Of a stretch of 64,000 bases of DNA, positions 1 to 64,000 are shown piece by piece. The notes below the pieces were generated by a model. The model was not told the origin of the DNA, did not search any database, and saw only the letters and a list, made by a program, of their open reading frames with translations. The stretch lies in IMG/VR virus record IMGVR_UViG_3300036940_000389. One strand, given 5' to 3'. Within the stretch, counting starts at the first letter, position 1. Every line of letters begins with the position of its first letter. Made by a program: the position numbers and the translations under genes. This stretch comes from a virus.

Positions 1-59
1 TGTCCAAAAAGTTTCCAGCAATTTCCAACACAGTTTCCTTTTTCATGACACAATCTCCT

Positions 60-269
60 TTAGTATAAATTTTCTTCAATACCTACACGTCCATATATTG
101 GGCGGGTCCAGCCAGATTTTGACAGCCAGACAATGCCTATTCCTCTACAAATAGAACATCGAATTCCGTCCTGTGCAGTTGATCCAAAACCATCACATCT
201 AGGACAAATTTTTTGCTCTCCGAATTCCATTTTACATTTTGAGTGATTATAAATTTTCCCCTTCCTCAT
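60..269 (-). CDS. small zinc-finger protein (DnaJ-type CxxCxGxG repeats)
   Basis: CPRCDGFG and CSICRGIG motifs; SD AAAGGAGA upstream. Confidence 0.7.
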   Translation of the reverse strand: MRKGKIYNHSKCKMEFGEQKICPRCDGFGSTAQDGIRCSICRGIGIVWLSKSGWTRPIYGRVGIEENLY

Positions 270-301
270 AGAAATTCTCTCCTTTGTTTAGAATTACAAA
301 A

Positions 302-368
302 GTTTAGTTCCTTCAATTGGATCTGGAACAAAATTTTCAGAAGTTCCAGATCCTATGAAAGATTAAAC
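302..368 (-). repeat. long imperfect stem-loop after stop codon (early-operon hairpin family)
   Basis: core GGATCTGGAAC/GTTCCAGATCC (319-329/343-353), extended by CTTTCA/TGAAGG and GTTTA/TAAAC. Confidence 0.75.
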
Positions 369-851
369 TATTTCAAGATTCATGCTTTCCATGTGATCAT
401 TCATGACTTGGTGGAAATAAGTTTCATCAAGTTGTTTGAGAATGTGCCCAGCATTGAATTCTTGTCCAGCAATATTTACTGGATAGTATTCATCTAGCAT
501 TTGAATTGTTAATTCCTCCCCTAATTCTTTAGTGATTGGGATTGGTTTGTCATCGTACTCATCTACCGTATCACTGAATGCCCGAGAGATTCCTTCATCA
601 TATGCTTCCCAGGCATCATCAGAATCCTCTCTCTCATTCAAATCCTTTGCGAAGAACTCAAATGGGGAGTACGTGCGGTAATTTTCCTCAGCCTCTGTCA
701 ACTCTTCCATGAATGCTTCTTTGAATACTTCTTTGTCCGCTTCTCTCATATTATCTACAGGATCAGGAGAGTTTGCCTGTGCAATTTGCTCTCCAACACG
801 ATAGCCCTCATTCTCCAGCTCTTCTAATGTCGCCTCTTTCCAGTCAGTCAT
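363..851 (-). CDS. acidic hypothetical protein
   Basis: 162-aa ORF, GAGGAGG SD, ATGA overlap with upstream gene. Confidence 0.8.
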   Translation of the reverse strand: MTDWKEATLEELENEGYRVGEQIAQANSPDPVDNMREADKEVFKEAFMEELTEAEENYRTYSPFEFFAKDLNEREDSDDAWEAYDEGISRAFSDTVDEYDDKPIPITKELGEELTIQMLDEYYPVNIAGQEFNAGHILKQLDETYFHQVMNDHMESMNLEIV

Positions 852-1090
852 AAATCCTCCTCTATGAAAGTGATGTTCGGTTGAAAAGGTTTCATAATAT
901 CAACATATGATTTTGCATGGTGTAGAGCTTTATTTCTGTTTTCTAAACTTTCCTGAATGTTATTTCCTATGTATTTATAAGCAACAATAAAGTGATGCCC
1001 TGACCACACAGAAAACTGCCCTTCCATGTAATCGAACAGATCCTTATTTTCCTCTGTTCGATTGGGATTATTACTTTGCTTCCTTTTCAT
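848..1090 (-). CDS. hypothetical protein
   Basis: ORF-track frame; start moved to ATG 1090 (MKRKQ), which overlaps the end of the upstream gene. Confidence 0.55.
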   Translation of the reverse strand: MKRKQSNNPNRTEENKDLFDYMEGQFSVWSGHHFIVAYKYIGNNIQESLENRNKALHHAKSYVDIMKPFQPNITFIEEDL

Positions 1091-1385
1091 AATTTCCGTC
1101 CATTTTAATTGCCAAATTAAGAAAATGATTTTCCGCATCCTTTTGACAATGATATCTTACAAGGTTGTAATCAATTTCATCTTCTTCGGGACCGAGCCAT
1201 TCAGGCTCATAATCCCAATAGAAGAATTGATCCCAAAAATGTTCTCCATCGATAAATCCTTTGATATCTATGCAGTTGTGGGAATCATCTTCAAACATGG
1301 AAATTCTGTTATTCTCATCCTTTTCAAAACGAACACCATGACCACACAAATACCCATGATCTGTGGGAAATTTGATATCTGCCAT
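1071..1385 (-). CDS. hypothetical protein
   Basis: 104-aa ORF, GAGGTG SD, tight packing. Confidence 0.75.
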   Translation of the reverse strand: MADIKFPTDHGYLCGHGVRFEKDENNRISMFEDDSHNCIDIKGFIDGEHFWDQFFYWDYEPEWLGPEEDEIDYNLVRYHCQKDAENHFLNLAIKMDGNYEKEAK

Positions 1386-1386
1386 A

Positions 1387-2034
1387 TTACATCACCTCAT
1401 AATGTTTGTAAGGAAATGCTTTGAGCTTGATCTTTTCCTTAGTCTCTCCATCAGACAAGAGAAGCCTGCTATACAGCTTTGGATCAAGATTTCCCAAAGT
1501 TACAGGACGATCAGCATCAGCGGCAAGTTCCCATGCCTCATCCCGATCAATGGTCCCATACATTCCAAAATCTTGTGCTGCTACTTCATAGGATCTTTCC
1601 AGCGCATTTACAATTTCCTCTATCTCTTCTTTTGTGAATTCTGGCAGTTCCATAACATTCTCCTTATTTTGTTTATAGGAAAGAAGTTCTTCCTTTCTTT
1701 CGGTTACTCTGCCAACGACATATTCCATTGGAAGTTCTGTACTGTTTTTTGATAATATACAGGGACAAGGCAGCATAAGTAATCGTCTTGGTTTGTTCAT
1801 TCTTTTAAAGAGCCAATAGAATCTCATTTCCTGCTCAAAGAGCATTACACAATCCCAACAACACCAAATCCTGTTTAATGGTGCCCTTTTAGGTTCATCT
1901 CCAAAACAAGAATGTGTTCCAAATAAATCAAGTGCTATATGCGCTGGACAAATTTTATCGGAACACTTACCATCTAGCTCTTTCTCCAATTCACTCAAAA
2001 CCATAAAATGCATTTGTTTTCTTTTTGGAGTCAT
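1387..2034 (-). CDS. Cys-rich protein (paralogue of 3487-3930) fused in frame to a second acidic ORF
   Basis: LDGKCSD..CP..NRIWCCxDC..PCPC shared with 3487-3930; internal TAAGGAGAATGTT-ATG at 1653 in frame. Confidence 0.75.
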   Translation of the reverse strand: MTPKRKQMHFMVLSELEKELDGKCSDKICPAHIALDLFGTHSCFGDEPKRAPLNRIWCCWDCVMLFEQEMRFYWLFKRMNKPRRLLMLPCPCILSKNSTELPMEYVVGRVTERKEELLSYKQNKENVMELPEFTKEEIEEIVNALERSYEVAAQDFGMYGTIDRDEAWELAADADRPVTLGNLDPKLYSRLLLSDGETKEKIKLKAFPYKHYEVM

Positions 2035-2044
2035 GATGTTTTCC

Positions 2045-2275
2045 TTATTTTGTTTTTGTTTCTATGAACAATTCCATTTCAACTTCGCTGCTTCCCATAT
2101 CTCCATGATAGATGGAAACAAATGCCCATTCTCCGAATAAAGTCATAAATGAGGTATTGTCCATTGATGCAATCCATGTGTCTGAATTTGAATAAATATG
2201 GACAACATCAGTATCCGTGCTGTCCTGAACTGCAACCACCTTAGTTTTTCTTGGATCTGACAATGGTGTGCTCAT
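2045..2275 (-). CDS. hypothetical protein
   Basis: 76-aa ORF, AAAGGAGA SD. Confidence 0.7.
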   Translation of the reverse strand: MSTPLSDPRKTKVVAVQDSTDTDVVHIYSNSDTWIASMDNTSFMTLFGEWAFVSIYHGDMGSSEVEMELFIETKTK

Positions 2276-2313
2276 AGAAATTCTCCTTTGTTAGGAATTA
2301 CAAAAATTTCAAA

Positions 2314-2337
2314 ATCCAACATCCAACATCCAACATC
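2314..2337. repeat. 7-bp tandem repeat (ATCCAAC x3.4; GTTGGAT on minus strand)
   Basis: ATCCAAC at 2314, 2321, 2328 plus ATC. Confidence 0.9.
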
Positions 2338-2385
2338 ATTGTCAGCTCCAAAGACATAATCCTTGGAGCTGATATGAGGTTAGAT
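2328..2385 (-). repeat. 58-nt imperfect stem-loop at stop codon (hairpin family)
   Basis: core TCAGCTCCAA/TTGGAGCTGA; outer ATCTAAC/GTTGGAT. Confidence 0.75.
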
Positions 2386-2766
2386 TATGTCTAGCTGTAC
2401 AGATAGAATTTTAGCTTCCTCGCCTGAGATGTATTCTTTCTCCACCATATTTCTCAGTGTTTTTTCAACTGCCACTTTGGCAGTCATTTGTATGCATGGA
2501 CATATTATTGCGGGTCTGACTTGAACAAATCCAGAACATATGCAGCAAGGAGAGCTATTAGGTTTCCATAAATCATCAGGATCACTATTTGGATCGAAAT
2601 CTGTGGTTGCGGGACATCCTAACTCATGTAAAGGATACTCTGCTTCTATATGTCTGGAGAACATTTCCAGAAGCCTATACACATGAATTTCCTCTGTGTA
2701 TTCAAACTCACCTTCATTCTCATAATTTTCAGGAAATATTTTGGGAAGTAATGAATCAGGATGCAT
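2380..2766 (-). CDS. Cys-rich hypothetical protein (distant member of the CP..CC..CPC family)
   Basis: GCPA, PCCICS, ICPCI; start reassigned using AAGGAG SD. Confidence 0.7.
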   Translation of the reverse strand: MHPDSLLPKIFPENYENEGEFEYTEEIHVYRLLEMFSRHIEAEYPLHELGCPATTDFDPNSDPDDLWKPNSSPCCICSGFVQVRPAIICPCIQMTAKVAVEKTLRNMVEKEYISGEEAKILSVQLDII

Positions 2767-3100
2767 GATCATTCTCCTTGTCTTGAGGAATAAGAATTTT
2801 CTCAAACCACTGAGACATGAGATATGCTACTCCTTCTATTTTATGCTCATGTTTTGGTTCAAAACTTCTCATAACATATGACAAATGGGCTACTGCTTTT
2901 GTTGTATCAATTCCTTCTTTTGGAATGACTTTTGTTCCTTCAGGAAGTCCTTTAAAGAACCATCGTTCCACAATTTCTACCCATTCTGATTTGTCAGCTT
3001 TTGTCCAATCGAATTCTTCAGGAATTTGATGTCTTTTAGGCAACAGTTCAAAAAACTTCTTCCCATAATAATTGCCGCTTGATACATCCTTAGGCTTCAT
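2756..3100 (-). CDS. conserved phage hypothetical protein
   Basis: WFFKGL..PKEGID..SFEPKHEHK..VAYL.S.WF pattern resembles a recurrent phage/prophage family (from recall, not searched); AAAGGAGA SD. Confidence 0.75.
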   Translation of the reverse strand: MKPKDVSSGNYYGKKFFELLPKRHQIPEEFDWTKADKSEWVEIVERWFFKGLPEGTKVIPKEGIDTTKAVAHLSYVMRSFEPKHEHKIEGVAYLMSQWFEKILIPQDKENDHAS

Positions 3101-3524
3101 TTTCAATCTCCTTTGCTTTTATTAAACATGGTCCCCCTTTCATCAGTTCCCTAACTGTGTCTGCGGAAATTTCAAAAATCTTGCCTCCTTGCTCAGTTGA
3201 TGTTGTTGGATCTTTCAGATAGAAAAACTTCACTTCCTCATCCCGAGAATTGAGCCAGTATTCAAGAATAGAATTGCGGCGACTGCTTCTGGCATCCTGT
3301 ATGTGAATAATATGAGTTCCGCATTTTCTCACAACCCAAATGTACTCAAGGAGAAGACTTCTTTTTTCAGCATCCCTTCCAATGATGTAGGCATCCCAGA
3401 GCATGTCGGAGTCATAAAGCTCAATATGCTCACTTCCTATACGGTGCATTTCAGACAATACCGATGGCATAAATGCCTCCTTCGAATCATAGAGTTTCTG
3501 ACCAATACATTTTTGCCAATTCAC
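3090..3524 (-). CDS. hypothetical protein
   Basis: 144-aa ORF, GTG start, overlaps neighbours. Confidence 0.7.
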   Translation of the reverse strand: MNWQKCIGQKLYDSKEAFMPSVLSEMHRIGSEHIELYDSDMLWDAYIIGRDAEKRSLLLEYIWVVRKCGTHIIHIQDARSSRRNSILEYWLNSRDEEVKFFYLKDPTTSTEQGGKIFEISADTVRELMKGGPCLIKAKEIENEA

Positions 3525-3930
3525 TTATTCTTTCCAACACCCTTTCTATTACTAATGGTCCAGGAAGATCATCAGGAAATCCGCATGATAATACACATGG
3601 ACATGGATATCTTGTCGATGTGTGAAATTTCTTTCCCCATCCTCTGATTTGTGATTCTGTTTTATTGAATCTTCTTTTTGCCAGCATATGAAGATTGGCA
3701 AAAGGACTGAACAATTCAACACAGTCTACACAACACCATATTCTGTTTCTTGTTTCGTCATAAATTCCTTTTGTGTTCTTTCCTTTTGTCTCTCCTGATC
3801 CAAAAAGTCTACTTGCTATATAGCTTGGACAAGATTCAAGCTCATCTGAGCATTTTCCATCAAGAACATGTTCCAATTCACGTAGCACTTCATAGTGCCA
3901 GAAAGCTCTTTTTTTGGTAATCGTTGCCAT
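3487..3930 (-). CDS. Cys-rich protein (paralogue of the 1387-2034 N-half)
   Basis: LDGKCSD, CPS, NRIWCCVDC, YPCPCVLS; GAGGTG SD before ATG 3930. Confidence 0.8.
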   Translation of the reverse strand: MATITKKRAFWHYEVLRELEHVLDGKCSDELESCPSYIASRLFGSGETKGKNTKGIYDETRNRIWCCVDCVELFSPFANLHMLAKRRFNKTESQIRGWGKKFHTSTRYPCPCVLSCGFPDDLPGPLVIERVLERISELAKMYWSETL

Positions 3931-3934
3931 CTTC

Positions 3935-4126
3935 TCACCTCTCATATTTACGTTTGCATTCTTCCCACACATCAGGAGTCACAGGAATGTCTTTTGGATT
4001 TCTGTCATAAGTGCTTTCCTGCCAAGAAACACATCCAGTAGGAATGCCACGACCTGATTTGTTCATTCCTACTGCTCCAGGCCAAATTGACGGAACCGAT
4101 TGTGAAGGATACTTTACTTTCGCCAT
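3935..4126 (-). CDS. small hypothetical protein
   Basis: 63-aa ORF, AAAGGAGA SD. Confidence 0.65.
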   Translation of the reverse strand: MAKVKYPSQSVPSIWPGAVGMNKSGRGIPTGCVSWQESTYDRNPKDIPVTPDVWEECKRKYER

Positions 4127-4154
4127 TCACACTCTCCTTTTTTGTTTGGGTTAT

Positions 4155-4217
4155 TTCCATCATTCGGTTCTGGAAATAAGGAATCTAAAATCAAAATTTC
4201 CAGAACCTCAGATAGAA
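4155..4217 (-). repeat. long stem-loop after stop codon (hairpin family)
   Basis: TTCTATC-TGA-GGTTCTGGAAAT / ATTTCCAGAACC-GAAT-GATGGAA. Confidence 0.8.
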
Positions 4218-4224
4218 TTAAATT

Positions 4225-4533
4225 TTACACCCAACGAATAACTCGGTATTTGAGCCTTTCGTTTTTCAAGTGATCAACCAGTATGATTTTGTCACCATAG
4301 TCAAGTATGGTTTCAGAGAGATAGTGGTGGGGTCTACCTCTTGGTAGTTTCTTGTGAAACTTCTCCAAGTCAAGATTCACTGCCTCCTCTTCCTCCATGT
4401 TCAAATAATTCCAGGATTGATTGACCCGCATCATTTCAGCCACCTGGATGTAATCAGCCTCATACACTCTGAGAGTACCATTCCTGTCGATCATTCTTGG
4501 AGTTATGTGGTTCACAAATATCAACCTGTTCAT
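4225..4533 (-). CDS. hypothetical protein
   Basis: ORF-track frame; start ATG 4533 with GAGGAG SD and ATGA overlap. Confidence 0.7.
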   Translation of the reverse strand: MNRLIFVNHITPRMIDRNGTLRVYEADYIQVAEMMRVNQSWNYLNMEEEEAVNLDLEKFHKKLPRGRPHHYLSETILDYGDKIILVDHLKNERLKYRVIRWV

Positions 4534-4694
4534 ACCAAAATCTCCTCTACTGTCTGGACAATTACGTGCCAGGGAGAATTCTTCTCGACCACAGCACAAA
4601 ATTCACCAACAACAACATCCCAACAATCTGTTATCAAGGACTCCTGAATCAGAACAGGAGTCATTTCGCCTTTGATTCTGATATTGATTTTCAT
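4530..4694 (-). CDS. small hypothetical protein (54 aa, not in ORF track)
   Basis: MKINIRIKGEMTPVLIQESL...EEILV*, AAAGGAGA SD, stop overlaps the next ATG. Confidence 0.65.
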   Translation of the reverse strand: MKINIRIKGEMTPVLIQESLITDCWDVVVGEFCAVVEKNSPWHVIVQTVEEILV

Positions 4695-4812
4695 GGTAAT
4701 TCTCCTTTTGCTTTTCCTTTGCTGTTTCCTTGCACGATAGACTCTGGCACGTAGCAGACAAGCACAAGGTCTGAAACGTGCAAGGAATGATGCATTCCGC
4801 TCAAAGGAAGCA

Positions 4813-4956
4813 CTACTGAACTCTTGCTTTACGTCTCACTTTGACAGTGGGCGCAGAAGGGGCAGAAACTGCCGCTGGTGGGCACTTCGGAAGGTCGTTT
4901 CTACTTTTCTTGGAAAAATTGACAAAGGATGCTTGATGGGCAGTAATCGTGTTCAT
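4813..4956 (-). CDS. small basic peptide (47 aa, not in ORF track)
   Basis: MNTITAHQASF...VRRKARVQ*, GGAGG SD 8 nt upstream. Confidence 0.45.
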   Translation of the reverse strand: MNTITAHQASFVNFSKKSRNDLPKCPPAAVSAPSAPTVKVRRKARVQ

Positions 4957-4985
4957 GGGGAAAACCTCCATGTTAGACATTAAAA

Positions 4986-5050
4986 CAAAAATCCCCTAGC
5001 CACAGCATCCTGGGATCATAAAAATCCCAGGACACAATGGGAGAGGATCT
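4986..5050 (-). repeat. long stem-loop after stop codon (hairpin family)
   Basis: GATCCTC..CCAT..TCCTGGGAT / ATCCCAGGA..GTGG..GGGGATT. Confidence 0.75.
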
Positions 5051-5053
5051 ACA

Positions 5054-5374
5054 TTATTCTCCTTCTGGTTCTGGATTAAATTCTTCGTACCATTCATCCC
5101 AAACACGTTCCACGTGCTTGGTGAAGTATTCTCTTCCTGCCATAGCTGCCGCATAAGCCATAGAAAGCTCATGGGCAAAATTACCCTCTCCTTTTTTCTC
5201 CAGGTGATGCATTTGGTTTTGGATCAGTTCGGATTGCTCCTCAAAATAGCCATAGTTGTTGGAAATGTGATCCAACGTAACGGCCAATGCTCTTCCTACT
5301 GGCTGATGAGTATGAATCCTCTCAGCCAATGTTTCCAACATGGTTAGGTCAGTGTGGATTGTGTACGGGATCAT
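5054..5374 (-). CDS. hypothetical protein
   Basis: 106-aa ORF, AAGGAGA SD. Confidence 0.75.
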   Translation of the reverse strand: MIPYTIHTDLTMLETLAERIHTHQPVGRALAVTLDHISNNYGYFEEQSELIQNQMHHLEKKGEGNFAHELSMAYAAAMAGREYFTKHVERVWDEWYEEFNPEPEGE

Positions 5375-5376
5375 AA

Positions 5377-5664
5377 TTACTCTCCTTCGAGGTCATCAAG
5401 TTCGGGGAAGTCAAATCCCCATGTCTCTCTCAATTCCTCCCGTTCCCATCCCTGAAGATATGCTTCTACCATATTTCTATGATAGGAATCACAAATCTCC
5501 CACTTCTGAAAAAATGAATTCCACCTAATAATAGTATCAATCATTGTTTCAGGACCATCTTCAGAATCCTGGGACTCATAAACGCCCTGGGCGTAAATCA
5601 CGCCCCGGATACTCACCACTCCGGTGATTCCAATTCTTTTTGAGTCTACCATGATATAGGCCAT
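5377..5664 (-). CDS. hypothetical protein
   Basis: 95-aa ORF, GGGAGG SD. Confidence 0.75.
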   Translation of the reverse strand: MAYIMVDSKRIGITGVVSIRGVIYAQGVYESQDSEDGPETMIDTIIRWNSFFQKWEICDSYHRNMVEAYLQGWEREELRETWGFDFPELDDLEGE

Positions 5665-5693
5665 AAATCCTCCCTGATTAAAGATTGGAAAAC

Positions 5694-5754
5694 CAAATCC
5701 TCTTACCAGTCAGCTCTAGGAATCATGTTCCTAGAGCCTCAGATACTAGGATCT
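5694..5754 (-). repeat. long stem-loop at stop codon (hairpin family, close homologue of 6221-6279)
   Basis: GATCCTAGTATCTGAGGCTCTAGGAA-CATGA-TTCCTAGAGCTGACTGGTAAGAGGATTTG. Confidence 0.85.
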
Positions 5755-6088
5755 ATTCAAACTCCTCAAATTCTACGTGGCAATCAATGGCTCCGCAGCC
5801 ATTTTGCAGTCCACACGTTTTCCCACAGGCTGTGCAGCAGGATTGATATGTTTCTACATTCAACTGTCCACAGATGGGACACACCTCAAGCCCATCTCCT
5901 GCAGGACAGACAATAAAATCCTCTTGGGAAATCTCTTCAGGGAAAATCCTTATTTTCTCCCCAGGATAATAATATGAGATTTCTCCATCACTTCCGTAAA
6001 CTTCCCACCAGCCATCAGAGCACCAGTGGGAATTTTCAGGCATTTCATTCCTATAATTTCCTGCATGATCCTTCAATAACATAATCAT
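5753..6088 (-). CDS. zinc-ribbon-like hypothetical protein
   Basis: CPICG, CCTACG, CGAIDC; AAAGGAGA SD. Confidence 0.75.
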   Translation of the reverse strand: MIMLLKDHAGNYRNEMPENSHWCSDGWWEVYGSDGEISYYYPGEKIRIFPEEISQEDFIVCPAGDGLEVCPICGQLNVETYQSCCTACGKTCGLQNGCGAIDCHVEFEEFE

Positions 6089-6094
6089 TCTCCT

Positions 6095-6190
6095 TTACAG
6101 TCCAAATACAAAAAACACATATGGGAATAAGAAGAGTATTCCCATGCCAACCAAAAATTTCAAAATTTCCATCATCAATTCTTTATCCAT
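6095..6190 (-). CDS. 31-aa membrane peptide (not in ORF track)
   Basis: MDKELMMEILKFLVGMGILFLFPYVFFVFGL*, AAGGAGG SD. Confidence 0.6.
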   Translation of the reverse strand: MDKELMMEILKFLVGMGILFLFPYVFFVFGL

Positions 6191-6220
6191 TGCGTTCCTC
6201 CTTATTATGAATTCCTAGAA

Positions 6221-6279
6221 CAAATCCTTTACCATTCAGCCCTGGGAAAATAAATTCCCAGAGCCTCAGATATAGGATC
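6221..6279 (-). repeat. long stem-loop at stop codon (hairpin family)
   Basis: GATCCTATATCTGAGGCTCTGGGAA-TTTATT-TTCCCAGGGCTGAATGGTAAAGGATTTG. Confidence 0.85.
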
Positions 6280-6802
6280 ATGCCACTGCTCTGTCCTCTT
6301 CCTTGTCTAATCTTTGGGATCCCCACGTTGCTCTCATGGTATCCCAATCAACTCCTTTACCCTTCCTATGATATTTCTCTGGCTTGATATACCAAGCCAG
6401 CTTGGTTTTGGAGAAGCCGACACCGCAATCAGCTTCCTTTCCAGCTTCTTTTATTACTTCCTTCACTGGTTTTGTATCACCAGTGATCCAGAGCCAGGAG
6501 CCTATCAGCTCCAACTCAATTCCAGGAATCCTCTTGAGAGTTTCATACGCCCTCAGGAGCTTGTCTCCAAGAAGCTCATTCCCTGTTGAGGGCTTCCCAC
6601 TCATCAGGTAGTCCTTCAAATCATTCCAACGATCTGAGGCCTCCTTATACGCCTCATTCACCATCTGCATGATCTCATTTCCTCGATCTCCTACCAAGTC
6701 AGGATGATATCTCTTGGCGAGATTTCGATACTTGGTCTTGAGATCCTCAAGACTGTTCTCAGTCTCAATTCCTAAAATGTCGATTACGGTTTGTAATTTC
6801 AT
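6278..6802 (-). CDS. J-domain (DnaJ-like) protein
   Basis: LKTKYRNLAKRYHPD..MQMVNEAY J-domain with HPD; C-terminal LIGSWLWITGDTKP..K..AWY domain. Confidence 0.85.
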   Translation of the reverse strand: MKLQTVIDILGIETENSLEDLKTKYRNLAKRYHPDLVGDRGNEIMQMVNEAYKEASDRWNDLKDYLMSGKPSTGNELLGDKLLRAYETLKRIPGIELELIGSWLWITGDTKPVKEVIKEAGKEADCGVGFSKTKLAWYIKPEKYHRKGKGVDWDTMRATWGSQRLDKEEDRAVA

Positions 6803-6933
6803 TGGGGAATACCTCCTTCTAATCTCTCCTAATATCTATTTTCTCAGGCCCTATCTCAGATTTTATTTAACATGAATAGAACATAATACACCTCCTTAAT
6901 AGATATTACATAACTCCAAATATGTGATACTGC

Positions 6934-6997
6934 ACAATCAGCACCATTTGGCCCCCCATACGACCCGAGCCGTATGGGGATCCTAAGGTGGGATTGT
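6934..6997 (-). repeat. long stem-loop after stop codon (hairpin family, divergent)
   Basis: ACAATC..CACC..CCCCATACG / CGTATGGGG..GGTG..GATTGT. Confidence 0.7.
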
Positions 6998-6999
6998 AG

Positions 7000-7491
7000 T
7001 TATTCGGATTCTTCCTGTTCGTATAGTGCAACAAATAATTCTGCACTATATGCGGGATCCAATGCGCCGTGTGAATAAAGCGAACGGATTGTGGCGCGGA
7101 TAGCATTCACATAACCGTTCTGCTTGGACTCTACACCGAGCATGTCCCTTGCCTCCTCCTCACTGAGCGTGGGATCCATTACCATGAGGTCAGCCAGTTG
7201 ACTGACCATTGCCTCTGAGTCTCCAAGGAGCCAGCGCCTAGTGGCACGTGCCCTCTTGGTGTACTGAGGGCCCTTAGGAGTCCGTTTACACCCTGTCCCT
7301 GTCCCTGTGGACTGGGTGGCTGCCTCGGCCTTGGCTTTGGCGTCCTCTTGAGCCTCAACCCGTGCCTTTTCTGAGGCAATGAGCCTCACCAGTGCCTTGA
7401 GAGGCAGTCCTTCAAACTCACCGGCGTCTTCGCCTGTGATCTGAACCAATTCCTGTACTGCATCCTTCTTAGTGATTGTTGCATTTGACAT
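7000..7491 (-). CDS. first gene of the leftward (early) unit, hypothetical
   Basis: 163-aa ORF, AGGAGGTG SD, GC-richer than the rest of the window. Confidence 0.8.
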   Translation of the reverse strand: MSNATITKKDAVQELVQITGEDAGEFEGLPLKALVRLIASEKARVEAQEDAKAKAEAATQSTGTGTGCKRTPKGPQYTKRARATRRWLLGDSEAMVSQLADLMVMDPTLSEEEARDMLGVESKQNGYVNAIRATIRSLYSHGALDPAYSAELFVALYEQEESE

Positions 7492-7499
7492 GGTGCACC

Positions 7500-8270
7500 T
7501 CCTAGTGCAGTTATAAGTGGGAAACCAACTCCATTCTGCCGGGAATGGCTTGGGATCATGGTGTCTGGAGACGGCTTCCTAGCCGTAGTTCCGATTGACC
7601 ACAATCCCACTCCATCCCAGATATGGAGCGCGGTATACGCCACGGGTCCTGGCCTGCTATGTGCTTCCCTGATATTAGGATCATGGCTGCATAGCCTTTG
7701 TGGCTCGCCGTCGGGGCGTATTCTAAGGTGAGGGCAGACGGGTTTTGATATGCGGGGCTTTATTCGGTTTAGATCCTGTCCTTAGGAGCTAGTCACCAAA
7801 GATCTTACACTAGGAATCCGCTGCCCCGTATATCTCATAACTACACGGGGACCTAGTGCTTCCCACCCTTCCTGGCGTAACATACGCCTACAGGGAGTGG
7901 GAAATGGGATCATGGCTCCAAACGGGACTAGGCAGCCTCCGCAGGGACTCGCCACCAATCTGGTGTCCCCCACCTAGCATAGACTTTGTTCCCACTTTGC
8001 GTGAGCCTATCGAGGCAGTTGTCCATGACCTGCCTCCGTCCGAGATATCTTAGCTCGGAACATATCCCCCTGCTCCCCCTTTTACCCCGGGATCATTGCA
8101 TGGGTTCCCCTTTCTGGGCTGCCTCCGATCAGTGGCTCCAGACGGTGCGTGGTCTATATGCTCACCGCTGTTGCCGTGCCGTTGGCTATGTCAAAGAGCG
8201 GGTTAACTGACCCCCTATGTTAAAGTTGAGCGCCTTGCGCTGGTAGCTGGTGTCGAGACACCACTACAAT
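7500..8270. other. GC-rich, hairpin-dense non-coding region between divergent units (candidate large ncRNA, origin or genome-end element)
   Basis: stems at 7552-7608, 7677-7777, 7808-7858, 7860-7902, 7905-7994, 8012-8036, 8039-8059, 8248-8263; GGGATCATGG-like motif x4; 57-63% GC in two sampled lines. Confidence 0.6.
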
Positions 8271-8344
8271 CGAATGCTATTTTTCAAAGTAAAGAGATTA
8301 AGTAACACGTCTTCTAATACTCATATACACGTCTACACGTTCAA

Positions 8345-8381
8345 TACACACTCACTACACACTCACTACACACTCACTACA
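8345..8381. repeat. 11-bp tandem repeat TACACACTCAC x3.4
   Basis: copies at 8345, 8356, 8367 plus TACA. Confidence 0.95.
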
Positions 8382-8410
8382 TTTGAATCTCTTCTGGAAG
8401 TGTGATATTT

Positions 8411-8435
8411 ATTGTATTATATTGTATTGTATTGT
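8411..8435. repeat. 5-bp tandem repeat ATTGT x5 (one ATTAT variant)
   Basis: read directly. Confidence 0.9.
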
Positions 8436-8437
8436 TT

Positions 8438-8467
8438 GGATACATAAGGATACATAAGGATACATAA
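8438..8467. repeat. 10-bp tandem repeat GGATACATAA x3
   Basis: copies at 8438, 8448, 8458. Confidence 0.95.
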
Positions 8468-8489
8468 GACACACAAAGGAGAAAATATA

Positions 8490-9377
8490 ATGCCAAGAAC
8501 AGGTCAAGGAAATGCAATTCCTCATGGGGTACAGAATAAGCTTGGAGATGTAAGGCTAGAGAAAGGGAGATGGGGAAATGATAAAGAGAATAGCATTTAT
8601 ATACTAGCGTGGGATTTCGCTGAGGATTGCACAGGAATTAAATGCCCGCTGTATGAGAAGTGCGAGTACATGCAGATACAGAAGAGTGTTCCTTGCGAAA
8701 GGACAAGCAAGTGTGCGCTTCAGCAGAAGTACCTCAAGAGTGTAATGAAGGCTGTTGTTGAGAAGATGAAAAAGAACAAGGCTACTGAGGAGACTGTGAT
8801 AAAGTTAGGATATCATTTGATTCCTCTGTATGCTCAGTTGTTCAAGTTCAAGATGTGGGAAACGTACAATAAGGAGATTATAATTTATTCTCAGGGGAGT
8901 CCTAAAGTGCATCCTGTGTACAAGGAGATGAGAGAGATTATAAAAACGCTCACGAGTGTTTGGAAAGATATTGGAAGTGTGTTTAAGGAGAAGGCTGATC
9001 CAGGAAAAGTAGGAGATGGGGCTTTTATAGACGCTATGTACGGAGTGGTTGATGAGGAGTCAGAAGAGGATCCAAAAGGATCAGGAATTGATTTCGAGTC
9101 AGAGGATGATGAGGAAGAATCAGAAGAGGGAACAGGATTAGATGAGTTAGATCAGCCAGTGAAGAAAAAGAAAGCACGAGGAAAGCAAAAAAATTATCAT
9201 AAGAAGAAAAGGAAGCCTAGATCCAAAGCAAAAATTGATGTTCCAGGATATAATTCAAGAGCGCATAGGAATGAGGTCAGGAAAGGGGAGAAAGCAGAGC
9301 CGATAAGAGTCTCAGAGAAAGTAGCTGAGAAGAAAAGGAAGCGCAAGGAAAAGCAAAAGGAGAGCGGGGAAAACTAG
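8490..9377 (+). CDS. terminase small subunit (putative) with acidic and basic C-terminal tails
   Basis: first gene of the packaging operon; KVHPVYKEMREII resembles the P27-type TerS motif; AAAGGAGA SD. Confidence 0.6.
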   Translation: MPRTGQGNAIPHGVQNKLGDVRLEKGRWGNDKENSIYILAWDFAEDCTGIKCPLYEKCEYMQIQKSVPCERTSKCALQQKYLKSVMKAVVEKMKKNKATEETVIKLGYHLIPLYAQLFKFKMWETYNKEIIIYSQGSPKVHPVYKEMREIIKTLTSVWKDIGSVFKEKADPGKVGDGAFIDAMYGVVDEESEEDPKGSGIDFESEDDEEESEEGTGLDELDQPVKKKKARGKQKNYHKKKRKPRSKAKIDVPGYNSRAHRNEVRKGEKAEPIRVSEKVAEKKRKRKEKQKESGEN

Positions 9378-9387
9378 GAGAGTACAA

Positions 9388-9561
9388 ATGACTAGAGAAG
9401 AGAATATTGAAAGAAAGAAAAACAAAGAGCTTGGGTATTATGATAATGGTGATGAAGAGTTCCAGGTTCTGTGTTCACTTCCGACAGATAACAATAATCC
9501 AGAATACGAAGAGATGTGGGATTCTATCTGGGATTCGTTAGCTGAGATGAACGGAGGATGA
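9388..9561 (+). CDS. small acidic protein (57 aa, not in ORF track)
   Basis: MTREENIERKKNKELGYY...LAEMNGG*, AGGAGA SD. Confidence 0.6.
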   Translation: MTREENIERKKNKELGYYDNGDEEFQVLCSLPTDNNNPEYEEMWDSIWDSLAEMNGG

Positions 9562-9563
9562 CA

Positions 9564-10118
9564 ATGGACGTAGATCAATGGATAGCACAGAATACGTTTT
9601 ACTGTCCTACTCTTGTCTCCAGAATTACTACTGCTCAGTGTAAAATCAATAGAAATAACGCAAAAACAAATGGGACACATGATAAGAGTGTTCATCCCTG
9701 TGTTAAATGCGATGATAATAATCTCTATGAGAAATACCAAAAGGAAATGTTTATGAAGGATTCTGCTCCAATTGATGGATTAGAAAATTGTGATGTGTAC
9801 AATCCTCTCAAGAATAAGTGTTTTGTGAGTATTTTTATGAATCTTACAGCATGTATCTCAAGCAATCTCAAACGACAGTTTCAGGTTTCTTATAATTATG
9901 TAGTTCCTGGATATGATAAGGATAATCACACTTTGAAAATAAAATTGTTCAATGAGAAGATCCCAGGATCTCAGAAATTGTTTCATAATCGGGGCAGTTT
10001 CAATATCAGCGGAGCACTACACTATTGGGGATTAGCTGAGGAATTAAAAGGAAAGCGATTCAGAGCAGAGTATGCTGGTAATAGTGTAGTTCTAGTTCAT
10101 TTGTCGAATGAGTTGTAA
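9564..10118 (+). CDS. hypothetical protein with N-terminal Cys cluster
   Basis: FYCP..QC..HPCVKC; GGAGG SD. Confidence 0.7.
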   Translation: MDVDQWIAQNTFYCPTLVSRITTAQCKINRNNAKTNGTHDKSVHPCVKCDDNNLYEKYQKEMFMKDSAPIDGLENCDVYNPLKNKCFVSIFMNLTACISSNLKRQFQVSYNYVVPGYDKDNHTLKIKLFNEKIPGSQKLFHNRGSFNISGALHYWGLAEELKGKRFRAEYAGNSVVLVHLSNEL

Positions 10119-10137
10119 AAGAAATTGAGGAGATAGC

Positions 10138-12015
10138 ATGGCAATAGAGAGAATGGATCCTAAAAAGATTCCTGAATATCAAAATGGTGCTGAGGGATTT
10201 ATAAAATTCGTTGAAGAGAATGTGCGTTTTAGTGTTCCTCAAAAGAATTCTCCAGTTCCAAAATGGCTTTATCCAACACAATTATCAGATGTTCCAGATC
10301 CCACAACAGGAAAGTCATTCAGGGGAATGTGGGAAGAGCAGAAGAAGGTGCTGAGAGAAGCACTAGAAATGAGAAACGGACAGTTTGTTTATAGATTGAT
10401 TGCTTTTTGCTGGCCACGTGGAGAAGGAAAATCATTGATTGTGTGTCTTATTCAGATATGGAAGTTTTTTTGTTTTCCTCGTCAGCAAATTGTGTTCGGT
10501 GCTCTTTCAAAAGATCAAACACGTTTTGTGCATTATGAAATGATTCAATCAGTGATACTGAATAGCCCAAAACTCGTGAACGTCATTGGGAAAGCAAATG
10601 TGCAGAGAGCATGGACTGTTCTCAAGAATTCAAGGGGAGAAACAATATCTTCGTTTCAGCCAATATCAAGCTATTCAGGAATCGTTTCAAATATCACTGG
10701 ATATACGTTTTCTGAAATGTTTGATATGAAAGATCCTAAGTTTTTTGTGCAACTTGATGGTTCTATACGAAATATTATAAATGCTCTTGGAACAATAGAC
10801 AGCACAGTATCAACTAAGGATCATGTGCTCTATCGTTTATATAGAGGATACATAAATGGAGAAGACAGACTGACGTTTTTTCATCATAGAAGTGCTCCAA
10901 ATGCTACTCCTGATGAATACTGGCATCCTTATATGAACAAGGAGCAGTTGGATTCTTACAGAAGGAAGTTCCCTCCAGCAGATTTTGATCGATATTTTAG
11001 AAATGTTTGGGAACTTGAGAGTGGAAAACTATTCTCAGAGCCTGCTGCGAAGTCAATATTTTACTACGGATTCAAAAATAATAACGATATTACAAAAATA
11101 GATGATGGAACTGTAGTGAAAATACTAAATCAGGTGCAAGAAAATGAGATAAAAATAGAAAAAAGAGATGGGAGAAAGAACAAAAAGAAAAGAAAAAGAA
11201 TACAAAAAAATACTGTTGAGAACTTGAGAGAGCAAAATATCAAGATGAAAGAAAAGCTTATCCATATGGATAATGTTTACAAACTGCATAAAAACAACAT
11301 GCCCAGATTAGCTTCCAATAAAGACCTCAGGAAATTGACTGAATTATATGATACGAATTGGTCTGTTCATGCGGGAATAGACAGATCGGATCCTCTTGCT
11401 AAGAACCCACTTGCAAGAACAATAGTGACTATTGTAGCCAAGGGTTTGACAGGTAGTAGGAGTAAATATAAGATTAAAGAAGATGTTCCTTCTTACATTT
11501 ATATACTATTGCATTTATCTTGGATACAAGATGCAACACTTGAAGGTATAAAAAATGAACTGAGTGAGGCTGTTGTAGAATATGATGGAATAGATACTCT
11601 CTGTTCAGAGAGATGGGGAACGTGGGATTTAGCTCCATGGTGTGAAGATCACGATGTTCATTTTGAGCCTGTGTTTCCTTCTTTCGAGAAACAGAAGAAA
11701 GCCTTTTCAGAAATGTACATTGTTATTCAAGACGGAAGATTCAAATCTTCTGATATAATTATTCCGGGATCAATTTCTGAGAATATTCTTTCTGAAGAAT
11801 TGCAAATGTTCGATTACGATCCCCAAAGAAAATGGTACGGAAGTCCACAAAAGAATGATGTTGGGGGAATACAGGACGACTCGATTTTTTCACTTGGATG
11901 GTGTATCTATGGAGGAAGGGAGTTCGGAGTAGAGCAGTTCAGAGAAAGAATAGGTAACAATGATTTTGGATCATTTGTTCCCAATAAAAACAATTTTGCT
12001 AGATACGATTTATAA
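10138..12015 (+). CDS. terL: terminase large subunit
   Basis: Walker A-like WPRGEGKS, motif DPADFDRYFRNVW, nuclease acidic residues (AGIDRS, QDDSIFS), position before portal. Confidence 0.9.
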   Translation: MAIERMDPKKIPEYQNGAEGFIKFVEENVRFSVPQKNSPVPKWLYPTQLSDVPDPTTGKSFRGMWEEQKKVLREALEMRNGQFVYRLIAFCWPRGEGKSLIVCLIQIWKFFCFPRQQIVFGALSKDQTRFVHYEMIQSVILNSPKLVNVIGKANVQRAWTVLKNSRGETISSFQPISSYSGIVSNITGYTFSEMFDMKDPKFFVQLDGSIRNIINALGTIDSTVSTKDHVLYRLYRGYINGEDRLTFFHHRSAPNATPDEYWHPYMNKEQLDSYRRKFPPADFDRYFRNVWELESGKLFSEPAAKSIFYYGFKNNNDITKIDDGTVVKILNQVQENEIKIEKRDGRKNKKKRKRIQKNTVENLREQNIKMKEKLIHMDNVYKLHKNNMPRLASNKDLRKLTELYDTNWSVHAGIDRSDPLAKNPLARTIVTIVAKGLTGSRSKYKIKEDVPSYIYILLHLSWIQDATLEGIKNELSEAVVEYDGIDTLCSERWGTWDLAPWCEDHDVHFEPVFPSFEKQKKAFSEMYIVIQDGRFKSSDIIIPGSISENILSEELQMFDYDPQRKWYGSPQKNDVGGIQDDSIFSLGWCIYGGREFGVEQFRERIGNNDFGSFVPNKNNFARYDL

Positions 12016-12027
12016 GAGGAAAAGCGT

Positions 12028-13671
12028 ATGTCTGAAGAAAATTTAGAGTTCCAACCACTCGCAATTGCAAATGAAGAGGCAGCATCTTATCTGAATAGCC
12101 TGTCAGACGAAATGCTTTCCGCTTTTTCGTTTCCTCTTTTTAGTTCGAGTTCATCTATTGAGAGATCAAATGCTGCTGTTGATGCTGATGGCTTTCCAAA
12201 TGTGAATCAGAACTATTTATGGGATTTGCACAAACTGCAAGAGCAGTGTTGGAACAAAGCTGAAAGAAATCCCTGGATCAATTCCCATGTTCGAGATACC
12301 ATGGGAAGAATGGCAGGATGGGGATTTGAGTTCTATTCAAAAATTCCTGACTTGCAGAAAGCAATTGATGAGATTGTTGATGATCCCAGAAATGATATCT
12401 ATCAAAACATGCCGAAATTTTGTGCAAGAACTGAGATTGAGGGAGAACTTTTTCTCATGTTCACTTTGCATAAGAATGGTTTTGTTGAGGTAGATTTTAT
12501 GTCTCCTTCTATGATTAGAGAAGGAGGAGATGATGGTTCTGGAATTATTTTTCATCCTACCAAACAAAATTTCCCTCTATTTTACTTCGTCAATTTTCCA
12601 AAAGCACAAAATGCTAATGGTACTGAGCAGGCATTAATACCGTCTATTAATATTTGTTACTTTCCTGATTTGGAGAAAGAAGTAAAAGATCACTCCTCTT
12701 TCGATTCAAAAAAATTGAAATACGCAAAAGCACGAAAACCAAATAGTGCTCCGTATGATAAGACAAATGGTTATTTTCGTTTTATTGTGCATTGGAATAA
12801 AGGTTTTATAACGAAAAGAAACGTCAGTCATATCAAGACAACAATCGAATGGGTGAATTATTATGAGTCTTTGAAGAAGTACGAAATTGATCATAAAAAA
12901 TCCAGCGGTGCTTACTTGTGGGTCATTGAAATGGAAGACGTTAGATCCTTTCGAAGATGGCTGCAAATGAGCGAAGAGGATCGAAGACAAACGGGAATTA
13001 TGCAGCCAAAAGATCCTGGAGGCACACTTGTCCTTCCCCCAGGTATGAAACTCACTGTGCAGAATCCTAAACTTTCTTCAATATCTGATGAAGACACAGA
13101 TATTATGCAGATGGTGAGTTCTGGATTACAGAAACCACAGGATACAATGCTCGGGGACTATCGCAGTACATATGCGAGTGTGAAAACTTCACAAGGACCA
13201 CAGGGAGATAGAATCAATGATGAGCTTCATTATTTTAGACTTTTTTTGATGTACGATTTCTGGCGTCCTATTTGCTATTTGAGATCATTGGCAAGAGATG
13301 ATTTTAAATACAAGCGCAGAGTAAAAGAAACTGTTGATTTTGATGATAATAAAGAACCCATACTCGAAAATGTACAAAAACCAGTCTACAAATTGATAGA
13401 TATTTGTCTTCCAATGTCTCGTCTTGAGGACATTGAGTCTATTGCTAAGGCGCTGCTTGGTTCTAAACATGCTTCAGTTGTTGATACTCTTGGAATTCCA
13501 AGAGAGGTAGTTGCACGAAGACTTGGATTCACAAATTATGGTGCGCTTCGCAGAGCAAAAGCAACTGAGGATGAGAATTTTCCTGAAACACTCTCTGCTT
13601 TTGATCAGGAAAGTGTTCAAGAGAAAGCTGAAGGGGAGCCAAAAGGTAGCTCTAGTGACAAACAGGAGTAA
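12028..13671 (+). CDS. portal protein
   Basis: 547 aa directly after TerL and before the protease; IEGELFLMF and LVLPPG segments typical of portals. Confidence 0.8.
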   Translation: MSEENLEFQPLAIANEEAASYLNSLSDEMLSAFSFPLFSSSSSIERSNAAVDADGFPNVNQNYLWDLHKLQEQCWNKAERNPWINSHVRDTMGRMAGWGFEFYSKIPDLQKAIDEIVDDPRNDIYQNMPKFCARTEIEGELFLMFTLHKNGFVEVDFMSPSMIREGGDDGSGIIFHPTKQNFPLFYFVNFPKAQNANGTEQALIPSINICYFPDLEKEVKDHSSFDSKKLKYAKARKPNSAPYDKTNGYFRFIVHWNKGFITKRNVSHIKTTIEWVNYYESLKKYEIDHKKSSGAYLWVIEMEDVRSFRRWLQMSEEDRRQTGIMQPKDPGGTLVLPPGMKLTVQNPKLSSISDEDTDIMQMVSSGLQKPQDTMLGDYRSTYASVKTSQGPQGDRINDELHYFRLFLMYDFWRPICYLRSLARDDFKYKRRVKETVDFDDNKEPILENVQKPVYKLIDICLPMSRLEDIESIAKALLGSKHASVVDTLGIPREVVARRLGFTNYGALRRAKATEDENFPETLSAFDQESVQEKAEGEPKGSSSDKQE

Positions 13672-13733
13672 ATTTTGCATAAATTTGCAATGTTTTGTCA
13701 TTGCTGTTAAATTTAAATTTATGGAGCTTGTTT

Positions 13734-15098
13734 ATGCCATGGTCCAGCAAAGATGCACATAAGTACAAAAAGGGCTTAACTGAAAAACAAGCTAAGAAAT
13801 GGGCGGAAATTGCTAATTCAGTATATAAACAATGTCGAAAAGACAATGGCAAAGATTGTGCAGCCAAGGCTGTACGTGTCGCAAACTCTAAAGTTGGTGA
13901 AAGCAAAAATCATGGAGGTGAAAATGTGAGTACAACAACTAAAAAAATTCCAAAAAAAGGAATGTACTTCACTGAGGATGTTGATATCAAGCTCTCTGGA
14001 GGTGAAGAAGGGGAAGAACTTGCATTTTCCATGAATGCATATAGTGGCAAGATTCTCAAAGGCCATTGGCTTTGGGGTGATCTTGCTATTGATGTTCAGG
14101 GAGTGCAATTTGATAAGAAGCGCATTCCTATTTTGGAACAGCATGATCTTGACAGAAAAATAGGCGTGTCGAATTCGAAACCAAAAACCGATGACAATAC
14201 CATTTTATTTGAAAGCATTAAACTTTTGAGCAACGATACTGCACAAGAGTTTAAAAAGAATCTCGATGATGGATTTCCATATCAAGCATCAGTTGGTCTT
14301 CGCCCTCTGTTGCTTGAGGAAGTTGCTGAAGGAGAAACTGCTGAAGTAAATGGTTTGAAAATGAAGGGGCCTGGAACGATTTTCAGAAAGTCCAAATTCA
14401 AAGAAGCTTCTGTTTGTGTTTTTGGATTTGATGAAAATACTGGGGTATCTTCATTAAGTGATGCCGAAGAAGAGGTTGAGGTTGATGTTATTTTGAGTGA
14501 CGATTCAAACAATGATAATCAGGAGGTAGAGGATATGACACTTGAACAACTCAAGGAGCAGCATCCTAATCTTTATAAAGAGATTATGGATAAGTTCACT
14601 GAAAAGGACAACAAGATTACTGAGCTTTCGGGTCAGATCACGACTTTGACAAAAGAACGTGATGATCTGAAGGGTGAAACTCAGAATCTTTCCGATTCTG
14701 TGAAGCAGTATGAGGATCGTGTCAAGAATCTTGAAAAGGCAGAGTCTTTGCGTCAGGCAAAGGAACTGAAGATGCAAGCAGATCAGATTGTGAACAACAA
14801 GCTTGCTGAACACAAGATTCCTGCTCGTTTGCACGACAAAATCCGCAAGCACATTGATCATAATGAGTTCGTGGATGAAAACAGTGCATTCGATACAGAG
14901 AAGTTCACTGAGCAAGCTGAAGCTGAGATCAAAGAGTGGTCCGAGACTTTGAGTGAAGTTTCGAATAGCAATCAGACTGTTCTTGGATTCGGTGGTGGTG
15001 ATCGCAAGTCCCAGAATCAGGAACTTGATGAAGAATCCACTCGTGTCGCAAATGAACTGCTGGCGTTTGTTGGTGTGAAAGAAGGCAAAGAAGAGTAA
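13734..15098 (+). CDS. prohead protease-scaffold fusion with ChaB-like N-terminus
   Basis: N-terminal MPWSSKDAHKY..WAEIANSV; protease-like ILEQHD..IG, QASVG, EASVC; coiled-coil C-terminus. Confidence 0.8.
   Translation: MPWSSKDAHKYKKGLTEKQAKKWAEIANSVYKQCRKDNGKDCAAKAVRVANSKVGESKNHGGENVSTTTKKIPKKGMYFTEDVDIKLSGGEEGEELAFSMNAYSGKILKGHWLWGDLAIDVQGVQFDKKRIPILEQHDLDRKIGVSNSKPKTDDNTILFESIKLLSNDTAQEFKKNLDDGFPYQASVGLRPLLLEEVAEGETAEVNGLKMKGPGTIFRKSKFKEASVCVFGFDENTGVSSLSDAEEEVEVDVILSDDSNNDNQEVEDMTLEQLKEQHPNLYKEIMDKFTEKDNKITELSGQITTLTKERDDLKGETQNLSDSVKQYEDRVKNLEKAESLRQAKELKMQADQIVNNKLAEHKIPARLHDKIRKHIDHNEFVDENSAFDTEKFTEQAEAEIKEWSETLSEVSNSNQTVLGFGGGDRKSQNQELDEESTRVANELLAFVGVKEGKEE
14535..15098 (+). CDS. 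nested in-frame scaffolding protein (187 aa)
   Basis: AGGAGGTAGAGGAT-ATG in frame at the start of the coiled coil (MTLEQLKEQHPNLY). Confidence 0.6.
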   Translation: MTLEQLKEQHPNLYKEIMDKFTEKDNKITELSGQITTLTKERDDLKGETQNLSDSVKQYEDRVKNLEKAESLRQAKELKMQADQIVNNKLAEHKIPARLHDKIRKHIDHNEFVDENSAFDTEKFTEQAEAEIKEWSETLSEVSNSNQTVLGFGGGDRKSQNQELDEESTRVANELLAFVGVKEGKEE

Positions 15099-15139
15099 GT
15101 TTTATAACATGTTTTTAAATTGTTTTAGGAGGTACGAAT

Positions 15140-15880
15140 ATGGCAATTCCTGGCTATGATGTGAACAGGACTAAATATCCCGGACTCGGGCGTACAAGTG
15201 GCGGTTTGGGGGGAGCTACTCCTCAGCAGACTATCACTGGCTACACAGTTGATATACAGAAGCCATTGTACAAGAGTCCTCGTGAAGTGGCGTTGCTTTT
15301 GGACAAGACTATTCGTTCTGGATACGGAAGTCTGCCCAGAGGCACTATTTTGGCAAAGGACGAAAACACGGACAAATTAGTCCCATACGCTCCTGATACC
15401 ATTTCAACTGAAGACGTTGCTCGTGTCTTTTTGCTTGCCGATCTGAATGCGAGTGATAGTTTTGATGTTGATTTGCTGGAGTCTTACAAGGTAGCTTCCG
15501 GCGAGACCGTCATCTTCACTGATACTGATGATGCTTATGAGGAAGCTACTGTTAGTGATGTTGACCGCACTTCTTCCAATTACAAAGCTACCGTTACTCT
15601 TTCCAGTGCTGTGTCCGGTGAATTCAATACTGCCAAGGATGCAAACTGCTATCTGAAAGCTGAGGATGCTGATTCCGGAAAGCGCAGCAAGGCAAAATAC
15701 ATTCTTGATATGGATGTTGATACCGGTGCTGGTGAATACGCCAAGGGTGGTCTTGGTGCTGTGCTGCTTTCGAATGCTATTCTGTACAAGAATGCTATTC
15801 CGAACATTGACGATCAGGCAATAACTGATCTTGGCAATGTGAGTGAAGACGAAGGCGGAGCTTATTATATTGTGAAGTAA
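15140..15880 (+). CDS. head decoration protein (lambda gpD-like) with inserted beta domain
   Basis: LPRGTILAK..LVPY and ILxxDVD motifs; between protease and MCP; AGGAGG SD. Confidence 0.7.
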   Translation: MAIPGYDVNRTKYPGLGRTSGGLGGATPQQTITGYTVDIQKPLYKSPREVALLLDKTIRSGYGSLPRGTILAKDENTDKLVPYAPDTISTEDVARVFLLADLNASDSFDVDLLESYKVASGETVIFTDTDDAYEEATVSDVDRTSSNYKATVTLSSAVSGEFNTAKDANCYLKAEDADSGKRSKAKYILDMDVDTGAGEYAKGGLGAVLLSNAILYKNAIPNIDDQAITDLGNVSEDEGGAYYIVK

Positions 15881-15910
15881 CTGCGTATATATCGCTTAGG
15901 AGGTTTTGAT

Positions 15911-17143
15911 ATGAAAGGAATTCCTGCAGAATTGCAACATGAAACTCTGAAGAAAGTTTTTCAGAGGATGCCTGATCCTGATAATCTCGTTTTCACGAGT
16001 CTGTTTCCAGCAGTGAATTACGAGTCTGACAGGATTCGGTGGATATTGGAGTACGGTACTGCCGGTATGACACCGTTTGTCGCTCCTGGTGCGCCCGCAC
16101 CTGTCATGGGCGATGACGGAATGTACAACGAAGGTTCTGCCGCTGCTGCCTACTGGAAAGAGAAAGCGTTTATTGACGAGACTCGTCTTAACAATCTTCG
16201 TGAACCTCTTTCCTTGACTCAGAGGCAGACAGCACAGCGTCAGATTGCCCGCCAGCAAAGGCGACTCAAGAATCGCTGCATTCGTAGGCGTGAGTGGATG
16301 ATTGCGAAAGCTTTCTTTGATCATGAGCTTACCTATCAGCGTGAAGGTGGTACAAAGTTCACTGTTGACTATGGTGTGCCTGATCATCACAAGCAGACAC
16401 TGACCGGTGACAATGTGTGGGATGATGGTACAGGTTCTCCCGGAAGTGATGCCACACCGATCAAGGATATCTTTGAGATCAAAACAGAGTTTGTTGAAGA
16501 TGTTGGTGTAAATCCAACTGATTTCTTTATGAATTCTGAAGTTCTGAAGATGCTGCTGTTCAATAGCGATCTTCAGGATCTGCTCAAGAAGTCCAATTTT
16601 GGTGATGGCGATCTGTTCTCTCGTCCCGGTCAGGTTCTTGGTCAGTTGCTTGGACTCGGAAATCTCACTATATATGATGAGATTTTTGAAGTTGGCGCAT
16701 GGCTGACCCAGGATATCTCTTCTGGTGATACTGACATCTATCTCGATGATGTTGTCGATATGGAAGCTGGTTTTAAGGTTCGTATTTACGATCTTACCAC
16801 TCCATACACCTATGAAGAGGGCACTATTGATAGTGTCGATCAGTCGAGTGGAAAGATCACACTGTCATCCGGAACCAGTAATGGCTACAAGGTGAATCGC
16901 ACTCGTGTTGTGATGCGTAAGAAGTTCATCACTGATGACAAGATCGGAATGTTTGCTCGTCAGGTTGACGGTGAGCCAATTGCTGAGTTCATGCTTGCTC
17001 CTTTTGGCAATGATCGTCAGTTCGGCATGTATCCCGATACAAAGGAAGAATGGGATCCGGAGGGAATTTGGATGAGAGTGCAGAACAAGGGTCTGCCGGT
17101 CATTTATCATCCTGATGCTCTGTGGACTCTGACAGTGAAGTAG
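15911..17143 (+). CDS. major capsid protein (lambda gpE-like) with inserted domain
   Basis: AGMTPFVAPG, REWMIAKAF, VDYGVP, EEWDPEGIWMRVQNKGLPVIYHPDA. Confidence 0.9.
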   Translation: MKGIPAELQHETLKKVFQRMPDPDNLVFTSLFPAVNYESDRIRWILEYGTAGMTPFVAPGAPAPVMGDDGMYNEGSAAAAYWKEKAFIDETRLNNLREPLSLTQRQTAQRQIARQQRRLKNRCIRRREWMIAKAFFDHELTYQREGGTKFTVDYGVPDHHKQTLTGDNVWDDGTGSPGSDATPIKDIFEIKTEFVEDVGVNPTDFFMNSEVLKMLLFNSDLQDLLKKSNFGDGDLFSRPGQVLGQLLGLGNLTIYDEIFEVGAWLTQDISSGDTDIYLDDVVDMEAGFKVRIYDLTTPYTYEEGTIDSVDQSSGKITLSSGTSNGYKVNRTRVVMRKKFITDDKIGMFARQVDGEPIAEFMLAPFGNDRQFGMYPDTKEEWDPEGIWMRVQNKGLPVIYHPDALWTLTVK

Positions 17144-17172
17144 ATCTTGATCTTATTCAGGAGGCAATCAAT

Positions 17173-17487
17173 ATGATTATTGAATTATTAGTAAATCTTA
17201 GAATCAGCAGTGGAAATGTCGTGACTGCTGGAAGATACGACAGTTCCAAGCGTGAATTTCCTGAAGCTCTGTGGAGAGAGATCGAGATCCACAAGAAAAC
17301 GGGTAGGAGAACTCTTCGCATTCTCCAAGAGGATTCTCCTACCCGTAATCGGAAATCAGAAAATGATAATGCTGTGTCTAAAGACAGTGTGGATACAAAA
17401 GCCACGACTATTGATAGTGTAGACACATTCACGACTACAAGTGATGAGAAGCCTAAGAAAAAAATCAGACGTAGCAAATCTTCATAA
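17173..17487 (+). CDS. hypothetical virion-region protein with low-complexity C-terminus
   Basis: GGAGG SD before ATG 17173. Confidence 0.65.
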   Translation: MIIELLVNLRISSGNVVTAGRYDSSKREFPEALWREIEIHKKTGRRTLRILQEDSPTRNRKSENDNAVSKDSVDTKATTIDSVDTFTTTSDEKPKKKIRRSKSS

Positions 17488-17499
17488 TTTGGAGAAGTC

Positions 17500-17967
17500 A
17501 TGGCAATAGAGACCAGCGAACAACTTATTTCTGAAGTAAAGCTGTCGTTGGGATCCTCATCAGAGCTTATTGGGGCTGAGGGGTACGATTTTGCAGTATC
17601 CCAAGCCCTAAATGAGCTTGGATGGAGTCTTCCAGTTGACGGTAAAAAAGCATATTGGGCTGTTCAGAGAGGAAAGCGACATTGCTTAGACATTCTCAGA
17701 ACACAGTCTGCACATAAATTTAGATACAAAGATTTAAGTCTCAATCATAGATTTAATCATTACAATGCTATGATTGAGGATCTTGATAAGAAATTTGAGA
17801 AAGCACTTGATACTGATCCTGATTTACTGGACATAGCTGATATGTTCAGAGTTTTTGGGACTTATGTGGAAAATGGCTTCGTCTACGACCAGTATGGAAA
17901 TGATATTACGAAAATAATGCAAGATTTTGGTGTTGATAACGAAGGTTATAGATACAGGATTCTATAA
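17500..17967 (+). CDS. head-tail adaptor (putative)
   Basis: size and position after MCP. Confidence 0.55.
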   Translation: MAIETSEQLISEVKLSLGSSSELIGAEGYDFAVSQALNELGWSLPVDGKKAYWAVQRGKRHCLDILRTQSAHKFRYKDLSLNHRFNHYNAMIEDLDKKFEKALDTDPDLLDIADMFRVFGTYVENGFVYDQYGNDITKIMQDFGVDNEGYRYRIL

Positions 17968-18599
17968 TGAGTAGTGTTGGAACTGATATTAAAGAAGTTT
18001 TTACTGAGTTAGCTGAAGCTATCAGTATTTACGATCACGTGTCAGGAGAAATTATAGCTTCTGGCGAATATACTGATTTTGAAAGAGAATGGCTTCCAAG
18101 ATCAGCTTTTGAAAGTGAGTTTGTTATTACCAACACATTTGCTTATGACACAGTTGCTAAACCAGGCGATAGAATAGATTTTCATACAACTGATGGTCGT
18201 TATTTGATAGCTACGTTAGTTAGTAATACTTTTGAAAGAGAAGTCATTTCCAAAGATGGGATTTTATATAAGTGCAACAAACAAGCTATGGTCATGAGGA
18301 AGTCAGAGACAGAGACACGAGATACAAATTATGAACTCTCATACGATTGGGATGAAGTTTTTTCTGGTGAGTACGTTTTGTTTACAGGTAGACTTTCTGA
18401 TCAAGAAATAATCAATGATGAGAGATATTTACGAGCATATACAAGAAAAAGACTTCTGTTTGCTTCTCGTCAGTTGGACATTCAATCCAAAGATCGTCTG
18501 CATATTGATGATGAGATGTATCAAATTGAGCTTGTTGAGCAGGATCGTTTGCCAGGATTGAATATGTGTACTCTCATTGATTATCAGGGAGAGTCATAA
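17967..18599 (+). CDS. head closure/neck protein (putative)
   Basis: beta-rich; C-terminal KDRLHIDDEMYQIELV pattern; synteny. Confidence 0.5.
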   Translation: MSSVGTDIKEVFTELAEAISIYDHVSGEIIASGEYTDFEREWLPRSAFESEFVITNTFAYDTVAKPGDRIDFHTTDGRYLIATLVSNTFEREVISKDGILYKCNKQAMVMRKSETETRDTNYELSYDWDEVFSGEYVLFTGRLSDQEIINDERYLRAYTRKRLLFASRQLDIQSKDRLHIDDEMYQIELVEQDRLPGLNMCTLIDYQGES

Positions 18600-19561
18600 T
18601 GGCTAGAAAAACAACTTCAATGCTCGGATTTGGTTGGGAGGAGTTTAAGCGTGTTGATCGTGCTGCTGAGAAGTCAAAAGTTGCTTTAAAGGGATTGGAA
18701 AAGACTTTTATATATTGGATGGGAGAAGAGGAAGGGGGAGCTTTAACGAAAAGAGCAGCAAATGAACTTGCTGCCAAAATTATTGAAACTATTTTAGAAC
18801 AAAAAGATGTCATTACTGGTGTTCCTGAGTTATCTGATCAGTGGAAAATAGAGAAAGCTGATGCAGAAAGATGGGGAGGCACCCCGCTCGATCCAAGAAT
18901 TGGTATTGCTACTGGACAAATGATAAATGCAATACGTCCAATTGATCAGGGAAGAGGCACTTGGAGAGTTGGAATAAGTGGGAATGATCGAGTTAGCACT
19001 AAAATAGGAACAATAACAAAAATTGCTGATTATGCAAGAATACTTGAGCGTGGATCCTCAAGACAACTACCCAGACCAATATTTTCTGGAACTTTTAGAA
19101 GATGGGTAGAAGATCGATTTCCTCAGTTTCTCAAAGAAACTATTATAAATGATCTTCAACCACATCTTGATAAAATTGCAAGAGAAATTGCTGAAAATCG
19201 GGCTGATGCTGCTCTTTTAGAAAAGTACACAAAAAGTGGTGGAAGAGAGTATGACGATGCTGGAAGAGGAACTCCAGTTAGGGCTACAGAAGGCGGACTT
19301 GAGGAAGTTGTTCAAGCTAGAAGAGAAGGACGAGATGTAGATCTTTATGATTTTGGTCAATCTGAATATGATTTTGGAGAAGAGAGAGATCCTTTAGGAT
19401 ATGAAGAAGCTGAAAGAACTGAGCAGTACGTTTCTCAACAACATGGACAGGCAACATTGCTTGTGACAAAAGGATCAGGAGATATTTGGAATTGGATTGA
19501 TAACAAGTGGCAAGATGCTGTAACAGCACTTGAAAGACTGAGTATGTATGGAGCAATTTAA
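18599..19561 (+). CDS. neck/tail completion protein (HK97 gp10-like) with acidic C-terminal extension
   Basis: ATGQMINAI, YARILERGS..PRPIF. Confidence 0.6.
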   Translation: MARKTTSMLGFGWEEFKRVDRAAEKSKVALKGLEKTFIYWMGEEEGGALTKRAANELAAKIIETILEQKDVITGVPELSDQWKIEKADAERWGGTPLDPRIGIATGQMINAIRPIDQGRGTWRVGISGNDRVSTKIGTITKIADYARILERGSSRQLPRPIFSGTFRRWVEDRFPQFLKETIINDLQPHLDKIAREIAENRADAALLEKYTKSGGREYDDAGRGTPVRATEGGLEEVVQARREGRDVDLYDFGQSEYDFGEERDPLGYEEAERTEQYVSQQHGQATLLVTKGSGDIWNWIDNKWQDAVTALERLSMYGAI

Positions 19562-19573
19562 GGAGCAATCATA

Positions 19574-19783
19574 ATGAATGTTGTGAGAGTTGAGAGAAGA
19601 AGTACATATATCACTCTTGATTTTTCTATTGAGGAAATTCAGCATTTAAAGAGAATTTTCGATAATGCTTCAATCGTGTATAATAGTGAGAAAGATGATA
19701 AAATGCCAAAAGCTGATAAGTGGTTAAGTGAAGAATTCTATCCTGTAATTGATGAATTGGTAGATAAAATCAGAGATTCATAA
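19574..19783 (+). CDS. hypothetical protein
   Basis: 69-aa ORF, AAGGAG SD. Confidence 0.65.
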   Translation: MNVVRVERRSTYITLDFSIEEIQHLKRIFDNASIVYNSEKDDKMPKADKWLSEEFYPVIDELVDKIRDS

Positions 19784-20220
19784 TGACTTTACATCCTACA
19801 CTTTCACAAACAAATATCTGGAGATCGATAAAGAAATTCTTTTTGGACGGAATGGACTCTTCTACCAAAATTTATTTTGACAGAATATTATCTGCTCCAG
19901 AAAGTGATACTCCAGATCAATGGATTTGTGTAATGTTGCATGAAATTGATCCAAAAGTAGTCAGTGAAGCTTTCATGCCTGTGTATATGTTCAGTAGGAA
20001 TGATCCTGAAGGAGATAATTTATATTTGCTCAGAGATGATGTCATGGAAATCTTTTTTGATGGTTATATATCTCTCTATGACACAACAAAAGATCCCTGG
20101 GAAAAAGTTGGGGGCATTAAAGTAAATTTACGTCCTCAAAGTAAGATCGTATACAGTCCCGATCAAGTGAAAATGGTTTATATGCTTTCCTTATTGAAAT
20201 GGGGAGCACAATGGTCATAA
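19783..20220 (+). CDS. tail terminator (putative)
   Basis: size and position before the tail tube. Confidence 0.5.
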   Translation: MTLHPTLSQTNIWRSIKKFFLDGMDSSTKIYFDRILSAPESDTPDQWICVMLHEIDPKVVSEAFMPVYMFSRNDPEGDNLYLLRDDVMEIFFDGYISLYDTTKDPWEKVGGIKVNLRPQSKIVYSPDQVKMVYMLSLLKWGAQWS

Positions 20221-20232
20221 AGTGAGGGAACA

Positions 20233-20448
20233 ATGGAGACAGATAAGAAAGGATGGGTTCTTTGTGAAAAATGCGGAAAGAAACTTTTAAGAAGAAAGCC
20301 AAATGGTGTTTTCGTATTTAAGTTTGGGAAAAATGCTCATTATAAGAGTGTTATTCATATTGAAATGTTTGGATCGATAAAGATGACATGTTTTCGTGAT
20401 GATTGTCGTCATGTTAATGTTTTATCTTTATTTCCAACAGAAATATAA
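20233..20448 (+). CDS. Com-like zinc-ribbon protein
   Basis: LCEKCGKKLL...MTCFRDDCRHVN. Confidence 0.65.
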   Translation: METDKKGWVLCEKCGKKLLRRKPNGVFVFKFGKNAHYKSVIHIEMFGSIKMTCFRDDCRHVNVLSLFPTEI

Positions 20449-20527
20449 AATTTTCAATCCTTTTTGGAACGATAGAAATAATACTGAATTAGCAATTTCT
20501 CTAAAAAAATGAAACTGGAGGTATAAT

Positions 20528-21115
20528 ATGGCTAGAACTGGTCCTGTTACCAAAGATACTTCGACTGTTGCGCTTGGACTTGCCAAAATTTTGGTTGGTT
20601 CATCTGCTGACAACATTTCGGAAAAAGATCAAACATTGAATGAATCTGACGATTCTCTTGGAGCTTTGAATTCCACAAGCTTCTCGTCCGATGTTGAATT
20701 CTGGCGCATGAGTTCGGGCTTTCCTGCATTGGAGGACTTAGTTATTCCTTTGCGTGAGAATGCTCAGTTGGAATGTGAATTTCGTGAACTGCATCCTCGT
20801 AACCTTGCATATGCACGTGGTTTGGATGCTTCTTCTGGATATGATAATGCACATAGCGGTGAAATCAATCTTGGTGATTTGAAAGAGCCTGCATATGTGC
20901 GTATGGAAGCTATCTATACGTATCCGAATCAAACAAATCACATGTACATTATCTTTCCTCGGGCACAGGTGACGAGTTCCATGGATCTCAGCTTTGCTCA
21001 GGAAGACAACGCCAACGTGCCAATTACTATTGAGTCCAAACGTGCCGACTCTGAAGTGAGCGGTGGTGATGCTGCATGGGATAATTCGCCATTGGGGAGG
21101 ATCTACTTCGACTGA
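20528..21115 (+). CDS. major tail tube protein
   Basis: 195 aa, beta-rich, strongly expressed codon usage, followed by terminator, chaperones and TMP; no sheath gene present. Confidence 0.8.
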   Translation: MARTGPVTKDTSTVALGLAKILVGSSADNISEKDQTLNESDDSLGALNSTSFSSDVEFWRMSSGFPALEDLVIPLRENAQLECEFRELHPRNLAYARGLDASSGYDNAHSGEINLGDLKEPAYVRMEAIYTYPNQTNHMYIIFPRAQVTSSMDLSFAQEDNANVPITIESKRADSEVSGGDAAWDNSPLGRIYFD

Positions 21116-21143
21116 TAGGAATTATTCTATGTAGATGATTATG

Positions 21144-21181
21144 ACAAACCCCCTTGTTTTTATGCAGGGGGGTTTGTTTTT
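21144..21181 (+). terminator. intrinsic terminator
   Basis: ACAAACCCCC/GGGGGTTTGT stem followed by a T run. Confidence 0.8.
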
Positions 21182-21286
21182 GACATATGGATGTTTTTGT
21201 TTGTAGAATGAAATTACAATCTTCTCTTGAAGAAATCACAAACAATCCATTGGAAAAGAATCTCATTAACAAAAAGGAGAATACGT

Positions 21287-21673
21287 ATGTCTGAGAGAAC
21301 ACTGAATCCTGATATCAAAGAAATTAACATTGGTATCAAAGAAGTCCATCCGATAAAGATTTATCCCCTCTCTATTCAAGATCAATTCGATATCACGAAC
21401 AGACTCGTTGATGTTATTTCTCAGTTTGGTGATCAAACAAACTTTGAATCAAATGAGGATGCTCTGAAATTTCTGCAGGAGATTATTACAGATAATCTTA
21501 GCGTTATTCTTGAGTACGTGACAACTGAGGATGATCGTCCTACCTTTCGTGATCTAACAAACAATCAGTGCTATGAGATTGCTGAAGTCATTTTTCAAGT
21601 GAACTATGAGGCGTTTGTAAAAAACTCCCAAAACCTGATCGAAAGAGTGATGGAATTGCTTCCCAAGCAGTAG
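21287..21673 (+). CDS. tail assembly chaperone (gpG-like)
   Basis: AAAAAGGAGA SD; position between tube and TMP; A AAA AAC slippery site near the 3' end. Confidence 0.75.
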   Translation: MSERTLNPDIKEINIGIKEVHPIKIYPLSIQDQFDITNRLVDVISQFGDQTNFESNEDALKFLQEIITDNLSVILEYVTTEDDRPTFRDLTNNQCYEIAEVIFQVNYEAFVKNSQNLIERVMELLPKQ

Positions 21674-22065
21674 ATCCTTTCGGTCGGGTTGTATTAACAA
21701 TAATAAATAGTTTCACCCAGTATAGGATAAGCGATTTTTACAATAAACGCTTTTATGATGGGGGATTTCATTTATATCAAGTTCAGATGATGCTTGAATA
21801 TATTGAGGACAAAAAATACAACGAGTATAAGTTTTTTGCAGCATTGTCTGGAATTGATTTGGATAAGGAAATTGAAAAAGCCCCAGAAGATAGAAAAGCT
21901 CTTTTGGATAGACAGCAAAAGAAGCAAGACTTACCAATCTTCAGAGACCCAGAAGAATATGAAGGTCTCAGTGAAGAAGAGAGGGAGCAAAAGACAAAAG
22001 ATATGATAAAAGCACACAAGCAGTGGGTTTCTAAATCCACGAGTTCTAAGAGTGTAGGAACGTAG
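21619..22065 (+). CDS. -1 frameshift extension of the tail chaperone (gpGT-like)
   Basis: -1 frame is open without stops from 21619 to 22065 and includes track ORF 21787-22065. Confidence 0.75.
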   Translation, partial: KKLPKPDRKSDGIASQAVDPFGRVVLTIINSFTQYRISDFYNKRFYDGGFHLYQVQMMLEYIEDKKYNEYKFFAALSGIDLDKEIEKAPEDRKALLDRQQKKQDLPIFRDPEEYEGLSEEEREQKTKDMIKAHKQWVSKSTSSKSVGT

Positions 22066-22075
22066 GGAGTATAAC

Positions 22076-25000
22076 ATGGCTGATCGTGGATTATTTATAA
22101 GAATAGCTGGTGGAGTTGATCCAAACACCATCAAATCAATGAGAAACTTTGCAGTATCACTTTCAAGAATTGGTGCTGCTGCTCGTGGTTTGGGAAACGT
22201 AACTATTGGAAAAGGACTTGATTCTACTGTTGCTCAAATAAAAAGACTTGATGGCAGTATAAATAAGTCAATAGTTAGTATTATCAGCAATGTTGATAGA
22301 TATAAGCGATCAGCCCAAGAATTATCTTCTATTATCAATTCGAACACAACACGGTTTCGTGCTCTTTCAGGAGCTACGATAAAAGCTGGAAGAGCACAGC
22401 AAGGAATATCTAGTGGAGCGATAAAAGCTGATAAGGCATTAAGAGGAGCATCATTAAGTGCTAGAAAATATGCTGAGAATCTAAATAAATTAAACGCCGG
22501 TAATGTTGGATATATCAGCAGTACAGGAAGATTTGTTGCTGCCACAGATAGGATTACAGACTCAACCAAAAAAGCAAATAAACAATTAGGAGTTTTTGGA
22601 AATGCTTTTGAGCATATCAACAGAAGAGTAAAACAATTTGGTGCTTTTGTTGTTGCTGCTTCAGTAGTGCACGGTTTTACTAATGCACTTGCTGGTGGTG
22701 TTAGAGTGATGAGTCAATATGATCAAGGATTAAAAAATCTTCAAGCAATTATTGATATCACAGCTTCCCAAGCTGAGGTGCTTGGGGATAAAATTCAAGA
22801 TGTTTCTCGCCGAACAAAATTTTCCGCTACTGAAGTTGCTGAAGGTGTGCAGACATTAGGACAGGCTGGTTTGACCATGCAAGAGTCCATGTCTGCAATT
22901 ACAGGAGTTGCTAGATTAGCAACTGGTACCATGAGCAACTTTGCAACTGTTTCTGATCTTGTCACCACAACTCTGAATGCTTTTAATTTAGCAGCAACTG
23001 ATAGTGCCCGTGTTGCTGATGTCTTTGCAAATGCGATCAATAATTCAAAGCTTTCTGTTGATAAGCTAGGAACAGCATTCAACTACGTAGGAGCAGCAGG
23101 AAATCAAGCTGGACTGACTTTGAATGAAGTCAGTGGGACTCTCATGACACTTGCTGATAATGGTCTTCGTGCAAGCACAATGGGAACCGGCTTGAGAAGA
23201 ATGATGCTCAAAATGATTGATGCTAGTTCTGATCTTGCTTCTGATCTAAATACTCTTGGAAAAAATGTAGATGATATAAATCCTAAACTTGCTGGTTGGG
23301 AGAATTCTTTAGAGAATCTTGTTCCCTTGCTTTGGGATGCAAGAAGAGAAACAGTAGATATGGGAAAAGCAGTAGAGTATTTTGGAACTCGTGCTGCACA
23401 AGTTGCTGCTGTTCTTATACGCAATGCTGCTGACGGTTCCAATGCACTTTCCAAAGCGATAGGACAGACTAGAGAGTTTGGTGCTGCTGCTGACATGGCC
23501 GACACTCAGATCGAAGGATTATCGCTTTCCTTTAAGAATCTGCAAGACAGAATCAAATTGATTGCTGTTGCTCTTGGAGAAGCGGGAGTTACCAATGCAT
23601 TAAAAGCACTTGTTGATATTGCTGCCGTGCTTGCTTCTGGAATTGAAGCTCTCATAAAAAAGTTTGATGAATTTGGAAGGGCGGTTGCAATAATGGGAAC
23701 AATCAGTGCTCTGGCACTGGGAATTAATAAATTATTGATTCCTGCTCTTGGTAAGGTTGTTTCTTCTTTTGGCGGAATTGCAAGTAGTGCTGCTGCTGCA
23801 ACTACTGCATTAGGATCATTTCGTGCTGTAGTTAGTTCTTTAGTTATGAGTTTGAATGTATGGTCTATTGCCATTTCAGCATTCATATATCTTGTGTACA
23901 GATATGCCAATGCACATAACAAAGCAGCAAAAGCAGCAAGCAAACATGCTCAGGAATTGAAATCAACAGGAGAATCGGTCGAGGAATGGGGAGAATCATT
24001 AAAGGATGCGTTCGGAACTCAGGATTGGGAAAACACTGTCAAAAGATTTGAAGACATAGAAGTTGCTGGAAAAAATTTGAGTAGAATGCTTGAAGAAGAG
24101 CTTGGATATGCTCTTGAAGAGGTTCCTTATAAGGGACAGCAGGGATTTGAAGATTTAGAAAAAGCAATTAAATCTGTTTCCACTTCTCAGTTTGAAAAGC
24201 AAATGGAAGCAGCAGCAAAACAGATTGACGAAGTTATAAAGTCTGCTGGAGTAATGCAGACACTTGCTGGAACTGATATTCCTGAAAGTCTTCAAAAGTC
24301 ACAGAGAGAGGCCGGTAAATTTGGAAAAGCCATGGATTGGGTTGCGGGAGCTTTTGCTGAATTCAATAAGTATGCTCCTATGAATTATTTACAAGCAGCA
24401 TCAAAATGGACTGTTGAAGCCCTTGGTCCTGATAAGCAAGAAATGCTGGAGAATTATAAGGATGGTGTTTATAATTTAACTGATGCTCTTGATAGTTTAG
24501 CCGAAGCTAGAGACTGGAAAATTACTGATGCAGTTGAGGCTACACAAAAAGCAGTAGAAACACTTGAAGAAAAAATTGATGGAGATGCTACTCCTACAGT
24601 AAATAGATTCATTTCAGACATGTCCTCGAAATGGGGTGATCGTGCAGTTCGTGAATTTGAAAAAGTTCAAAATAGAGTAGGAAATCTTGGAAATCTGCTT
24701 AGAGATGAGCAAATTACAATTGATGAATTCATTGAGCGATATTCAGAGTTGGAAGTAGGATCTGTTATTCCGGAAGGAGAACTGAAAAATATCAAATCTG
24801 TTGATGAAGCTCTCGATTTGCTTTGGGGAACTACTCAAAAATTGAATATAAAGAAAGAGGAACTTAAAGAGCAAGTCAATTTATTATTTAAAGGAGAAAA
24901 AGAGTTAGAAGAGGTTATTAGATATGTTCGTGAGAAAATGAATCTTTCTGAAAAAATGACAATAGAATTGACTCAGGCTCTGCTCAATCTTTCAGCAGGA

Positions 25001-27019
25001 GTTGATAATACTATAAATAGTTATGATAAATTTCTTGAAAAAATCAAAAATTTGGGTCCAGAAGCGTCAAAATCTTTTAAAGAATTAACTGATGTGCAAA
25101 AAGCAGAGTTACAAGCGAATTTCGAAGAAGTAGAAAATGCTGGAAATAAGCTTAGGGAATTCTACGAGAGTATTTTTGAAATGCCCCTGGAAGAAGCCAA
25201 AAAAGAGCTTGATAAAAAGGAAATTTCAAGACTGCTTTCTGATTACGATGTTGATGTCACTTCCATAGATGAAGTATTTGATAAGATAAGAGAAGAACAA
25301 CGTAAAAAGCTTAACGAACTTTTTGAAGATTTATCGGATAAAGGAGAAGAAACAGACGTATATGAGCAGTGGGCGACTCAGATTTCAAATGCTCAGAAAA
25401 AAGCTTTACTTGAAGTCGAGAAGGGATCAAAAGAAGCACTACGTATTCGAAAAGAGTATGCTGAAAGAGAATTGCAAGTTGCTCAAAAAAGATTTGATGA
25501 AGATCCGTCTTCAGAAAGTCAAGCAAAGCTCTTGGATGCAAAAAAAGAATATGCTGATGCTGTTCTTGCTGTTGAAGAAAAGCTTACTGAAGATATTTTG
25601 GATGAGGTTGATAAAAGAATTGAATCAATAGAGAGAAAGCAGGAAAAAGCAGAAGTTGAAATTGAAAGTAAGGTGATTAGTGGTGACCTGACTGAGGCAG
25701 AAGCTGAAGTGCAGATAGCGAAAAATAATCTTGAGACACAAAAGGAGATAATAGAAGAAAGAAAAAGAGCAATTAGTCTTTTGAGAGAGGAAAAAGCTGA
25801 TGAAGAGAAAATAAACAAAGCTATAAATGAGAAAAAAGAAGTCGAGCTTGAAGCAAAAGAAGCTTCTAATGAATATAAAGAAGCAAAGCTTGATCAAATT
25901 AAAGCAGTAGCAGAAAGAGAAGAATCGCTTGCTGAACTTAGGCGTGAAACAGCACTTGCTGGAATTGAGGAAGAGAACGAAAGATTTAAAATTGTTGAAA
26001 GCAATCGTGTTGGTGTTGAATCATATCTTGAGAAAGAAAAGAAACTTGTTTACGAAGTCACAAAAGCAAAATTAGATGCTGAGAAAACGTATAGAAATCA
26101 AAGATTGCAAAGTCTTCAGAATCAACTAAAAGCACTTGAGAATTTTTATGGTGAGGAAACAGCAAAAGGACTGCTTGCGTATAAAGAATTAGAACAGGAA
26201 AAGATTCAGCTTGCAAGACAGTCTGCAACTAAGATTATGAGTCTTGAAAGGGAGTTGAATGAAGCAAGAATCCGTTCTCAGGGATCTACTTGGGATCAAA
26301 TGAAATTGGGAATTGATAAATTCTATACGGATTATCAATCCCAAGCAAAGGACATTGCTGATAATACACAAGATTTAGCAAAAACAATAAGTCAGGCTGG
26401 TGAAGAGGCATTTGCTTCTTGGATAATGGGCTCTGAAAACGCAAAAGAAGCATTCAAAGGTTTTGGAAGAGCAGTCCTTCAAGAAATGGCGAATATGCTT
26501 GCAAGCAGTGTTGTTAAGCAATTTATGGGTATGTTTGCTTCTTTGCTTGGTGGATCTGGTCCACAGATGGGAACCAGTACATCAGCTTTCGATATGTCTG
26601 GATTGATAAAGAGCTTTCATACTGGCGGAGTTGTTGGAATAGATGGTGAGAGAAAGAAATTGAGACTTGTTAATTCTTCCTTATTTGATGGAGCAAAGAA
26701 ATTGCATGATGGTCTCTCAAGTCTTTCGAGTGATGAATACCCAGCCATATTGCAGAAAGGAGAAGTTGTTTTTACACAAGGACAACTTGCTGCTTTGGGA
26801 GAAGTTTTTAAGAGCGCAACTGAAAATGAATCAAGAAAAGATTCTGCTCCAAATATAGAGATAAAGATTGAGAATAAATCCGGAGAGAATGTTGCTGCCA
26901 AACAGGGTGATTCTAAATTTGATGGTGATAAATGGGTTTTGAATGTTGTGCTTGATGCAGCAAACAGAAATAAAAACAATTTTGGAAAGAATCTCAAAGG
27001 ATCTCTTTCAAAAGCATAA
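22076..27019 (+). CDS. tape measure protein
   Basis: 1647 aa; TP901-type TKFSATEVAEG..LGQAG; coiled coils; C-terminal FHTGGVVG..EYPAILQKGEVV. Confidence 0.92.
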   Translation: MADRGLFIRIAGGVDPNTIKSMRNFAVSLSRIGAAARGLGNVTIGKGLDSTVAQIKRLDGSINKSIVSIISNVDRYKRSAQELSSIINSNTTRFRALSGATIKAGRAQQGISSGAIKADKALRGASLSARKYAENLNKLNAGNVGYISSTGRFVAATDRITDSTKKANKQLGVFGNAFEHINRRVKQFGAFVVAASVVHGFTNALAGGVRVMSQYDQGLKNLQAIIDITASQAEVLGDKIQDVSRRTKFSATEVAEGVQTLGQAGLTMQESMSAITGVARLATGTMSNFATVSDLVTTTLNAFNLAATDSARVADVFANAINNSKLSVDKLGTAFNYVGAAGNQAGLTLNEVSGTLMTLADNGLRASTMGTGLRRMMLKMIDASSDLASDLNTLGKNVDDINPKLAGWENSLENLVPLLWDARRETVDMGKAVEYFGTRAAQVAAVLIRNAADGSNALSKAIGQTREFGAAADMADTQIEGLSLSFKNLQDRIKLIAVALGEAGVTNALKALVDIAAVLASGIEALIKKFDEFGRAVAIMGTISALALGINKLLIPALGKVVSSFGGIASSAAAATTALGSFRAVVSSLVMSLNVWSIAISAFIYLVYRYANAHNKAAKAASKHAQELKSTGESVEEWGESLKDAFGTQDWENTVKRFEDIEVAGKNLSRMLEEELGYALEEVPYKGQQGFEDLEKAIKSVSTSQFEKQMEAAAKQIDEVIKSAGVMQTLAGTDIPESLQKSQREAGKFGKAMDWVAGAFAEFNKYAPMNYLQAASKWTVEALGPDKQEMLENYKDGVYNLTDALDSLAEARDWKITDAVEATQKAVETLEEKIDGDATPTVNRFISDMSSKWGDRAVREFEKVQNRVGNLGNLLRDEQITIDEFIERYSELEVGSVIPEGELKNIKSVDEALDLLWGTTQKLNIKKEELKEQVNLLFKGEKELEEVIRYVREKMNLSEKMTIELTQALLNLSAGVDNTINSYDKFLEKIKNLGPEASKSFKELTDVQKAELQANFEEVENAGNKLREFYESIFEMPLEEAKKELDKKEISRLLSDYDVDVTSIDEVFDKIREEQRKKLNELFEDLSDKGEETDVYEQWATQISNAQKKALLEVEKGSKEALRIRKEYAERELQVAQKRFDEDPSSESQAKLLDAKKEYADAVLAVEEKLTEDILDEVDKRIESIERKQEKAEVEIESKVISGDLTEAEAEVQIAKNNLETQKEIIEERKRAISLLREEKADEEKINKAINEKKEVELEAKEASNEYKEAKLDQIKAVAEREESLAELRRETALAGIEEENERFKIVESNRVGVESYLEKEKKLVYEVTKAKLDAEKTYRNQRLQSLQNQLKALENFYGEETAKGLLAYKELEQEKIQLARQSATKIMSLERELNEARIRSQGSTWDQMKLGIDKFYTDYQSQAKDIADNTQDLAKTISQAGEEAFASWIMGSENAKEAFKGFGRAVLQEMANMLASSVVKQFMGMFASLLGGSGPQMGTSTSAFDMSGLIKSFHTGGVVGIDGERKKLRLVNSSLFDGAKKLHDGLSSLSSDEYPAILQKGEVVFTQGQLAALGEVFKSATENESRKDSAPNIEIKIENKSGENVAAKQGDSKFDGDKWVLNVVLDAANRNKNNFGKNLKGSLSKA

Positions 27020-27033
27020 AATAGGAGAAGATT

Positions 27034-27399
27034 ATGGCTACAGTAGATTGGCCAAGTAATCTCAAAGAACCGTCATCTATAAATAGAAATATCACTAGCT
27101 TTAGATATAAGTCTGACTTCGAGCATGGATATGTTCAAGTAAGGAAAAAATTCACAAAAGCTAAAAGACGATGGAAACTTGCTTGGGGTGATAATGATGA
27201 GCACCATGTTCTTGATTCTGATGACGCTTTGTTACTAGAAGAGTTCTTTGAGGATCATTCTGGAGATTATGTGCTTTGGACAAATCCAAGAGATAATACA
27301 GAGTACACAGTTGTTTTTTCTGATGATGAGCTAGATATTGAGGAGATAAGACCCGGTTCTAATTATTATAGATGCTCGTTGACTTTAGAGGAGGTATAA
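27034..27399 (+). CDS. distal tail protein (lambda gpM-like)
   Basis: VDWP, FEHGYVQVRKK..RRWKLAW, follows TMP. Confidence 0.7.
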   Translation: MATVDWPSNLKEPSSINRNITSFRYKSDFEHGYVQVRKKFTKAKRRWKLAWGDNDEHHVLDSDDALLLEEFFEDHSGDYVLWTNPRDNTEYTVVFSDDELDIEEIRPGSNYYRCSLTLEEV

Positions 27400-27403
27400 A
27401 AAT

Positions 27404-28021
27404 ATGCCTTTAAGTATTAGTACGCAAGCCATACAAGAAAAAAACAAATTGGTTTCTAATCATGTATGGCTGCTTTTGTTAGAGATAATTTATACCGGTG
27501 AGACTCCCATAAGAGTTTGTTACAATACTGAAAATATCACTTGGGATGGAGAAACTTGGTATGCTTATCCATTTGAATTAGGAGATTTGTCTGAATCAAA
27601 AGAAGGCGAAATTCCAACTGTTTCTCTTGGTGTTTGGGATATTGATCGAAAAATAACGCCGATCATTGATCAGTATGATGGTGGCATAGGAGCTGAAGCT
27701 AATATTTACATTGTTCATTCTGATCATTTGGATTTGTCTGATCCTGAATTACATGAGCCATTTGAGATTATTGATGTGTCAATTGATCACATGAATAAAA
27801 TAAATTTCAATTTAGGAGCAGAAAATTTAACAAATTATCGTTCCCCACCTGATATATTTTTAAAAGGACATTGCAGATACAAAGAATTCAAAGGCCCATA
27901 TTGTAAATATTCTGGTTCTGAAGAAACATGTGATCGAACATTTATTCAGTGTAGAGAATACGGAAATCAAACTAATTTTGGTGGATTTCCTGGATTAGGC
28001 CAGATGGGGTTGATTGTATGA
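27404..28021 (+). CDS. tail tip protein (lambda gpL-like) with Cys cluster
   Basis: HCRY..GPYCKYSG..CDRTFIQC..NFGGFPG. Confidence 0.8.
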   Translation: MPLSISTQAIQEKNKLVSNHVWLLLLEIIYTGETPIRVCYNTENITWDGETWYAYPFELGDLSESKEGEIPTVSLGVWDIDRKITPIIDQYDGGIGAEANIYIVHSDHLDLSDPELHEPFEIIDVSIDHMNKINFNLGAENLTNYRSPPDIFLKGHCRYKEFKGPYCKYSGSEETCDRTFIQCREYGNQTNFGGFPGLGQMGLIV

Positions 28022-28416
28022 TAGATGTAAATGATCTGATAGGAAAACCATTCAGTGATGGTGGCAGGGGTCCTGACTCTTATGATTGCTTTGGATTAGT
28101 GAGAGAAGTCTACAGACGTTATGGAATTGAATTGGAAGACTATTCAATCAGTGCTTATGCTTGTGAGCAAATATCTAATGAAGTTGAAAAAGCAAAGCAA
28201 GATCCAAGATGGATAAAATTGGATACTCCAAAAATTCCTTGTGTAGTTCTTCTCAGAGGAGATACTTATTTTACACAGCACATAGGAATTTATATTGGAA
28301 ATGGCAAATTCCTTCATATTCGTAATTTTGGAGTATGCATTGAAAAATTATCTTCTCCTTTGTGGAGTGGAAGGGCTAATAGATTAAAGGGTTTTTATGA
28401 CTACATCGAACAATAA
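28018..28416 (+). CDS. NlpC/P60 tail tip protein (lambda gpK-like)
   Basis: GKPF..GRGPDSYDCFGLV; HIGIYIGNGKFLH. Confidence 0.85.
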   Translation: MIDVNDLIGKPFSDGGRGPDSYDCFGLVREVYRRYGIELEDYSISAYACEQISNEVEKAKQDPRWIKLDTPKIPCVVLLRGDTYFTQHIGIYIGNGKFLHIRNFGVCIEKLSSPLWSGRANRLKGFYDYIEQ

Positions 28417-31400
28417 AATAAAATTTCATTTCATACGAAATCCCCTGCAATCTGATATTAGAGAAACGTGGGAAGTTGATTACGTTGAAGGAAAGTCATT
28501 ATCTGAATACGTAGGCAATTTGATTGTTCTGCGGGGTACAAAACTTGTTGCTGCTATTGATGGTATTGTAATCGAAGGATTATGGGATGATGTATATCCT
28601 AAAGCAGGATCAATAGTAGCTATATCTGCTGAAGTGGAGTGGGGAATTGCAGGCGCTGTTGCTGCATGGGCTGCTTCTTTGACTACCACTGCTACTGTTA
28701 CAGGTTTCACTTCTGCTTTAGCAGCCGGTGCTTTAACTGCTGCTGTTTATGGGGCTACATATATAGTAACCTCCCTTGTTATTGGCATGGGCATGAATAT
28801 GCTTGCTAATGCTTTAGGAGGGCAAGATGCTCCTTCTGGAATTGATGGTGGAGAAGACTCTCCTACATATAGTTGGGGAATGCTTCAACCAAGTGAAAAT
28901 GAAGGAAGTCCCATACCGATAATTTTTGGTACTCATAAAATTGCTGGACATATAATTAATAAATTTACAACTACTAATGATAATAAGGAATATTTGAATG
29001 TTCTCTTAGCTGTAGCAGATCATGAGGTTGAAGGAATTTCAGATATTCGTATAAATGATCAACCATTCAATAATTTTAAGAAGGTTTCCGCTTATACAAG
29101 AATGGGAACAACAACTGATGAGCCTATTGATGAATTCAGTGAAGTTGTTTTACAAAGGGCTCCAGGAATTCTTTTATCTAATGGTGAGGCTGCGGTTTTA
29201 GAAACTGAAGGAAATACTGTTGATAAACTTGTTGTTGTATTAAAAGCCCCATACGGAATGTATGAACTTACTGATAGTGGTGACAAGATATCAGTGTCAG
29301 CCTCCTTTGAGATTTCTTATAGAGTGAATGGAGAATCATCCTGGACTATTTTTACTGAGAAGACTCTTGAGAGCGATCAGACTACAGCAATAATGGAAAG
29401 TGTTACCATTGATGGTTTGTCTCCAGAAAAATATGATGTTCGTGTCATGCGTACATCGGAAGATCATACTGATGATTATAAAAAAGAATCAAGAGTTCAT
29501 TGGGAAGGATTTAAAGAAATAGTTGATGAAAAATTGTCTTATCCTGGAGTAGCTAAATATGCAATAAAAGCACTGGCTACTGATCAATTATCTGGTGGAA
29601 TGCCCTCACTAACATGTGTTGTTCAAAGAAACAATGTGACAGTAGAAGATAAAAATGGAAATGGAATTTTAGTAGATACAAGAAATCCTGCTTGGGCTGC
29701 ATATGCCCTTTTAAATGTACACCATAAAATAAATTATTCTAGGTTATTGTATGATGAATTTGTTGAATGGGCTACTCATTGTGAATCTTTAGAACCTGAA
29801 GGTGAGCAATCAAAATTCAGTATTGTTTTAGATAAGCAATCAACTGTTTGGGAAAGTGTACAGAGAATAGCATCTTTTGGAAGAGGTGTTATTGTTAGAA
29901 GAGGATCAAAGTACGGTGTATTTATTGATAAGCCAGAAGATAATGTTTCTCATGTTTTCACTATGGGGAATATTGTCAGAGATACTTTCCAATTACAGTA
30001 CCTTCCTAAGAAAGACAGAGCAAATGCTGTAGAGGTCACATATTTAGATCCTGATAAAGATTACACGAATCAGATAGCTTTTGTGTATTCTGAAGAATAT
30101 CAAAGATCAGAAGAAATTCCAAAAAAGACAAATATCAAATTCAATGCATGTATTAGCTATGACAGAGCTGTGAGAGAAGCAATTTATTTATTGAATTCCA
30201 ATAAATATCTGATCAGAACAATTGAATTTGAGGCTGCTGTTGATTCTTTTGCTTGTGTTGTTGGTGATTTGATTTATTTTCAACATGAAGTTCCAAATTA
30301 TCAAGATTCTATAAGTGGTAGGATTTTAGAAGCAACCAGCAATAGTGTGAAAATCGATCATCCTTTTGATTTTAAATTTGGGGTTACTTACAATCTTCTC
30401 CTTAGATTGTCTGATGACACAATTGTTGAAAAAACAGTGTCTTCCGATACACAAGGAAACACTGATGAAGTTCAGTTGACTTCAAGTTTTAGCGAAATTC
30501 CTGAACCATATGATGTTTTTATAATAGGAGAAACAGGAACAGTTAAAAAACCCTATAGAATCACGAATATTACAAGATCACAAGATCAAACAAGACGTAT
30601 TACATGTATAGAATATAATGAGAATATTTATGATACTGAAGGTGGTCCAGGCTATTGGGAACCAGAATTACCAGGTGAGCAAGAGGCTACGGGCGTAACG
30701 GTGAGTGAATTTTTAACGTATGCGAAATCAGGAGATTATCAAAGTAAGCTTTCTGTGTCTTGGTATCCTATGAATGATAATTTAGGATCACAATGGGATA
30801 TTTGGATTGAGGATATTACGACAGAAGAGGATTTGGAAGATACTGGATTTTCAAGTTCAGGTGAAACGGGTAGTGGTTCTATTCAAAAATGTGGAACAAC
30901 CACTCAATTATCTTTTATCATAGGATCAGATTATCTTGATTTATATCATGTTTATCGGATTTATGTGTCTCCTTATGATAAAGGCGCAATTGATACAGGC
31001 AGCAATACAGACACAATACAAGTCCTTGGAAAATTAGCTCCTCCAAATGATGTTTCTGTTTTTCAAGCTACATATAATGAAGAATATCGCACAATTTCAT
31101 TTGCCTGGTCTCAAGTATCAAATTTAGATTTGAGTCATTATGAAATAAGAACTGGTGCTGATTGGGAATCTGGAGTTGTAGTAATAGAAAACGCTACTGG
31201 TAGTGGAGATAGTATAGATGTATCAGATGAAATGGAAGGTGAATATACATATTGGATAAAAGCTGTAAATACTTCAGGAATAAAATCTGAAAATGCAATC
31301 AGTTCTTCAGTAATTGTTGAGCCATCTTCTGAAACAGATTTACCAGTTCCTACTGGATTATCACTTGAAACATGGACCGAAGTTGTTGATGGAGATGTCG

Positions 31401-33343
31401 TTTGTATAATTAAAGCAGTATGGGATTCAAATGCTGAAAGTCATCCCAATTTCCAACAATATGAAATTTATCTTGAAAAAGGAGCAAATGGTCCTTTTTC
31501 TCAAAGATCAAATTATTTTACAGATGAAAGTAATTATCAATGGAATGGTGTTGAAGTAGGAACTGAGTACGGTGTGACTGTCAGAGCAATAGATATAAAT
31601 AATATCCCTACTAATTTTAGTGAATATGTGACTATTGTTGGTGCTGAGAATTCTGAACCTCCTCCAGCTCCTAGTTGGGATGCACTCGCTTTAGTTCCTG
31701 GCTTTAAGGTCATGGGAATTAAGTGGGAAAAATCTGAAATGAGTGATGTTGATCGCTATGAATTACAAAGATCAGGTACAGGAGATTTTTCAGGAGAAGA
31801 AACTACTGTAGGAACTTTTTATGCCCATCATACTGTTGATACTGATTTAGAAGCAGATAAAGAATATTTTTATAGAATACGAGCAATAAATACAAGCGGG
31901 TTAAAATCAGATTGGTCAAGTATTGAGAGTGCTACAACTTTAGCTGTAGGAACTGAGGATATAGCTTATAATGCTGTAAGAGCAAAACATATAGATGTTG
32001 ATTATTTATCAGCTATAAATAGTGAAATGGGAGTTATTACTGCTGGTTATATTTTATCTCAGAATTTTGCAGAACAAGATGGAGTAGAAATAGATGGTAA
32101 TAATGTTGATTTATCTGGAATAGGAGATTTAGAACTAGCTGATATTGAAGGTGTTTATTTTGATTTAAATAACGGAATATTTTTTATAGGAAATAATTCT
32201 CCCCAAAGCAGCAATTATTTTTATTATGATGGTTTAGAATTACATGTAAATGGCATTATCAACTCCTGGAATGGTGGTGATGGCACTTTAATAGATGGTG
32301 GTGCTATTTATCCTGGAAGTCATATACAGATTGGAAATGAAGACGGTCAATCAGATTATTGTATTATGGACAGTGGTAATTTGGAATTTTATCGTTATTT
32401 TCCAGATGGGCAGCATAGAAGAGTGCGTTGTGTACGAAGAATTGAATTTGGAACAGGTGAGCATAAAGAAAATGTACGTATTCCTGGATACTGGGCTGTT
32501 AAACCGATTATTCAAGTATGGCCGAAGAGAGTTCCTTTATTTGCTGCGAGTTTTCAAAATAATTCTCAAGAATTAATTTGTGAAGTTAAAGATATTGATT
32601 ATGATCCTAATACAGGCATATGTCATTTTACTCCTTATGTGTATGCTACTGTTGATGAAAGTGCGCTTGATGATGAGGGAGAAGAAATTTCTCCAGGTAA
32701 AATATATGTGAATAAGGATTTTTATCATTTAGAAGAAGAAGATGAGGATATTGGATGGATTGACAGTTCAAGACATAAACGAGAAACTTGGATAACAGAT
32801 TCTGTATCAATTACAAAAGGATATGAAAAAATAAAAATATATGGTGGTGTGATGTGTACTTGGACAGAGGAAGAGATATGGGGGGAGGGTAATGTAAAAG
32901 AAGTTACAAAATCGGTAGAAGCTACAATATCTGCTGTCATTGATGATGAAACAGAAGTTACACTTCTTATTACTTCTGATAATGAGGATTTTGAGGGAGA
33001 AGTTTCTTTAGAAGCTGATGAAGGTCACGTTGTTTATTTAAAAGCAATAATGGATTTATTTATTCATTCGTATTATAATGAGTTTTCTGGAGAGTTTAAT
33101 GCTTACGAATTATCGCTAGGTGATGTTCAGCCTGGAGAAGAAGGTGAAGATGGTTTAATCGAAATTGCATCTGGTGTTGTCACCTACATGGCTATGGAAA
33201 TTGAAGGTGAAGCAGTTGGAGAAGGAGATATTGTTTGTCAGGAATACACTCCACCTACATATTTGGAATTTAATTTTACTGATTCTACGTATTCAACTCC
33301 TTCAAATGGTGCAAATATTGAGATGTGTATTGATTATAAGTAG
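28397..33343 (+). CDS. tail tip/central fibre protein (lambda gpI+gpJ-like) with FN3 repeats
   Basis: GSPIPIIFG, LSYPGVA, RNPAWAAY, RANAVEVTYLDP, KLAPPNDV, several FN3-like units. Confidence 0.88.
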   Translation: MTTSNNKIKFHFIRNPLQSDIRETWEVDYVEGKSLSEYVGNLIVLRGTKLVAAIDGIVIEGLWDDVYPKAGSIVAISAEVEWGIAGAVAAWAASLTTTATVTGFTSALAAGALTAAVYGATYIVTSLVIGMGMNMLANALGGQDAPSGIDGGEDSPTYSWGMLQPSENEGSPIPIIFGTHKIAGHIINKFTTTNDNKEYLNVLLAVADHEVEGISDIRINDQPFNNFKKVSAYTRMGTTTDEPIDEFSEVVLQRAPGILLSNGEAAVLETEGNTVDKLVVVLKAPYGMYELTDSGDKISVSASFEISYRVNGESSWTIFTEKTLESDQTTAIMESVTIDGLSPEKYDVRVMRTSEDHTDDYKKESRVHWEGFKEIVDEKLSYPGVAKYAIKALATDQLSGGMPSLTCVVQRNNVTVEDKNGNGILVDTRNPAWAAYALLNVHHKINYSRLLYDEFVEWATHCESLEPEGEQSKFSIVLDKQSTVWESVQRIASFGRGVIVRRGSKYGVFIDKPEDNVSHVFTMGNIVRDTFQLQYLPKKDRANAVEVTYLDPDKDYTNQIAFVYSEEYQRSEEIPKKTNIKFNACISYDRAVREAIYLLNSNKYLIRTIEFEAAVDSFACVVGDLIYFQHEVPNYQDSISGRILEATSNSVKIDHPFDFKFGVTYNLLLRLSDDTIVEKTVSSDTQGNTDEVQLTSSFSEIPEPYDVFIIGETGTVKKPYRITNITRSQDQTRRITCIEYNENIYDTEGGPGYWEPELPGEQEATGVTVSEFLTYAKSGDYQSKLSVSWYPMNDNLGSQWDIWIEDITTEEDLEDTGFSSSGETGSGSIQKCGTTTQLSFIIGSDYLDLYHVYRIYVSPYDKGAIDTGSNTDTIQVLGKLAPPNDVSVFQATYNEEYRTISFAWSQVSNLDLSHYEIRTGADWESGVVVIENATGSGDSIDVSDEMEGEYTYWIKAVNTSGIKSENAISSSVIVEPSSETDLPVPTGLSLETWTEVVDGDVVCIIKAVWDSNAESHPNFQQYEIYLEKGANGPFSQRSNYFTDESNYQWNGVEVGTEYGVTVRAIDINNIPTNFSEYVTIVGAENSEPPPAPSWDALALVPGFKVMGIKWEKSEMSDVDRYELQRSGTGDFSGEETTVGTFYAHHTVDTDLEADKEYFYRIRAINTSGLKSDWSSIESATTLAVGTEDIAYNAVRAKHIDVDYLSAINSEMGVITAGYILSQNFAEQDGVEIDGNNVDLSGIGDLELADIEGVYFDLNNGIFFIGNNSPQSSNYFYYDGLELHVNGIINSWNGGDGTLIDGGAIYPGSHIQIGNEDGQSDYCIMDSGNLEFYRYFPDGQHRRVRCVRRIEFGTGEHKENVRIPGYWAVKPIIQVWPKRVPLFAASFQNNSQELICEVKDIDYDPNTGICHFTPYVYATVDESALDDEGEEISPGKIYVNKDFYHLEEEDEDIGWIDSSRHKRETWITDSVSITKGYEKIKIYGGVMCTWTEEEIWGEGNVKEVTKSVEATISAVIDDETEVTLLITSDNEDFEGEVSLEADEGHVVYLKAIMDLFIHSYYNEFSGEFNAYELSLGDVQPGEEGEDGLIEIASGVVTYMAMEIEGEAVGEGDIVCQEYTPPTYLEFNFTDSTYSTPSNGANIEMCIDYK

Positions 33344-33351
33344 GAGAAATT

Positions 33352-33555
33352 ATGAATTTCACTGTGAATGAACTTTTACAAAGATTGGGATATAGAGATT
33401 TAGAAGTGCAATCTTTGCGTATATCCTTATCTGAAAAAGATAAAGAAATTGAAAATTTGAAAAATACAATAAGTCTTTTACAGTCAAAAGTTGATGAAAA
33501 AATAAAGAATGATTTAGGAATTGATCATAATGTGAAGGAAGCTAAAAATGAGTAA
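33352..33555 (+). CDS. small coiled-coil protein
   Basis: 67 aa, AGGAGA SD. Confidence 0.65.
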   Translation: MNFTVNELLQRLGYRDLEVQSLRISLSEKDKEIENLKNTISLLQSKVDEKIKNDLGIDHNVKEAKNE

Positions 33556-33874
33556 TTTCTATTATAAAAGAAAAATATTAGGATCAAGTGGTTCGTTAGT
33601 GTCTATAAAAGGATACTATCTTAATGAGGATGATTATGCTATGATCATCACAGATGATGGGGTGTATTTTTATAGATTAGTTGACTATACAGGGAGATTC
33701 ATTCCAGATGATTCTTATCCTGATAGAGTCTCTCCTATCAGTTCAGCACAAGGAAAAAAGTGGGAGAGAATTTCTTCTGAACCACAAATATTAGGTGGCA
33801 AAGGACTCAGAGAAGATCCACCAAATACTCCAAATGATTCTTTTTCTATATGGCTAACAAATAATATAAGCTAG
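33548..33874 (+). CDS. tail-region protein (paralogue of 33885-34304)
   Basis: G..L..DD.A+++TDDGVYFYRL..P..+SP..KKW. Confidence 0.7.
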   Translation: MSNFYYKRKILGSSGSLVSIKGYYLNEDDYAMIITDDGVYFYRLVDYTGRFIPDDSYPDRVSPISSAQGKKWERISSEPQILGGKGLREDPPNTPNDSFSIWLTNNIS

Positions 33875-33884
33875 GGAGAAGCAT

Positions 33885-34304
33885 ATGCTTTATGTTAAAG
33901 GTGCTGTGACTGAGGGATCAGATGCATTAGATAAAGTCGATGGAGGGTCACTTACAAGCAAAGATAGAGCTATTGTAATGACTCCAGACAAAGTATATTT
34001 CTATAGATTAGACGTTGATAATAATCAAGAAGAAGATTCACCAAATGTGATAAAACCTGATACAGGTGGAACTGGTAAAAGATGGTTACTTGTCAGTGAC
34101 ATGTCACAAAAAATATATGACAATGTGCTTGTCGGAAACGCATTATCTTATGATCCTCCTGATCCGCCTCCTGGGGGTGGTGGGTATGTGATTTGGCAAA
34201 GTGATGGGACAGAATCAGGAGATGATGGTGATATAATGATAAAAATAACGAATACAGATGGCGTGACCAAAATGTACACTTTAGTCGATTTTTCAGAAAT
34301 ATAG
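33885..34304 (+). CDS. tail-region protein (paralogue of 33548-33874)
   Basis: GGSLTSKDRAIVMTPDKVYFYRL..DSPNVIKP..GKRW. Confidence 0.75.
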   Translation: MLYVKGAVTEGSDALDKVDGGSLTSKDRAIVMTPDKVYFYRLDVDNNQEEDSPNVIKPDTGGTGKRWLLVSDMSQKIYDNVLVGNALSYDPPDPPPGGGGYVIWQSDGTESGDDGDIMIKITNTDGVTKMYTLVDFSEI

Positions 34305-34318
34305 TTGGGGGGGAATTT

Positions 34319-34549
34319 ATGGACACCACAATTACTGCTACAATTAGAAAAGGCGGAGAAGAGGTTTCTCGAACAGTGAATTTTCATAAAAGAAGTACAG
34401 GAGAGCTTATAGCTACTGCTGAAAGTGACGGTGACGGATATTTGAGTTGTGAGATTCCTGAAGATGATGAGTATTATGTAGTGATTTTGGATGATTTAGA
34501 AGCTCAACCTTTTGTGAATGCAACTGCTCTTGATCACGTAAGCACGTAA
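34319..34549 (+). CDS. small beta-sandwich tail-region protein (paralogue of the 34562 N-terminus)
   Basis: HKRSTGELIATAESDGDG..YYVV. Confidence 0.65.
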   Translation: MDTTITATIRKGGEEVSRTVNFHKRSTGELIATAESDGDGYLSCEIPEDDEYYVVILDDLEAQPFVNATALDHVST

Positions 34550-34561
34550 AGGATTTTTATT

Positions 34562-35314
34562 ATGGATGGTATAGTCAAATTAAATGGTGAGCCTGTTGAA
34601 GGAGTTATCATTAGATCACATAAAAGAAGTGATGGCTCATTAATACAAGAAACCACTTCAGGTTCTGATGGAACTTTTTCTATTCAATTATCGACTACTG
34701 ATTATTGTTATGTTGTAGCAGAGCATCCGCAAGAAGGTGGGAATTGTTTGATATATGATAAAGTACAAGATTCAAAACTGGTGTTTAATTATATTTTTAT
34801 TGATGAGGCGCATGGAGAATACACTACAAGCAATGATGCCGACCCAGGTTCTGCTACTGATACTTATTATAATGATTTAGAAAAGGTTCGTAATTTAATG
34901 GATGATGTTACTTCTTTTGAAGTGACTAATTTAGTTTTGAAATTACCTTGTGAAGAGTGGGATAGTAGTGACGGTATTATTGTTCCTGAAGAAGAAAGTT
35001 TTCCAGGTGATGTTGCGAAAAAAGAAGAAGTTGAACGAGATGTTCCCTTGCAAAAAATGAAAGACGAATTCTTAGGAATTTATAATTCTGATTTAAACAA
35101 AGATAATACGATAATTTATATGAAGTTGTGGGTTGATGATAGTGGATCAATGACCGTTGATGATATAAATCCTGAGTATTCTGATTTTATAGATTGGATA
35201 CAGACTGAGTATCCTGATGTTAATTTGAGCACTGAAGAAAGTCCCAGTGATGTTGCAGGATTGGAGAGATGGTTAAATTGGATTGCTCACTTTATAGAAG
35301 AGAATATGGAGTAG
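34562..35314 (+). CDS. tail-region protein with N-terminal prealbumin/carboxypeptidase-regulatory-like domain
   Basis: GIVKLNGEPVEGVIIRSHKRSDGSLIQETTSGSDGTFSI. Confidence 0.7.
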   Translation: MDGIVKLNGEPVEGVIIRSHKRSDGSLIQETTSGSDGTFSIQLSTTDYCYVVAEHPQEGGNCLIYDKVQDSKLVFNYIFIDEAHGEYTTSNDADPGSATDTYYNDLEKVRNLMDDVTSFEVTNLVLKLPCEEWDSSDGIIVPEEESFPGDVAKKEEVERDVPLQKMKDEFLGIYNSDLNKDNTIIYMKLWVDDSGSMTVDDINPEYSDFIDWIQTEYPDVNLSTEESPSDVAGLERWLNWIAHFIEENME

Positions 35315-35324
35315 GAGTTCTATT

Positions 35325-35709
35325 ATGACATTGCATAGACTCAGAGCACGACTTGTGTTTCCAGCAAGTTCTGGAATGGCACAGTGGGCTAAGGATCAGC
35401 TACAAGTGCGTCATGATCAAGCTACGCATATTAATGAGGGTGCAAAAAAACGAAGAGCAAAAATATAATATTCTCAATGATTATGAGGATGATAAGCAGG
35501 AGATCAAATGTGATCTACCATTGCTTGATGAAGCTCATGCTCAAGATGCTTACGCCATCCTGACGGATGCTTCTGTATGGACGCACTTAGCTGAGGGTGT
35601 TGGAGTTAATTGGGTCGAGCACCATACTTGCGACCATGATGAGGAAGTGCGGACGGGATGCAAGACTGTATCTCGAAAAGAACATGGCGAACCATTGGAT
35701 GATTTATAA
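35325..35709 (+). pseudogene. gene split by one extra A in an A7 run (35444-35450)
   Basis: AGGAG SD and ATG 35325 frame stops after 47 aa; removing one A joins it to the track ORF ending 35709 (385 nt = 128 codons + 1). Confidence 0.65.
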
Positions 35710-38700
35710 TGCCTATTTCTGATTTTCTCCGTAAAAAAGCACTTGATGTAGCAGGCGTAACAGATCAGCCCACTATTTCCAGGACTATGTGCCTGAAAAT
35801 CACGTCTGGTAATGATTCTACAACAGGTACAGGTGAGATCGTTCTGGACTGGAGTAGTATATCTTCCAAGGCTGATATTGCTGTTTATGATCAGAATAAC
35901 AATTTACTAGATTACTACTTTGAGTCATTTAACAGTACAGACGAAAAAGCAGTTATCTGGGTTTATCGTGAGTGGGTGCAGGATGGCAGCACACAGTTGA
36001 AGGTGGCTTATGGTAATGGGCCGAGTGATCAGAGCGTTTCTGCCAGTACGGTATTTGATAAGGAAAGCAATCTATCCGCTGGGTATCTATACAACGAGGA
36101 AAGTGGGGATGCCCTTGATATCACCAGTAACAATAATGATGCTACTGTAAGTGGGGTCACGCAGGGTGAGGATGGGATTGTAGACGGTGCTTACAGTTTC
36201 GATGGTAGTGATGATTATATAGATTATGGGGACAAAGCGGAATTTCAATTTTCGTCTGGGCAGGCGTTTGCTTTTGAAATTTGGGTTAAACATATATCCG
36301 GGTCATCTAATGGCAGTATCATAACAAAGGGTTATGGGGATCCCGCTTCTTCTGGTTCTGATAATACCCCATGGTATCTAATGCGTGCAGCGGACGGTGA
36401 ACTTAATGGCAAGGCCGAGTTCTTCCTCCGTTCCGGTTCTAGTGATTTCGATGCGATCGGCTCTACAGATGTTTTAGATGATTTCCATCACATTGTCGCT
36501 GTGTACGATCCCAGTGAGGCCGAATTGCGGCTTTATGTCGATGCCGCCCTTGAGGATACGGTCACTGGAGTAGATCAGGATGCCTATGGCGACAACGGCA
36601 ATGCAATGATATCTGGACCCCATAATGATGACTTTGCTGAGTTTTTATTAGGCCTACTAAAAATTTATAAGGATGGCTATCCTTCTGAGGACGATATTAC
36701 TGCCCTCTACAATGCAACCAAATCCTCCCCCGACTTTTTCAGCCAGCAGGCGGGGGTAGTAACAGTTGTTAGCACGGACGAAACAACAAACGTAACCAGC
36801 ACCTCAGCCACACTTAATGGTACTCTTTACAGTCTTGAAGGCGAGCCCAGTCTGGATGTTTGGTTCGACTATTCAACTGACGATACATTTTCAACCTACA
36901 ACTCCACCTCAACGCAGACCTTATCTTCAACAGGTAGCTTTTCAGATGATGTTTCCGACTTGACTGCATTTGAAACATACTATGTCCGAGCCGCTGCTAC
37001 TGATGGTGTTGACACCTGGTACGGCGGAACAAAGAGTTTTTTCACTACTGATTTTTCTTATGTAGAAGATGAAGGAAGTGATTTTGAGACAGGGACGCTG
37101 ACGGATGTTGAGGTTGTTGATGATAAGTTACAATTACCAATGGATCAAATTAAATTTGATTTTGAAGATGAATTATCAGGATGGACCTCTGATAAGATGA
37201 ATCTTGAACGAAGTTCAGATCAATCCGTATCTGGATCATATTCAATGTTTGTTGAAATGACAGGGGAACATTGTAGTTTTGAAAAAGAAATAGATTCTAT
37301 ATCTATAAATAATGGGAAAAGCGAAGCTAATTATTGGTTTCGTATAAAAAGTGAAGATTGCGATGATCATCAAGTTGGTTTTTATGGTAATGATGGTAAA
37401 TCAATAACATTAGATTTTGAAAGAGAGCTTCGAAGCACTGCTTATTATTTTGGTCCTTTTGGAAATAAAGACAGTGGGGTGGCATTATCTCTTGATACTT
37501 GGTATAAATTTGAAGTTTATTTTAATGGTTCTGATTCTGTTGTTAAAATACTTGATTCCTCAGAAACAGAATTAGATAGTACGACTGTTGATTTATCAGA
37601 TATAACTTATATAGATAAGTTTAAAGGAGAAGGAACTGCTGATGGTGGTTGGAGTTATTACATAGATGATGTATTTATTTTTGGTAGTAATACATCATCA
37701 TCTGGAACACGCACCACAGATCCTATTGATCTCTCATCCTTAGAATCAGCAGAAGATTCAATTGTTCAATGGGATTCAGATGAGCCAACAGATACAAACA
37801 TAAAAGTTGAATCTTCACTTTCTACAGATGGTGGAGATACTTGGAACAGTTGGGTAGAACACAGTAATGGATCAGCAGTTTCTTCTATTGAAGGAACAAA
37901 TTTAGCTAGTGGATTAATAAAATTCAGACAAACATTAGAAACAAATGATGATGCTAAAACTCCCACACTATCAAAATTTGAATTTTTTGTAGCAGAGGGA
38001 GAAATTTCTGAAGAAACACATACAATTATCAAAGAACAATCAGAATCTGAGGATTCTGTACACGTAATACACGCTATTGTTACTGATTCAGGAGAAGGAA
38101 CTGATTCAGTTTATAAAGAGTACGTAAGTTTCACTTTACAAGAATCATCTACTGGAAATGATTACATAGTCATAAATGATATATTAGTAGTTGAAGTTTA
38201 TGATAGCAGCAATGATGCTGTGGATGCTGTTACAGAAATTGAGAGTGTTTTTAATTTAGAAGATGATTCTGCAGGAAGCGATGATATTGATTCTCGTTTT
38301 GGAGTTTTTGATTCTTCCTCTTCTTCAGAAGATATTACTGGTGTGACTGTTTATTCTCCTGTAGATGATACAGGAACAGTGGATGAGCAATTAGGAATTG
38401 AGGTTTATTTTTCAATTCAATTAGAGCATGAAATTGGTGATTGGGTTGGATATAGGGTCCAGCTTATTGATTGGATGAATAATACTGAAAAAATTGGAGT
38501 CGAGACATCTCTTATTACTTTCACAGAGAGTTTGACTGGAGATGATTCAAATATAAGCATATCTTATTTGATCCAACTGTCTGATGAAGCTCTGTCAGAA
38601 GAAATTCTTTCGTTTTTGAAGCTCACAACAATATTAGAAAGTGGATTATCACAAGATGATATTGTTTTAAACATTTTTCAAAATGTGCAGGATTCTATAC

Positions 38701-39308
38701 AAAGTGCTATAGAAAGTATTTCTGGAACTTTTTTTGCTAAAGTACGTCAATATGCAGTTGGAGATGATTCTGAATTTCCTAGCAATTTTTCAAATTTTGT
38801 TGATAATGTTACTGGATCTGACAATGTATCAATAAGTCAGTCTTTAACAGTACAGGATGAAGGATTAGGAACAGAAAATGATCCAAAAGGATGTGGTACT
38901 CTTTATGAAGATGTTGCTGTAGCTGAAACAATCAATATTGCATCCCATATACAAGTGTCTGATGAAGTGATCAGTTCCGATGATGAGGATATCAAGAAGC
39001 TTTTTACAGTAAATGATGATGGTGCAGGAAATGATGAAATTGATAGTGCTTTTTGCATACAAGATGCTTGTACTGTTGAAGAATCTCCTACAATTTCAAG
39101 TTCCATGCTATTAACTGAAAATGCTGATGCTAGTGATGATGCTACTCAAGTGTATTCTGGATTGGAGGGTGATGTTTTGGTAAAAGCAATAAATTCTGAA
39201 GGAAAACTTAGAATCGCACATATTGTCAAATTTTTTAGGAGTTCTCTGTATACATTCAAAATAAAAGAAACCGCTAAAGGAGAAGATAATGTAAGAAAAC
39301 GAATCTAA
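35709..39308 (+). CDS. large receptor-binding/tail fibre protein: DUF2341-like, LamG/ConA-like, FN3-like, acidic repeats
   Basis: ADIAVYD..LLDYYFE..AVIWV (DUF2341-like); AYSFDG..FEIWVK..FHHIVAVY..LYVD (LamG); D/S-rich repeats. Confidence 0.8.
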   Translation: MPISDFLRKKALDVAGVTDQPTISRTMCLKITSGNDSTTGTGEIVLDWSSISSKADIAVYDQNNNLLDYYFESFNSTDEKAVIWVYREWVQDGSTQLKVAYGNGPSDQSVSASTVFDKESNLSAGYLYNEESGDALDITSNNNDATVSGVTQGEDGIVDGAYSFDGSDDYIDYGDKAEFQFSSGQAFAFEIWVKHISGSSNGSIITKGYGDPASSGSDNTPWYLMRAADGELNGKAEFFLRSGSSDFDAIGSTDVLDDFHHIVAVYDPSEAELRLYVDAALEDTVTGVDQDAYGDNGNAMISGPHNDDFAEFLLGLLKIYKDGYPSEDDITALYNATKSSPDFFSQQAGVVTVVSTDETTNVTSTSATLNGTLYSLEGEPSLDVWFDYSTDDTFSTYNSTSTQTLSSTGSFSDDVSDLTAFETYYVRAAATDGVDTWYGGTKSFFTTDFSYVEDEGSDFETGTLTDVEVVDDKLQLPMDQIKFDFEDELSGWTSDKMNLERSSDQSVSGSYSMFVEMTGEHCSFEKEIDSISINNGKSEANYWFRIKSEDCDDHQVGFYGNDGKSITLDFERELRSTAYYFGPFGNKDSGVALSLDTWYKFEVYFNGSDSVVKILDSSETELDSTTVDLSDITYIDKFKGEGTADGGWSYYIDDVFIFGSNTSSSGTRTTDPIDLSSLESAEDSIVQWDSDEPTDTNIKVESSLSTDGGDTWNSWVEHSNGSAVSSIEGTNLASGLIKFRQTLETNDDAKTPTLSKFEFFVAEGEISEETHTIIKEQSESEDSVHVIHAIVTDSGEGTDSVYKEYVSFTLQESSTGNDYIVINDILVVEVYDSSNDAVDAVTEIESVFNLEDDSAGSDDIDSRFGVFDSSSSSEDITGVTVYSPVDDTGTVDEQLGIEVYFSIQLEHEIGDWVGYRVQLIDWMNNTEKIGVETSLITFTESLTGDDSNISISYLIQLSDEALSEEILSFLKLTTILESGLSQDDIVLNIFQNVQDSIQSAIESISGTFFAKVRQYAVGDDSEFPSNFSNFVDNVTGSDNVSISQSLTVQDEGLGTENDPKGCGTLYEDVAVAETINIASHIQVSDEVISSDDEDIKKLFTVNDDGAGNDEIDSAFCIQDACTVEESPTISSSMLLTENADASDDATQVYSGLEGDVLVKAINSEGKLRIAHIVKFFRSSLYTFKIKETAKGEDNVRKRI

Positions 39309-39326
39309 TGATAAATTGACGATAAA

Positions 39327-39355
39327 TTGACAGTGAAGGATTATTTTATTATTAT
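39327..39355 (+). promoter_or_regulatory. sigma70-like promoter
   Basis: TTGACA-17 nt-TATTAT; preceded by the direct repeat GATAAATTGAC x2 (39310-39331). Confidence 0.55.
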
Positions 39356-39379
39356 AAGTTTACGAAATAAGGGGGTTAT

Positions 39380-39529
39380 ATGAGCAAAGATTACTCTTTC
39401 ACAAAGACATCTGGAACTGTCAAGCGTTTCAAATCAGATAAGGATTACAAAGAAAACAATCCTTATAGTGAAACAAAAATAGAAAACAATAAAAAAGGAG
39501 TCCCAAATGCAAGAAGTAGGAACGATTAA
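39380..39529 (+). CDS. 49-aa ORF resembling the N-terminus of the next gene
   Basis: SFTKTSGTVKRFKSDKDYKENNPYSE vs TIKKTWTIRKYASDQDYLEGKEPFE; AAGGGGG SD. Confidence 0.5.
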   Translation: MSKDYSFTKTSGTVKRFKSDKDYKENNPYSETKIENNKKGVPNARSRND

Positions 39530-40001
39530 AAAAACGTGGACTATTAGGAAATATGCCTCTGATCAAGATTACTTGGAAGGCAAAGAACCTTTTGAAGTAT
39601 CTTCTTTCGAGGGAAATGTTCTTTTAAACGAAGGAATCAACAATGTCCTTTTAGCTTTGCTGTGCGGTACTGATTCTCCAAATCCATATAGCAACACATA
39701 TGCTTATATCGGTGTTGGAGATAATGATGGTGATGTTGCTGCGGATGCTGATCAAACAGGATTGCAGGGATCAAACACATCTTATGCTTCAATGGAATCA
39801 GGATATCCTTCAGTATCATCTCAGAAAGCTACATGGAGAGCAGTGTTTGATGGATCAACTGGAAATCATGCTTGGCAAGAGTTCACTGTAGTTAATGCTT
39901 CTGATGATACAGGTGATAATTTGAATCGAAAGGTGAGTGATCAGGGCACAAAAGCTTCTGGACAAACCTGGACATTAGACATTGAAATTGTCTTTTCATA
40001 G
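39507..40001 (+). CDS. tail-associated structural protein (putative)
   Basis: GNVLLNEG, YIGVGD, WQEF, GTKASGQTWTL..FS pattern seen in phage tail regions; AAAGGAG SD. Confidence 0.65.
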   Translation: MQEVGTIKKTWTIRKYASDQDYLEGKEPFEVSSFEGNVLLNEGINNVLLALLCGTDSPNPYSNTYAYIGVGDNDGDVAADADQTGLQGSNTSYASMESGYPSVSSQKATWRAVFDGSTGNHAWQEFTVVNASDDTGDNLNRKVSDQGTKASGQTWTLDIEIVFS

Positions 40002-40005
40002 TGAG

Positions 40006-40027
40006 TAAGGGGGCTTTTGCCCCCTTA
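40006..40027 (+). terminator. hairpin/terminator
   Basis: TAAGGGGGC-TTTT-GCCCCCTTA directly after the stop. Confidence 0.65.
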
Positions 40028-40063
40028 TTCATATAAAATGTTGATTTGAGCTAAAGGGGCATT

Positions 40064-40831
40064 ATGGATTTAGGATTTTTCATCTCAATATTGAGTTTAC
40101 TAAAAGATCACGTAGCGGACTCGTTGTTAATAATTTGTGTTTTGTTTGTTATTATTTATCAGATAAAAGAAACAAAGATACTAAAAAATTTCTTATTAAA
40201 AAGCACACAAACTGAGGAAAATCATAAAAAATATCTGAATAAACATATCTTAAAAATGGTTCGTGATTCTTCTTGTATAAATGCTCAATTAACAAGATTG
40301 TTGTATGATTTACGTGCAGATAGAGCTTGGGTTTTTGTTTTTCATAATTCGGGTTCTGATCTTTTTGGACAACCCTTTGCTAAAATAACAAATACAAATG
40401 AAGTGACAGCAATCGGATACAAATCTTTGATGGCAGAAAGAAAAGATGTGCCCGTAGGATTGATGGCAGGGTATATAGAATGTCTTTTGGACAATAAAGA
40501 AATTCATTGTGAGGATGTTGATAATATTTCTTTAGATCAAGTAAAAGAATATAGTGTGAAAAGCACTTTAAAATCTCTTGGTATAAAATCTTCATATTCT
40601 GTTGCTCTTTTTTTCAATAAGGAAGATTTTGTTGCAGATGGAGTTAAAGGTAAAAGTTCAATGGGAGAAGTTCCATTAGGATTTGTAGGAATTGATTACA
40701 TTAGAGAAAAAAGAACTTTAACAGACAAAGAACGGCAACGAATACATGATGATGCTATGATTATAAAAGGATTCATGTTGTCTACAGGATATTATGAAGA
40801 TGGTGAATTTTGTAAGATAAAAGGGAAATAG
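40064..40831 (+). CDS. putative holin with N-terminal TM and GAF-like domain (T4 T-like architecture)
   Basis: hydrophobic LLIICVLFVIIY; LRADRAWVFVFHN..GFVGIDY GAF-like pattern; first gene of lysis cluster. Confidence 0.5.
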   Translation: MDLGFFISILSLLKDHVADSLLIICVLFVIIYQIKETKILKNFLLKSTQTEENHKKYLNKHILKMVRDSSCINAQLTRLLYDLRADRAWVFVFHNSGSDLFGQPFAKITNTNEVTAIGYKSLMAERKDVPVGLMAGYIECLLDNKEIHCEDVDNISLDQVKEYSVKSTLKSLGIKSSYSVALFFNKEDFVADGVKGKSSMGEVPLGFVGIDYIREKRTLTDKERQRIHDDAMIIKGFMLSTGYYEDGEFCKIKGK

Positions 40832-40835
40832 CTAT

Positions 40836-41393
40836 ATGGAAAAAAGTTTAAAAAACGGCGATGTCGTTTATCGACTAAAACACAATAGTTTTTTCTCTAA
40901 GGCAGTTGCTTGGTTTACAAGAAGCAAAAATGAAAGACCAACAAGAGCAGTACATGTAGCTATGATTATTTTCTATGCTGGAGAATTCTATGTGATTGAA
41001 GCTGTATCCAGAGTAAAAATAACACCTTTTAAAGAATGGGCAAAAGACAAAGAATTTTCTGTTTGGAGAAAGAAAGATCTCACTGTATCTGAAAGAATTG
41101 ATTTGCGAGATGAGGCTTTAAAATACAAAGGTTGTTTTTATGGTTTTTGGAAATTGTTTTTACATGCTTTTGATGCATTTATTAGCAAGATTTGGTACAA
41201 AGAAGTTTTCTTATTAAGAAGATTGCAATTTATAGATAGATACCCAATTTGTAGTTGGTTAGTAGCATACACGTATTATAATGCTTTGAAGTATTCGTTT
41301 GGGACAATACCTAAGTTGACTGATCCTGATTCAATGAATGATTATACACGTAAAAGTGAGGATTTTCATCTTGTATTGATTAAGAGAGGCTAA
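40836..41393 (+). CDS. permuted papain-like amidase (YiiX/YaeF, C92 family)
   Basis: LKNGDVV, HVAM, VIEA, KY.G..YG, PICSWLVA (His before Cys). Confidence 0.8.
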   Translation: MEKSLKNGDVVYRLKHNSFFSKAVAWFTRSKNERPTRAVHVAMIIFYAGEFYVIEAVSRVKITPFKEWAKDKEFSVWRKKDLTVSERIDLRDEALKYKGCFYGFWKLFLHAFDAFISKIWYKEVFLLRRLQFIDRYPICSWLVAYTYYNALKYSFGTIPKLTDPDSMNDYTRKSEDFHLVLIKRG

Positions 41394-41395
41394 AT

Positions 41396-41527
41396 ATGAA
41401 AAAGAAATGGTACAAAAGAAAAGATTTTTGGGCTTCTGTTGGTGCTGCTCTTGTAGCAGCGGGAGTTATTACTTCAACTCATTTGGAAAAAGCTGGTAAA
41501 ATTTGGGAAACTTTGTTTGGTGGATAA
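41396..41527 (+). CDS. 43-aa membrane peptide, holin/antiholin candidate (not in ORF track)
   Basis: MKKKWYKRKDFWASVGAALVAAGVI...; AAGAGAGG SD. Confidence 0.55.
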   Translation: MKKKWYKRKDFWASVGAALVAAGVITSTHLEKAGKIWETLFGG

Positions 41528-41545
41528 CAAAAAAGGAGTTATAAA

Positions 41546-41974
41546 ATGAATATTTTTGCATTTCGATGGTTTGTGCTTTTTATAGCTTTGTCTTTGTTTG
41601 GTTGTGCAACTGCATGGAAAGTGGCTGAGAATCCTGCATTTCAAACCACTGTTCAGTATGCAATGATCAAGTGGTTGTCCGATGATGAGGATAAACAATC
41701 GCAAGCTCAAGTAATTGTTCAAAAGCTCCAAAAGTATGCTGACCAATCTGCACAGGTTACGGTTGATGACGTGGAACAGCAGGTAATGGATCAGGTTCCC
41801 TGGGAGCGGTTGGATACTGCTGACCAATATTTGTTGCGGGAGATGATCAAAGATATTGCAGAGTACGCCCGTGAGCAAGTCGGGGAAGGTGTTTTGGACG
41901 GTGACGACAAAGTGAAGCTGCAAGAATTTTTAAGCTGGATAGAGAACGCTATCCATTTCGCAGAAAAGAGGTAG
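41546..41974 (+). CDS. lipoprotein (spanin-like or other envelope function)
   Basis: signal peptide with lipobox LSLFG-C. Confidence 0.7.
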   Translation: MNIFAFRWFVLFIALSLFGCATAWKVAENPAFQTTVQYAMIKWLSDDEDKQSQAQVIVQKLQKYADQSAQVTVDDVEQQVMDQVPWERLDTADQYLLREMIKDIAEYAREQVGEGVLDGDDKVKLQEFLSWIENAIHFAEKR

Positions 41975-42023
41975 TAATGCCTACATATCGAAATGATGAT
42001 AACGTAACATATAGGATAAAAAC

Positions 42024-42515
42024 ATGAATCCAAATCAATTAAAAGAATATATTGATAGGGTGTTGTCCAACGAAATTTCTAAGTATCATAGCCGTGAAGC
42101 TGTATATCAAATATTGTTCACTGCTGCTGCTGAGTCAGATTGTGGTAAATATATTCGTCAAGTGAAGGGACCTGCTATGGGGATTTTTCAAATTGAACCT
42201 AATTCAGAAAAGCTTGTTTGGAAATGGGCAATCAAAGAAAGTGAAGATTTTTTTGAAGCTCTTGTAAATAGTTCTACAGGAAGCATTTTTAGTGAGGATG
42301 ATTTGGTAGGAAATATCAAATATCAAATTATTCTTGCTAGAGCTTATTATTATTCTTGGCCTAATGCTCTTCCAATCATATCAGATCCAATAGATAAAGA
42401 GAGCATCAAAAGAATGGCTGAATACTGGAAAAAATATTGGAACACTGAAGAAGGAAAAGGTACTGTAAAAGGAGCGATAAAGAAGTACAAAAAATTTGTT
42501 GGTAAAAAAGTATGA
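42024..42515 (+). CDS. endolysin, lysozyme/transglycosylase-like
   Basis: TAAAES..YIRQVKGPAMGIFQIEP; AEYWKKYWNT..GKG. Confidence 0.7.
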   Translation: MNPNQLKEYIDRVLSNEISKYHSREAVYQILFTAAAESDCGKYIRQVKGPAMGIFQIEPNSEKLVWKWAIKESEDFFEALVNSSTGSIFSEDDLVGNIKYQIILARAYYYSWPNALPIISDPIDKESIKRMAEYWKKYWNTEEGKGTVKGAIKKYKKFVGKKV

Positions 42516-42528
42516 TTGGAGAATTACT

Positions 42529-42753
42529 ATGTCGGAAGATAATTTTCAACTGACCCTTGAAAATCAATTAGATATTGAGTCTGCGTTAATAATGATGGAA
42601 ATTGTTGTCAATAACAGATTATTGACTATTCCGAATATTGAACTTTTAATGATTGCCAAAAACAGATTAGAGAAACAGATAGAGAACATAAAACTTCGTG
42701 GAGCTATTTGCGATCATGAAGATATAAGAGAATTTTGTGAAGGGAGCAGATAG
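42529..42753 (+). CDS. hypothetical protein
   Basis: GGAGA SD before ATG 42529. Confidence 0.55.
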   Translation: MSEDNFQLTLENQLDIESALIMMEIVVNNRLLTIPNIELLMIAKNRLEKQIENIKLRGAICDHEDIREFCEGSR

Positions 42754-42776
42754 AAATTTTTGCTCCCTTCATTTTT
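42739..42776. terminator. likely bidirectional terminator at the convergence of late and early blocks
   Basis: GAAGGGAGCA/TGCTCCCTTC stem followed by ATTTTT, between convergent genes. Confidence 0.7.
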
Positions 42777-42792
42777 ATGTGATTTGTGTGAT

Positions 42793-43314
42793 TTACGCAA
42801 TTCCTGTGTGTCCAAATCCACCTTCTCCACGACTTGATTCAGGAAGCTCTTTGCATTCTTCAAAGATAGCTTGTGGTGATAATTCCAAAGAAGCTTGTAC
42901 TATTCTTTCTCCCGCAGATATATATACATCGTGTTCATTTATATTTTTGATAAGAGCACAAACTTCTCCTCTGTATCCCTGATCGATAATTCCTGTTCCA
43001 TTAGCAAGCATAATCTCATTGTTTTTTGCTTGTCCAGAACGTATGTACAATTTCATAACAAAAGGGGGAGGAACTGCTACTTTTATTCCTAAAGGAATTT
43101 GCACTATTCTGTCTTTGGAAATCAATCCGCTGATACAAGATCTCAGATCAAAACAAGCATCTCCTTCTTTTGCATATTCAACTGGTCCCCATTTTTTGTA
43201 ATCATAATTTCCAAGATACATTACTTGCAATACAGGCCTTAATAATGATTCATGCATATTGAAAATTATCGGATGACAATGTTGATGTCTTGCTACATAA
43301 TCTTTTGTGCTCAT
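42793..43314 (-). CDS. dut: trimeric dUTPase
   Basis: ACFDL, IRSG, GIIDQGYRGE, GERIVQ, RGEGGFGHTG. Confidence 0.95.
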   Translation of the reverse strand: MSTKDYVARHQHCHPIIFNMHESLLRPVLQVMYLGNYDYKKWGPVEYAKEGDACFDLRSCISGLISKDRIVQIPLGIKVAVPPPFVMKLYIRSGQAKNNEIMLANGTGIIDQGYRGEVCALIKNINEHDVYISAGERIVQASLELSPQAIFEECKELPESSRGEGGFGHTGIA

Positions 43315-43484
43315 ATATTGTCCTCATCTATTTTTATTTTTAATTGATAATAATCGTTTGAGTCTCCAATATCGTTCACTTTATTTTTCCAACAAGAATC
43401 ACATCTCCTCCAATATCCTTTTTTAAGCACTGCGCCGCAATCGACACAGTGCTTTTTTGTTTTTTTTCTTTTTCTGAAAGTCAT
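43311..43484 (-). CDS. small zinc-binding protein
   Basis: CVDCG..RRCDSC; start uncertain. Confidence 0.55.
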   Translation of the reverse strand: MTFRKRKKTKKHCVDCGAVLKKGYWRRCDSCWKNKVNDIGDSNDYYQLKIKIDEDNI

Positions 43485-43489
43485 TATTT

Positions 43490-43636
43490 TTATAAAACGC
43501 AAATCATAGCAATGAATGCGTTGCTGTGATCACGTCTGAAAAGTTGCAAAGCTTCATCCAAGCATCCAGCAACAATATTGACAGAATAAGGAATATCACT
43601 TTCATTGAAGTATACAAAATGATATTTGCGTCCCAT
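43490..43636 (-). CDS. small protein (paralogue of 46059-46211)
   Basis: AAGGAGA SD before ATG 43636. Confidence 0.55.
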   Translation of the reverse strand: MGRKYHFVYFNESDIPYSVNIVAGCLDEALQLFRRDHSNAFIAMICVL

Positions 43637-43647
43637 GCTATTTCTCC

Positions 43648-46056
43648 TTATTGACAGTTTGAATATCCACAGATAGCACAAATTCCACCCCGGCAGCCTG
43701 CATCTCTTCTCAAAGCAGGCTGTCCACATTCAGGACAAACTTCCAAACCGCATTCCCATTCATTAGAATTATATGGTTTTGTGTCCCATTTATTTGATAA
43801 TTCATGTACTTCTTGTACTTCATCTACTTGATTTCTGATTTCTCTCAGAACTGAGGCAATTGCATCTGGTATAGATTTGATTAATCCTCCATTCTGAAAT
43901 ATTGGATAATCTCCCCCTATCCCTTCTAATTGTTTGATGATGTGATCTATGTGTACTCCGCAACGCAGGGCTAAAGATACAAGTCGTCCTATAGCTTCTG
44001 CTTTTGCAGCCATTGATCTTCCGCCTTTTCCAATCGTAGCAAATACTTCAAATGGTCTTCCATTGTGCCAATTAACAGTAAGATACAATTCACCACTTCC
44101 TGTTAATATTTTCTTTGTAGTTCCTGACAGATTATCCGGTCTGTCTAAAGGCTGAGTATATTCAAAAGATTCAAGAGTCAAGGAAAGCGGTTCCTCTTTG
44201 ATTTGAGTCTCGTCTGAACTCAGTGTCACGCTACTCTCTTTCGTTGAAGGATCATGCTGTTCTGCTTCAGTGTGAGCTTGTTGTGATTCTGTTTCAGTAC
44301 CGAAATCAATGGGCTGATCATCAAGGCTTCCATCACGATAAACAGTAATGCCTTTAAGATCCTTTTCCCAAGCCATCAAGTATATTTTGGCTACATCTTC
44401 CGTAGAAGCAGATTTTGGTAAATTGACAGTTGAAGAAACAGCCATTGTGATATTTTTCTGCGCTGCTGCTTGTACTTCAATTCTTTGTTCGTTTGGAATG
44501 TCATGTGCTGTAATGAATACATCTCTTATCCACTGGTATTCTTCTGGAAAATATGTATTTTTTAAAGTTCCTTTATTACGTTTAATTTCTCGAATCACTT
44601 CATCTTTGTCCCTAGCATATTTACCGCAACGAAGAACACTATTTAATGCTTTTTCAAATTCTGGATTTAAGAATTCCATTGTTTCGCCATTATCAAGAAT
44701 CTTTGTCCATATCAATCCAAATTGAGGTTCTGTTGAATAGCTACAGTCAGCAGATAGTGCGGTGCTCCCTGTTGGAGCAATTGTTGTGACTGTAATATTT
44801 CCAGGAAGTTCTTTTCCAGCAGGAATGTCAGCAAACCTATTTACGAGTTCATTGAATCGTGTCTTTTCCCATGTATTTAGTTTAGAAGTCATGTCAGGAA
44901 TTAAAGCATTACTAACTAATAATGAACTGGATTTAAAAGCATATTTAGTAAGTGCTTTGGTGAAATTATGCAGCACATCACAACTTTTTTGTGATCCGTA
45001 CTGTATTTTTTCTTTGTAAAGATAATCAGCAAATCCCATTAGTCCTAACCCAATGGGACGATATTTTTTCATGTTTTCTTCAAACTTTTTGTTTGGATAG
45101 GATGATTTGTCGATAATTCTATTTAAGAAAAGTGTGCTCCAATAAATATCATTTTCAAATGCAGAATCATCAGGTCCATCATATTTTATGACATTAAGAT
45201 GTCCTAAATTGCAACACGAATTTGGCCATAAACTGGCCTCTCCACACGGATTTGTAGACTCTATTAATATATCAAGAGGATTATCTCTATTCACTCTATC
45301 AATAAATAGAAGGCCAGGATCACCTGTTTCCCATGCTGCTTGGCAAATATGTTTCCATAAATCCATTACTGATATTGTTTTTCCTGTTGGTCCCTCATTT
45401 GGATCAATCAATTCAATTTCTTCATGAGTATTTCTTGTTTTTGTCACTATCTTTGCGAGTTCCATGAATTTATCATCAACTACAATTGACAAGTTCATGG
45501 ATTTATAACTTTTTTTATCCCTTTTGCAGTTGATAATATTCATTATATCAGGATGATTGTATTTTGCAGCAATAAGATTTGCTGCTCTCCTCTGCTTCCC
45601 ACCACTTTTGATTTCTTCACTGATTACTTCTATTACATTTAGATATGATAAAGGCCCACTTGCATAGCCGCCCTTGGATAGCCCTGCCCCTTTTTTTCTG
45701 AGATTTGTGATGGGAATTCCAGCTCCGCCACCACCTTCATAAATTTTTGCACAAGTTCCCCACATGTTAATAATGCTGTCCATAGTATCCTGGAGATCAA
45801 GGACGAAACACGCAAGCATCATTGGATCTTTTTTTATGCCAGCATTTGCCATGCAGGGTGTATTTGGACGAAATTTTTGTTCATCAAGAAGTCTTCTAAA
45901 ATTGTTATATTCATCACCATTTTCAGCTAAAAAGTTAGCCACTCTATCATGACATTCATCTATGGTTTCTATCACCTCATTGTTGTTGTTTCTTGCAAGA
46001 TACAGTTTTTTGTAGATATTTACCGCATTTTCTGAATATATTTCTTCTAAACTCAT
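43648..46056 (-). CDS. nrdJ: class II (B12-dependent) ribonucleotide reductase with TSCPD and Zn-ribbon C-terminus
   Basis: NTPCMANAG, ACFV, TNPCGE, IGLGLMG, TIAPTGS, YRDGS, SIPDA, CPECG..C..CGYS. Confidence 0.92.
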   Translation of the reverse strand: MSLEEIYSENAVNIYKKLYLARNNNNEVIETIDECHDRVANFLAENGDEYNNFRRLLDEQKFRPNTPCMANAGIKKDPMMLACFVLDLQDTMDSIINMWGTCAKIYEGGGGAGIPITNLRKKGAGLSKGGYASGPLSYLNVIEVISEEIKSGGKQRRAANLIAAKYNHPDIMNIINCKRDKKSYKSMNLSIVVDDKFMELAKIVTKTRNTHEEIELIDPNEGPTGKTISVMDLWKHICQAAWETGDPGLLFIDRVNRDNPLDILIESTNPCGEASLWPNSCCNLGHLNVIKYDGPDDSAFENDIYWSTLFLNRIIDKSSYPNKKFEENMKKYRPIGLGLMGFADYLYKEKIQYGSQKSCDVLHNFTKALTKYAFKSSSLLVSNALIPDMTSKLNTWEKTRFNELVNRFADIPAGKELPGNITVTTIAPTGSTALSADCSYSTEPQFGLIWTKILDNGETMEFLNPEFEKALNSVLRCGKYARDKDEVIREIKRNKGTLKNTYFPEEYQWIRDVFITAHDIPNEQRIEVQAAAQKNITMAVSSTVNLPKSASTEDVAKIYLMAWEKDLKGITVYRDGSLDDQPIDFGTETESQQAHTEAEQHDPSTKESSVTLSSDETQIKEEPLSLTLESFEYTQPLDRPDNLSGTTKKILTGSGELYLTVNWHNGRPFEVFATIGKGGRSMAAKAEAIGRLVSLALRCGVHIDHIIKQLEGIGGDYPIFQNGGLIKSIPDAIASVLREIRNQVDEVQEVHELSNKWDTKPYNSNEWECGLEVCPECGQPALRRDAGCRGGICAICGYSNCQ

Positions 46057-46058
46057 TA

Positions 46059-46211
46059 TTACTCCTTTATCATTTCAACTTTCGTTACGAGTGCATTTGG
46101 ATTTTGTTGTTCAAACTTCCAAATCGCTTTATAAATATCACCAGCAGCTATAATTTGAGTTATTACATCATCTCCATTGACATACGCAGTGATTGCAAAT
46201 TTGAATCCCAT
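46059..46211 (-). CDS. 50-aa protein (not in ORF track; paralogue of 43490-43636)
   Basis: MGFKFAITAYVNG..IIAAGDIYKAIWKFEQQNPNALV*, AAGGAG SD. Confidence 0.6.
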   Translation of the reverse strand: MGFKFAITAYVNGDDVITQIIAAGDIYKAIWKFEQQNPNALVTKVEMIKE

Positions 46212-46221
46212 AATTTACTCC

Positions 46222-46437
46222 TTATTCATTCTCAAACTCACCAACGTATTCTAATGTTTTTACCTCAATATCAGAATCAAATTCGTTTCTGAAGTTATAG
46301 TGATGTTTTATTTCTTTTTTACGCAGACATGCCTCAACACATGTTTTCATCCATCCTTGTAAAAATTTCACCCAATTGTCGTCTTTAATATCAATTCCGT
46401 GTATTTGTACTTCAAAGGATATGTACTTTACTCCCAT
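46222..46437 (-). CDS. hypothetical protein
   Basis: 71 aa, AAGGAG SD. Confidence 0.65.
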   Translation of the reverse strand: MGVKYISFEVQIHGIDIKDDNWVKFLQGWMKTCVEACLRKKEIKHHYNFRNEFDSDIEVKTLEYVGEFENE

Positions 46438-46452
46438 TTTGTAGCTCCTTAT

Positions 46453-46662
46453 TTATTTCTTTTCTTTGATTTCCGATGCAGCTTCCAATTTTTTTATGGC
46501 CTGCTTGATACTTCCTAAGGATCTTGTACTGTTTATTTGTATTCTCACATGTTGCAATTCATGATTATTCAAACCAGAAGATATATCGTTGGTAAAAATT
46601 CTTCCATCAGCAGCAATCTCAGCCACAACTCCAGCACTTTTCAATTCGATAAAAATACTCAT
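46453..46662 (-). CDS. hypothetical protein
   Basis: 69 aa, AGAGGG SD. Confidence 0.6.
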   Translation of the reverse strand: MSIFIELKSAGVVAEIAADGRIFTNDISSGLNNHELQHVRIQINSTRSLGSIKQAIKKLEAASEIKEKK

Positions 46663-46663
46663 A

Positions 46664-47410
46664 TCATCCCTCTTTTGTATAAAACATGTTATTCTTTCTC
46701 ACATATTCATCGTCTGGATCATCTGCTATGATGGTTGTTTCGTACACTTTGTTTGCTTTGTCATGAGCTTCTATAAGCTCTTTGCACTTGGGACACTCAT
46801 CACACGAATAATATGTTCCCTGTTTATAAATAGGAGAACCACAGGACCAAACATTTGATAATAAATGATCAGGAAGTAATTGTATAATTTCGTGTTTATA
46901 CAATTGATTGCTTGGATTGAACTTTTCTATTTTTTTCTGTCCTATTGTGTTTATGTAGTCAGTTATTGCTTTTGATGAATTGAAAGATTCTTCATCTTCA
47001 TTAGCTTTTTTTGCTTCTTCAAAGTTTTGGCCAGATAGAACCCATGCTTTTTCATATTTTATAGCTATATTTTCTCCATCAAGAAATGCAAAAGTGCCTT
47101 TTATGCTGTTGATTGCAAATTGCGCTGTTATATACATTTGCAGATGAGTAAACCGCATTATAAATGGAGTATCAAGATAAACAGTTCTCAGATTCATTTG
47201 AGGAAAGTAATTCAGAACATTTTTGAGAGACAAATATTCTGGAACAGCGCAATTTTTCCTGTCTTTTTGCTCATGAAACACATATACACAGTGCGTGTCA
47301 GTTTTTTCAGATTTTCCTTTTGTATGCCAATAGTGCAGATTATATAAACTCTCTACACCACTTGTACAAGCAATGAAACAACCCTCTTTTTTATGACGTT
47401 GTTTTGGCAT
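46664..47410 (-). CDS. divergent QueC-like PP-loop ATP pyrophosphatase
   Basis: IACTSGVES (cf. SGGxDS); C-terminal WSC-x12-CDECPKC Zn site. Confidence 0.65.
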   Translation of the reverse strand: MPKQRHKKEGCFIACTSGVESLYNLHYWHTKGKSEKTDTHCVYVFHEQKDRKNCAVPEYLSLKNVLNYFPQMNLRTVYLDTPFIMRFTHLQMYITAQFAINSIKGTFAFLDGENIAIKYEKAWVLSGQNFEEAKKANEDEESFNSSKAITDYINTIGQKKIEKFNPSNQLYKHEIIQLLPDHLLSNVWSCGSPIYKQGTYYSCDECPKCKELIEAHDKANKVYETTIIADDPDDEYVRKNNMFYTKEG

Positions 47411-47425
47411 TATTCTTCTCCTTAT

Positions 47426-47629
47426 TTACATCGTTTCTCGTATAAACTCAGTTCCATGTTCATCTTTGATTTGTTTTTTCAATTTACGATTTTCTTCAAC
47501 CAATTCAGTGTTTCTTTTTTGCAGAACTATATTCTGCATTTTTGTTTCCTTCATGTCATTGAGCACTTTGCTTAAAGCATATTGCAGTGCTTCGATTGTT
47601 GCTTTATCATCAATGTTTATACTCGGCAT
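47426..47629 (-). CDS. small coiled-coil protein
   Basis: 67 aa, AGGAG SD. Confidence 0.6.
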   Translation of the reverse strand: MPSINIDDKATIEALQYALSKVLNDMKETKMQNIVLQKRNTELVEENRKLKKQIKDEHGTEFIRETM

Positions 47630-47647
47630 AATTTACTCCTGTAGTTT

Positions 47648-47839
47648 TTATTTGTGAGATATGAACCACGAAGCAAGTCCTATGAGTGCAATAAATATTG
47701 GTGGCAGCCATAAAGGGGCTAGAATAAATACCCAAGGAATTGGTTCTGGTAAAAATCTACCTAATGCCAGAATGCCACACCAGAATAACAGAAAAACAAA
47801 CAAGAAACCTATTCCTGGAAACACTGATCTGTTTTTCAT
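47648..47839 (-). CDS. two-TM membrane protein
   Basis: FLFVFLLFWCGILA and WVFILAPLWLPPIFIALIG. Confidence 0.7.
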   Translation of the reverse strand: MKNRSVFPGIGFLFVFLLFWCGILALGRFLPEPIPWVFILAPLWLPPIFIALIGLASWFISHK

Positions 47840-48639
47840 TTTCCTATCCTTTCAGTTAAATATTTGTAAGAAAAACCGTAAGCATGAAGATCCTTACAAG
47901 AAAATGTCAGTGGTCCTGGATCGACCCCGATAACATCAGCAACATATTCGTTTAGAAGAGTGAAGCCTCCCATATTTGTAGGGAATCCCCCTACCAAATC
48001 CCACGATCTATATATAACATGAGTAGTGAGACAATTATCAATAACCCTAAAATCAAGACCTCTGAGACAGGGCGAGGTTCTCCTTTCCATCTCATTCTCA
48101 TATGGTATATCGTAAGCAAAGTTAGACTCAGGATAACCAACGCTAAGATAACAATGAGCATTTCCTTTTCCCTTTTTTAGAAAATGTTGAATAATCCATT
48201 CAAGTTGGTTTGGAACATTGATCCAAAGAGTATCTCCATCAACTATATAATCGACTTCTATACTGTTTCCATCAGAACAAAGATATTCCCATCCATTAAT
48301 TGCAGGAAGTTTATACCAGCCTCCAACAATCCAAGTAGCATAACGATAATCTTCATTTGGAGCTAAATTTGAGTCCATAAGATAGTTTGCAAAATATTGT
48401 TCAATTTCGTGATCAGTTGTTGGAGGAGGAAGTGTGCTCGATTCTGGCATTCGTGGAGCTAATGGTCTTTTGTGCGGATGCTGTACAAAACCAGATACAA
48501 AATCAAATGAATATCTGTACTGACCTTCATATGATCCTTTACTTATGTAGTATTTTCTTCCGTGTTCAAAAAGATTCCACAACAAACGAAACCAAGCATC
48601 ATCAAGATCAGTAGCTTCAATAAAAATCGGTTTAAACAT
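47836..48639 (-). CDS. thyA: thymidylate synthase family protein (dUMP-type)
   Basis: SPCL catalytic Cys, YRSWDL, GFPTN (Asn specificity residue), LHAY. Confidence 0.8.
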   Translation of the reverse strand: MFKPIFIEATDLDDAWFRLLWNLFEHGRKYYISKGSYEGQYRYSFDFVSGFVQHPHKRPLAPRMPESSTLPPPTTDHEIEQYFANYLMDSNLAPNEDYRYATWIVGGWYKLPAINGWEYLCSDGNSIEVDYIVDGDTLWINVPNQLEWIIQHFLKKGKGNAHCYLSVGYPESNFAYDIPYENEMERRTSPCLRGLDFRVIDNCLTTHVIYRSWDLVGGFPTNMGGFTLLNEYVADVIGVDPGPLTFSCKDLHAYGFSYKYLTERIGK

Positions 48640-48647
48640 GCATTCTC

Positions 48648-48857
48648 CTATTTAGTTATTATGTCCTTAAAACATTTTAATGTTGCTTTTGAAGAATCAT
48701 TTGAAGGAAAGAATTCTTTAGGGAATTCATAAGAAGGAAAACTTTTTTTATTTTTTATACAATCAATGAGAGTATTTTTATCTTGTATAATATTGTTCAT
48801 TTTTAATTCGATTTGTTCAGAAATACCTTTTTCAAAATATACTTTTGGAAGATTCAC
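48648..48857 (-). CDS. hypothetical protein
   Basis: 69-aa ORF packed in operon. Confidence 0.5.
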   Translation of the reverse strand: MNLPKVYFEKGISEQIELKMNNIIQDKNTLIDCIKNKKSFPSYEFPKEFFPSNDSSKATLKCFKDIITK

Positions 48858-48872
48858 ATTAAGTGAGCACGT

Positions 48873-49073
48873 TCATTCTTCTGTCTCTTTGTTTTTGGAT
48901 ATCTCTGCAAGCAGTTTCATTCCTTCTTTGACTTTTTCTTTCATAGAAGGATGACAAACAAGCTTATTTTCATGTATTTCTACTTCTTGTTTTGGGTTGC
49001 CCTGCTCGTCAAGCATATCTTCTTTTGTATGAATTTCAAGATGTGTGAGAAAATCAAGATTCATATTCATCAC
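48873..49073 (-). CDS. hypothetical protein
   Basis: 66-aa ORF overlapping the GT stop. Confidence 0.55.
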   Translation of the reverse strand: MMNMNLDFLTHLEIHTKEDMLDEQGNPKQEVEIHENKLVCHPSMKEKVKEGMKLLAEISKNKETEE

Positions 49074-50230
49074 GAATACTTCCTTATTATGTCGTGAAAC
49101 ATGTTGGCAATGACATCAGGACTTAGGACTCTTTGAATAAACTCTCTTCCCATCGTTTTTCTATTTTCTAAAGAGTTTTCATCTAATGCATCACACACAT
49201 GCTTCATGAGAAATCCAGTATCTTTTATGTCTGGCTCAGCCCAGCTTTGACTCCCATCATAATTTGGAATCCAGTTCATATGAGCTACAGGAGTCATTTG
49301 ATAGTTTGTCAAAAATGCTGATTTTCCGTCTAATGGTTTTAAGAAATCAACATGTCCACTATAATTTGGAGCAATGCATATGCATCTTCCTGCACAAGCT
49401 TCGGCAAAAGGAATACCAAATCCTTCTGCTCTTGGAATCATTACGAAACAATCACTTTGATTATATATTGAAATCAAATCTTTTTTGCTCATGATATCTC
49501 CAATTAGATATATCGGTGGATATGATTTTAATTTCATATCACTTTTTAATTGTTCTATTTCATTTTTTATGACTTGGAGTTCTCTTTTTGATGTGTTTGA
49601 TCTATACGTTTTCAGTATCAATACCACATCTTCTCTATCATAAAATTCACTGAAATACGCCTTTAATAATCCTATAGGATTTTTTCTTTCTGTCCATTGA
49701 AATACAGATAAAAATTTAAATCTTTTATTTTCACATGGTCCCAAGTCATATCTGCTCTCGCTTTTCTCTTCATTTATAAATTCATTCACGTCTACACAAT
49801 GAGGCAGAACTTCTATTGGAATTTTGATTCCATTTTGAATGTACAATTCTTTGTTGAATTCTGAAGGAACAAGCTGTAAATCAAAATATCTGTTAATTGT
49901 CCGTATCCATTTTTTAGGAAGCTTATCAGTTTCCCATGTGTTATACGCAATATTGATTTTGCCATGCTCAATCTTTATTTGTGCTTCGACAGGAACTTGA
50001 TGATGAACAACGAAATCATAAGAAATATCTCTTTTCTTTAAATCCATTACAAGTTTGCCCTGATCTCCGAAATATGATGCTGGTTGTGGATCTACTTGCT
50101 TTGGTTCTGTTGTGATTTCGAATCCAGCATTGTGTAAAGCAGATACATAATCTCTATTTGCTTGTCCATATCCACTATGACTCAATAACGGACCTTTCCA
50201 TTTTATTCCTATACTTGATTTATTTGTCAT
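49070..50230 (-). CDS. GT-B (GT4-like) glycosyltransferase
   Basis: SGYGQANR, YNTWET, FLSVFQWTERKN, AEGFGIPFAEA. Confidence 0.85.
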   Translation of the reverse strand: MTNKSSIGIKWKGPLLSHSGYGQANRDYVSALHNAGFEITTEPKQVDPQPASYFGDQGKLVMDLKKRDISYDFVVHHQVPVEAQIKIEHGKINIAYNTWETDKLPKKWIRTINRYFDLQLVPSEFNKELYIQNGIKIPIEVLPHCVDVNEFINEEKSESRYDLGPCENKRFKFLSVFQWTERKNPIGLLKAYFSEFYDREDVVLILKTYRSNTSKRELQVIKNEIEQLKSDMKLKSYPPIYLIGDIMSKKDLISIYNQSDCFVMIPRAEGFGIPFAEACAGRCICIAPNYSGHVDFLKPLDGKSAFLTNYQMTPVAHMNWIPNYDGSQSWAEPDIKDTGFLMKHVCDALDENSLENRKTMGREFIQRVLSPDVIANMFHDIIRKYS

Positions 50231-50279
50231 ATCATTTCTCCTGACTTGATTTATTTGTCATATCATTTCTCCTGACTTG
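50213..50279. repeat. perfect 31-bp tandem duplication at the GT-GT junction
   Basis: ACTTGATTTATTTGTCATATCATTTCTCCTG at 50213 and 50244 plus ACTTG. Confidence 0.95.
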
Positions 50280-51532
50280 TTTTTCCCTTCGTCAGGATAA
50301 AACTCGTCTTCGAGAATATCTTTTTGAAAATTACCACACCCATTTATCCAAGCATTTCCAAGTAGTATGGATTCATCACGCACTTTTTCATTATTCATCA
50401 TATTTCTTTCGAAGAATTCTAAGAATCCTCTAGCAATTACACCAGAAGAACAAGCTTTACTCAGTAAATATCCTGGACCATATGATGTGATGAGAGGAAT
50501 TTGATGTTCGTGATCAGGTTTTAATTGAATCAATACATTGTCTGGATTTATTTCTGGATTTCTTCTTGCCATATCAACAAAATCAATGTGTGCTGTATTA
50601 TAGCTAATAATACTAGGCACTCCTAAGAGTTTTGTTTCAACAACTGTCCAAGATAATCCTTCTTGAAATGAAGGGAGTACATGACAATCAAAAACACTAT
50701 AAAGAACAGAAATTTCTATAGGGGATAGTTTTCTACTGTTCATATTATGTGATAAGTTCTCTGCTGGTATGTTGAATTCTTCAGCAATTCTTTGAATACT
50801 GTACACATGATCAATATTATCAAGATGCAAATAAAGAAGCATGTCTTTTCTGAATTCTAGTGCTTCAGAGAATCCCTTAATTGTATTGTATATATTTTTT
50901 CGTATTTGATTGTTTGTAACAAATCCGAAAACAGGACAATTATCACTAATATTTGGAAATAATTGTTTTCTGACATCCATTTTCTCTTCATGTAACAATG
51001 GATTGTACAAATCCAAATATCTGAGTTTAGGTCTATAGTATTTTGCAGAGAGCACTTCATTTTTTATGAGATTGTATCCAAACTCTGAATACACATATAC
51101 CTGATCTGGATATTTGAGCCAGAGTATCCAATCATTTCTAATTTTATCAATATCGTAAGGAACAATTGCTTTCCAAATAAATCCACATCTTTTTTGTGCT
51201 TTTTTAATATTGTCAAATATTTCTACATATCTCCAAATATCAATTCCTATAAAAACAACAATATCAATCTCAACATCGTATAATATATTCAAAAGTTTGT
51301 TTTTGCCCCAAGGATCACTTCCTTCTTGTGCAAGAATTGTTTTGCAATTAATGCTTGATGAATATTCAAATGGATCACCCATTGAAGTTACTGATGGTAC
51401 ATCTTTTAAAAAAGCACACACATCATACTTTTCAGGATCAATATCTTCTAAGCAAGCACCAAGCATATTTCCATTTCCTGAAAAACAATCAGGATTTTGT
51501 CCAACAAGCAATACTCTTTTTTTCTGTGTCAT
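50258..51532 (-). CDS. GT-B (GT4-like) glycosyltransferase
   Basis: SGNGNM, FGFVTNNQIRKN, DCHVLPSFQEGLSWTVVETKLLGVP. Confidence 0.85.
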   Translation of the reverse strand: MTQKKRVLLVGQNPDCFSGNGNMLGACLEDIDPEKYDVCAFLKDVPSVTSMGDPFEYSSSINCKTILAQEGSDPWGKNKLLNILYDVEIDIVVFIGIDIWRYVEIFDNIKKAQKRCGFIWKAIVPYDIDKIRNDWILWLKYPDQVYVYSEFGYNLIKNEVLSAKYYRPKLRYLDLYNPLLHEEKMDVRKQLFPNISDNCPVFGFVTNNQIRKNIYNTIKGFSEALEFRKDMLLYLHLDNIDHVYSIQRIAEEFNIPAENLSHNMNSRKLSPIEISVLYSVFDCHVLPSFQEGLSWTVVETKLLGVPSIISYNTAHIDFVDMARRNPEINPDNVLIQLKPDHEHQIPLITSYGPGYLLSKACSSGVIARGFLEFFERNMMNNEKVRDESILLGNAWINGCGNFQKDILEDEFYPDEGKNKSGEMI

Positions 51533-51548
51533 TTTTTATCTCCCTTTT

Positions 51549-51755
51549 TTATGCACAATCTGAGCAAATATTTGTTTCCAAAAGATCAATTTCTTCATCC
51601 ATTAAATGAGGGAAGAATTCCATTGTAGATCTTGCTTGCCTTTGATTGACTATTTGATCCAGATATTCCTCATAATCTTCTTCATTCACAAAAAATGAAT
51701 ACTCCCTTTTGCAAACACTACATTGAACAGTAATCTTGCAATCTCTCAGCTTCAT
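51549..51755 (-). CDS. small zinc-binding phage protein
   Basis: CSVC..FFPHLMDEEIDLLETNICSDC. Confidence 0.65.
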   Translation of the reverse strand: MKLRDCKITVQCSVCKREYSFFVNEEDYEEYLDQIVNQRQARSTMEFFPHLMDEEIDLLETNICSDCA

Positions 51756-52336
51756 TACATTCTCCTTACATTTCCTTGTTTGACATCAAATACGGCATCT
51801 GCTTGATCTACTATATCATTCTCATGTGATGATATGATCATTTGCAATCCTAATTCATCTGCTAGATATCTGAGTGTGTTTGCTGCTTTGGGCATAAGAT
51901 TTGCTGATAAATTGCGAAACGGCTCATCCAGCACTATTACAGGAGAAGATTTTTCCAATTTCCAATCAGCAAGACGAAGTGCAAAAGCAATAGTATCCAT
52001 TACTCCACCACCAACAGCAAATTTGGGCTTTATTTTCTCTTCATCTTTTAGCAACCAAAAGTCACACTCAGTCTTATTTCTTCTTTCTATGAATTCAGGA
52101 TGAAATACGTATGGATGATCGAAAATAATTTGCAGTGCTTTTGTGACTAGAGATGAAAAATGGTGCTCAATATTTTTTTGAGTTTCCTTTGCTGCAAGCT
52201 GTAATATTATTTTTGCTTCTTGAATTGCTTCTTTTTCATATTCATGCTGCTGGATTTTATTTTTATCTTTTTCAATCGACTGCTCAAGCACCTTCTTTTG
52301 TGCTCTGCAATCATTTATTCTTTGCTCAAGGGACAT
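51755..52336 (-). CDS. sbcC: Rad50/SbcC-like ATPase, C-terminal half
   Basis: coiled coil; signature-like VGGG; Walker B VIVLDEPF; H-loop IISSH. Confidence 0.8.
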   Translation of the reverse strand: MSLEQRINDCRAQKKVLEQSIEKDKNKIQQHEYEKEAIQEAKIILQLAAKETQKNIEHHFSSLVTKALQIIFDHPYVFHPEFIERRNKTECDFWLLKDEEKIKPKFAVGGGVMDTIAFALRLADWKLEKSSPVIVLDEPFRNLSANLMPKAANTLRYLADELGLQMIISSHENDIVDQADAVFDVKQGNVRRM

Positions 52337-52584
52337 TATTCCTCCTCTATTTCTGATAAAAGATCATTTATCTCATTTTCCAGTTCATCTCTTTGTTCTT
52401 CCAGCTCTTTTTTTCTTTTTTTGAGTTCCTTTTCTTTTTCAATAAGCTCATTTAAATCATCAGTTCCGAATTCATTTTTTGCAGATTCTAGCATAGCACT
52501 GAGTTTTCCTTTTGCCTCAGCTAATTCACTGTTCTTTTCCTCAAGTATCTTTTTTAAATTATTGAAGTTTTTGATATCACTCAT
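52336..52584 (-). CDS. acidic coiled-coil protein
   Basis: 82 aa with heptad pattern. Confidence 0.7.
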   Translation of the reverse strand: MSDIKNFNNLKKILEEKNSELAEAKGKLSAMLESAKNEFGTDDLNELIEKEKELKKRKKELEEQRDELENEINDLLSEIEEE

Positions 52585-53531
52585 AAATTAATATCCTCGC
52601 TTAACGATTCCTCAATTATATTTGCAACCCTGTCATCGAATGATGTTTTCTTTTTTCTGATTCTTTTTTTCATTACTTTATTGATATTTGTTCTGTAATC
52701 AAGTTCTCCATCATCGAGATCATTTTTAAGACTCTCAGCAAATATTTCCCTTTTTAATTCTTCTTCATCCTTTTCTGTTTTTTTTGTATTTTTCTTAGCT
52801 ACTTGTGAAAAATCATCTATTTTATATTTGTGTACAGACAATTCCCTAGTTTTTGTATCATAAATAGCGTATTGCGGTTGATGATTTTCCTGATCCTCAC
52901 GCATTCTCATCAAGCTTCCGCAATTGATTACTTTGTTATTCAAAGAGAATGCTTGGTGATTGTCACCACACACGAATAAATCAAAATTTGTATTATGCTT
53001 TAAAGAACGTCCTTCAGTATATTCTTTCTGCCCATGCCACAGTCTTTTATTCTTTATGATCATTTCATGTGTGACAAGTATTTTTGTACAAAAACCACGT
53101 GCTCTCGCTGTTTCTTTTGGATGATCTTCTTTCCAACTTGATCCATACAAATAAACAGATTCATCAAGATATGTGACTTTTGTTGCTTTGTCTTTTTCTA
53201 TTTTGTGAATGAGATCAGTTTTATTCAATATTTGGATTGGAATGTCGGTGAGGCATGTGTTGTGGAATTTTACATCGTGTTGTCCGAATACCAAGTAAAT
53301 CGGAAGCCTATAAATCATTAAAAATGCTATTGTGTCATACACAACATCATATGGATCTTTTCCGTAATTATGAAAAAAATCCCCTGGCTGCAATACAATT
53401 TTGCAGTTTTCATCTTTGAAATGATCAAATGCTTGCGCTAGTTTATTGAATTGATTTTCGTAATAGTCATCTATCCTACATACTGGTCTTGAGGATCTTA
53501 TATGAAGATCGCCTAAAAGTCCTATCTTCAC
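52581..53531 (-). CDS. sbcD: Mre11/SbcD-like nuclease
   Basis: GDLH, PGDFFH, GQHD, VTHE, GDNH metallophosphoesterase motifs. Confidence 0.85.
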   Translation of the reverse strand: MKIGLLGDLHIRSSRPVCRIDDYYENQFNKLAQAFDHFKDENCKIVLQPGDFFHNYGKDPYDVVYDTIAFLMIYRLPIYLVFGQHDVKFHNTCLTDIPIQILNKTDLIHKIEKDKATKVTYLDESVYLYGSSWKEDHPKETARARGFCTKILVTHEMIIKNKRLWHGQKEYTEGRSLKHNTNFDLFVCGDNHQAFSLNNKVINCGSLMRMREDQENHQPQYAIYDTKTRELSVHKYKIDDFSQVAKKNTKKTEKDEEELKREIFAESLKNDLDDGELDYRTNINKVMKKRIRKKKTSFDDRVANIIEESLSEDINL

Positions 53532-53542
53532 TTCGGGTCTCC

Positions 53543-54598
53543 TTAGGATAGAGTTTGTTCACAAAGCGGGCAAATTTTTATTTTCTCTTTAAATTGTTCA
53601 AGATCATGTGCAGCTTTTCCTTGCTCATTTGCAAGCGTTTCCACAAGCTTTTTTTGTTTTCTTAGGTCAGAGTTCAGCTTCGTGATTTGATCAAAATCCA
53701 AAGCGTCCTCTTCTTTGATATGAAGCTCGATTTGATTGATTAGTGACTTGAGCTTTTTGCTGTGAGGATTGATTTTATTTATGAGTTTTTGAGTTTTGTG
53801 TATGTTGGAAACAGTATTTTTGATTCTCGTGATTTTTTCTTGCTCACTGTGCAGATCATTTATCGTGTTTCCTAGTTCATTAACACGTTTTTCCAGCTTT
53901 CTTATAGTCTTTTCTTTGGAAATTGTGTTTCTGAGATCCTCAGTTTTCTCAACTATATTGTTGATTTTTTTGATTTGTATTCTGGATTGATCTGCTTTTT
54001 TTGATACACCTTGATATTTGGAAAAGATTTTTTCAATATAAGAGAAGTTTTTGTACTTGGCCAATCTTTCTTCATTTTCTTTTATTTGCTCATTGAGATG
54101 CTTTATAGCTGAGTTCTGTCTGGAGTATAAAAGATTGACGTATGATAGACTTCTATCAATTTGATCAATGCCAACTACTTGATTCAGTTTTTTTGCAATA
54201 TCTCCTGGCTGATCAGAGAGTAAAAAATAGGGATCATCTTGAAGCTGAATATTGACTGGTAATATTTTTATTATCTCGTCTATTTCTTTAGGAACAGATG
54301 TTCTCACAGCATCAAAAGTTTGATTATTTATTTTGTAGCTATTTGTGTTTTTGCTACGGATTCTTTTGATTGAGTTTTTGTTTGAGGTTATTTCTATACT
54401 GCAACTGGATTTTCCCCATGTTATAAAAGCATTCCCACTTGGCTTATTGAAAAACAACCAATACAATGCTCTTATTATTGAGGACTTCCCTTGATCTGAT
54501 TCTCCAGTAATTACGTTGATTCCCCTTGATAATTCAAGGTACGATCTTCTATGTGATTGAAAGTTTTTTAAATGCAGAGAATCGATAAATTCATGCAT
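53543..54598 (-). CDS. sbcC: Rad50/SbcC-like ATPase, N-terminal half ending at the zinc hook
   Basis: LKNFQSH, Walker A GESDQGKSS, Q-loop IQLQ, coiled coil, terminal CPLC. Confidence 0.85.
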   Translation of the reverse strand: MHEFIDSLHLKNFQSHRRSYLELSRGINVITGESDQGKSSIIRALYWLFFNKPSGNAFITWGKSSCSIEITSNKNSIKRIRSKNTNSYKINNQTFDAVRTSVPKEIDEIIKILPVNIQLQDDPYFLLSDQPGDIAKKLNQVVGIDQIDRSLSYVNLLYSRQNSAIKHLNEQIKENEERLAKYKNFSYIEKIFSKYQGVSKKADQSRIQIKKINNIVEKTEDLRNTISKEKTIRKLEKRVNELGNTINDLHSEQEKITRIKNTVSNIHKTQKLINKINPHSKKLKSLINQIELHIKEEDALDFDQITKLNSDLRKQKKLVETLANEQGKAAHDLEQFKEKIKICPLCEQTLS

Positions 54599-54614
54599 AG
54601 TAGTTCCTAAATGA

Positions 54615-55100
54615 TTATCTCTTATAAAACTCAGGTATTATTTTGTATTTATCGAACAAAATTTTTAGTTGCTTTGTGAGTCTTTTTGATTTTGGATACT
54701 CAGGAATTTTTTGTGCTCCGTTCACAGCTTTTTTGAGCTTATTGTAACTGGATTTTTTGAGCTTTGGAGTCTTTTTTGATTCAGATGGATGTATGTAGGG
54801 ATAATGTTTTCTTTGTAAATACTCAGACATATTTATAAGCACAAAAGGAAGTTTTTTTTGCTCTATGCCGTATCGAGTGCAGTTGTTTTCCATCTTTCCC
54901 AAAAGCACGTTGCAATTTCTGCACAAGACTCCCCTTATTTGTCCAGTACCATGTATTTTTTTCTTGTGATGATGATCTAGCGCAGGAGATGTGATATATT
55001 CGCCACAAATAGGACAAATATAGTTTTGTTCTTGTAGTATTTTTTCTCTGAGTTTTGGAATATCTTTATATTTGAGTTTTGTGATTCTTTTTCTCTGCAC
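54615..55100 (-). CDS. recombination endonuclease VII-like
   Basis: CPIC..LDHHH..IRGVLCRNCNVLLGK. Confidence 0.85.
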   Translation of the reverse strand: MQRKRITKLKYKDIPKLREKILQEQNYICPICGEYITSPALDHHHKKKIHGTGQIRGVLCRNCNVLLGKMENNCTRYGIEQKKLPFVLINMSEYLQRKHYPYIHPSESKKTPKLKKSSYNKLKKAVNGAQKIPEYPKSKRLTKQLKILFDKYKIIPEFYKR

Positions 55101-55118
55101 AATGCTATCCTTTAAGAA

Positions 55119-55192
55119 TGGAGCGGAAACCAGGACTCGAACCTGGATCTACAGTCGGGAAGACTGGGCTCTACCAATTGAGCTATTTCCGC
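55119..55192 (-). tRNA. tRNA-Gly body with shortened anticodon arm (74 nt, CCA encoded)
   Basis: GCGGAAA/TTTCCGC acceptor, U73-CCA, GCTC/GAGC D stem, TTCGAGT T loop; CAGTC-TTCCC-GACTG gives a 5-nt loop. Confidence 0.85.
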
Positions 55193-55199
55193 TTAGTGT

Positions 55200-55324
55200 G
55201 TGGGGAGGCAGGATTTGAACCTGCATGATCGGATTGTGCGACCTTGCGTTGACTTATCCCTATATAAGTTCGCACCGATCTCTGGAAGTCTTGCCATAGC
55301 GTCTACCAATTCCGCCACTCCCCA
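55200..55324 (-). ncRNA. tRNA-like RNA (class II D arm) with degenerate anticodon arm and ~58-nt branched variable arm
   Basis: TGGGGAG/CTCCCCA acceptor, TGGCGGAATTGGTAGACGC D arm, GCAGG-TTCAAAT-CCTGC T arm; GATCGG/CCGATC, GTGCGA/TCGCAC and ACTTAT/ATAAGT stems. Confidence 0.75.
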
Positions 55325-55338
55325 CAATTTTTTGATAT

Positions 55339-55608
55339 CTACTTCCAATGATTCACTGAGGCTTTCCGGAATTGCTTGAACTTCTTTTCAAGCTCAGAAG
55401 TCATTTTTCGACAACGCTTGGAAGCAGCAGCAAAGCGCATAGCCTTATCAAGTTCAGCATGAAGTGCAGTGATATTTTCTTGAAGATCAGCAACCATTTC
55501 TTCACTGAGATCGAGTTCTTCAGTAGGCTTTGCTGGCTTTTCTGCTGCCTTTTTCTTTGTTGGCTTTTCTACCGGCTTTTCTGTTGCTTTCCGTGTTTTC
55601 TTTGCCAT
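55339..55608 (-). CDS. histone H1-like protein (Hc1 family) with K/P/A-rich N-terminus
   Basis: AAASKRCRKMTSELEKKFKQFRKASV matches the Hc1 AA.R.RK.S.ELEK..K.FRK.S pattern. Confidence 0.7.
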   Translation of the reverse strand: MAKKTRKATEKPVEKPTKKKAAEKPAKPTEELDLSEEMVADLQENITALHAELDKAMRFAAASKRCRKMTSELEKKFKQFRKASVNHWK

Positions 55609-55637
55609 AAATCGTTCTCCTGGTTTTGTTTGATTGT

Positions 55638-56489
55638 TTACGAAAAGAGACTTTTGATTTCGCTTCTTTTTTCAGATTTTCGAAACGAATTGAATCCGTA
55701 GTCTCTACACACATGCAAAAAATTCTTGATTGAGAATTCGTTCTCTTTTAAATCGTTGTGAAAATCGTGCGTTCCTTTGAAAGGAAGCATCACCAACTGC
55801 TCATTGAACTTGATCAAATCTTTTCTGCTTTCTATTTCTTGATATGCTTTGTGTGTTTGTTTTAATTCTCCTTTTAGATATTTGATTGCTGTTTTTTCTT
55901 TGACACCTGGAACACCTGGAACATTGTCAGTAGAGCATCCAGCTATGCATTTCACAATTCCCCATTCGTTTGGACGAACTCTCCATGCATCAATCACTGC
56001 CTGCTCGTCATAGTATTTGTTTTTGTTCAAATTGTAAATAGTGCAATTTTGATTGATTATTTGCAGCATGTCATCATCTGAGGTAGCTATAATAATGTTT
56101 TCATCACCACCAGCACAATACACATATTGTGCAATTGTGTCATCTGATTCATATCCAATTTGAAGAAAGTTATTGTAAAATCCTATCTTTGGGAGCACAT
56201 TCATTCTGATTTTTTTGAATTGTTTGAAAGCAGTATTCCAAAGTTTTTTCTCTTCTTCGGTTTTATTGTCGTTTCTTTCTTTGTAGCTGGGAAGGATTTC
56301 TTTGCGTTTATTTTTGCGACTGTCCCAAAAGAATACTATTTGATCTGGTGAGACTTCTTTCACAATGTTAAAGAATTGATTCAAAAAACCATATGTTATT
56401 CCAGTAGGAATTCCATTGTATGAAAGATTTCCTACTGAATAGAAGGCTCTGTAGCACAAATAGTTTGAATCAATGAGTAGAGTTTTCAT
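55638..56489 (-). CDS. 5'-3' exonuclease/flap endonuclease (Pol I N-terminal-like)
   Basis: LLIDSN..YRAFY, YESDDTIA, TSDDDMLQ, DNVPGVPGVKEKTA. Confidence 0.9.
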   Translation of the reverse strand: MKTLLIDSNYLCYRAFYSVGNLSYNGIPTGITYGFLNQFFNIVKEVSPDQIVFFWDSRKNKRKEILPSYKERNDNKTEEEKKLWNTAFKQFKKIRMNVLPKIGFYNNFLQIGYESDDTIAQYVYCAGGDENIIIATSDDDMLQIINQNCTIYNLNKNKYYDEQAVIDAWRVRPNEWGIVKCIAGCSTDNVPGVPGVKEKTAIKYLKGELKQTHKAYQEIESRKDLIKFNEQLVMLPFKGTHDFHNDLKENEFSIKNFLHVCRDYGFNSFRKSEKRSEIKSLFS

Positions 56490-56752
56490 GATATGTGTTC
56501 GATGGCTTTGTTGAGTTTTGACTTCGTTATAATTCCTTGTTCAAACATTATATACAATGCTCTATGTCTGCCGTGTTTATTTGCCCAGAATTCAACTTTT
56601 TCTTTTATAGCATTATACTTGTTTTTTTCTGCGTATTTTTTTGTAAACTTACCTGATTTTTTCGAAACAGGAGCAGACATTTTGAGATTTTGCAGCATTT
56701 CAAACGGATTTTTTTGAGTAGATGCACTTTCTGTATTTGTTTGTGAATCCAT
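56486..56752 (-). CDS. hypothetical protein
   Basis: 88 aa, AGGAGA SD. Confidence 0.65.
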   Translation of the reverse strand: MDSQTNTESASTQKNPFEMLQNLKMSAPVSKKSGKFTKKYAEKNKYNAIKEKVEFWANKHGRHRALYIMFEQGIITKSKLNKAIEHIS

Positions 56753-56763
56753 TTTGTTCTCTC

Positions 56764-57210
56764 CTATGCATTGTCATGTAAAATTTCCATTTGATTTCCT
56801 AAGCGAATTGCCCATTCAGGATCATCTTTGTTGTACTCAATTTCTGAATAGAATCCCTCAAAGTCATGGGGTATTATTTTGTACTTGTCGTTGTCGTCTT
56901 TAAATCCATGATTGAGTTCATGAAAAATTATTCGTTTTTTGTCAGAGTTCTCAATTTCACCAAGCAATGCTTTGTCAAAAATCATAACGTAATCATAGGG
57001 GGAATCTTCTAAAATGCCTGAAAAGAATTTAATGAATTCATCTGATAGTCTCAGCTCCGCAAGTCTGTATTTTCCTTTTGTCTTTTTTGGTTTTGAATCA
57101 AGCAGTGCTTTTATTTTCGCACCTTTAATTGATGGGAATTTTTTGTTCTTCATAAAATTGATCATTTTCTGCAAACTATCAGGAGCTTCTTCATACCTAG
57201 AGTAATTCAT
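56764..57210 (-). CDS. putative phage metallopeptidase
   Basis: IIFHELNH (HExxH), IIPHDFEGF. Confidence 0.75.
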   Translation of the reverse strand: MNYSRYEEAPDSLQKMINFMKNKKFPSIKGAKIKALLDSKPKKTKGKYRLAELRLSDEFIKFFSGILEDSPYDYVMIFDKALLGEIENSDKKRIIFHELNHGFKDDNDKYKIIPHDFEGFYSEIEYNKDDPEWAIRLGNQMEILHDNA

Positions 57211-58274
57211 TATTCAAATCTCCTTTTTCTGTTGAGTTTTAATGATTCCTCTATATCAGACCAACATTTTTGCACACATTTTTGAAGTTCTATTTCAAGA
57301 TTGTTTTTCTCAATATGATCAATGATCTTCGCTTTTGTTCCTTCAATTCCTAATTCCTCAGCAATAATTGTTTGTTTTTTCTTTTCCCAATGTTTTTCTT
57401 CAAGCAAAAAATCTATATTAGCCCCAATATCATCAATTCCCAAATCATAATAGATTGGAAATTTCCCATCACGATATTTTCCTGTCTGTCTATTTTTTCC
57501 GAGTCTGGGCAAAGATTCTACACCAATCACTTTTTCCTTTGATTTTAATTTTTGTCCCAAATACAACCAAATTTCATGCCATGAATAATGCTTGAGAGCT
57601 TTTCCACCGCTTCTTGTTTTCTTTGATCCAAATGTTCCTGCATTAAGATTATCTCTTACTTGAGAAACGATTATGAGCAATGAATTTGTTTTTTTGATTT
57701 CTAATCTTATGTTTCTAAGAAGATCGCTTGCTTTACGCGCTTTTGCAGTTCCGTAACTTCCAGAAGAATCTTTTCCTTGCTCTCTTTTCTTCATTGCATC
57801 TTTTATCTTTTCTCTATCAGCATCAGCATCAACAGAATCGAATGAGTCTAGCACGTATATAAATGGTTTTTCTTTTCTAAGATGCTGCTTTACATGCATG
57901 TGAAAATCTTCAATAGTGTCTGAATGTATTGGAGTACCTTCTGAATCATATGCTGGAGCTTTTATTCGTTTTGCTGTTGACTTTCCAAATAAATATTCCA
58001 TATCGAATGATGATCCAGCCTCAGCATCATCATGTATGAGTTCATAATCATCAAATTGCGAATTGGAATTGACTGCTGCGAATGTTGTGTCAGCTAGTAT
58101 TGATTTTCCAGCAGAACTGTCACCAATGAGATTTACTATTGATCCTTTTCTGTATCCACCAAATGCATTGTCAGAGAGAATGCAATTCAAAATTGTGCAT
58201 CCAGTTGGAATGAGTTCATCTGGAATTAGAGATTTAGTGGATTCGATAGACTTTTCTTTGCGTCTTTTTTTCAT
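57210..58274 (-). CDS. recA: RecA/UvsX-like recombinase
   Basis: Walker A GDSSAGKS, VLDSFDSV, IIVSQVRD, SGGKALKHY, YDLGIDD. Confidence 0.9.
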   Translation of the reverse strand: MKKRRKEKSIESTKSLIPDELIPTGCTILNCILSDNAFGGYRKGSIVNLIGDSSAGKSILADTTFAAVNSNSQFDDYELIHDDAEAGSSFDMEYLFGKSTAKRIKAPAYDSEGTPIHSDTIEDFHMHVKQHLRKEKPFIYVLDSFDSVDADADREKIKDAMKKREQGKDSSGSYGTAKARKASDLLRNIRLEIKKTNSLLIIVSQVRDNLNAGTFGSKKTRSGGKALKHYSWHEIWLYLGQKLKSKEKVIGVESLPRLGKNRQTGKYRDGKFPIYYDLGIDDIGANIDFLLEEKHWEKKKQTIIAEELGIEGTKAKIIDHIEKNNLEIELQKCVQKCWSDIEESLKLNRKRRFE

Positions 58275-58293
58275 GAAATCACTCCAATTGCAT

Positions 58294-58329
58294 AATAGAG
58301 GGAAGAATTAACTTCCCCCTATTTTTTAT
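58294..58329. terminator. hairpin between SSB and RecA genes
   Basis: AATAGAGGGAAG/CTTCCCCCTATT stem; the T run is on the plus-strand side. Confidence 0.5.
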
Positions 58330-58341
58330 TAACGATAAATA

Positions 58342-59433
58342 CTACTCTTCTTCGTGAAGCTCTTCATATTTTTCCTGGCATTCAGTCCACATATCGCAGT
58401 CCTCACACTCATCTAATTCATCTGTGTCTTCTCCAAAAGTACCCCCATGAGGACATTCATTTTCAGACTTCTTCTTCGAGGACTTCTTGCTGGATTTCTT
58501 CTCAGACTTTTTCTCAGGTTTCTTTTTTGAGGACTTCTTGCTTGATTTGTCGTCATTGTCATCATTGTCTTTGCCATCGTCATCGTCATCATCGTCTTTG
58601 GATTTCTTGGGCTTCTTTGCAGTCTTTTTGTCTGCTTTCTTATCAGACTTCTTTTTTGATGGCTTTTTGGGCTCATCACCATCGTCATCATCTTCTTTGT
58701 CGTCCTCTTTATCTTCTTCCTCTTCAAGGGGAGCATCAAATAATGCTTTTTGCAGAAAATCGTAACCCTGAACCTTTAATAGGGAATCAAGATCATAAGC
58801 ATCTTCCAAGATGTCTTTCTCATATTCCTCCCTATCCTCAAAATCGATTTTGCGAACTTCGTAGAATTCATTTTTTCCTAATTTTTTCTTTCTGAAATGT
58901 ACTTCAAGTGTTTTGCCTCCTTCAAGTTCAGCAAATCCAGCAAGATCATCATCACCTTCGTTGACCTCTTCATCAAGTGCTTTTCCAAATAGATGATAGC
59001 TGTATTCGAAAAGCTGTACTCCCTTTTCCTGATCATCAAGATCAATAATGTTATACAACTCACGTTCTTTTGCTTTGATTTGTTTTGCCAACTCAATGTT
59101 TTCTTCTTCATCAGAATTAAACAGTTCCTTCACATACTCACATATAGGGCAGGGCTTTCCTATTGTTTTTGGGCAGATGAATGCTTTATTATCTGAACCA
59201 ATATTGTAATGCACAAAAATAGTGCGTTGATACCATTCCTCTCCCTTGCCAACTTCTGGATGATTGCTCACATTTACCTTGTAAGGAATGATATCCCAAT
59301 TATAAGGCCCCTTTCCTTTGACTTTAATGAATTCAGCTCCTTCTGGAGTGTTTAGATAACCACCCCCTGTGCGATTCATGTTTTTCTCAGCCTTTTTCTT
59401 TGCTTTGTCTCTCATTGAGCTTTTCTTTGCCAT
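58342..59433 (-). CDS. single-stranded DNA-binding protein (T4 gp32-like) with charged linker and C-terminal Cys motif
   Basis: FVHYNIG..ICPKTIGKPCPICE; YNIIDLD; D/E/K-rich tail; start at ATG 59433 (AAGGAG SD). Confidence 0.75.
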   Translation of the reverse strand: MAKKSSMRDKAKKKAEKNMNRTGGGYLNTPEGAEFIKVKGKGPYNWDIIPYKVNVSNHPEVGKGEEWYQRTIFVHYNIGSDNKAFICPKTIGKPCPICEYVKELFNSDEEENIELAKQIKAKERELYNIIDLDDQEKGVQLFEYSYHLFGKALDEEVNEGDDDLAGFAELEGGKTLEVHFRKKKLGKNEFYEVRKIDFEDREEYEKDILEDAYDLDSLLKVQGYDFLQKALFDAPLEEEEDKEDDKEDDDDGDEPKKPSKKKSDKKADKKTAKKPKKSKDDDDDDDGKDNDDNDDKSSKKSSKKKPEKKSEKKSSKKSSKKKSENECPHGGTFGEDTDELDECEDCDMWTECQEKYEELHEEE

Positions 59434-59587
59434 TAGTGGTCTCCTTGCAGTTTTTTGTGTTGTCGTGTATTGATTTGAACTTTGCATCATATATTGATTT
59501 TGTGATCATGTAAAACATAGCGGGCAGTATTACAAATAAAATCATAAAAATCAATAATACTAGCCCAAACAACTGAAATGTGCTCAT
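59387..59587 (-). CDS. membrane-anchored small protein
   Basis: N-terminal LFGLVLLIFMILFVILPAMFYMI; GGAGG SD. Confidence 0.6.
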   Translation of the reverse strand: MSTFQLFGLVLLIFMILFVILPAMFYMITKSIYDAKFKSIHDNTKNCKETTNGKEKLNERQSKEKG

Positions 59588-60144
59588 TACTTTTTATTCC
59601 TCCTTTTTACTTTCTCCTTTGCTCCTTTTCTATTTTCACTGATTTTATCTTTGTATTCTTTGGACAAATCTCGTGGTTCACTTGGAGTTGAAAAGTATTG
59701 TTGATTCAACAAACGAACAAGTTGCTCCAGTGCTGTTTTGCGTTGTTCCATGGTCATTGTGCATGAGTACAATTTGTTCACAAAATCTTGTGCCTCATTT
59801 AATTCTTCTTTTGCTTCATAAAGCTCATTCAATGCATTCTCATGATCTTTTTCAAGGATAATAGCAGAATTTACAACCTGCTCTGTGACTTTTGGAAGAT
59901 CATAGCTGTCAGGATTTTTTCTGATATCAATATCAAGAGAAGCTTTTACATCCTCTAAATGATCTTTTGCTTGTTCAACTTTTAATTTACAATCGTTTTT
60001 CCATTGTAATGCCTCATTCAAAGCATCACTATATTTGTAGTATAAATCTGATTGTTCAATCCAAGCCACGTCAAGAGCATCAGGATCAATTTGTTTGTCC
60101 TCATGAATTTCTTGTGTCAGTTCTTTTACTTTTTCAGGTAGCAT
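59587..60144 (-). CDS. UvsY-like recombination mediator (putative)
   Basis: IDPDALD.AWIEQ..LYYKY, all-helical, adjacent to SSB and RecA. Confidence 0.55.
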   Translation of the reverse strand: MLPEKVKELTQEIHEDKQIDPDALDVAWIEQSDLYYKYSDALNEALQWKNDCKLKVEQAKDHLEDVKASLDIDIRKNPDSYDLPKVTEQVVNSAIILEKDHENALNELYEAKEELNEAQDFVNKLYSCTMTMEQRKTALEQLVRLLNQQYFSTPSEPRDLSKEYKDKISENRKGAKEKVKRRNKK

Positions 60145-60154
60145 ATTTTGTTCC

Positions 60155-60424
60155 TTATTTGTGTTGGTTTTTTATTTTTTCATACATATGTGCTGGTATA
60201 CTTATTTCATATGTGATCATTGCAGGATATTCTTGTCTTTTATTAAAATTTATTCCTTTTACTTCTTCATCACTTTCAGCTTTGATCAGAATTTTTCCAA
60301 TTTCAAAAAGTTCTTTTGCAACAACACGCATGTATTGCTTTTGTTCATAAATTCTTTTTTTCTTCGACAATTCATCAAGCTTTTTTTGATCTTCCTCTGT
60401 CCAATCAGCATTTTTCTTTTTCAT
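60155..60424 (-). CDS. hypothetical protein
   Basis: 89 aa, AGGAGA SD. Confidence 0.65.
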   Translation of the reverse strand: MKKKNADWTEEDQKKLDELSKKKRIYEQKQYMRVVAKELFEIGKILIKAESDEEVKGINFNKRQEYPAMITYEISIPAHMYEKIKNQHK

Positions 60425-60432
60425 AAATTCTC

Positions 60433-60786
60433 CTATATTTTTACAGTTTCAATTTTTCTCGCATAATGCTCTGGATAAGTGCTTTTGTATTTTTTGTTTA
60501 TTTCATGCAATCTTTCTCCAGCCAGTATTGCAGAGTTGATAATGTAATTGAAATCATCTTCAGTAATCAATTCTCCTTTTCTGAATTTATGCTCTAAATT
60601 ACCTTCAGAATCATATATTACTTTAAAATATTTTTGACCTAAATAATCATAATATGCATATATACAGGGTCCTTCATCTTTGTATTCCTTGGGAAGTTCT
60701 CCTGATGTAAGCATGTTGAAATCTAAAATTTGTCTGCAAGGCTCTCCATCCACAAGTTTCATCATGGTCTTGATTTTGATAGACAT
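60433..60786 (-). CDS. hypothetical protein
   Basis: 117 aa, AAGGAGA SD. Confidence 0.7.
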   Translation of the reverse strand: MSIKIKTMMKLVDGEPCRQILDFNMLTSGELPKEYKDEGPCIYAYYDYLGQKYFKVIYDSEGNLEHKFRKGELITEDDFNYIINSAILAGERLHEINKKYKSTYPEHYARKIETVKI

Positions 60787-60867
60787 ACTGTTCTCCTTGA
60801 GATGAGATTGTTTGTAGCTTCACTATATAACATAGTCAGTACATCAAAAAAAATAACAAAAAAACTT

Positions 60868-61854
60868 TTATTCATTTAATTCTGAATGGATTTCATAAAG
60901 ACAACGAACAAGTTCATTTTTTCCATCAATATTGTAAAATGGTTGTTTGAGACAATCTAACACAATAAAAGCTTCTGAATTACCATTTAATAGCACTGAC
61001 GAAAAATAGCTTCTTATTGTTCTTCGCACTGTTTCTGGTTCTTCATCTATGCTTTTGATCAGAGAAGCGATTTCCTTCCAGTTCCTTTTGCTCATAATAG
61101 CTCGGCAGAGAGTTATCGACTGTTCTCTGCGCTCTGCTTCTTGCTTTGCGGATTCAAGCATTTCCTCTTCATCCAAGTGAATGATCTTTCCCAGTATTTT
61201 GAGAGCTTCACGAGGACGACCAAGAGAATCCCTTGCTATTTGCAATCCTACTTTTTTTGGAAGTTCTACTTCTTCCTTTTCTGCAATCTCAGTCACTAAG
61301 TTGAATAATTGTTTTTCAGATAGAGCTTGTACTTTGTACTGTGTGCATCTGCTTTTGATGGGATTGATTAGATTTTGCGGATCAGTAGTGCAGAGAAAGA
61401 AATAGCAGTGAGCAGGGGGTTCTTCGAGTGCTTTTAGCAATGCATTCTGGGCTTCATTTTTAGAGCTATCGCCACCACGTCCTAGCATGTGTACTTCGTC
61501 CATAATGAAGACACGCACTGGACCTTTCATGGGTTTCTTTCCCATGATTCTGCGAATTTCACGAACAGTATCTATTCCACGAAAATCTCCAGTATCGATT
61601 TCCTTCAAGTCAAAATCAGAGCATTTGAGTTGTTTTGCAAATATTCTTGCTAGTGTTGTTTTTCCGCACCCAGCATCACCATAAAATAGAACCTGACTTG
61701 GAATTGTGGAATTATTCAATACTTTTTTGAGTTGTGCATTCCCATGAAACTCATCAATACTTTTTGGTCTATATTTTCTGGCAAGATCAAATGTTTCTGG
61801 TTTTTCAATTTCTTTGGTAGCTTTGTCTGCTTTGTCATTTCTTTTTCTTGCCAT
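60868..61854 (-). CDS. dnaX: clamp loader AAA+ subunit (DnaX/RFC-like)
   Basis: RKYRP, GDAGCGKTT, IMDEVHML, NALLKALEEPP, IKSRC. Confidence 0.9.
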   Translation of the reverse strand: MARKRNDKADKATKEIEKPETFDLARKYRPKSIDEFHGNAQLKKVLNNSTIPSQVLFYGDAGCGKTTLARIFAKQLKCSDFDLKEIDTGDFRGIDTVREIRRIMGKKPMKGPVRVFIMDEVHMLGRGGDSSKNEAQNALLKALEEPPAHCYFFLCTTDPQNLINPIKSRCTQYKVQALSEKQLFNLVTEIAEKEEVELPKKVGLQIARDSLGRPREALKILGKIIHLDEEEMLESAKQEAERREQSITLCRAIMSKRNWKEIASLIKSIDEEPETVRRTIRSYFSSVLLNGNSEAFIVLDCLKQPFYNIDGKNELVRCLYEIHSELNE

Positions 61855-61864
61855 TATTTACTCC

Positions 61865-64000
61865 TTATTGAATGTAATGCAGAACTTTTTCCATCTCGAA
61901 CCAATTGCCCTCTAATGCAGACGCCTCAACTTCAATTTCCATAGGAACATTTATAAAAGTAAAATGCTCTTTTAAATCATGTACCATCGTTTCTTTGAGC
62001 AGTGATAAATAATCATCATATTCATCTTTTTTCACATCAGCAATTATTTCATCATGAACCTGAAAAATCAATTTTGAACGCATTTTTTCTTTTTTCATTT
62101 TCTTGTTCAATTCAATACAACTCCATAATAAGCAATGAAAGCAAGTGTTTTTATGCACAACACCATCAGCAACAAATTGGTGTAAAGAATTTTCAACAGA
62201 CATTGTGTATGTTGTTTCTTGATGATCCAAAATATCAATAGATATTATCTTGTCATATCTATATATTTCTGATTTTGGATTATATTTATCAATTAATCTT
62301 TCTCCTACATACTGTGAAATATCTTTGTTTGATTTTATCAGTCTTTTTTCTGTAATTGAGTCATTATCTCCTTGTTTTGTTTTTACATCATTTATGTTGA
62401 TAAGATTATGAATTGTTTGTGATGGTATTTTTCTTACTGGTTTTTTATTTTTATCTCTAAATGAAAAGGAAAGTTTCCATCCAGTTTTTGTAGACTTTAA
62501 AGCTGAGTCAAATCCTAAAGGACTTGCTAAAATTTGTATTTCTTGCAGCAAATTTTTGTTGCACATGTGAAGATTATTTTCTTGCCACTTTCCTGTGCTC
62601 CCATCACTTTTCCAAATTCCTTCTAAAAAATCTCTTTGGTTTTGAAAAGATTTTGTCCATATTGATTCTGGTATATTTTTTGTATGTGCTGTGCAGCCAA
62701 AAACCATTCCCTCATTTTTTAATGCGTATACAAAATTTTTATCTTCAATTCTTAAAGTATATTTTTGATCTTTTGTACTTCTTACTTTAAGCTTCTTATA
62801 TCCACCAAATCCTAAATGCGAGAGAAATCTTTGAATATTTTTTAGTATTCTTTTCTTTTTCTCACCAACAGTAATTGATACAAATTCAGCATAAGAATTT
62901 CCAGAACTTCTGAGATTTTTACATAAAGCTCCATCACCAATAATAAAACCAAGAATAAAATCCCAAGTCATTTTGTTAGAGGGAAGTATTACATCTGGTG
63001 TTCTAGGAAGAGCTATATAATCACCAATAGACAAATTCTTAAAATCAATCCATTGATGGTTCTCATTTTTTAGTTTGTGTCTAGTATCACATTTAATTAC
63101 TAATCCACTTTCCAAAGTTATATTTGCTCTTTGGCATTTGCCCCTATTTACTCCTGTTGCAAATGCCCAATTAAAGCCAGTCCATACTTTTACCTTTTTA
63201 TTCACTAATTTTTTTATTGGAATATGTCCTTTATCAGTTAATACTTTGGAATTTCCTTCTAAGCAGCCCTGAATGGGATAATTTATAGTTGCGTTTCTAT
63301 CTATCATTCCAGAACAAACGAATCCGCTTAAAATAGTCACATATCCATTTTTTAGATATGATTTGTATTGATTATTACGCCACTTCTTATAAACTGGAAA
63401 TCGATTTTCCCACATGTCCTTTTCAATATTTTGAACATGCTTTTCAAACTGTCTGTAATTTTTGATTCCATTTTTTATGAGATGCTTTCCAACTGTTTCT
63501 CCTGTTTTTAATATTTGTCCATGTTTTGGATTGATCTTATTCCCTTTCAATCCCATCCAATCCCATAGAGAAATAGCATTATTTCCATAATAGTCTCCAT
63601 AGAATTGGGGGAACGTGAATCCGTTCTTTGTTCCTTTGCGTAGTGTTTTTTCTCCGGGATAGCTCTCGTCAAGAGAATCAAGAATAAAGAGAAGACAGGC
63701 AAAATCTGAATGCATATCAGAAGATTCTGGATTTCTCATATATTCAAGCATTGTTGGATCTTCATGATAAAAACATGATCCCTTGACTTCGATTCCTCCA
63801 TAGTCCGCAGCAACAAGATAGCTATCTTTTCTAGGAATGAAGGCTTTTCTAATTATTTTTCCTATTTCAGGATCTCTTGTGGGCTGATTTTGTATGTTGG
63901 GATTCGAGGAACTTGAACGGAATGTACGTGCAGTATGCAGCATCATGTTTGGATGCAAATATCCATACTGTGTTTCTTTGAGAAGATTTTTTATGTATGT
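61865..64000 (-). CDS. polA: family A DNA polymerase, C-terminal part (5' truncated by window end), intein-containing
   Basis: HPN..RSSSSNPNIQN, motif A DYGGIEVK, motif B RKGTK..FYG, motif C QVHDEII; frame open to 64000. Confidence 0.92.
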   Translation of the reverse strand, partial: TYIKNLLKETQYGYLHPNMMLHTARTFRSSSSNPNIQNQPTRDPEIGKIIRKAFIPRKDSYLVAADYGGIEVKGSCFYHEDPTMLEYMRNPESSDMHSDFACLLFILDSLDESYPGEKTLRKGTKNGFTFPQFYGDYYGNNAISLWDWMGLKGNKINPKHGQILKTGETVGKHLIKNGIKNYRQFEKHVQNIEKDMWENRFPVYKKWRNNQYKSYLKNGYVTILSGFVCSGMIDRNATINYPIQGCLEGNSKVLTDKGHIPIKKLVNKKVKVWTGFNWAFATGVNRGKCQRANITLESGLVIKCDTRHKLKNENHQWIDFKNLSIGDYIALPRTPDVILPSNKMTWDFILGFIIGDGALCKNLRSSGNSYAEFVSITVGEKKKRILKNIQRFLSHLGFGGYKKLKVRSTKDQKYTLRIEDKNFVYALKNEGMVFGCTAHTKNIPESIWTKSFQNQRDFLEGIWKSDGSTGKWQENNLHMCNKNLLQEIQILASPLGFDSALKSTKTGWKLSFSFRDKNKKPVRKIPSQTIHNLININDVKTKQGDNDSITEKRLIKSNKDISQYVGERLIDKYNPKSEIYRYDKIISIDILDHQETTYTMSVENSLHQFVADGVVHKNTCFHCLLWSCIELNKKMKKEKMRSKLIFQVHDEIIADVKKDEYDDYLSLLKETMVHDLKEHFTFINVPMEIEVEASALEGNWFEMEKVLHYIQ
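62147..63265 (-). mobile_element. 373-aa intein with LAGLIDADG homing endonuclease
   Basis: YPIQG|CLEGNSKV...FVADGVVHKN|TCFH; ILGFIIGDG and FLEGIWKSDG motifs. Confidence 0.9.

What the first reader, a model, noticed from the sequence alone, without database searches (positions are those of the whole stretch)
46664..51532. QueC-like + thymidylate-synthase-like + two GT4 glycosyltransferases: candidate DNA or virion modification pathway
Seen: four enzymes cluster between nrdJ/dut and the recombination genes. The QueC-like protein has a divergent PP-loop (TSGVES) and an intact Cys4 site, but no folE, queD, queE or dpdA is in the window. The TS keeps Asn in PTN (dUMP-type; Asp marks dCMP hydroxymethylases). 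Established: phages hypermodify DNA via TS homologues plus GTs or via 7-deazaguanines, and QueC paralogues can also modify proteins in QatABCD and type IV CBASS. Inference: an undescribed route, such as hmU/other-base glycosylation with ATP-dependent amidation, capsid glycosylation, or a QueC-type counter-defence. Plain dTMP synthesis with unrelated GTs remains possible.
Basis: partly seen in the sequence, partly recalled or inferred. Interest (0 to 1): 0.7.

Follow-up and report, generated by a model that had tools for sequence, protein, structure and literature searches.

The report
Phage nucleotide genes beside sugar-transfer cassette
Four neighbouring enzymes in an uncultivated phage are real, but they look like three separate units (a thymidine-making enzyme tied to nucleotide supply, a movable pair of sugar-adding enzymes, and an orphan QueC-like enzyme) rather than one new DNA-modification pathway, although sugar-decorated DNA is not excluded.

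Summary
Four minus-strand genes at 46664-51532 encode a QueC-like protein (PP-loop TSGVES, four Cys), a dUMP-type thymidylate-synthase homologue and two GT4 glycosyltransferases. No FolE, QueD, radical-SAM or TGT/DpdA match occurs in the 89-kb record.

A single four-enzyme pathway is not supported.
- **TS-like gene:** it belongs to a large uncultivated-phage family. Its steady neighbour is class II RNR (41 of 70 loci). It occurs without ThyX (0/31), mostly without TAGT (2/49) and often without GT4 (17/31).
- **GT4 pair:** it moves as a cassette with sulfotransferases, a methyltransferase or an epimerase in relatives. In the sister lineage its homologue lies between head and tail genes, ahead of large sugar cassettes. 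Its nearest solved structure is a chlorovirus glycosyltransferase.
- **QueC-like protein:** it lacks canonical QueC substrate motifs, matches no defence model and is present in only some relatives.

One caveat keeps DNA glycosylation alive at about 0.25. Outside the window the genome encodes a TAGT-family DNA glycosyltransferase next to a sugar epimerase, with no match to TET or C5-methylase models. The TS-like protein also has Thr at the water-excluding Leu143 position and no C-terminal lid.

The scan previously noted candidate sulfated sugar-DNA kits on other DNA; I did not test those.

The parts
42793..43314 (-). dUTPase (supplies dUMP)
   Evidence: PF00692 2.6e-16; syntenic with TS and RNR in relatives L001, L005, L104
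43648..46056 (-). class II-type ribonucleotide reductase with C-terminal TSCPD domain
   Evidence: PF02867 2.5e-95, PF12637 1.1e-20; a homologue lies within 10 kb of the TS-like gene in 41 of 70 viral loci
46222..46662 (-). two small ORFs (71 and 69 aa) of unknown function between RNR and the QueC-like gene
   Evidence: no PHROG or Pfam family above threshold
46664..47410 (-). orphan QueC-superfamily PP-loop protein (P0001): loop TSGVES, Cys190/203/206/209 zinc site, canonical QueC substrate motifs absent
47426..47839 (-). two small ORFs (67 and 63 aa), unknown; the second overlaps the TS-like gene's stop codon by 4 nt
47836..48639 (-). divergent dUMP-type thymidylate-synthase homologue (P0002), most likely a dTMP synthase
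   Evidence: PF00303 32.3 bits; TIGR03283 57 bits over the full length; 855 homologues; catalytic residues kept; Thr188 at the Leu143 position; ends 13 residues after Tyr254
48648..49073 (-). two small ORFs (69 and 66 aa), unknown; relatives carry a sulfotransferase or methyltransferase in this slot
49070..50230 (-). GT4 glycosyltransferase (P0003, 'GTa'), E-x7-E at 269-277
   Evidence: PF00534 1.2e-9, phrog_2170 1.8e-22; always adjacent to GTb in relatives
50258..51532 (-). GT4-like GT-B glycosyltransferase (P0004, 'GTb'), E291-x7-E299 invariant
   Evidence: phrog_2170 3.7e-10; homologues carry PF00534 with or without GT9; model pLDDT 90; best PDB match is chlorovirus GT 3oy2
51549..55100 (-). 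flanking recombination block: 68-aa ORF, SbcC C-terminal half (51755-52336), 82-aa ORF, SbcD (52581-53531), SbcC N-terminal half (53543-54598), endonuclease VII (54615-55100)
   Evidence: same order in L001, L005, L006

Best explanation
The four genes are three functionally separate units packed into one early/middle operon of an uncultivated tailed phage of roughly 90-105 kb.

(1) The TS-like protein belongs to a large, uncharacterised phage family of dUMP-specific thymidylate-synthase homologues. These resemble the short methanogen-type enzyme in layout. It most likely makes dTMP from the dUMP supplied by the adjacent dUTPase and RNR. This is inferred, not shown.

(2) The two GT4 enzymes form a movable glycan cassette. 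Close relatives add sulfotransferases, a methyltransferase or an NDP-sugar epimerase to it. The sister lineage carries a homologous GT4+GT9 gene and large sugar-nucleotide cassettes between the head and tail genes. The cassette most likely builds a short glycan on a non-DNA acceptor, probably virion proteins. This too is inferred.

(3) The QueC-like protein is an accessory, fast-evolving orphan of the QueC superfamily. It keeps the zinc site and a variant nucleotide loop (S/T-x-G-x-E-S) but has lost the residues that bind 7-carboxy-7-deazaguanine. If it is active, it performs ATP-dependent activation or amidation of some other carboxylate. It is not part of a preQ0 or dPreQ0 pathway.
For: TS-like gene:
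- It has the catalytic Cys, Arg/Ser/Asp, Asn177-equivalent, His and Tyr.
- It is the only TS/ThyX-type gene in the record.
- In 70 IMG/VR loci with a family member, RNR lies within 10 kb in 41, the GT4 pair in 1 and TAGT in 0.
- In whole records, TAGT is present in 2/49 (0/8 near-complete), ThyX in 0/31 and GT4 in 14/31, so four near-complete genomes have the TS-like gene but no GT4.

GT4 pair:
- GTb and GTa are always adjacent, but their position relative to TS changes. In L003 they are separated from TS by SbcCD. In L104 they lie after dUTPase and are followed by an epimerase. In L001 and L005 sulfotransferase or methyltransferase genes intervene.
- 80 IMG/VR loci of the same phage lineage carry the GTb homologue, fused to GT9. 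Their terminase, portal and MCP are homologous to the window's (1.7e-189, 3.7e-160, 4e-124). In 78 of the 80 the conserved 205-aa head-module gene that directly precedes the GT in the mapped loci is present. In the 12 loci whose gene order was printed, a variable cassette follows. In L026 that cassette encodes GT2, a DegT aminotransferase, an RmlD-like enzyme, methyltransferases and GT8. Radical-SAM genes occur in others.
- Three near-complete genomes of that lineage have no TAGT, and two of them have no TS homologue.
- The P0004 model (pLDDT 90) matches chlorovirus GT B736L best (Foldseek 8.8e-19; profile 6e-8). No DNA glucosyltransferase appears among the 50 matches listed.

QueC-like protein:
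- YxQxHxxE, VPxRN, YPDC and Tyr189 are absent, while Lys165 and the four Cys are kept (motifs from PMC13329287).
- It has no PADLOC QueC/Cap9 or QatC hit.
- No pathway partners were found in the record.
- It is present in the window, L001 and L020 (truncated to 145 aa there), and absent from L003, L005, L103 and L104.
Against: - The genes are tightly packed on one strand with overlaps, with no terminator between genes (one weak hairpin inside GTb) and no excess of promoter-like sites, so co-expression is likely.
- The TS-like family has an invariant Thr where ThyA has the water-excluding Leu143, and it lacks the C-terminal lid of ThyA (the Leu143 rule is from PMC13326640). The methyl versus hydroxymethyl product is therefore not settled.
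- Its N-terminal 180 residues cannot be aligned to ThyA by HMM or hhalign.
- The genome also encodes a TAGT-family glycosyltransferase plus an epimerase, and gave no match to the TET or C5-methyltransferase models.
- In this subgroup the GT pair sits among DNA-metabolism genes, not structural genes.
- No experiment bears on any of the four proteins.
Confidence: 0.5

Rival explanations
1. DNA hypermodification. The TS-like protein is a dUMP hydroxymethylase. hmU replaces T in phage DNA and is glycosylated by the GT4 pair. The sugar chain is extended by the TAGT encoded about 16 kb further along the record, just beyond the window's end, using a sugar nucleotide tailored by the adjacent epimerase. 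Relatives with sulfotransferases would sulfate the sugar.
For: - TAGT (PF20691 7.5e-49, full length) lies next to an NDP-sugar epimerase in the replication module.
- No TET/JBP and no C5-methyltransferase model matched, so the TS-like gene is the only candidate source of a C5 hydroxymethyl group found in the record.
- The TS-like protein has Asn222 (dUMP type), Thr188 at the Leu143 position and no C-terminal lid (rule in PMC13326640).
- T2 and T6 use the same logic: a TS homologue, a GT-B enzyme and TAGT (PMC13216743).
- The GT pair lies within 10 kb of the TS-like gene in the window, L001, L003, L005 and L104.
- Earlier scan notes on other DNA propose hmU plus sugar plus sulfate kits (leads only, untested).
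Against: - The TS-like family and TAGT do not co-occur: 2/49 records one way and 0/20 the other.
- Near-complete genomes carry the TS-like gene with no GT4 and no TAGT.
- Known hydroxymethylases have Asp or Glu at the Leu143 position (T4 gp42 and SPO1 gp29), not Thr.
- The steady partner of the TS-like gene is RNR.
- The 20 records searched that hold close homologues of this TAGT have no TS homologue. These homologues also occur in cultured Aeromonas, Tenacibaculum and Vibrio phages.
- GTb homologues in the sister lineage sit in the structural operon of genomes without TS or TAGT.
- No dNMP kinase for hmdUMP was identified, though I did not search for one exhaustively.
Confidence: 0.25
2. The GT4 pair, with or without TAGT, remodels a host envelope glycan (LPS, capsule or teichoic acid) during infection. 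This could block superinfection or alter receptors. It would not decorate virions or DNA.
For: GT4 and GT9 families are typical envelope-glycan enzymes. Weak NCBIfam hits are to glycolipid and LPS transferases. Distant homologues are fused to a heptosyltransferase-like domain.
Against: No flippase, polymerase, Gtr-type or membrane-anchoring partner was seen in the genes I annotated. In the sister lineage the gene lies between head and tail genes, not in a lysogenic-conversion position. The best structural match is a viral GT.
Confidence: 0.1
3. The QueC-like protein is a counter-defence factor against QueC-family immunity (type IV CBASS Cap9 or QatC). It would act by binding or consuming the 7-deazaguanine precursor, or by acting as a decoy.
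For: Its fold and zinc site are of QueC type. Distant cousins hit the PADLOC Cap9-type 'QueC' model at 2.7e-9. Patchy presence and fast divergence fit an arms-race gene. A close relative carries an Acb2/Tad1-like gene nearby (L006).
Against: The residues that bind the deazaguanine substrate are missing. P0001 itself has no defence-model hit. No experiment or conserved partner points to this role.
Confidence: 0.1

Closest known systems
Thymidylate synthase ThyA (PF00303) and the short methanogen-type TS (TIGR03283)
   Same: It has the catalytic Cys, the Arg-Ser-x-Asp phosphate and folate motif, Asn for dUMP, and the His-x-Tyr motif. It is colinear with the methanogen-type model over residues 6-257 and, like it, has no long C-terminal tail.
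   Different: Only the last ~80 residues align to ThyA. It scores 57 bits against a cut-off of 174.55 for TIGR03283. Thr replaces Leu143. It carries a ~50-residue variable insert. No cultured phage among 50,697 records has a full-length relative.
Phage pyrimidine hydroxymethylases (T4 gp42, SPO1 gp29) and 5-hydroxy-dCMP synthases (RB69 gp48)
   Same: It is a TS-fold homologue encoded near glycosyltransferases and has no C-terminal lid.
   Different: It has Asn rather than Asp at position 177, so it is not dCMP type. It has Thr rather than Asp or Glu at position 143. Asp169 is kept, so it is not a 5hodCMP synthase.
Canonical QueC (preQ0 synthase), Cap9 and QatC
   Same: It has the PP-loop Rossmann fold with a C-terminal Cys4 zinc site and the conserved Lys.
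   Different: The loop is T-S-G-V-E-S instead of S-G-G-x-D-S. YxQxHxxE, VPxRN, YPDC and Tyr189 are absent. The cysteine spacing is C-x12-C rather than C-x8-C. No match to the QueD, radical-SAM (QueE family), FolE or TGT models was found. It has no PADLOC hit. At 248 aa it is far shorter than QatC (about 400 aa).
Chlorovirus NY-2A glycosyltransferase B736L (PDB 3oy2) and phage virion-glycosylation cassettes
   Same: P0004 is a GT-B/GT4 enzyme whose best sequence-profile and structural match is this viral GT. Sister-lineage homologues sit with sugar-tailoring genes between head and tail genes. From my own recollection, mycobacteriophage Corndog has a similar arrangement.
   Different: Identity is only 16%. 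In this phage the pair lies among DNA-metabolism genes. No glycosylated virion protein has been shown.
T2/T6 beta-glucosyl-HMC alpha-glucosyltransferase / TAGT (PF20691)
   Same: The gene outside the window (L102:5942-7177, minus strand) matches the whole family model.
   Different: It has no accompanying alpha- or beta-GT, and no TET model match. It carries extra N- and C-terminal regions (411 aa against a 205-position domain). It belongs to the 'solitary TAGT' group whose acceptor is unknown (PMC13216743).

Membership tests
Canonical QueC (PF06508 cluster 1, preQ0 synthase) | SGGxDS pyrophosphate loop | tested here: not met
   The loop is T16-S-G-V-E-S21. The three closest relatives have SSGAES, SSGTES and SGGIES. 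This is a conserved variant, so nucleotide binding may persist.
Canonical QueC (PF06508 cluster 1, preQ0 synthase) | Substrate motifs YxQxHxxE, VPxRN, YPDC and Tyr189 (essential by mutagenesis, PMC13329287) | tested here: not met
   Alignment with E. coli QueC gives H46/Q48/D50/N53 in place of Y/Q/H/E, no R-N, no YPDC, and Gly191 in place of Tyr189.
Canonical QueC (PF06508 cluster 1, preQ0 synthase) | Cys4 zinc motif and the conserved Lys165 | tested here: met
   C190, C203, C206, C209 and K172 are present. The spacing is C-x12-C-x2-C-x2-C, not C-x8-C.
Canonical QueC (PF06508 cluster 1, preQ0 synthase) | Pfam gathering score, and linkage to queD/queE (or FolE, DpdA in phages) | tested here: not met
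   No PF06508 hit for the protein or anywhere in the record. No match to the PTPS, radical-SAM, GTP cyclohydrolase I or TGT models.
Defence-type QueC paralogues (Cap9, QatC) | Match to the defence models, and partner genes (CD-NTase/Cap10 or QatABD) | tested here: not met
   PADLOC gives no hit for P0001 or its two closest relatives. The neighbours are TS, RNR and small ORFs. Partner genes were not searched by model.
ThyA-type thymidylate synthase (PF00303) | Catalytic Cys146; Arg166/Ser167/Asp169; Asn177; His207/Tyr209; Pfam score over the cut-off | tested here: met
   C191, R211, S212, D214, N222, H252 and Y254 are present. The score is 32.3 bits against 24.3.
ThyA-type thymidylate synthase (PF00303) | Bulky hydrophobic residue at Leu143 and a C-terminal lid that closes over the cofactor (features linked to a methyl rather than hydroxymethyl product) | tested here: not met
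   Thr188 is invariant in 47 family members. The protein ends 13 residues after Tyr254.
ThyA-type thymidylate synthase (PF00303) | N-terminal folate and dUMP residues (Arg21, Glu58, Trp80, Tyr94, Arg126/127) | tested here: inconclusive
   Residues 1-180 do not align to ThyA by hmmsearch or hhalign. They align only to TIGR03283.
Methanogen-type TS (TIGR03283 equivalog) | Score over the curated cut-off | tested here: not met
   57.2 bits against 174.55, although the match covers positions 2-197 of 201.
dCMP/dUMP hydroxymethylase and 5-hydroxy-dCMP synthase | Asp/Glu at position 143 (hydroxymethylases); Asp at 177 (dCMP); Asn at 169 (5hodCMP synthase) | tested here: not met
   The residues are Thr188, Asn222 and Asp214 (rules from PMC13326640). 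Thr at position 143 is neither class, so the chemistry stays open.
GT4 retaining glycosyltransferases (GT-B) | Glycos_transf_1 domain, E-x7-E motif, two-Rossmann GT-B fold | tested here: met
   P0003: PF00534 1.2e-9 and E269-x7-E277. P0004: E291-x7-E299 invariant, model pLDDT 90.3, all 50 listed PDB matches GT-B-fold glycosyltransferases, mostly GT4.
Phage DNA glucosyltransferases alpha-GT (PF11440) and beta-GT (PF09198) | Match to the family model or closest structural match | tested here: not met
   Neither family appears in the Pfam scans of P0003 or P0004, and neither is among the 50 Foldseek matches listed.
One conserved gene cluster (operonic pathway) | Co-occurrence and conserved adjacency of the four genes in relatives | tested here: not met
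   The QueC-like gene is absent from L003, L005, L103 and L104. The GT pair is separated from TS in L003 and L104. The TS family occurs without GT4 in 17/31 records.

The most novel reading that the evidence does not exclude
This phage and its close relatives replace thymine with 5-hydroxymethyluracil made by a new Thr143-type, lid-less TS homologue. They then build an oligosaccharide on it with two GT4 enzymes and a solitary TAGT. In relatives the sugar is sulfated or methylated. The orphan QueC-like enzyme would add an ATP-dependent amide. The result would be a glycosylated (and sulfated) hmU hypermodification not yet demonstrated in any virus.
Probability: 0.2. Interest if true: 0.85.

Novelty: new variant of a known kind. 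Interest (0 to 1): 0.42.

Why it matters
If the ordinary reading holds, the value is mainly in annotation.
- A family of at least 855 phage TS homologues has no cultured representative. It should be treated as probable dTMP synthases whose product is unproven.
- GT4 cassettes in this widespread phage lineage (genomes of roughly 90-105 kb) point to virion glycosylation well outside the mycobacteriophages.
- Stand-alone viral QueC-like proteins should not be annotated as 7-deazaguanine genes.

If the minority reading holds, it would add a new thymidine hypermodification (glycosyl-hmU, possibly sulfated). It would also give a sequence signature (Thr at the Leu143 position, no lid) for finding it in metagenomes. 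That bears on restriction evasion and on how such DNA sequences.

Tried and rejected
- **Single-sequence AlphaFold of P0001:** pLDDT 35, unusable. The Atlas model was used instead.
- **Word-indexed homologue search for P0001:** it found only itself. IMG/VR scans with P0001, its close-relative alignment and P0003 found nothing, and the wide alignment had no usable block.
- **blastn of the 6-kb region against 50,697 phage records:** no match.
- **Contexts of distant QueC-like cousins:** they are heterogeneous. One is next to RadA and a methyltransferase in an Ekhidna genome. Two have a GT2 gene two to three genes downstream. Others are uninformative or on short contigs. No function could be read from them.
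- **Aligning the N-terminal half of the TS-like family to ThyA:** this failed, so Glu58, Trp80 and Tyr94 could not be checked.
- **Whole-record searches of the ENA and Logan relatives (L001, L003, L005):** not possible, so I do not know whether they carry TAGT.
- **Tet_JBP searches:** negative in the record (where the control matched only below the cut-off) and in 20 TAGT-bearing records (where nothing matched in any control genome). These negatives are weak.
- **QueC-like as a WbpG-type sugar amidotransferase:** I considered this because PMC13329287 lists that branch. I set it aside because that branch has its motifs in the reverse order. An Atlas row with QueC fused to a sugar epimerase is only a lead.

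Full report
**What is there.** The window is bases 11753-75752 of an 89,286-bp IMG/VR virus record that is 84% complete. Structural genes run on the plus strand (8490-42515). Replication, recombination and nucleotide genes run on the minus strand (42793 onward). The finding's four ORFs are real: 46664-47410 (P0001, 248 aa), 47836-48639 (P0002, 267 aa), 49070-50230 (P0003, 386 aa) and 50258-51532 (P0004, 424 aa). They sit between dUTPase and class II RNR+TSCPD on one side and a split SbcC, SbcD and endonuclease VII on the other. From 42793 to 55100 the gaps between genes run from -82 to +27 nt, apart from one of 165 nt. There is no minus-strand terminator between genes (one weak hairpin lies inside GTb) and no excess of promoter-like sites. 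One transcription unit is therefore likely.

**QueC-like protein: family placement.** P0001 has no Pfam or PDB sequence hit of its own and only a PHROG 'QueC-like' hit at 3e-8. An exhaustive phmmer search found 22 relatives. Of the 23 aligned sequences, 19 hit PF06508. The family profile hits B. subtilis QueC (1.8e-9) and Cap9 (4.7e-5). The Atlas's own model (pTM 0.78) has QueC clusters, mostly viral, as its nearest neighbours at TM 0.63-0.67.

**QueC-like protein: it is not a canonical QueC.** I aligned it with E. coli QueC and judged it by the signature defined experimentally in PMC13329287. It lacks YxQxHxxE, VPxRN, YPDC and Tyr189. It keeps Lys165 and the zinc site. Its three closest relatives share the S/T-x-G-x-E-S loop, which suggests a constrained variant rather than decay. 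It matches no PADLOC Cap9 or QatC model. No match to the FolE, QueD, radical-SAM or TGT/DpdA models exists in the record.

**QueC-like protein: distribution.** It is patchy. It is present just downstream of the TS-like gene in the window, in L001 (35% identity) and in L020 (truncated to 145 aa). It is absent from L003, L005, L103 and L104. In a more distant phage (L150) a fully canonical QueC (1.8e-51) occupies the position just upstream of the TS-like gene. That record also has QueD but no TGT. The orphan could therefore be a diverged leftover of such a gene; this is inference.

**TS-like protein: residues.** P0002 passes PF00303 only through its last ~80 residues. Over its full length it is colinear with the methanogen-type TS model, at 57 bits and below the cut-off. 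I aligned it with E. coli ThyA, T4 gp42 and SPO1 gp29, fetched and aligned. It has the catalytic Cys191, Arg211/Ser212/Asp214, Asn222, His252 and Tyr254. I then applied the diagnostic positions summarised in PMC13326640:
- Asn at position 177 means dUMP, not dCMP.
- Asp at position 169 means it is not a 5-hydroxy-dCMP synthase.
- Position 143 is an invariant Thr. This is neither the Leu of methyl-forming ThyA nor the Asp/Glu of hydroxymethylases.
- The protein ends 13 residues after Tyr254, so it has no ThyA-type lid.

Sequence alone therefore does not settle methyl versus hydroxymethyl.

**TS-like protein: context.** The family is large (855 hits) and has no full-length relative in 50,697 cultured-phage records. 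In 70 IMG/VR loci, a homologous RNR lies within 10 kb in 41, the GT4 pair in 1, a QueC in 1 and TAGT in none. In whole records, TAGT occurs in 2 of 49 (0 of 8 near-complete), ThyX in 0 of 31 and GT4 in 14 of 31. It is also the only TS-type gene in this record. A sole TS-type gene that travels with RNR and dUTPase, and that often occurs with no glycosyltransferase at all, is best read as a dTMP synthase.

**Glycosyltransferases: family and close relatives.** P0003 is a GT4 enzyme (PF00534; E269-x7-E277). P0004 has an invariant E291-x7-E299. Its homologues carry PF00534 and often a fused GT9 domain. It models confidently (pLDDT 90.3) as GT-B. Its best profile and structural match is the chlorovirus NY-2A glycosyltransferase B736L (6e-8; Foldseek 8.8e-19, TM 0.67/0.72), ahead of cellular GT4 enzymes. 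No DNA glucosyltransferase appears among the 50 matches listed. In close relatives the two GTs are always adjacent, but the cassette moves and changes content:
- L001 and L005 add a sulfotransferase and a methyltransferase between the GTs and TS.
- L003 has GT-GT plus two sulfotransferases on the far side of SbcCD.
- L104 has TS-RNR-dUTPase, then GT-GT, an unknown gene and an NDP-sugar epimerase.

This phage itself has no Sulfotransfer_2 match; the other sulfotransferase families were not searched.

**Glycosyltransferases: the sister lineage.** Eighty IMG/VR loci were retrieved with the P0004 family. They belong to the same phage lineage, since their terminase, portal, capsid, tail-tube and tape-measure proteins are homologous to the window's. 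The GT4+GT9 gene lies about 2 kb downstream of the capsid gene where both are seen (69 loci), and in the 12 loci whose gene order was printed it sits between the head and tail genes. In 78 of the 80 loci the conserved 205-aa head-module gene that directly precedes the GT in the mapped loci is present. In the mapped loci a variable cassette follows. In L026 that cassette encodes GT2, a DegT-type aminotransferase (3.6e-117), an RmlD-like reductase, methyltransferases, further GT-like genes and GT8. Radical-SAM enzymes occur in others. Three near-complete genomes of that lineage have no TAGT, and two of the three have no TS homologue. A multi-sugar cassette in genomes with no TS-type source of a base hydroxyl argues for a non-DNA acceptor. 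Its position in the virion operon suggests virion proteins. From my own recollection, not checked here, mycobacteriophage Corndog has a similar insertion, and virion glycosylation was shown for mycobacteriophages in 2023.

**The caveat.** Annotating the rest of the record turned up a TAGT-family protein (PF20691, 7.5e-49, whole model; phrog_842) between the sliding clamp and the helicase. Directly next to it is an NDP-sugar epimerase/dehydratase (5e-51). Both lie outside the window, at genome 78941-81110. The one biochemically characterised TAGT member cited (T2/T6) adds a second sugar to glucosylated hmC in DNA. Solitary TAGTs of unknown acceptor are common (PMC13216743). The record gave no match to the TET/JBP or C5-methyltransferase models. 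If this TAGT works on DNA, the TS-like protein is the only candidate source of the hydroxymethyl group found.

Against this, 54 IMG/VR loci carry close homologues (44-68% identity) of this TAGT in varied contexts. None of the 20 records searched has a TS homologue. Homologues also occur in cultured Aeromonas, Tenacibaculum, Vibrio and Nonlabens phages. Earlier notes of this scan on other genomes propose hmU plus sugar plus sulfate kits related to phiRSL1. I did not test them, and P0002 has no detectable relative in Ralstonia phages.

**Verdict.**
- The single-pathway interpretation is not supported.
- The best reading (0.5) is three independent units: dTMP supply, a movable glycan cassette probably aimed at virion proteins, and an orphan QueC-like accessory enzyme.
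- A glycosylated-hmU DNA modification remains possible (about 0.2-0.25) and would be of high interest.
- Every function assigned here is inferred from sequence, structure prediction and gene context. None was shown experimentally.

Noticed in passing
L102:5942-8111 (genome G000:C1 78941-81110, beyond the window's right end): A TAGT-family (PF20691) glycosyltransferase of 411 aa sits directly next to an NDP-sugar epimerase/dehydratase, between the sliding clamp and the DnaB-like helicase. No match to the TET or C5-methyltransferase models was found in the record.
   Followed up: partly
window 51755-54598: SbcC/Rad50 appears split into an N-terminal ATPase half (53543-54598) and a C-terminal half (51755-52336), with SbcD (52581-53531) and an 82-aa coiled-coil-like ORF between them. 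The same order occurs in L001, L005 and L006.
   Followed up: no
L021-L100, e.g. L026:9998-19716: The sister lineage of this phage carries a GT4+GT9 fusion and a variable sugar-nucleotide and glycosyltransferase island (DegT, RmlD-like, methyltransferases, GT2, GT8, radical SAM/B12) inserted between the head and tail genes. This is a candidate virion-glycosylation island.
   Followed up: partly
L150:9206-10789: A fully canonical QueC (PF06508 1.8e-51) lies directly upstream of a TS-like family member in a 98.5-kb viral record. That record has QueD but no TGT.
   Followed up: partly
alignment A3 (P0064, P0096, P0124): Some TS-like family members carry Cys-rich inserts resembling a zinc ribbon (CxxC...CxxC), placed just before or after the catalytic-Cys strand.
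   Followed up: no
L005:892-2856 and L005:15277-18453: In a 101.8-kb relative, the 5'-3' exonuclease gene carries a LAGLIDADG-type insertion and the RNR gene carries an intein.
   Followed up: no
L006:3228-3440: A close relative encodes a 70-aa Acb2/Tad1-hairpin-like protein (a family of anti-CBASS/Thoeris sponges) between the exonuclease and endonuclease VII genes.
   Followed up: no
window 42737-42772: A strong 14-bp hairpin with a T-run lies at the point where the plus-strand late genes and the minus-strand early/middle genes converge. It is a likely shared terminator.
   Followed up: no

Follow-up and report, generated by a model that had tools for sequence, protein, structure and literature searches.

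The usual explanation for tRNA genes in phages is that they supply spare decoders in place of host tRNAs that defences have cut. Among the closest described systems, the staphylococcal non-proteogenic tRNA-Gly species NP1-NP3, which have Fem partners, carry TGC or TGT in the T loop, the pairs A49-U65, U50-A64 and A51-U63, and a full-length anticodon arm with UCC, and their EF-Tu affinity is given as -9.6 kcal/mol, or as -9.5 kcal/mol by calculation (PMC7826273; PMC3239215). A precedent for phage use of Gly-tRNA off the ribosome is the Mom protein of phage Mu, which hypermodifies DNA with Gly-tRNA-Gly and uses host tRNAs for this (PMC13219725). A few phage tRNAs with non-standard loop sizes have been mentioned (PMC5009743); a phage tRNA-Gly whose loop has 5 or 6 nt is described in no paper that our literature search returned. 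The gene described here has such a loop and is probably, to judge from sequence comparison, a maintained non-translating tRNA serving as a decoy or as a glycine donor.

The window, i.e. the whole stretch of 64,000 nucleotides that was analysed, belongs to a phage contig of 89,286 bases (84% complete and of the provirus class according to CheckV) that is met in oil-field and subsurface metagenomes; contigs of greater length, up to 93.6 kb, exist as well. The contig encodes a portal and capsid of the lambda family and a long ORF of tape-measure size, together with a minus-strand block of T4-type recombination genes (SSB, UvsX/RecA, 5'-3' exonuclease, Hc1-like basic protein, endonuclease VII, SbcC and SbcD). 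The tRNA-Gly gene has the Hc1-like gene on its upstream side and endonuclease VII on its downstream side, and is preceded at a distance of 6 nt by another tRNA-shaped RNA. The features of this slot are as follows (comparison loci are given by L numbers):

55119-55192, minus strand: 74-nt gene apparently derived from tRNA-Gly(CCC); CCA is encoded, the D loop (G18 G19) and the T loop are canonical, and the anticodon arm is 2 nt short
55152-55166, minus strand: anticodon arm, with a 5-bp stem (27-31 / 39-43) and the 5-nt loop UUCCC at 55161-55157
55130-55146, minus strand: T arm with C49-G65, C50-G64 and A51-U63, predicted to bind EF-Tu weakly
55119-55129, minus strand: 3' acceptor strand with G71, C72, U73 and CCA, matching the identity set of bacterial GlyRS as well as the recognition sets of TacT (U73 and G71) and FaRel2 (pairs 1, 2, 4 and 5)
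55199-55325, minus strand: upstream tRNA-shaped RNA with a Leu-like D arm, a T arm and a long private middle
L005, approximately 3459-3571; L008, approximately 291-397; L002, 3446-3534: counterparts of this upstream RNA
55339-55608, minus strand: upstream histone H1-like gene (Hc1, PF07432), marking the syntenic slot in L005, L008 and L337
54615-55100, minus strand: downstream endonuclease VII, starting 18 nt past the tRNA CCA

The upstream RNA is unrecognised by ARAGORN and Rfam. Its D, T and acceptor arms are kept, while the middle differs completely from one relative to the next and has been replaced wholesale in L005 and L008; the RNA is absent in L337. A scan for promoters and terminators yielded counts no better than chance. 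Elsewhere in the block, the SbcC/Rad50-like ATPase is split into two genes (53543-54598 and 51755-52336, minus strand) that are separated by SbcD and an ORF of 82 aa, as is also the case in L005 and L337. At L322:3805-6726 an SNF2 helicase contains a Hint/LAGLIDADG insertion, which is probably an intein.

The short-looped tRNA-Gly gene is real. ARAGORN calls it on the minus strand from 55192 to 55119 with the anticodon tcc, Rfam model RF00005 matches it with 56.3 bits against a gathering score of 29 (E 1.9e-9) and with a gap in the anticodon loop, and minimum-free-energy folding gives a cloverleaf whose anticodon stem has 5 bp and whose anticodon loop has 5 nt (z -3.2), in which the loop-closing pair C31-G39 has a predicted probability of 1.0. 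It is the sole tRNA of the 89-kb contig that ARAGORN or Rfam recognises, and lowering the ARAGORN threshold on the contig produced noise only. An earlier note, made from the letters of the window, had described a 74-nt tRNA-Gly with G1-C72, C2-G71, U73, CCA and A51-U63; these are all present, as is G3-C70. The gene is identical letter for letter in ten other JGI/Logan assemblies, five of which have flanks that differ by 0.3-0.8%, and is unchanged in two sequencing runs (one of which may be the source sample), which rules out an assembly or sequencing error. Two other identities were rejected: YrlA (RF02553) scores 19.7 bits against 69 (E 1.1) through a chance match that spans the two adjacent tRNA shapes, and a free CCA is present; and for the remnant of a tRNA att site, no 12-mer of the gene occurs elsewhere in the contig.

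In its RF00005 score, its acceptor, D and T arms and its encoded CCA the gene is like a canonical phage tRNA-Gly; it differs in the anticodon arm and the T stem. The linker from D stem to T stem has 21 nt, consisting of C26, the 5-bp stem, the loop and five variable bases. As controls we used 110 distinct viral tRNA-Gly genes among the matches listed, obtained with a pattern that permitted a 21-nt linker: among these the linker measured 22 or 23 nt in every case, A37 was present in 108 of 108, A51-U63 in 6 of 108 and C49-G65 in none of 108. A translating tRNA-Gly has a 7-nt loop with U33 and a purine at position 37, and a tight-binding T stem that offsets the weakness of glycine; the loop here has 5 nt and no purine 37.

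The affinity for EF-Tu was estimated with the additive T-stem model of PMC3239215 on the Phe-tRNA scale. C49-G65, C50-G64 and A51-U63 together give a predicted -9.2 kcal/mol, whereas bacterial tRNA-Gly averages -11.0 +/- 0.34 with the anticodon CCC and -10.8 +/- 0.68 with UCC (PMC3239215). The window value is weaker than that of all 96 scorable viral controls among the matches listed (mean -10.74, sd 0.39, weakest -9.4). Its relatives L337 and L006, the latter with A51-C63, are predicted at -9.4 and -10.1 kcal/mol, respectively. The earlier note had ascribed a weak EF-Tu contact to A51-U63; C49-G65 adds to this, and the predicted weakness is larger than it had stated. The loop and the T stem thus point, as two separate features, away from the ribosome.

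With the staphylococcal NP1-NP3 the gene shares the glycine acceptor identity, A51-U63 and a similarly weak predicted affinity for EF-Tu, and on this model it probably resembles the non-proteogenic tRNAs in avoiding EF-Tu. Unlike them, it keeps TTC in the T loop together with G18G19, has lost two loop bases and is borne by a phage with no Fem gene found in its contig (84% complete); it is not a tRNA of the staphylococcal type. A second group of look-alikes came from a pattern that combined a 21-base linker with a G1-C72/C2-G71/U73-CCA end and returned 15 viral and 39 bacterial matches. Several bacterial ones (L044, L049, L052, L053, L062, L064, L069 and L079) adjoin RtcB, RtcR or Band-7 genes in Proteobacteria, and the T stem is weak in several of them. 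Next to these genes, tandem pairs of tRNA-like sequences whose anticodon arms have a 5-bp stem and a 5-nt loop (L044, L049, L052, L053, L062, L064, L068, L069, L072, L079 and L082) were seen in Methylococcales, Thiothrix and rhizobia, where the anticodons given by ARAGORN are arbitrary; gene context indicates that they are probably the predicted b7a-tRNA (10.1101/312249). The 5-bp stem, 5-nt loop and acceptor end that they have in common with the window gene are forced by the search pattern. Their loops vary freely, without CCC, and they form tandem pairs in RNA-repair operons, while the window phage has no Band-7, RtcB or Ro60/TROVE gene in its contig (PF01145, PF01139, PF05731) and the neighbours of its tRNA are the Hc1-like gene and endonuclease VII. 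A broader pattern found short-armed tRNA shapes with many acceptor types, and the design is therefore not limited to glycine; a pattern scan of metagenomes gave mostly chance matches or Gly(CCC) genes one base short. The window gene, which is real and conserved, belongs to none of the staphylococcal, b7a-tRNA and YrlA families.

A DNA-pattern search of IMG/VR recovered no relatives of the gene, and cultured phages showed generic tRNA-Gly similarity only; the orthologous loci L005, L008, L006 and L337 were found through flanking proteins. Endonuclease VII of L005, L008 and L006 is 93%, 78% and about 72% identical to that of the window, and all three have the same anticodon stem and 5-nt loop, with A at position 26 where the window has C. 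The flanking proteins of L337 are more distant (exonuclease 59%, RecA 68% and SbcC 42% identical), and its tRNA gene occupies the same slot, where it is preceded by a terminator-like hairpin and followed by a different nuclease. Here the loop has 6 nt, ACCCAA, without U33 and without UCC, while C31-G39, G1-C72, C2-G71, U73, CCA and A51-U63 are kept and every stem is intact. Ten of the 12 differences outside the loop make up five compensatory pairs (5-68, 6-67, 13-22, 30-40 and 49-65, counted by hand-numbered positions). Across the five orthologues, the window included, the loop is short and contains CCC in all five and A51-U63 is found in four. A normal 7-nt loop in relatives, which according to the earlier note would speak against its reading, did not turn up among the orthologues found; three carry the same 5-nt loop and the fourth a differently shortened one.

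Both short loops derive most simply from a Gly(CCC) loop, UUCCCAA, with loss of AA in the window line and loss of one U plus a U-to-A change in the L337 line; this ancestry takes 3 events, against about 6 for CUUCCAA. It points to tRNA-Gly(CCC) as the ancestor and, because both loops are most simply derived in this way, the UCC anticodon called by ARAGORN appears unlikely. Of the two registers proposed previously, L337 favours the 5-bp stem with loop UUCCC and positions 37-38 missing, and UCC with C37 and no nt 26 is the less parsimonious. The anticodon that annotation tools assign in cases like this one, here UCC, is probably incorrect.

Conservation was compared with fourfold-degenerate sites of adjacent genes. 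L006 differs from the window at 3 of 59 tRNA positions versus 17 of 32 such sites (Fisher p 3e-7), and L008 at 4 of 74 versus 18 of 72 (Fisher p 0.001). L005, at 7 of 74 versus 33 of 251 (p 0.55), is no better than neutral and has three private pair-breaking changes, C2U, G19A and U66C (pairs 2-71, 19-56 and 7-66); this copy looks to be decaying. L006 has A51-C63 and G57A in a mosaic flank whose SbcC is only 30% identical. The comparison comprises five sequences with mosaic flanks, and a single study supplied at least three of the four relatives. In L003, L007, L083, L323 and L338 the slot is without a tRNA, and the first three have a hairpin at the equivalent place. In L005 an Acb2/Tad1-like anti-defence gene (L005:3228-3440; PF24729, E 8e-22) is situated just upstream of the two RNAs, and a 96-aa ORF follows them.

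From the short loop conserved in relatives and the weak predicted EF-Tu binding, the non-translating reading of the earlier note looks right, and we consider it likely that this is a selected, non-decoding tRNA-Gly that acts via its acceptor end. The statement as a whole, that a descendant of tRNA-Gly(CCC) has been kept by selection, shut out of translation and put to use as a decoy, is given a probability of roughly 0.35. It begins with a tRNA whose acceptor, D and T arms and CCA are intact, whose loop is shortened and whose T stem is weak, and which is maintained in most of the relatives that carry it, in the form of two different short loops. This RNA would be co-transcribed with the recombination operon and released by host RNase P and 3' trimming; its 5-nt loop would present no anticodon and its T stem would be poorly bound by EF-Tu, leaving the RNA free. 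The mechanism up to this point has, taken together, a good chance of being correct. In the last and least certain step, the free Gly-type acceptor end, charged or not, may soak up host effectors that target tRNA-Gly, i.e. toxSAS of the FaRel2 type and GNAT toxins of the TacT type, so that host tRNA-Gly is spared during infection.

FaRel2 recognises four acceptor determinants, pairs 1, 2, 4 and 5 (10.1101/2024.07.05.602228), and TacT the pair U73/G71 (PMC9976931). The acceptor satisfies all of these; however, they are common to any tRNA-Gly, and the match is not specific. The decoy is also favoured by conservation above neutral in L006 and L008, by the five compensatory pairs and the short loop with CCC in all orthologues, by a predicted EF-Tu affinity weaker than that of every scorable control among the matches listed, and by the variable slot, with its patchy and sometimes decaying distribution and the anti-defence gene in L005. 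Furthermore, the contig yielded no partner gene, and a decoy would work without one. On the other side, the L005 copy diverges at the neutral rate with its three pairs broken, the phages are mosaic and recent module exchange could inflate the apparent conservation, the compensatory changes may predate the loss of loop bases, and the relatives come largely from one study (at least 3 of 4).

A further objection concerns charging. The bacterial GlyRS identity set, U73, G1-C72, C2-G71, G3-C70, C35 and C36 (PMC9976931), is present in the letters of the gene. GlyRS reads C35 strongly, by 105- to 1500-fold, and stacking of C36-A37-A38 steadies the anticodon loop; a tRNA-Gly minihelix is nevertheless charged by GlyRS (PMC9908026). 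The intact charging determinants of the earlier note hold for the letters, though perhaps not for the geometry of a 5-nt loop; charging seems plausible but possibly poor.

Somewhat unlikely, in our estimate, is a role as glycyl donor, in which host GlyRS would charge the tRNA, EF-Tu and the ribosome would pass it over, and its glycine would go to a tRNA-dependent transferase (Mom-like or of another GNAT fold) that modifies phage DNA or another target. The design logic would be that of the staphylococcal tRNA-Gly with A51-U63 (PMC7826273), the charged minihelix and the Mu Mom reaction lend it chemistry, and the phage has a gene set of DNA-modification type (TAGT, GT4s, QueC-like, TS-like). Yet the contig, 84% complete, gave no match to a tRNA-dependent transferase: neither Mom (PF25680, and tblastn of Mu Mom), nor four GNAT families (PF22559, PF00583, PF13302 and PF13480), nor FemAB or LPG synthase. 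Mom, moreover, works with all ordinary host isoacceptors, so that a special tRNA is not required. The decoy is ranked above the donor because no Mom, GNAT, Fem or RtcB partner was found in this contig. The modification set just mentioned (L321:1142-6111; window 46664-51532) consists of a TET-associated glycosyltransferase (PF20691), an NDP-sugar epimerase, a UDG-like protein, two glycosyltransferases, and QueC-like and thymidylate-synthase-like proteins.

An unrelated gut-phage lineage in IMG/VR offers a parallel in favour of the donor and provides the best candidate for a dedicated glycyl-donor tRNA. At 28 loci (L087:183-255; e.g. L088, L091, L104, L143 and L151) its tRNA-Gly has a weak T stem and the 6-nt loop AUUCCA and lacks an encoded CCA; the sole scorable variant is predicted at -8.9 kcal/mol, and the first seven acceptor bases are the same as in the window gene. 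Directly downstream lies one of three interchangeable cassettes: GNAT with amidoligase-GNAT, a DAM-like-GNAT fusion, or an opine-dehydrogenase-like gene with GNAT. PF22559 was present in 20 of 20 short-loop records tested from this lineage and in 0 of 42 records with a normal tRNA-Gly; however, the 20 form one clade and count as about one independent observation. Among 26 short-loop viral records the Mom family exceeded its cut-off in one, which does not amount to a link. In a single case, the viral record L037 (G029), a Gly-acceptor tRNA with a 6-nt loop and a weak T stem occurs with a Mom-family gene (E 6e-33) elsewhere in the 22 kb. We suggest, quite tentatively, that unrelated phages have repeatedly made tRNA-Gly chargeable but ribosome-excluded, as a private glycyl donor for GNAT-fold enzymes or a defence decoy, and that the window and gut-phage genes may be two independent cases of an undescribed class. 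If true, a selected phage tRNA that is unable to decode would represent a second use of such genes, protecting or exploiting the acceptor end. The gene is small and can be tested cheaply against the characterised toxins FaRel2, TacT and CapRel and against Mom-type enzymes.

We regard it as unlikely that the gene is a relic pseudo-tRNA, for which selection ended at the loss of loop bases and recent module exchange explains the apparent conservation. The neutral erosion of L005, the two changes in L006, the patchy presence and the mosaic flanks would all agree with decay; against it, L006 and L008 lie well below neutral divergence, the 5-nt loop is identical in four genomes whose endonuclease VII is 71-93% identical, and the distant L337 is likewise short-looped with every stem and CCA intact, with no normal-loop orthologue found.

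RNase P needs only the top half of a tRNA. It is conceivable, though decidedly unlikely, that the two tRNA shapes are a processing signal, recruiting RNase P and 3' trimming to cut the recombination message before endonuclease VII, and that the released RNA is jobless. The two RNAs do stand head to tail within an operon on one strand, with endonuclease VII beginning 18 nt after them, and the tRNA-less L003, L007 and L083 have their hairpin at the equivalent place. This would leave the kept glycine identity, the kept CCC and the weak T stem unexplained, and in L337 the gene precedes a different nuclease and follows a terminator-like hairpin.

The earlier note had also raised a nuclease-resistant variant. 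Phage tRNAs have been proposed to escape anticodon nucleases through loop changes (PMC10264068), and ARAGORN's tcc in a 7-nt loop, with C32-G38 open, would serve GGA, the main Gly codon of the phage (745 of 1314). We find a working decoder of this kind very unlikely: it needs C37, where the 108 controls among the matches listed all have A, an arm one pair short and the opening of a C-G pair predicted closed with probability 1.0; L337 has neither U33 nor UCC, the ancestry of the loops favours CCC, whose codon GGG is the least used for glycine (114 of 1314), and the weak T stem is wrong for glycine.

A loop two bases short suggests a counterpart to phage tRNAs with four-base anticodons: a two-base decoder that would read GG and thereby shift the frame by -1 in a phage gene dedicated to it. 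This is hardly credible, given that loop length varies between orthologues (5 versus 6), that predicted EF-Tu binding is weak, and that a coding-potential scan of the whole contig found every major ORF with its own start and no Gly-linked frameshift target, its sole frameshift candidate having an ordinary A AAA AAC site. This candidate is a tail-assembly-chaperone-like pair in the window (21287-22065, plus strand) with a -1 overlap, its slippery site at about 21619-21625, ahead of a 1647-aa ORF.
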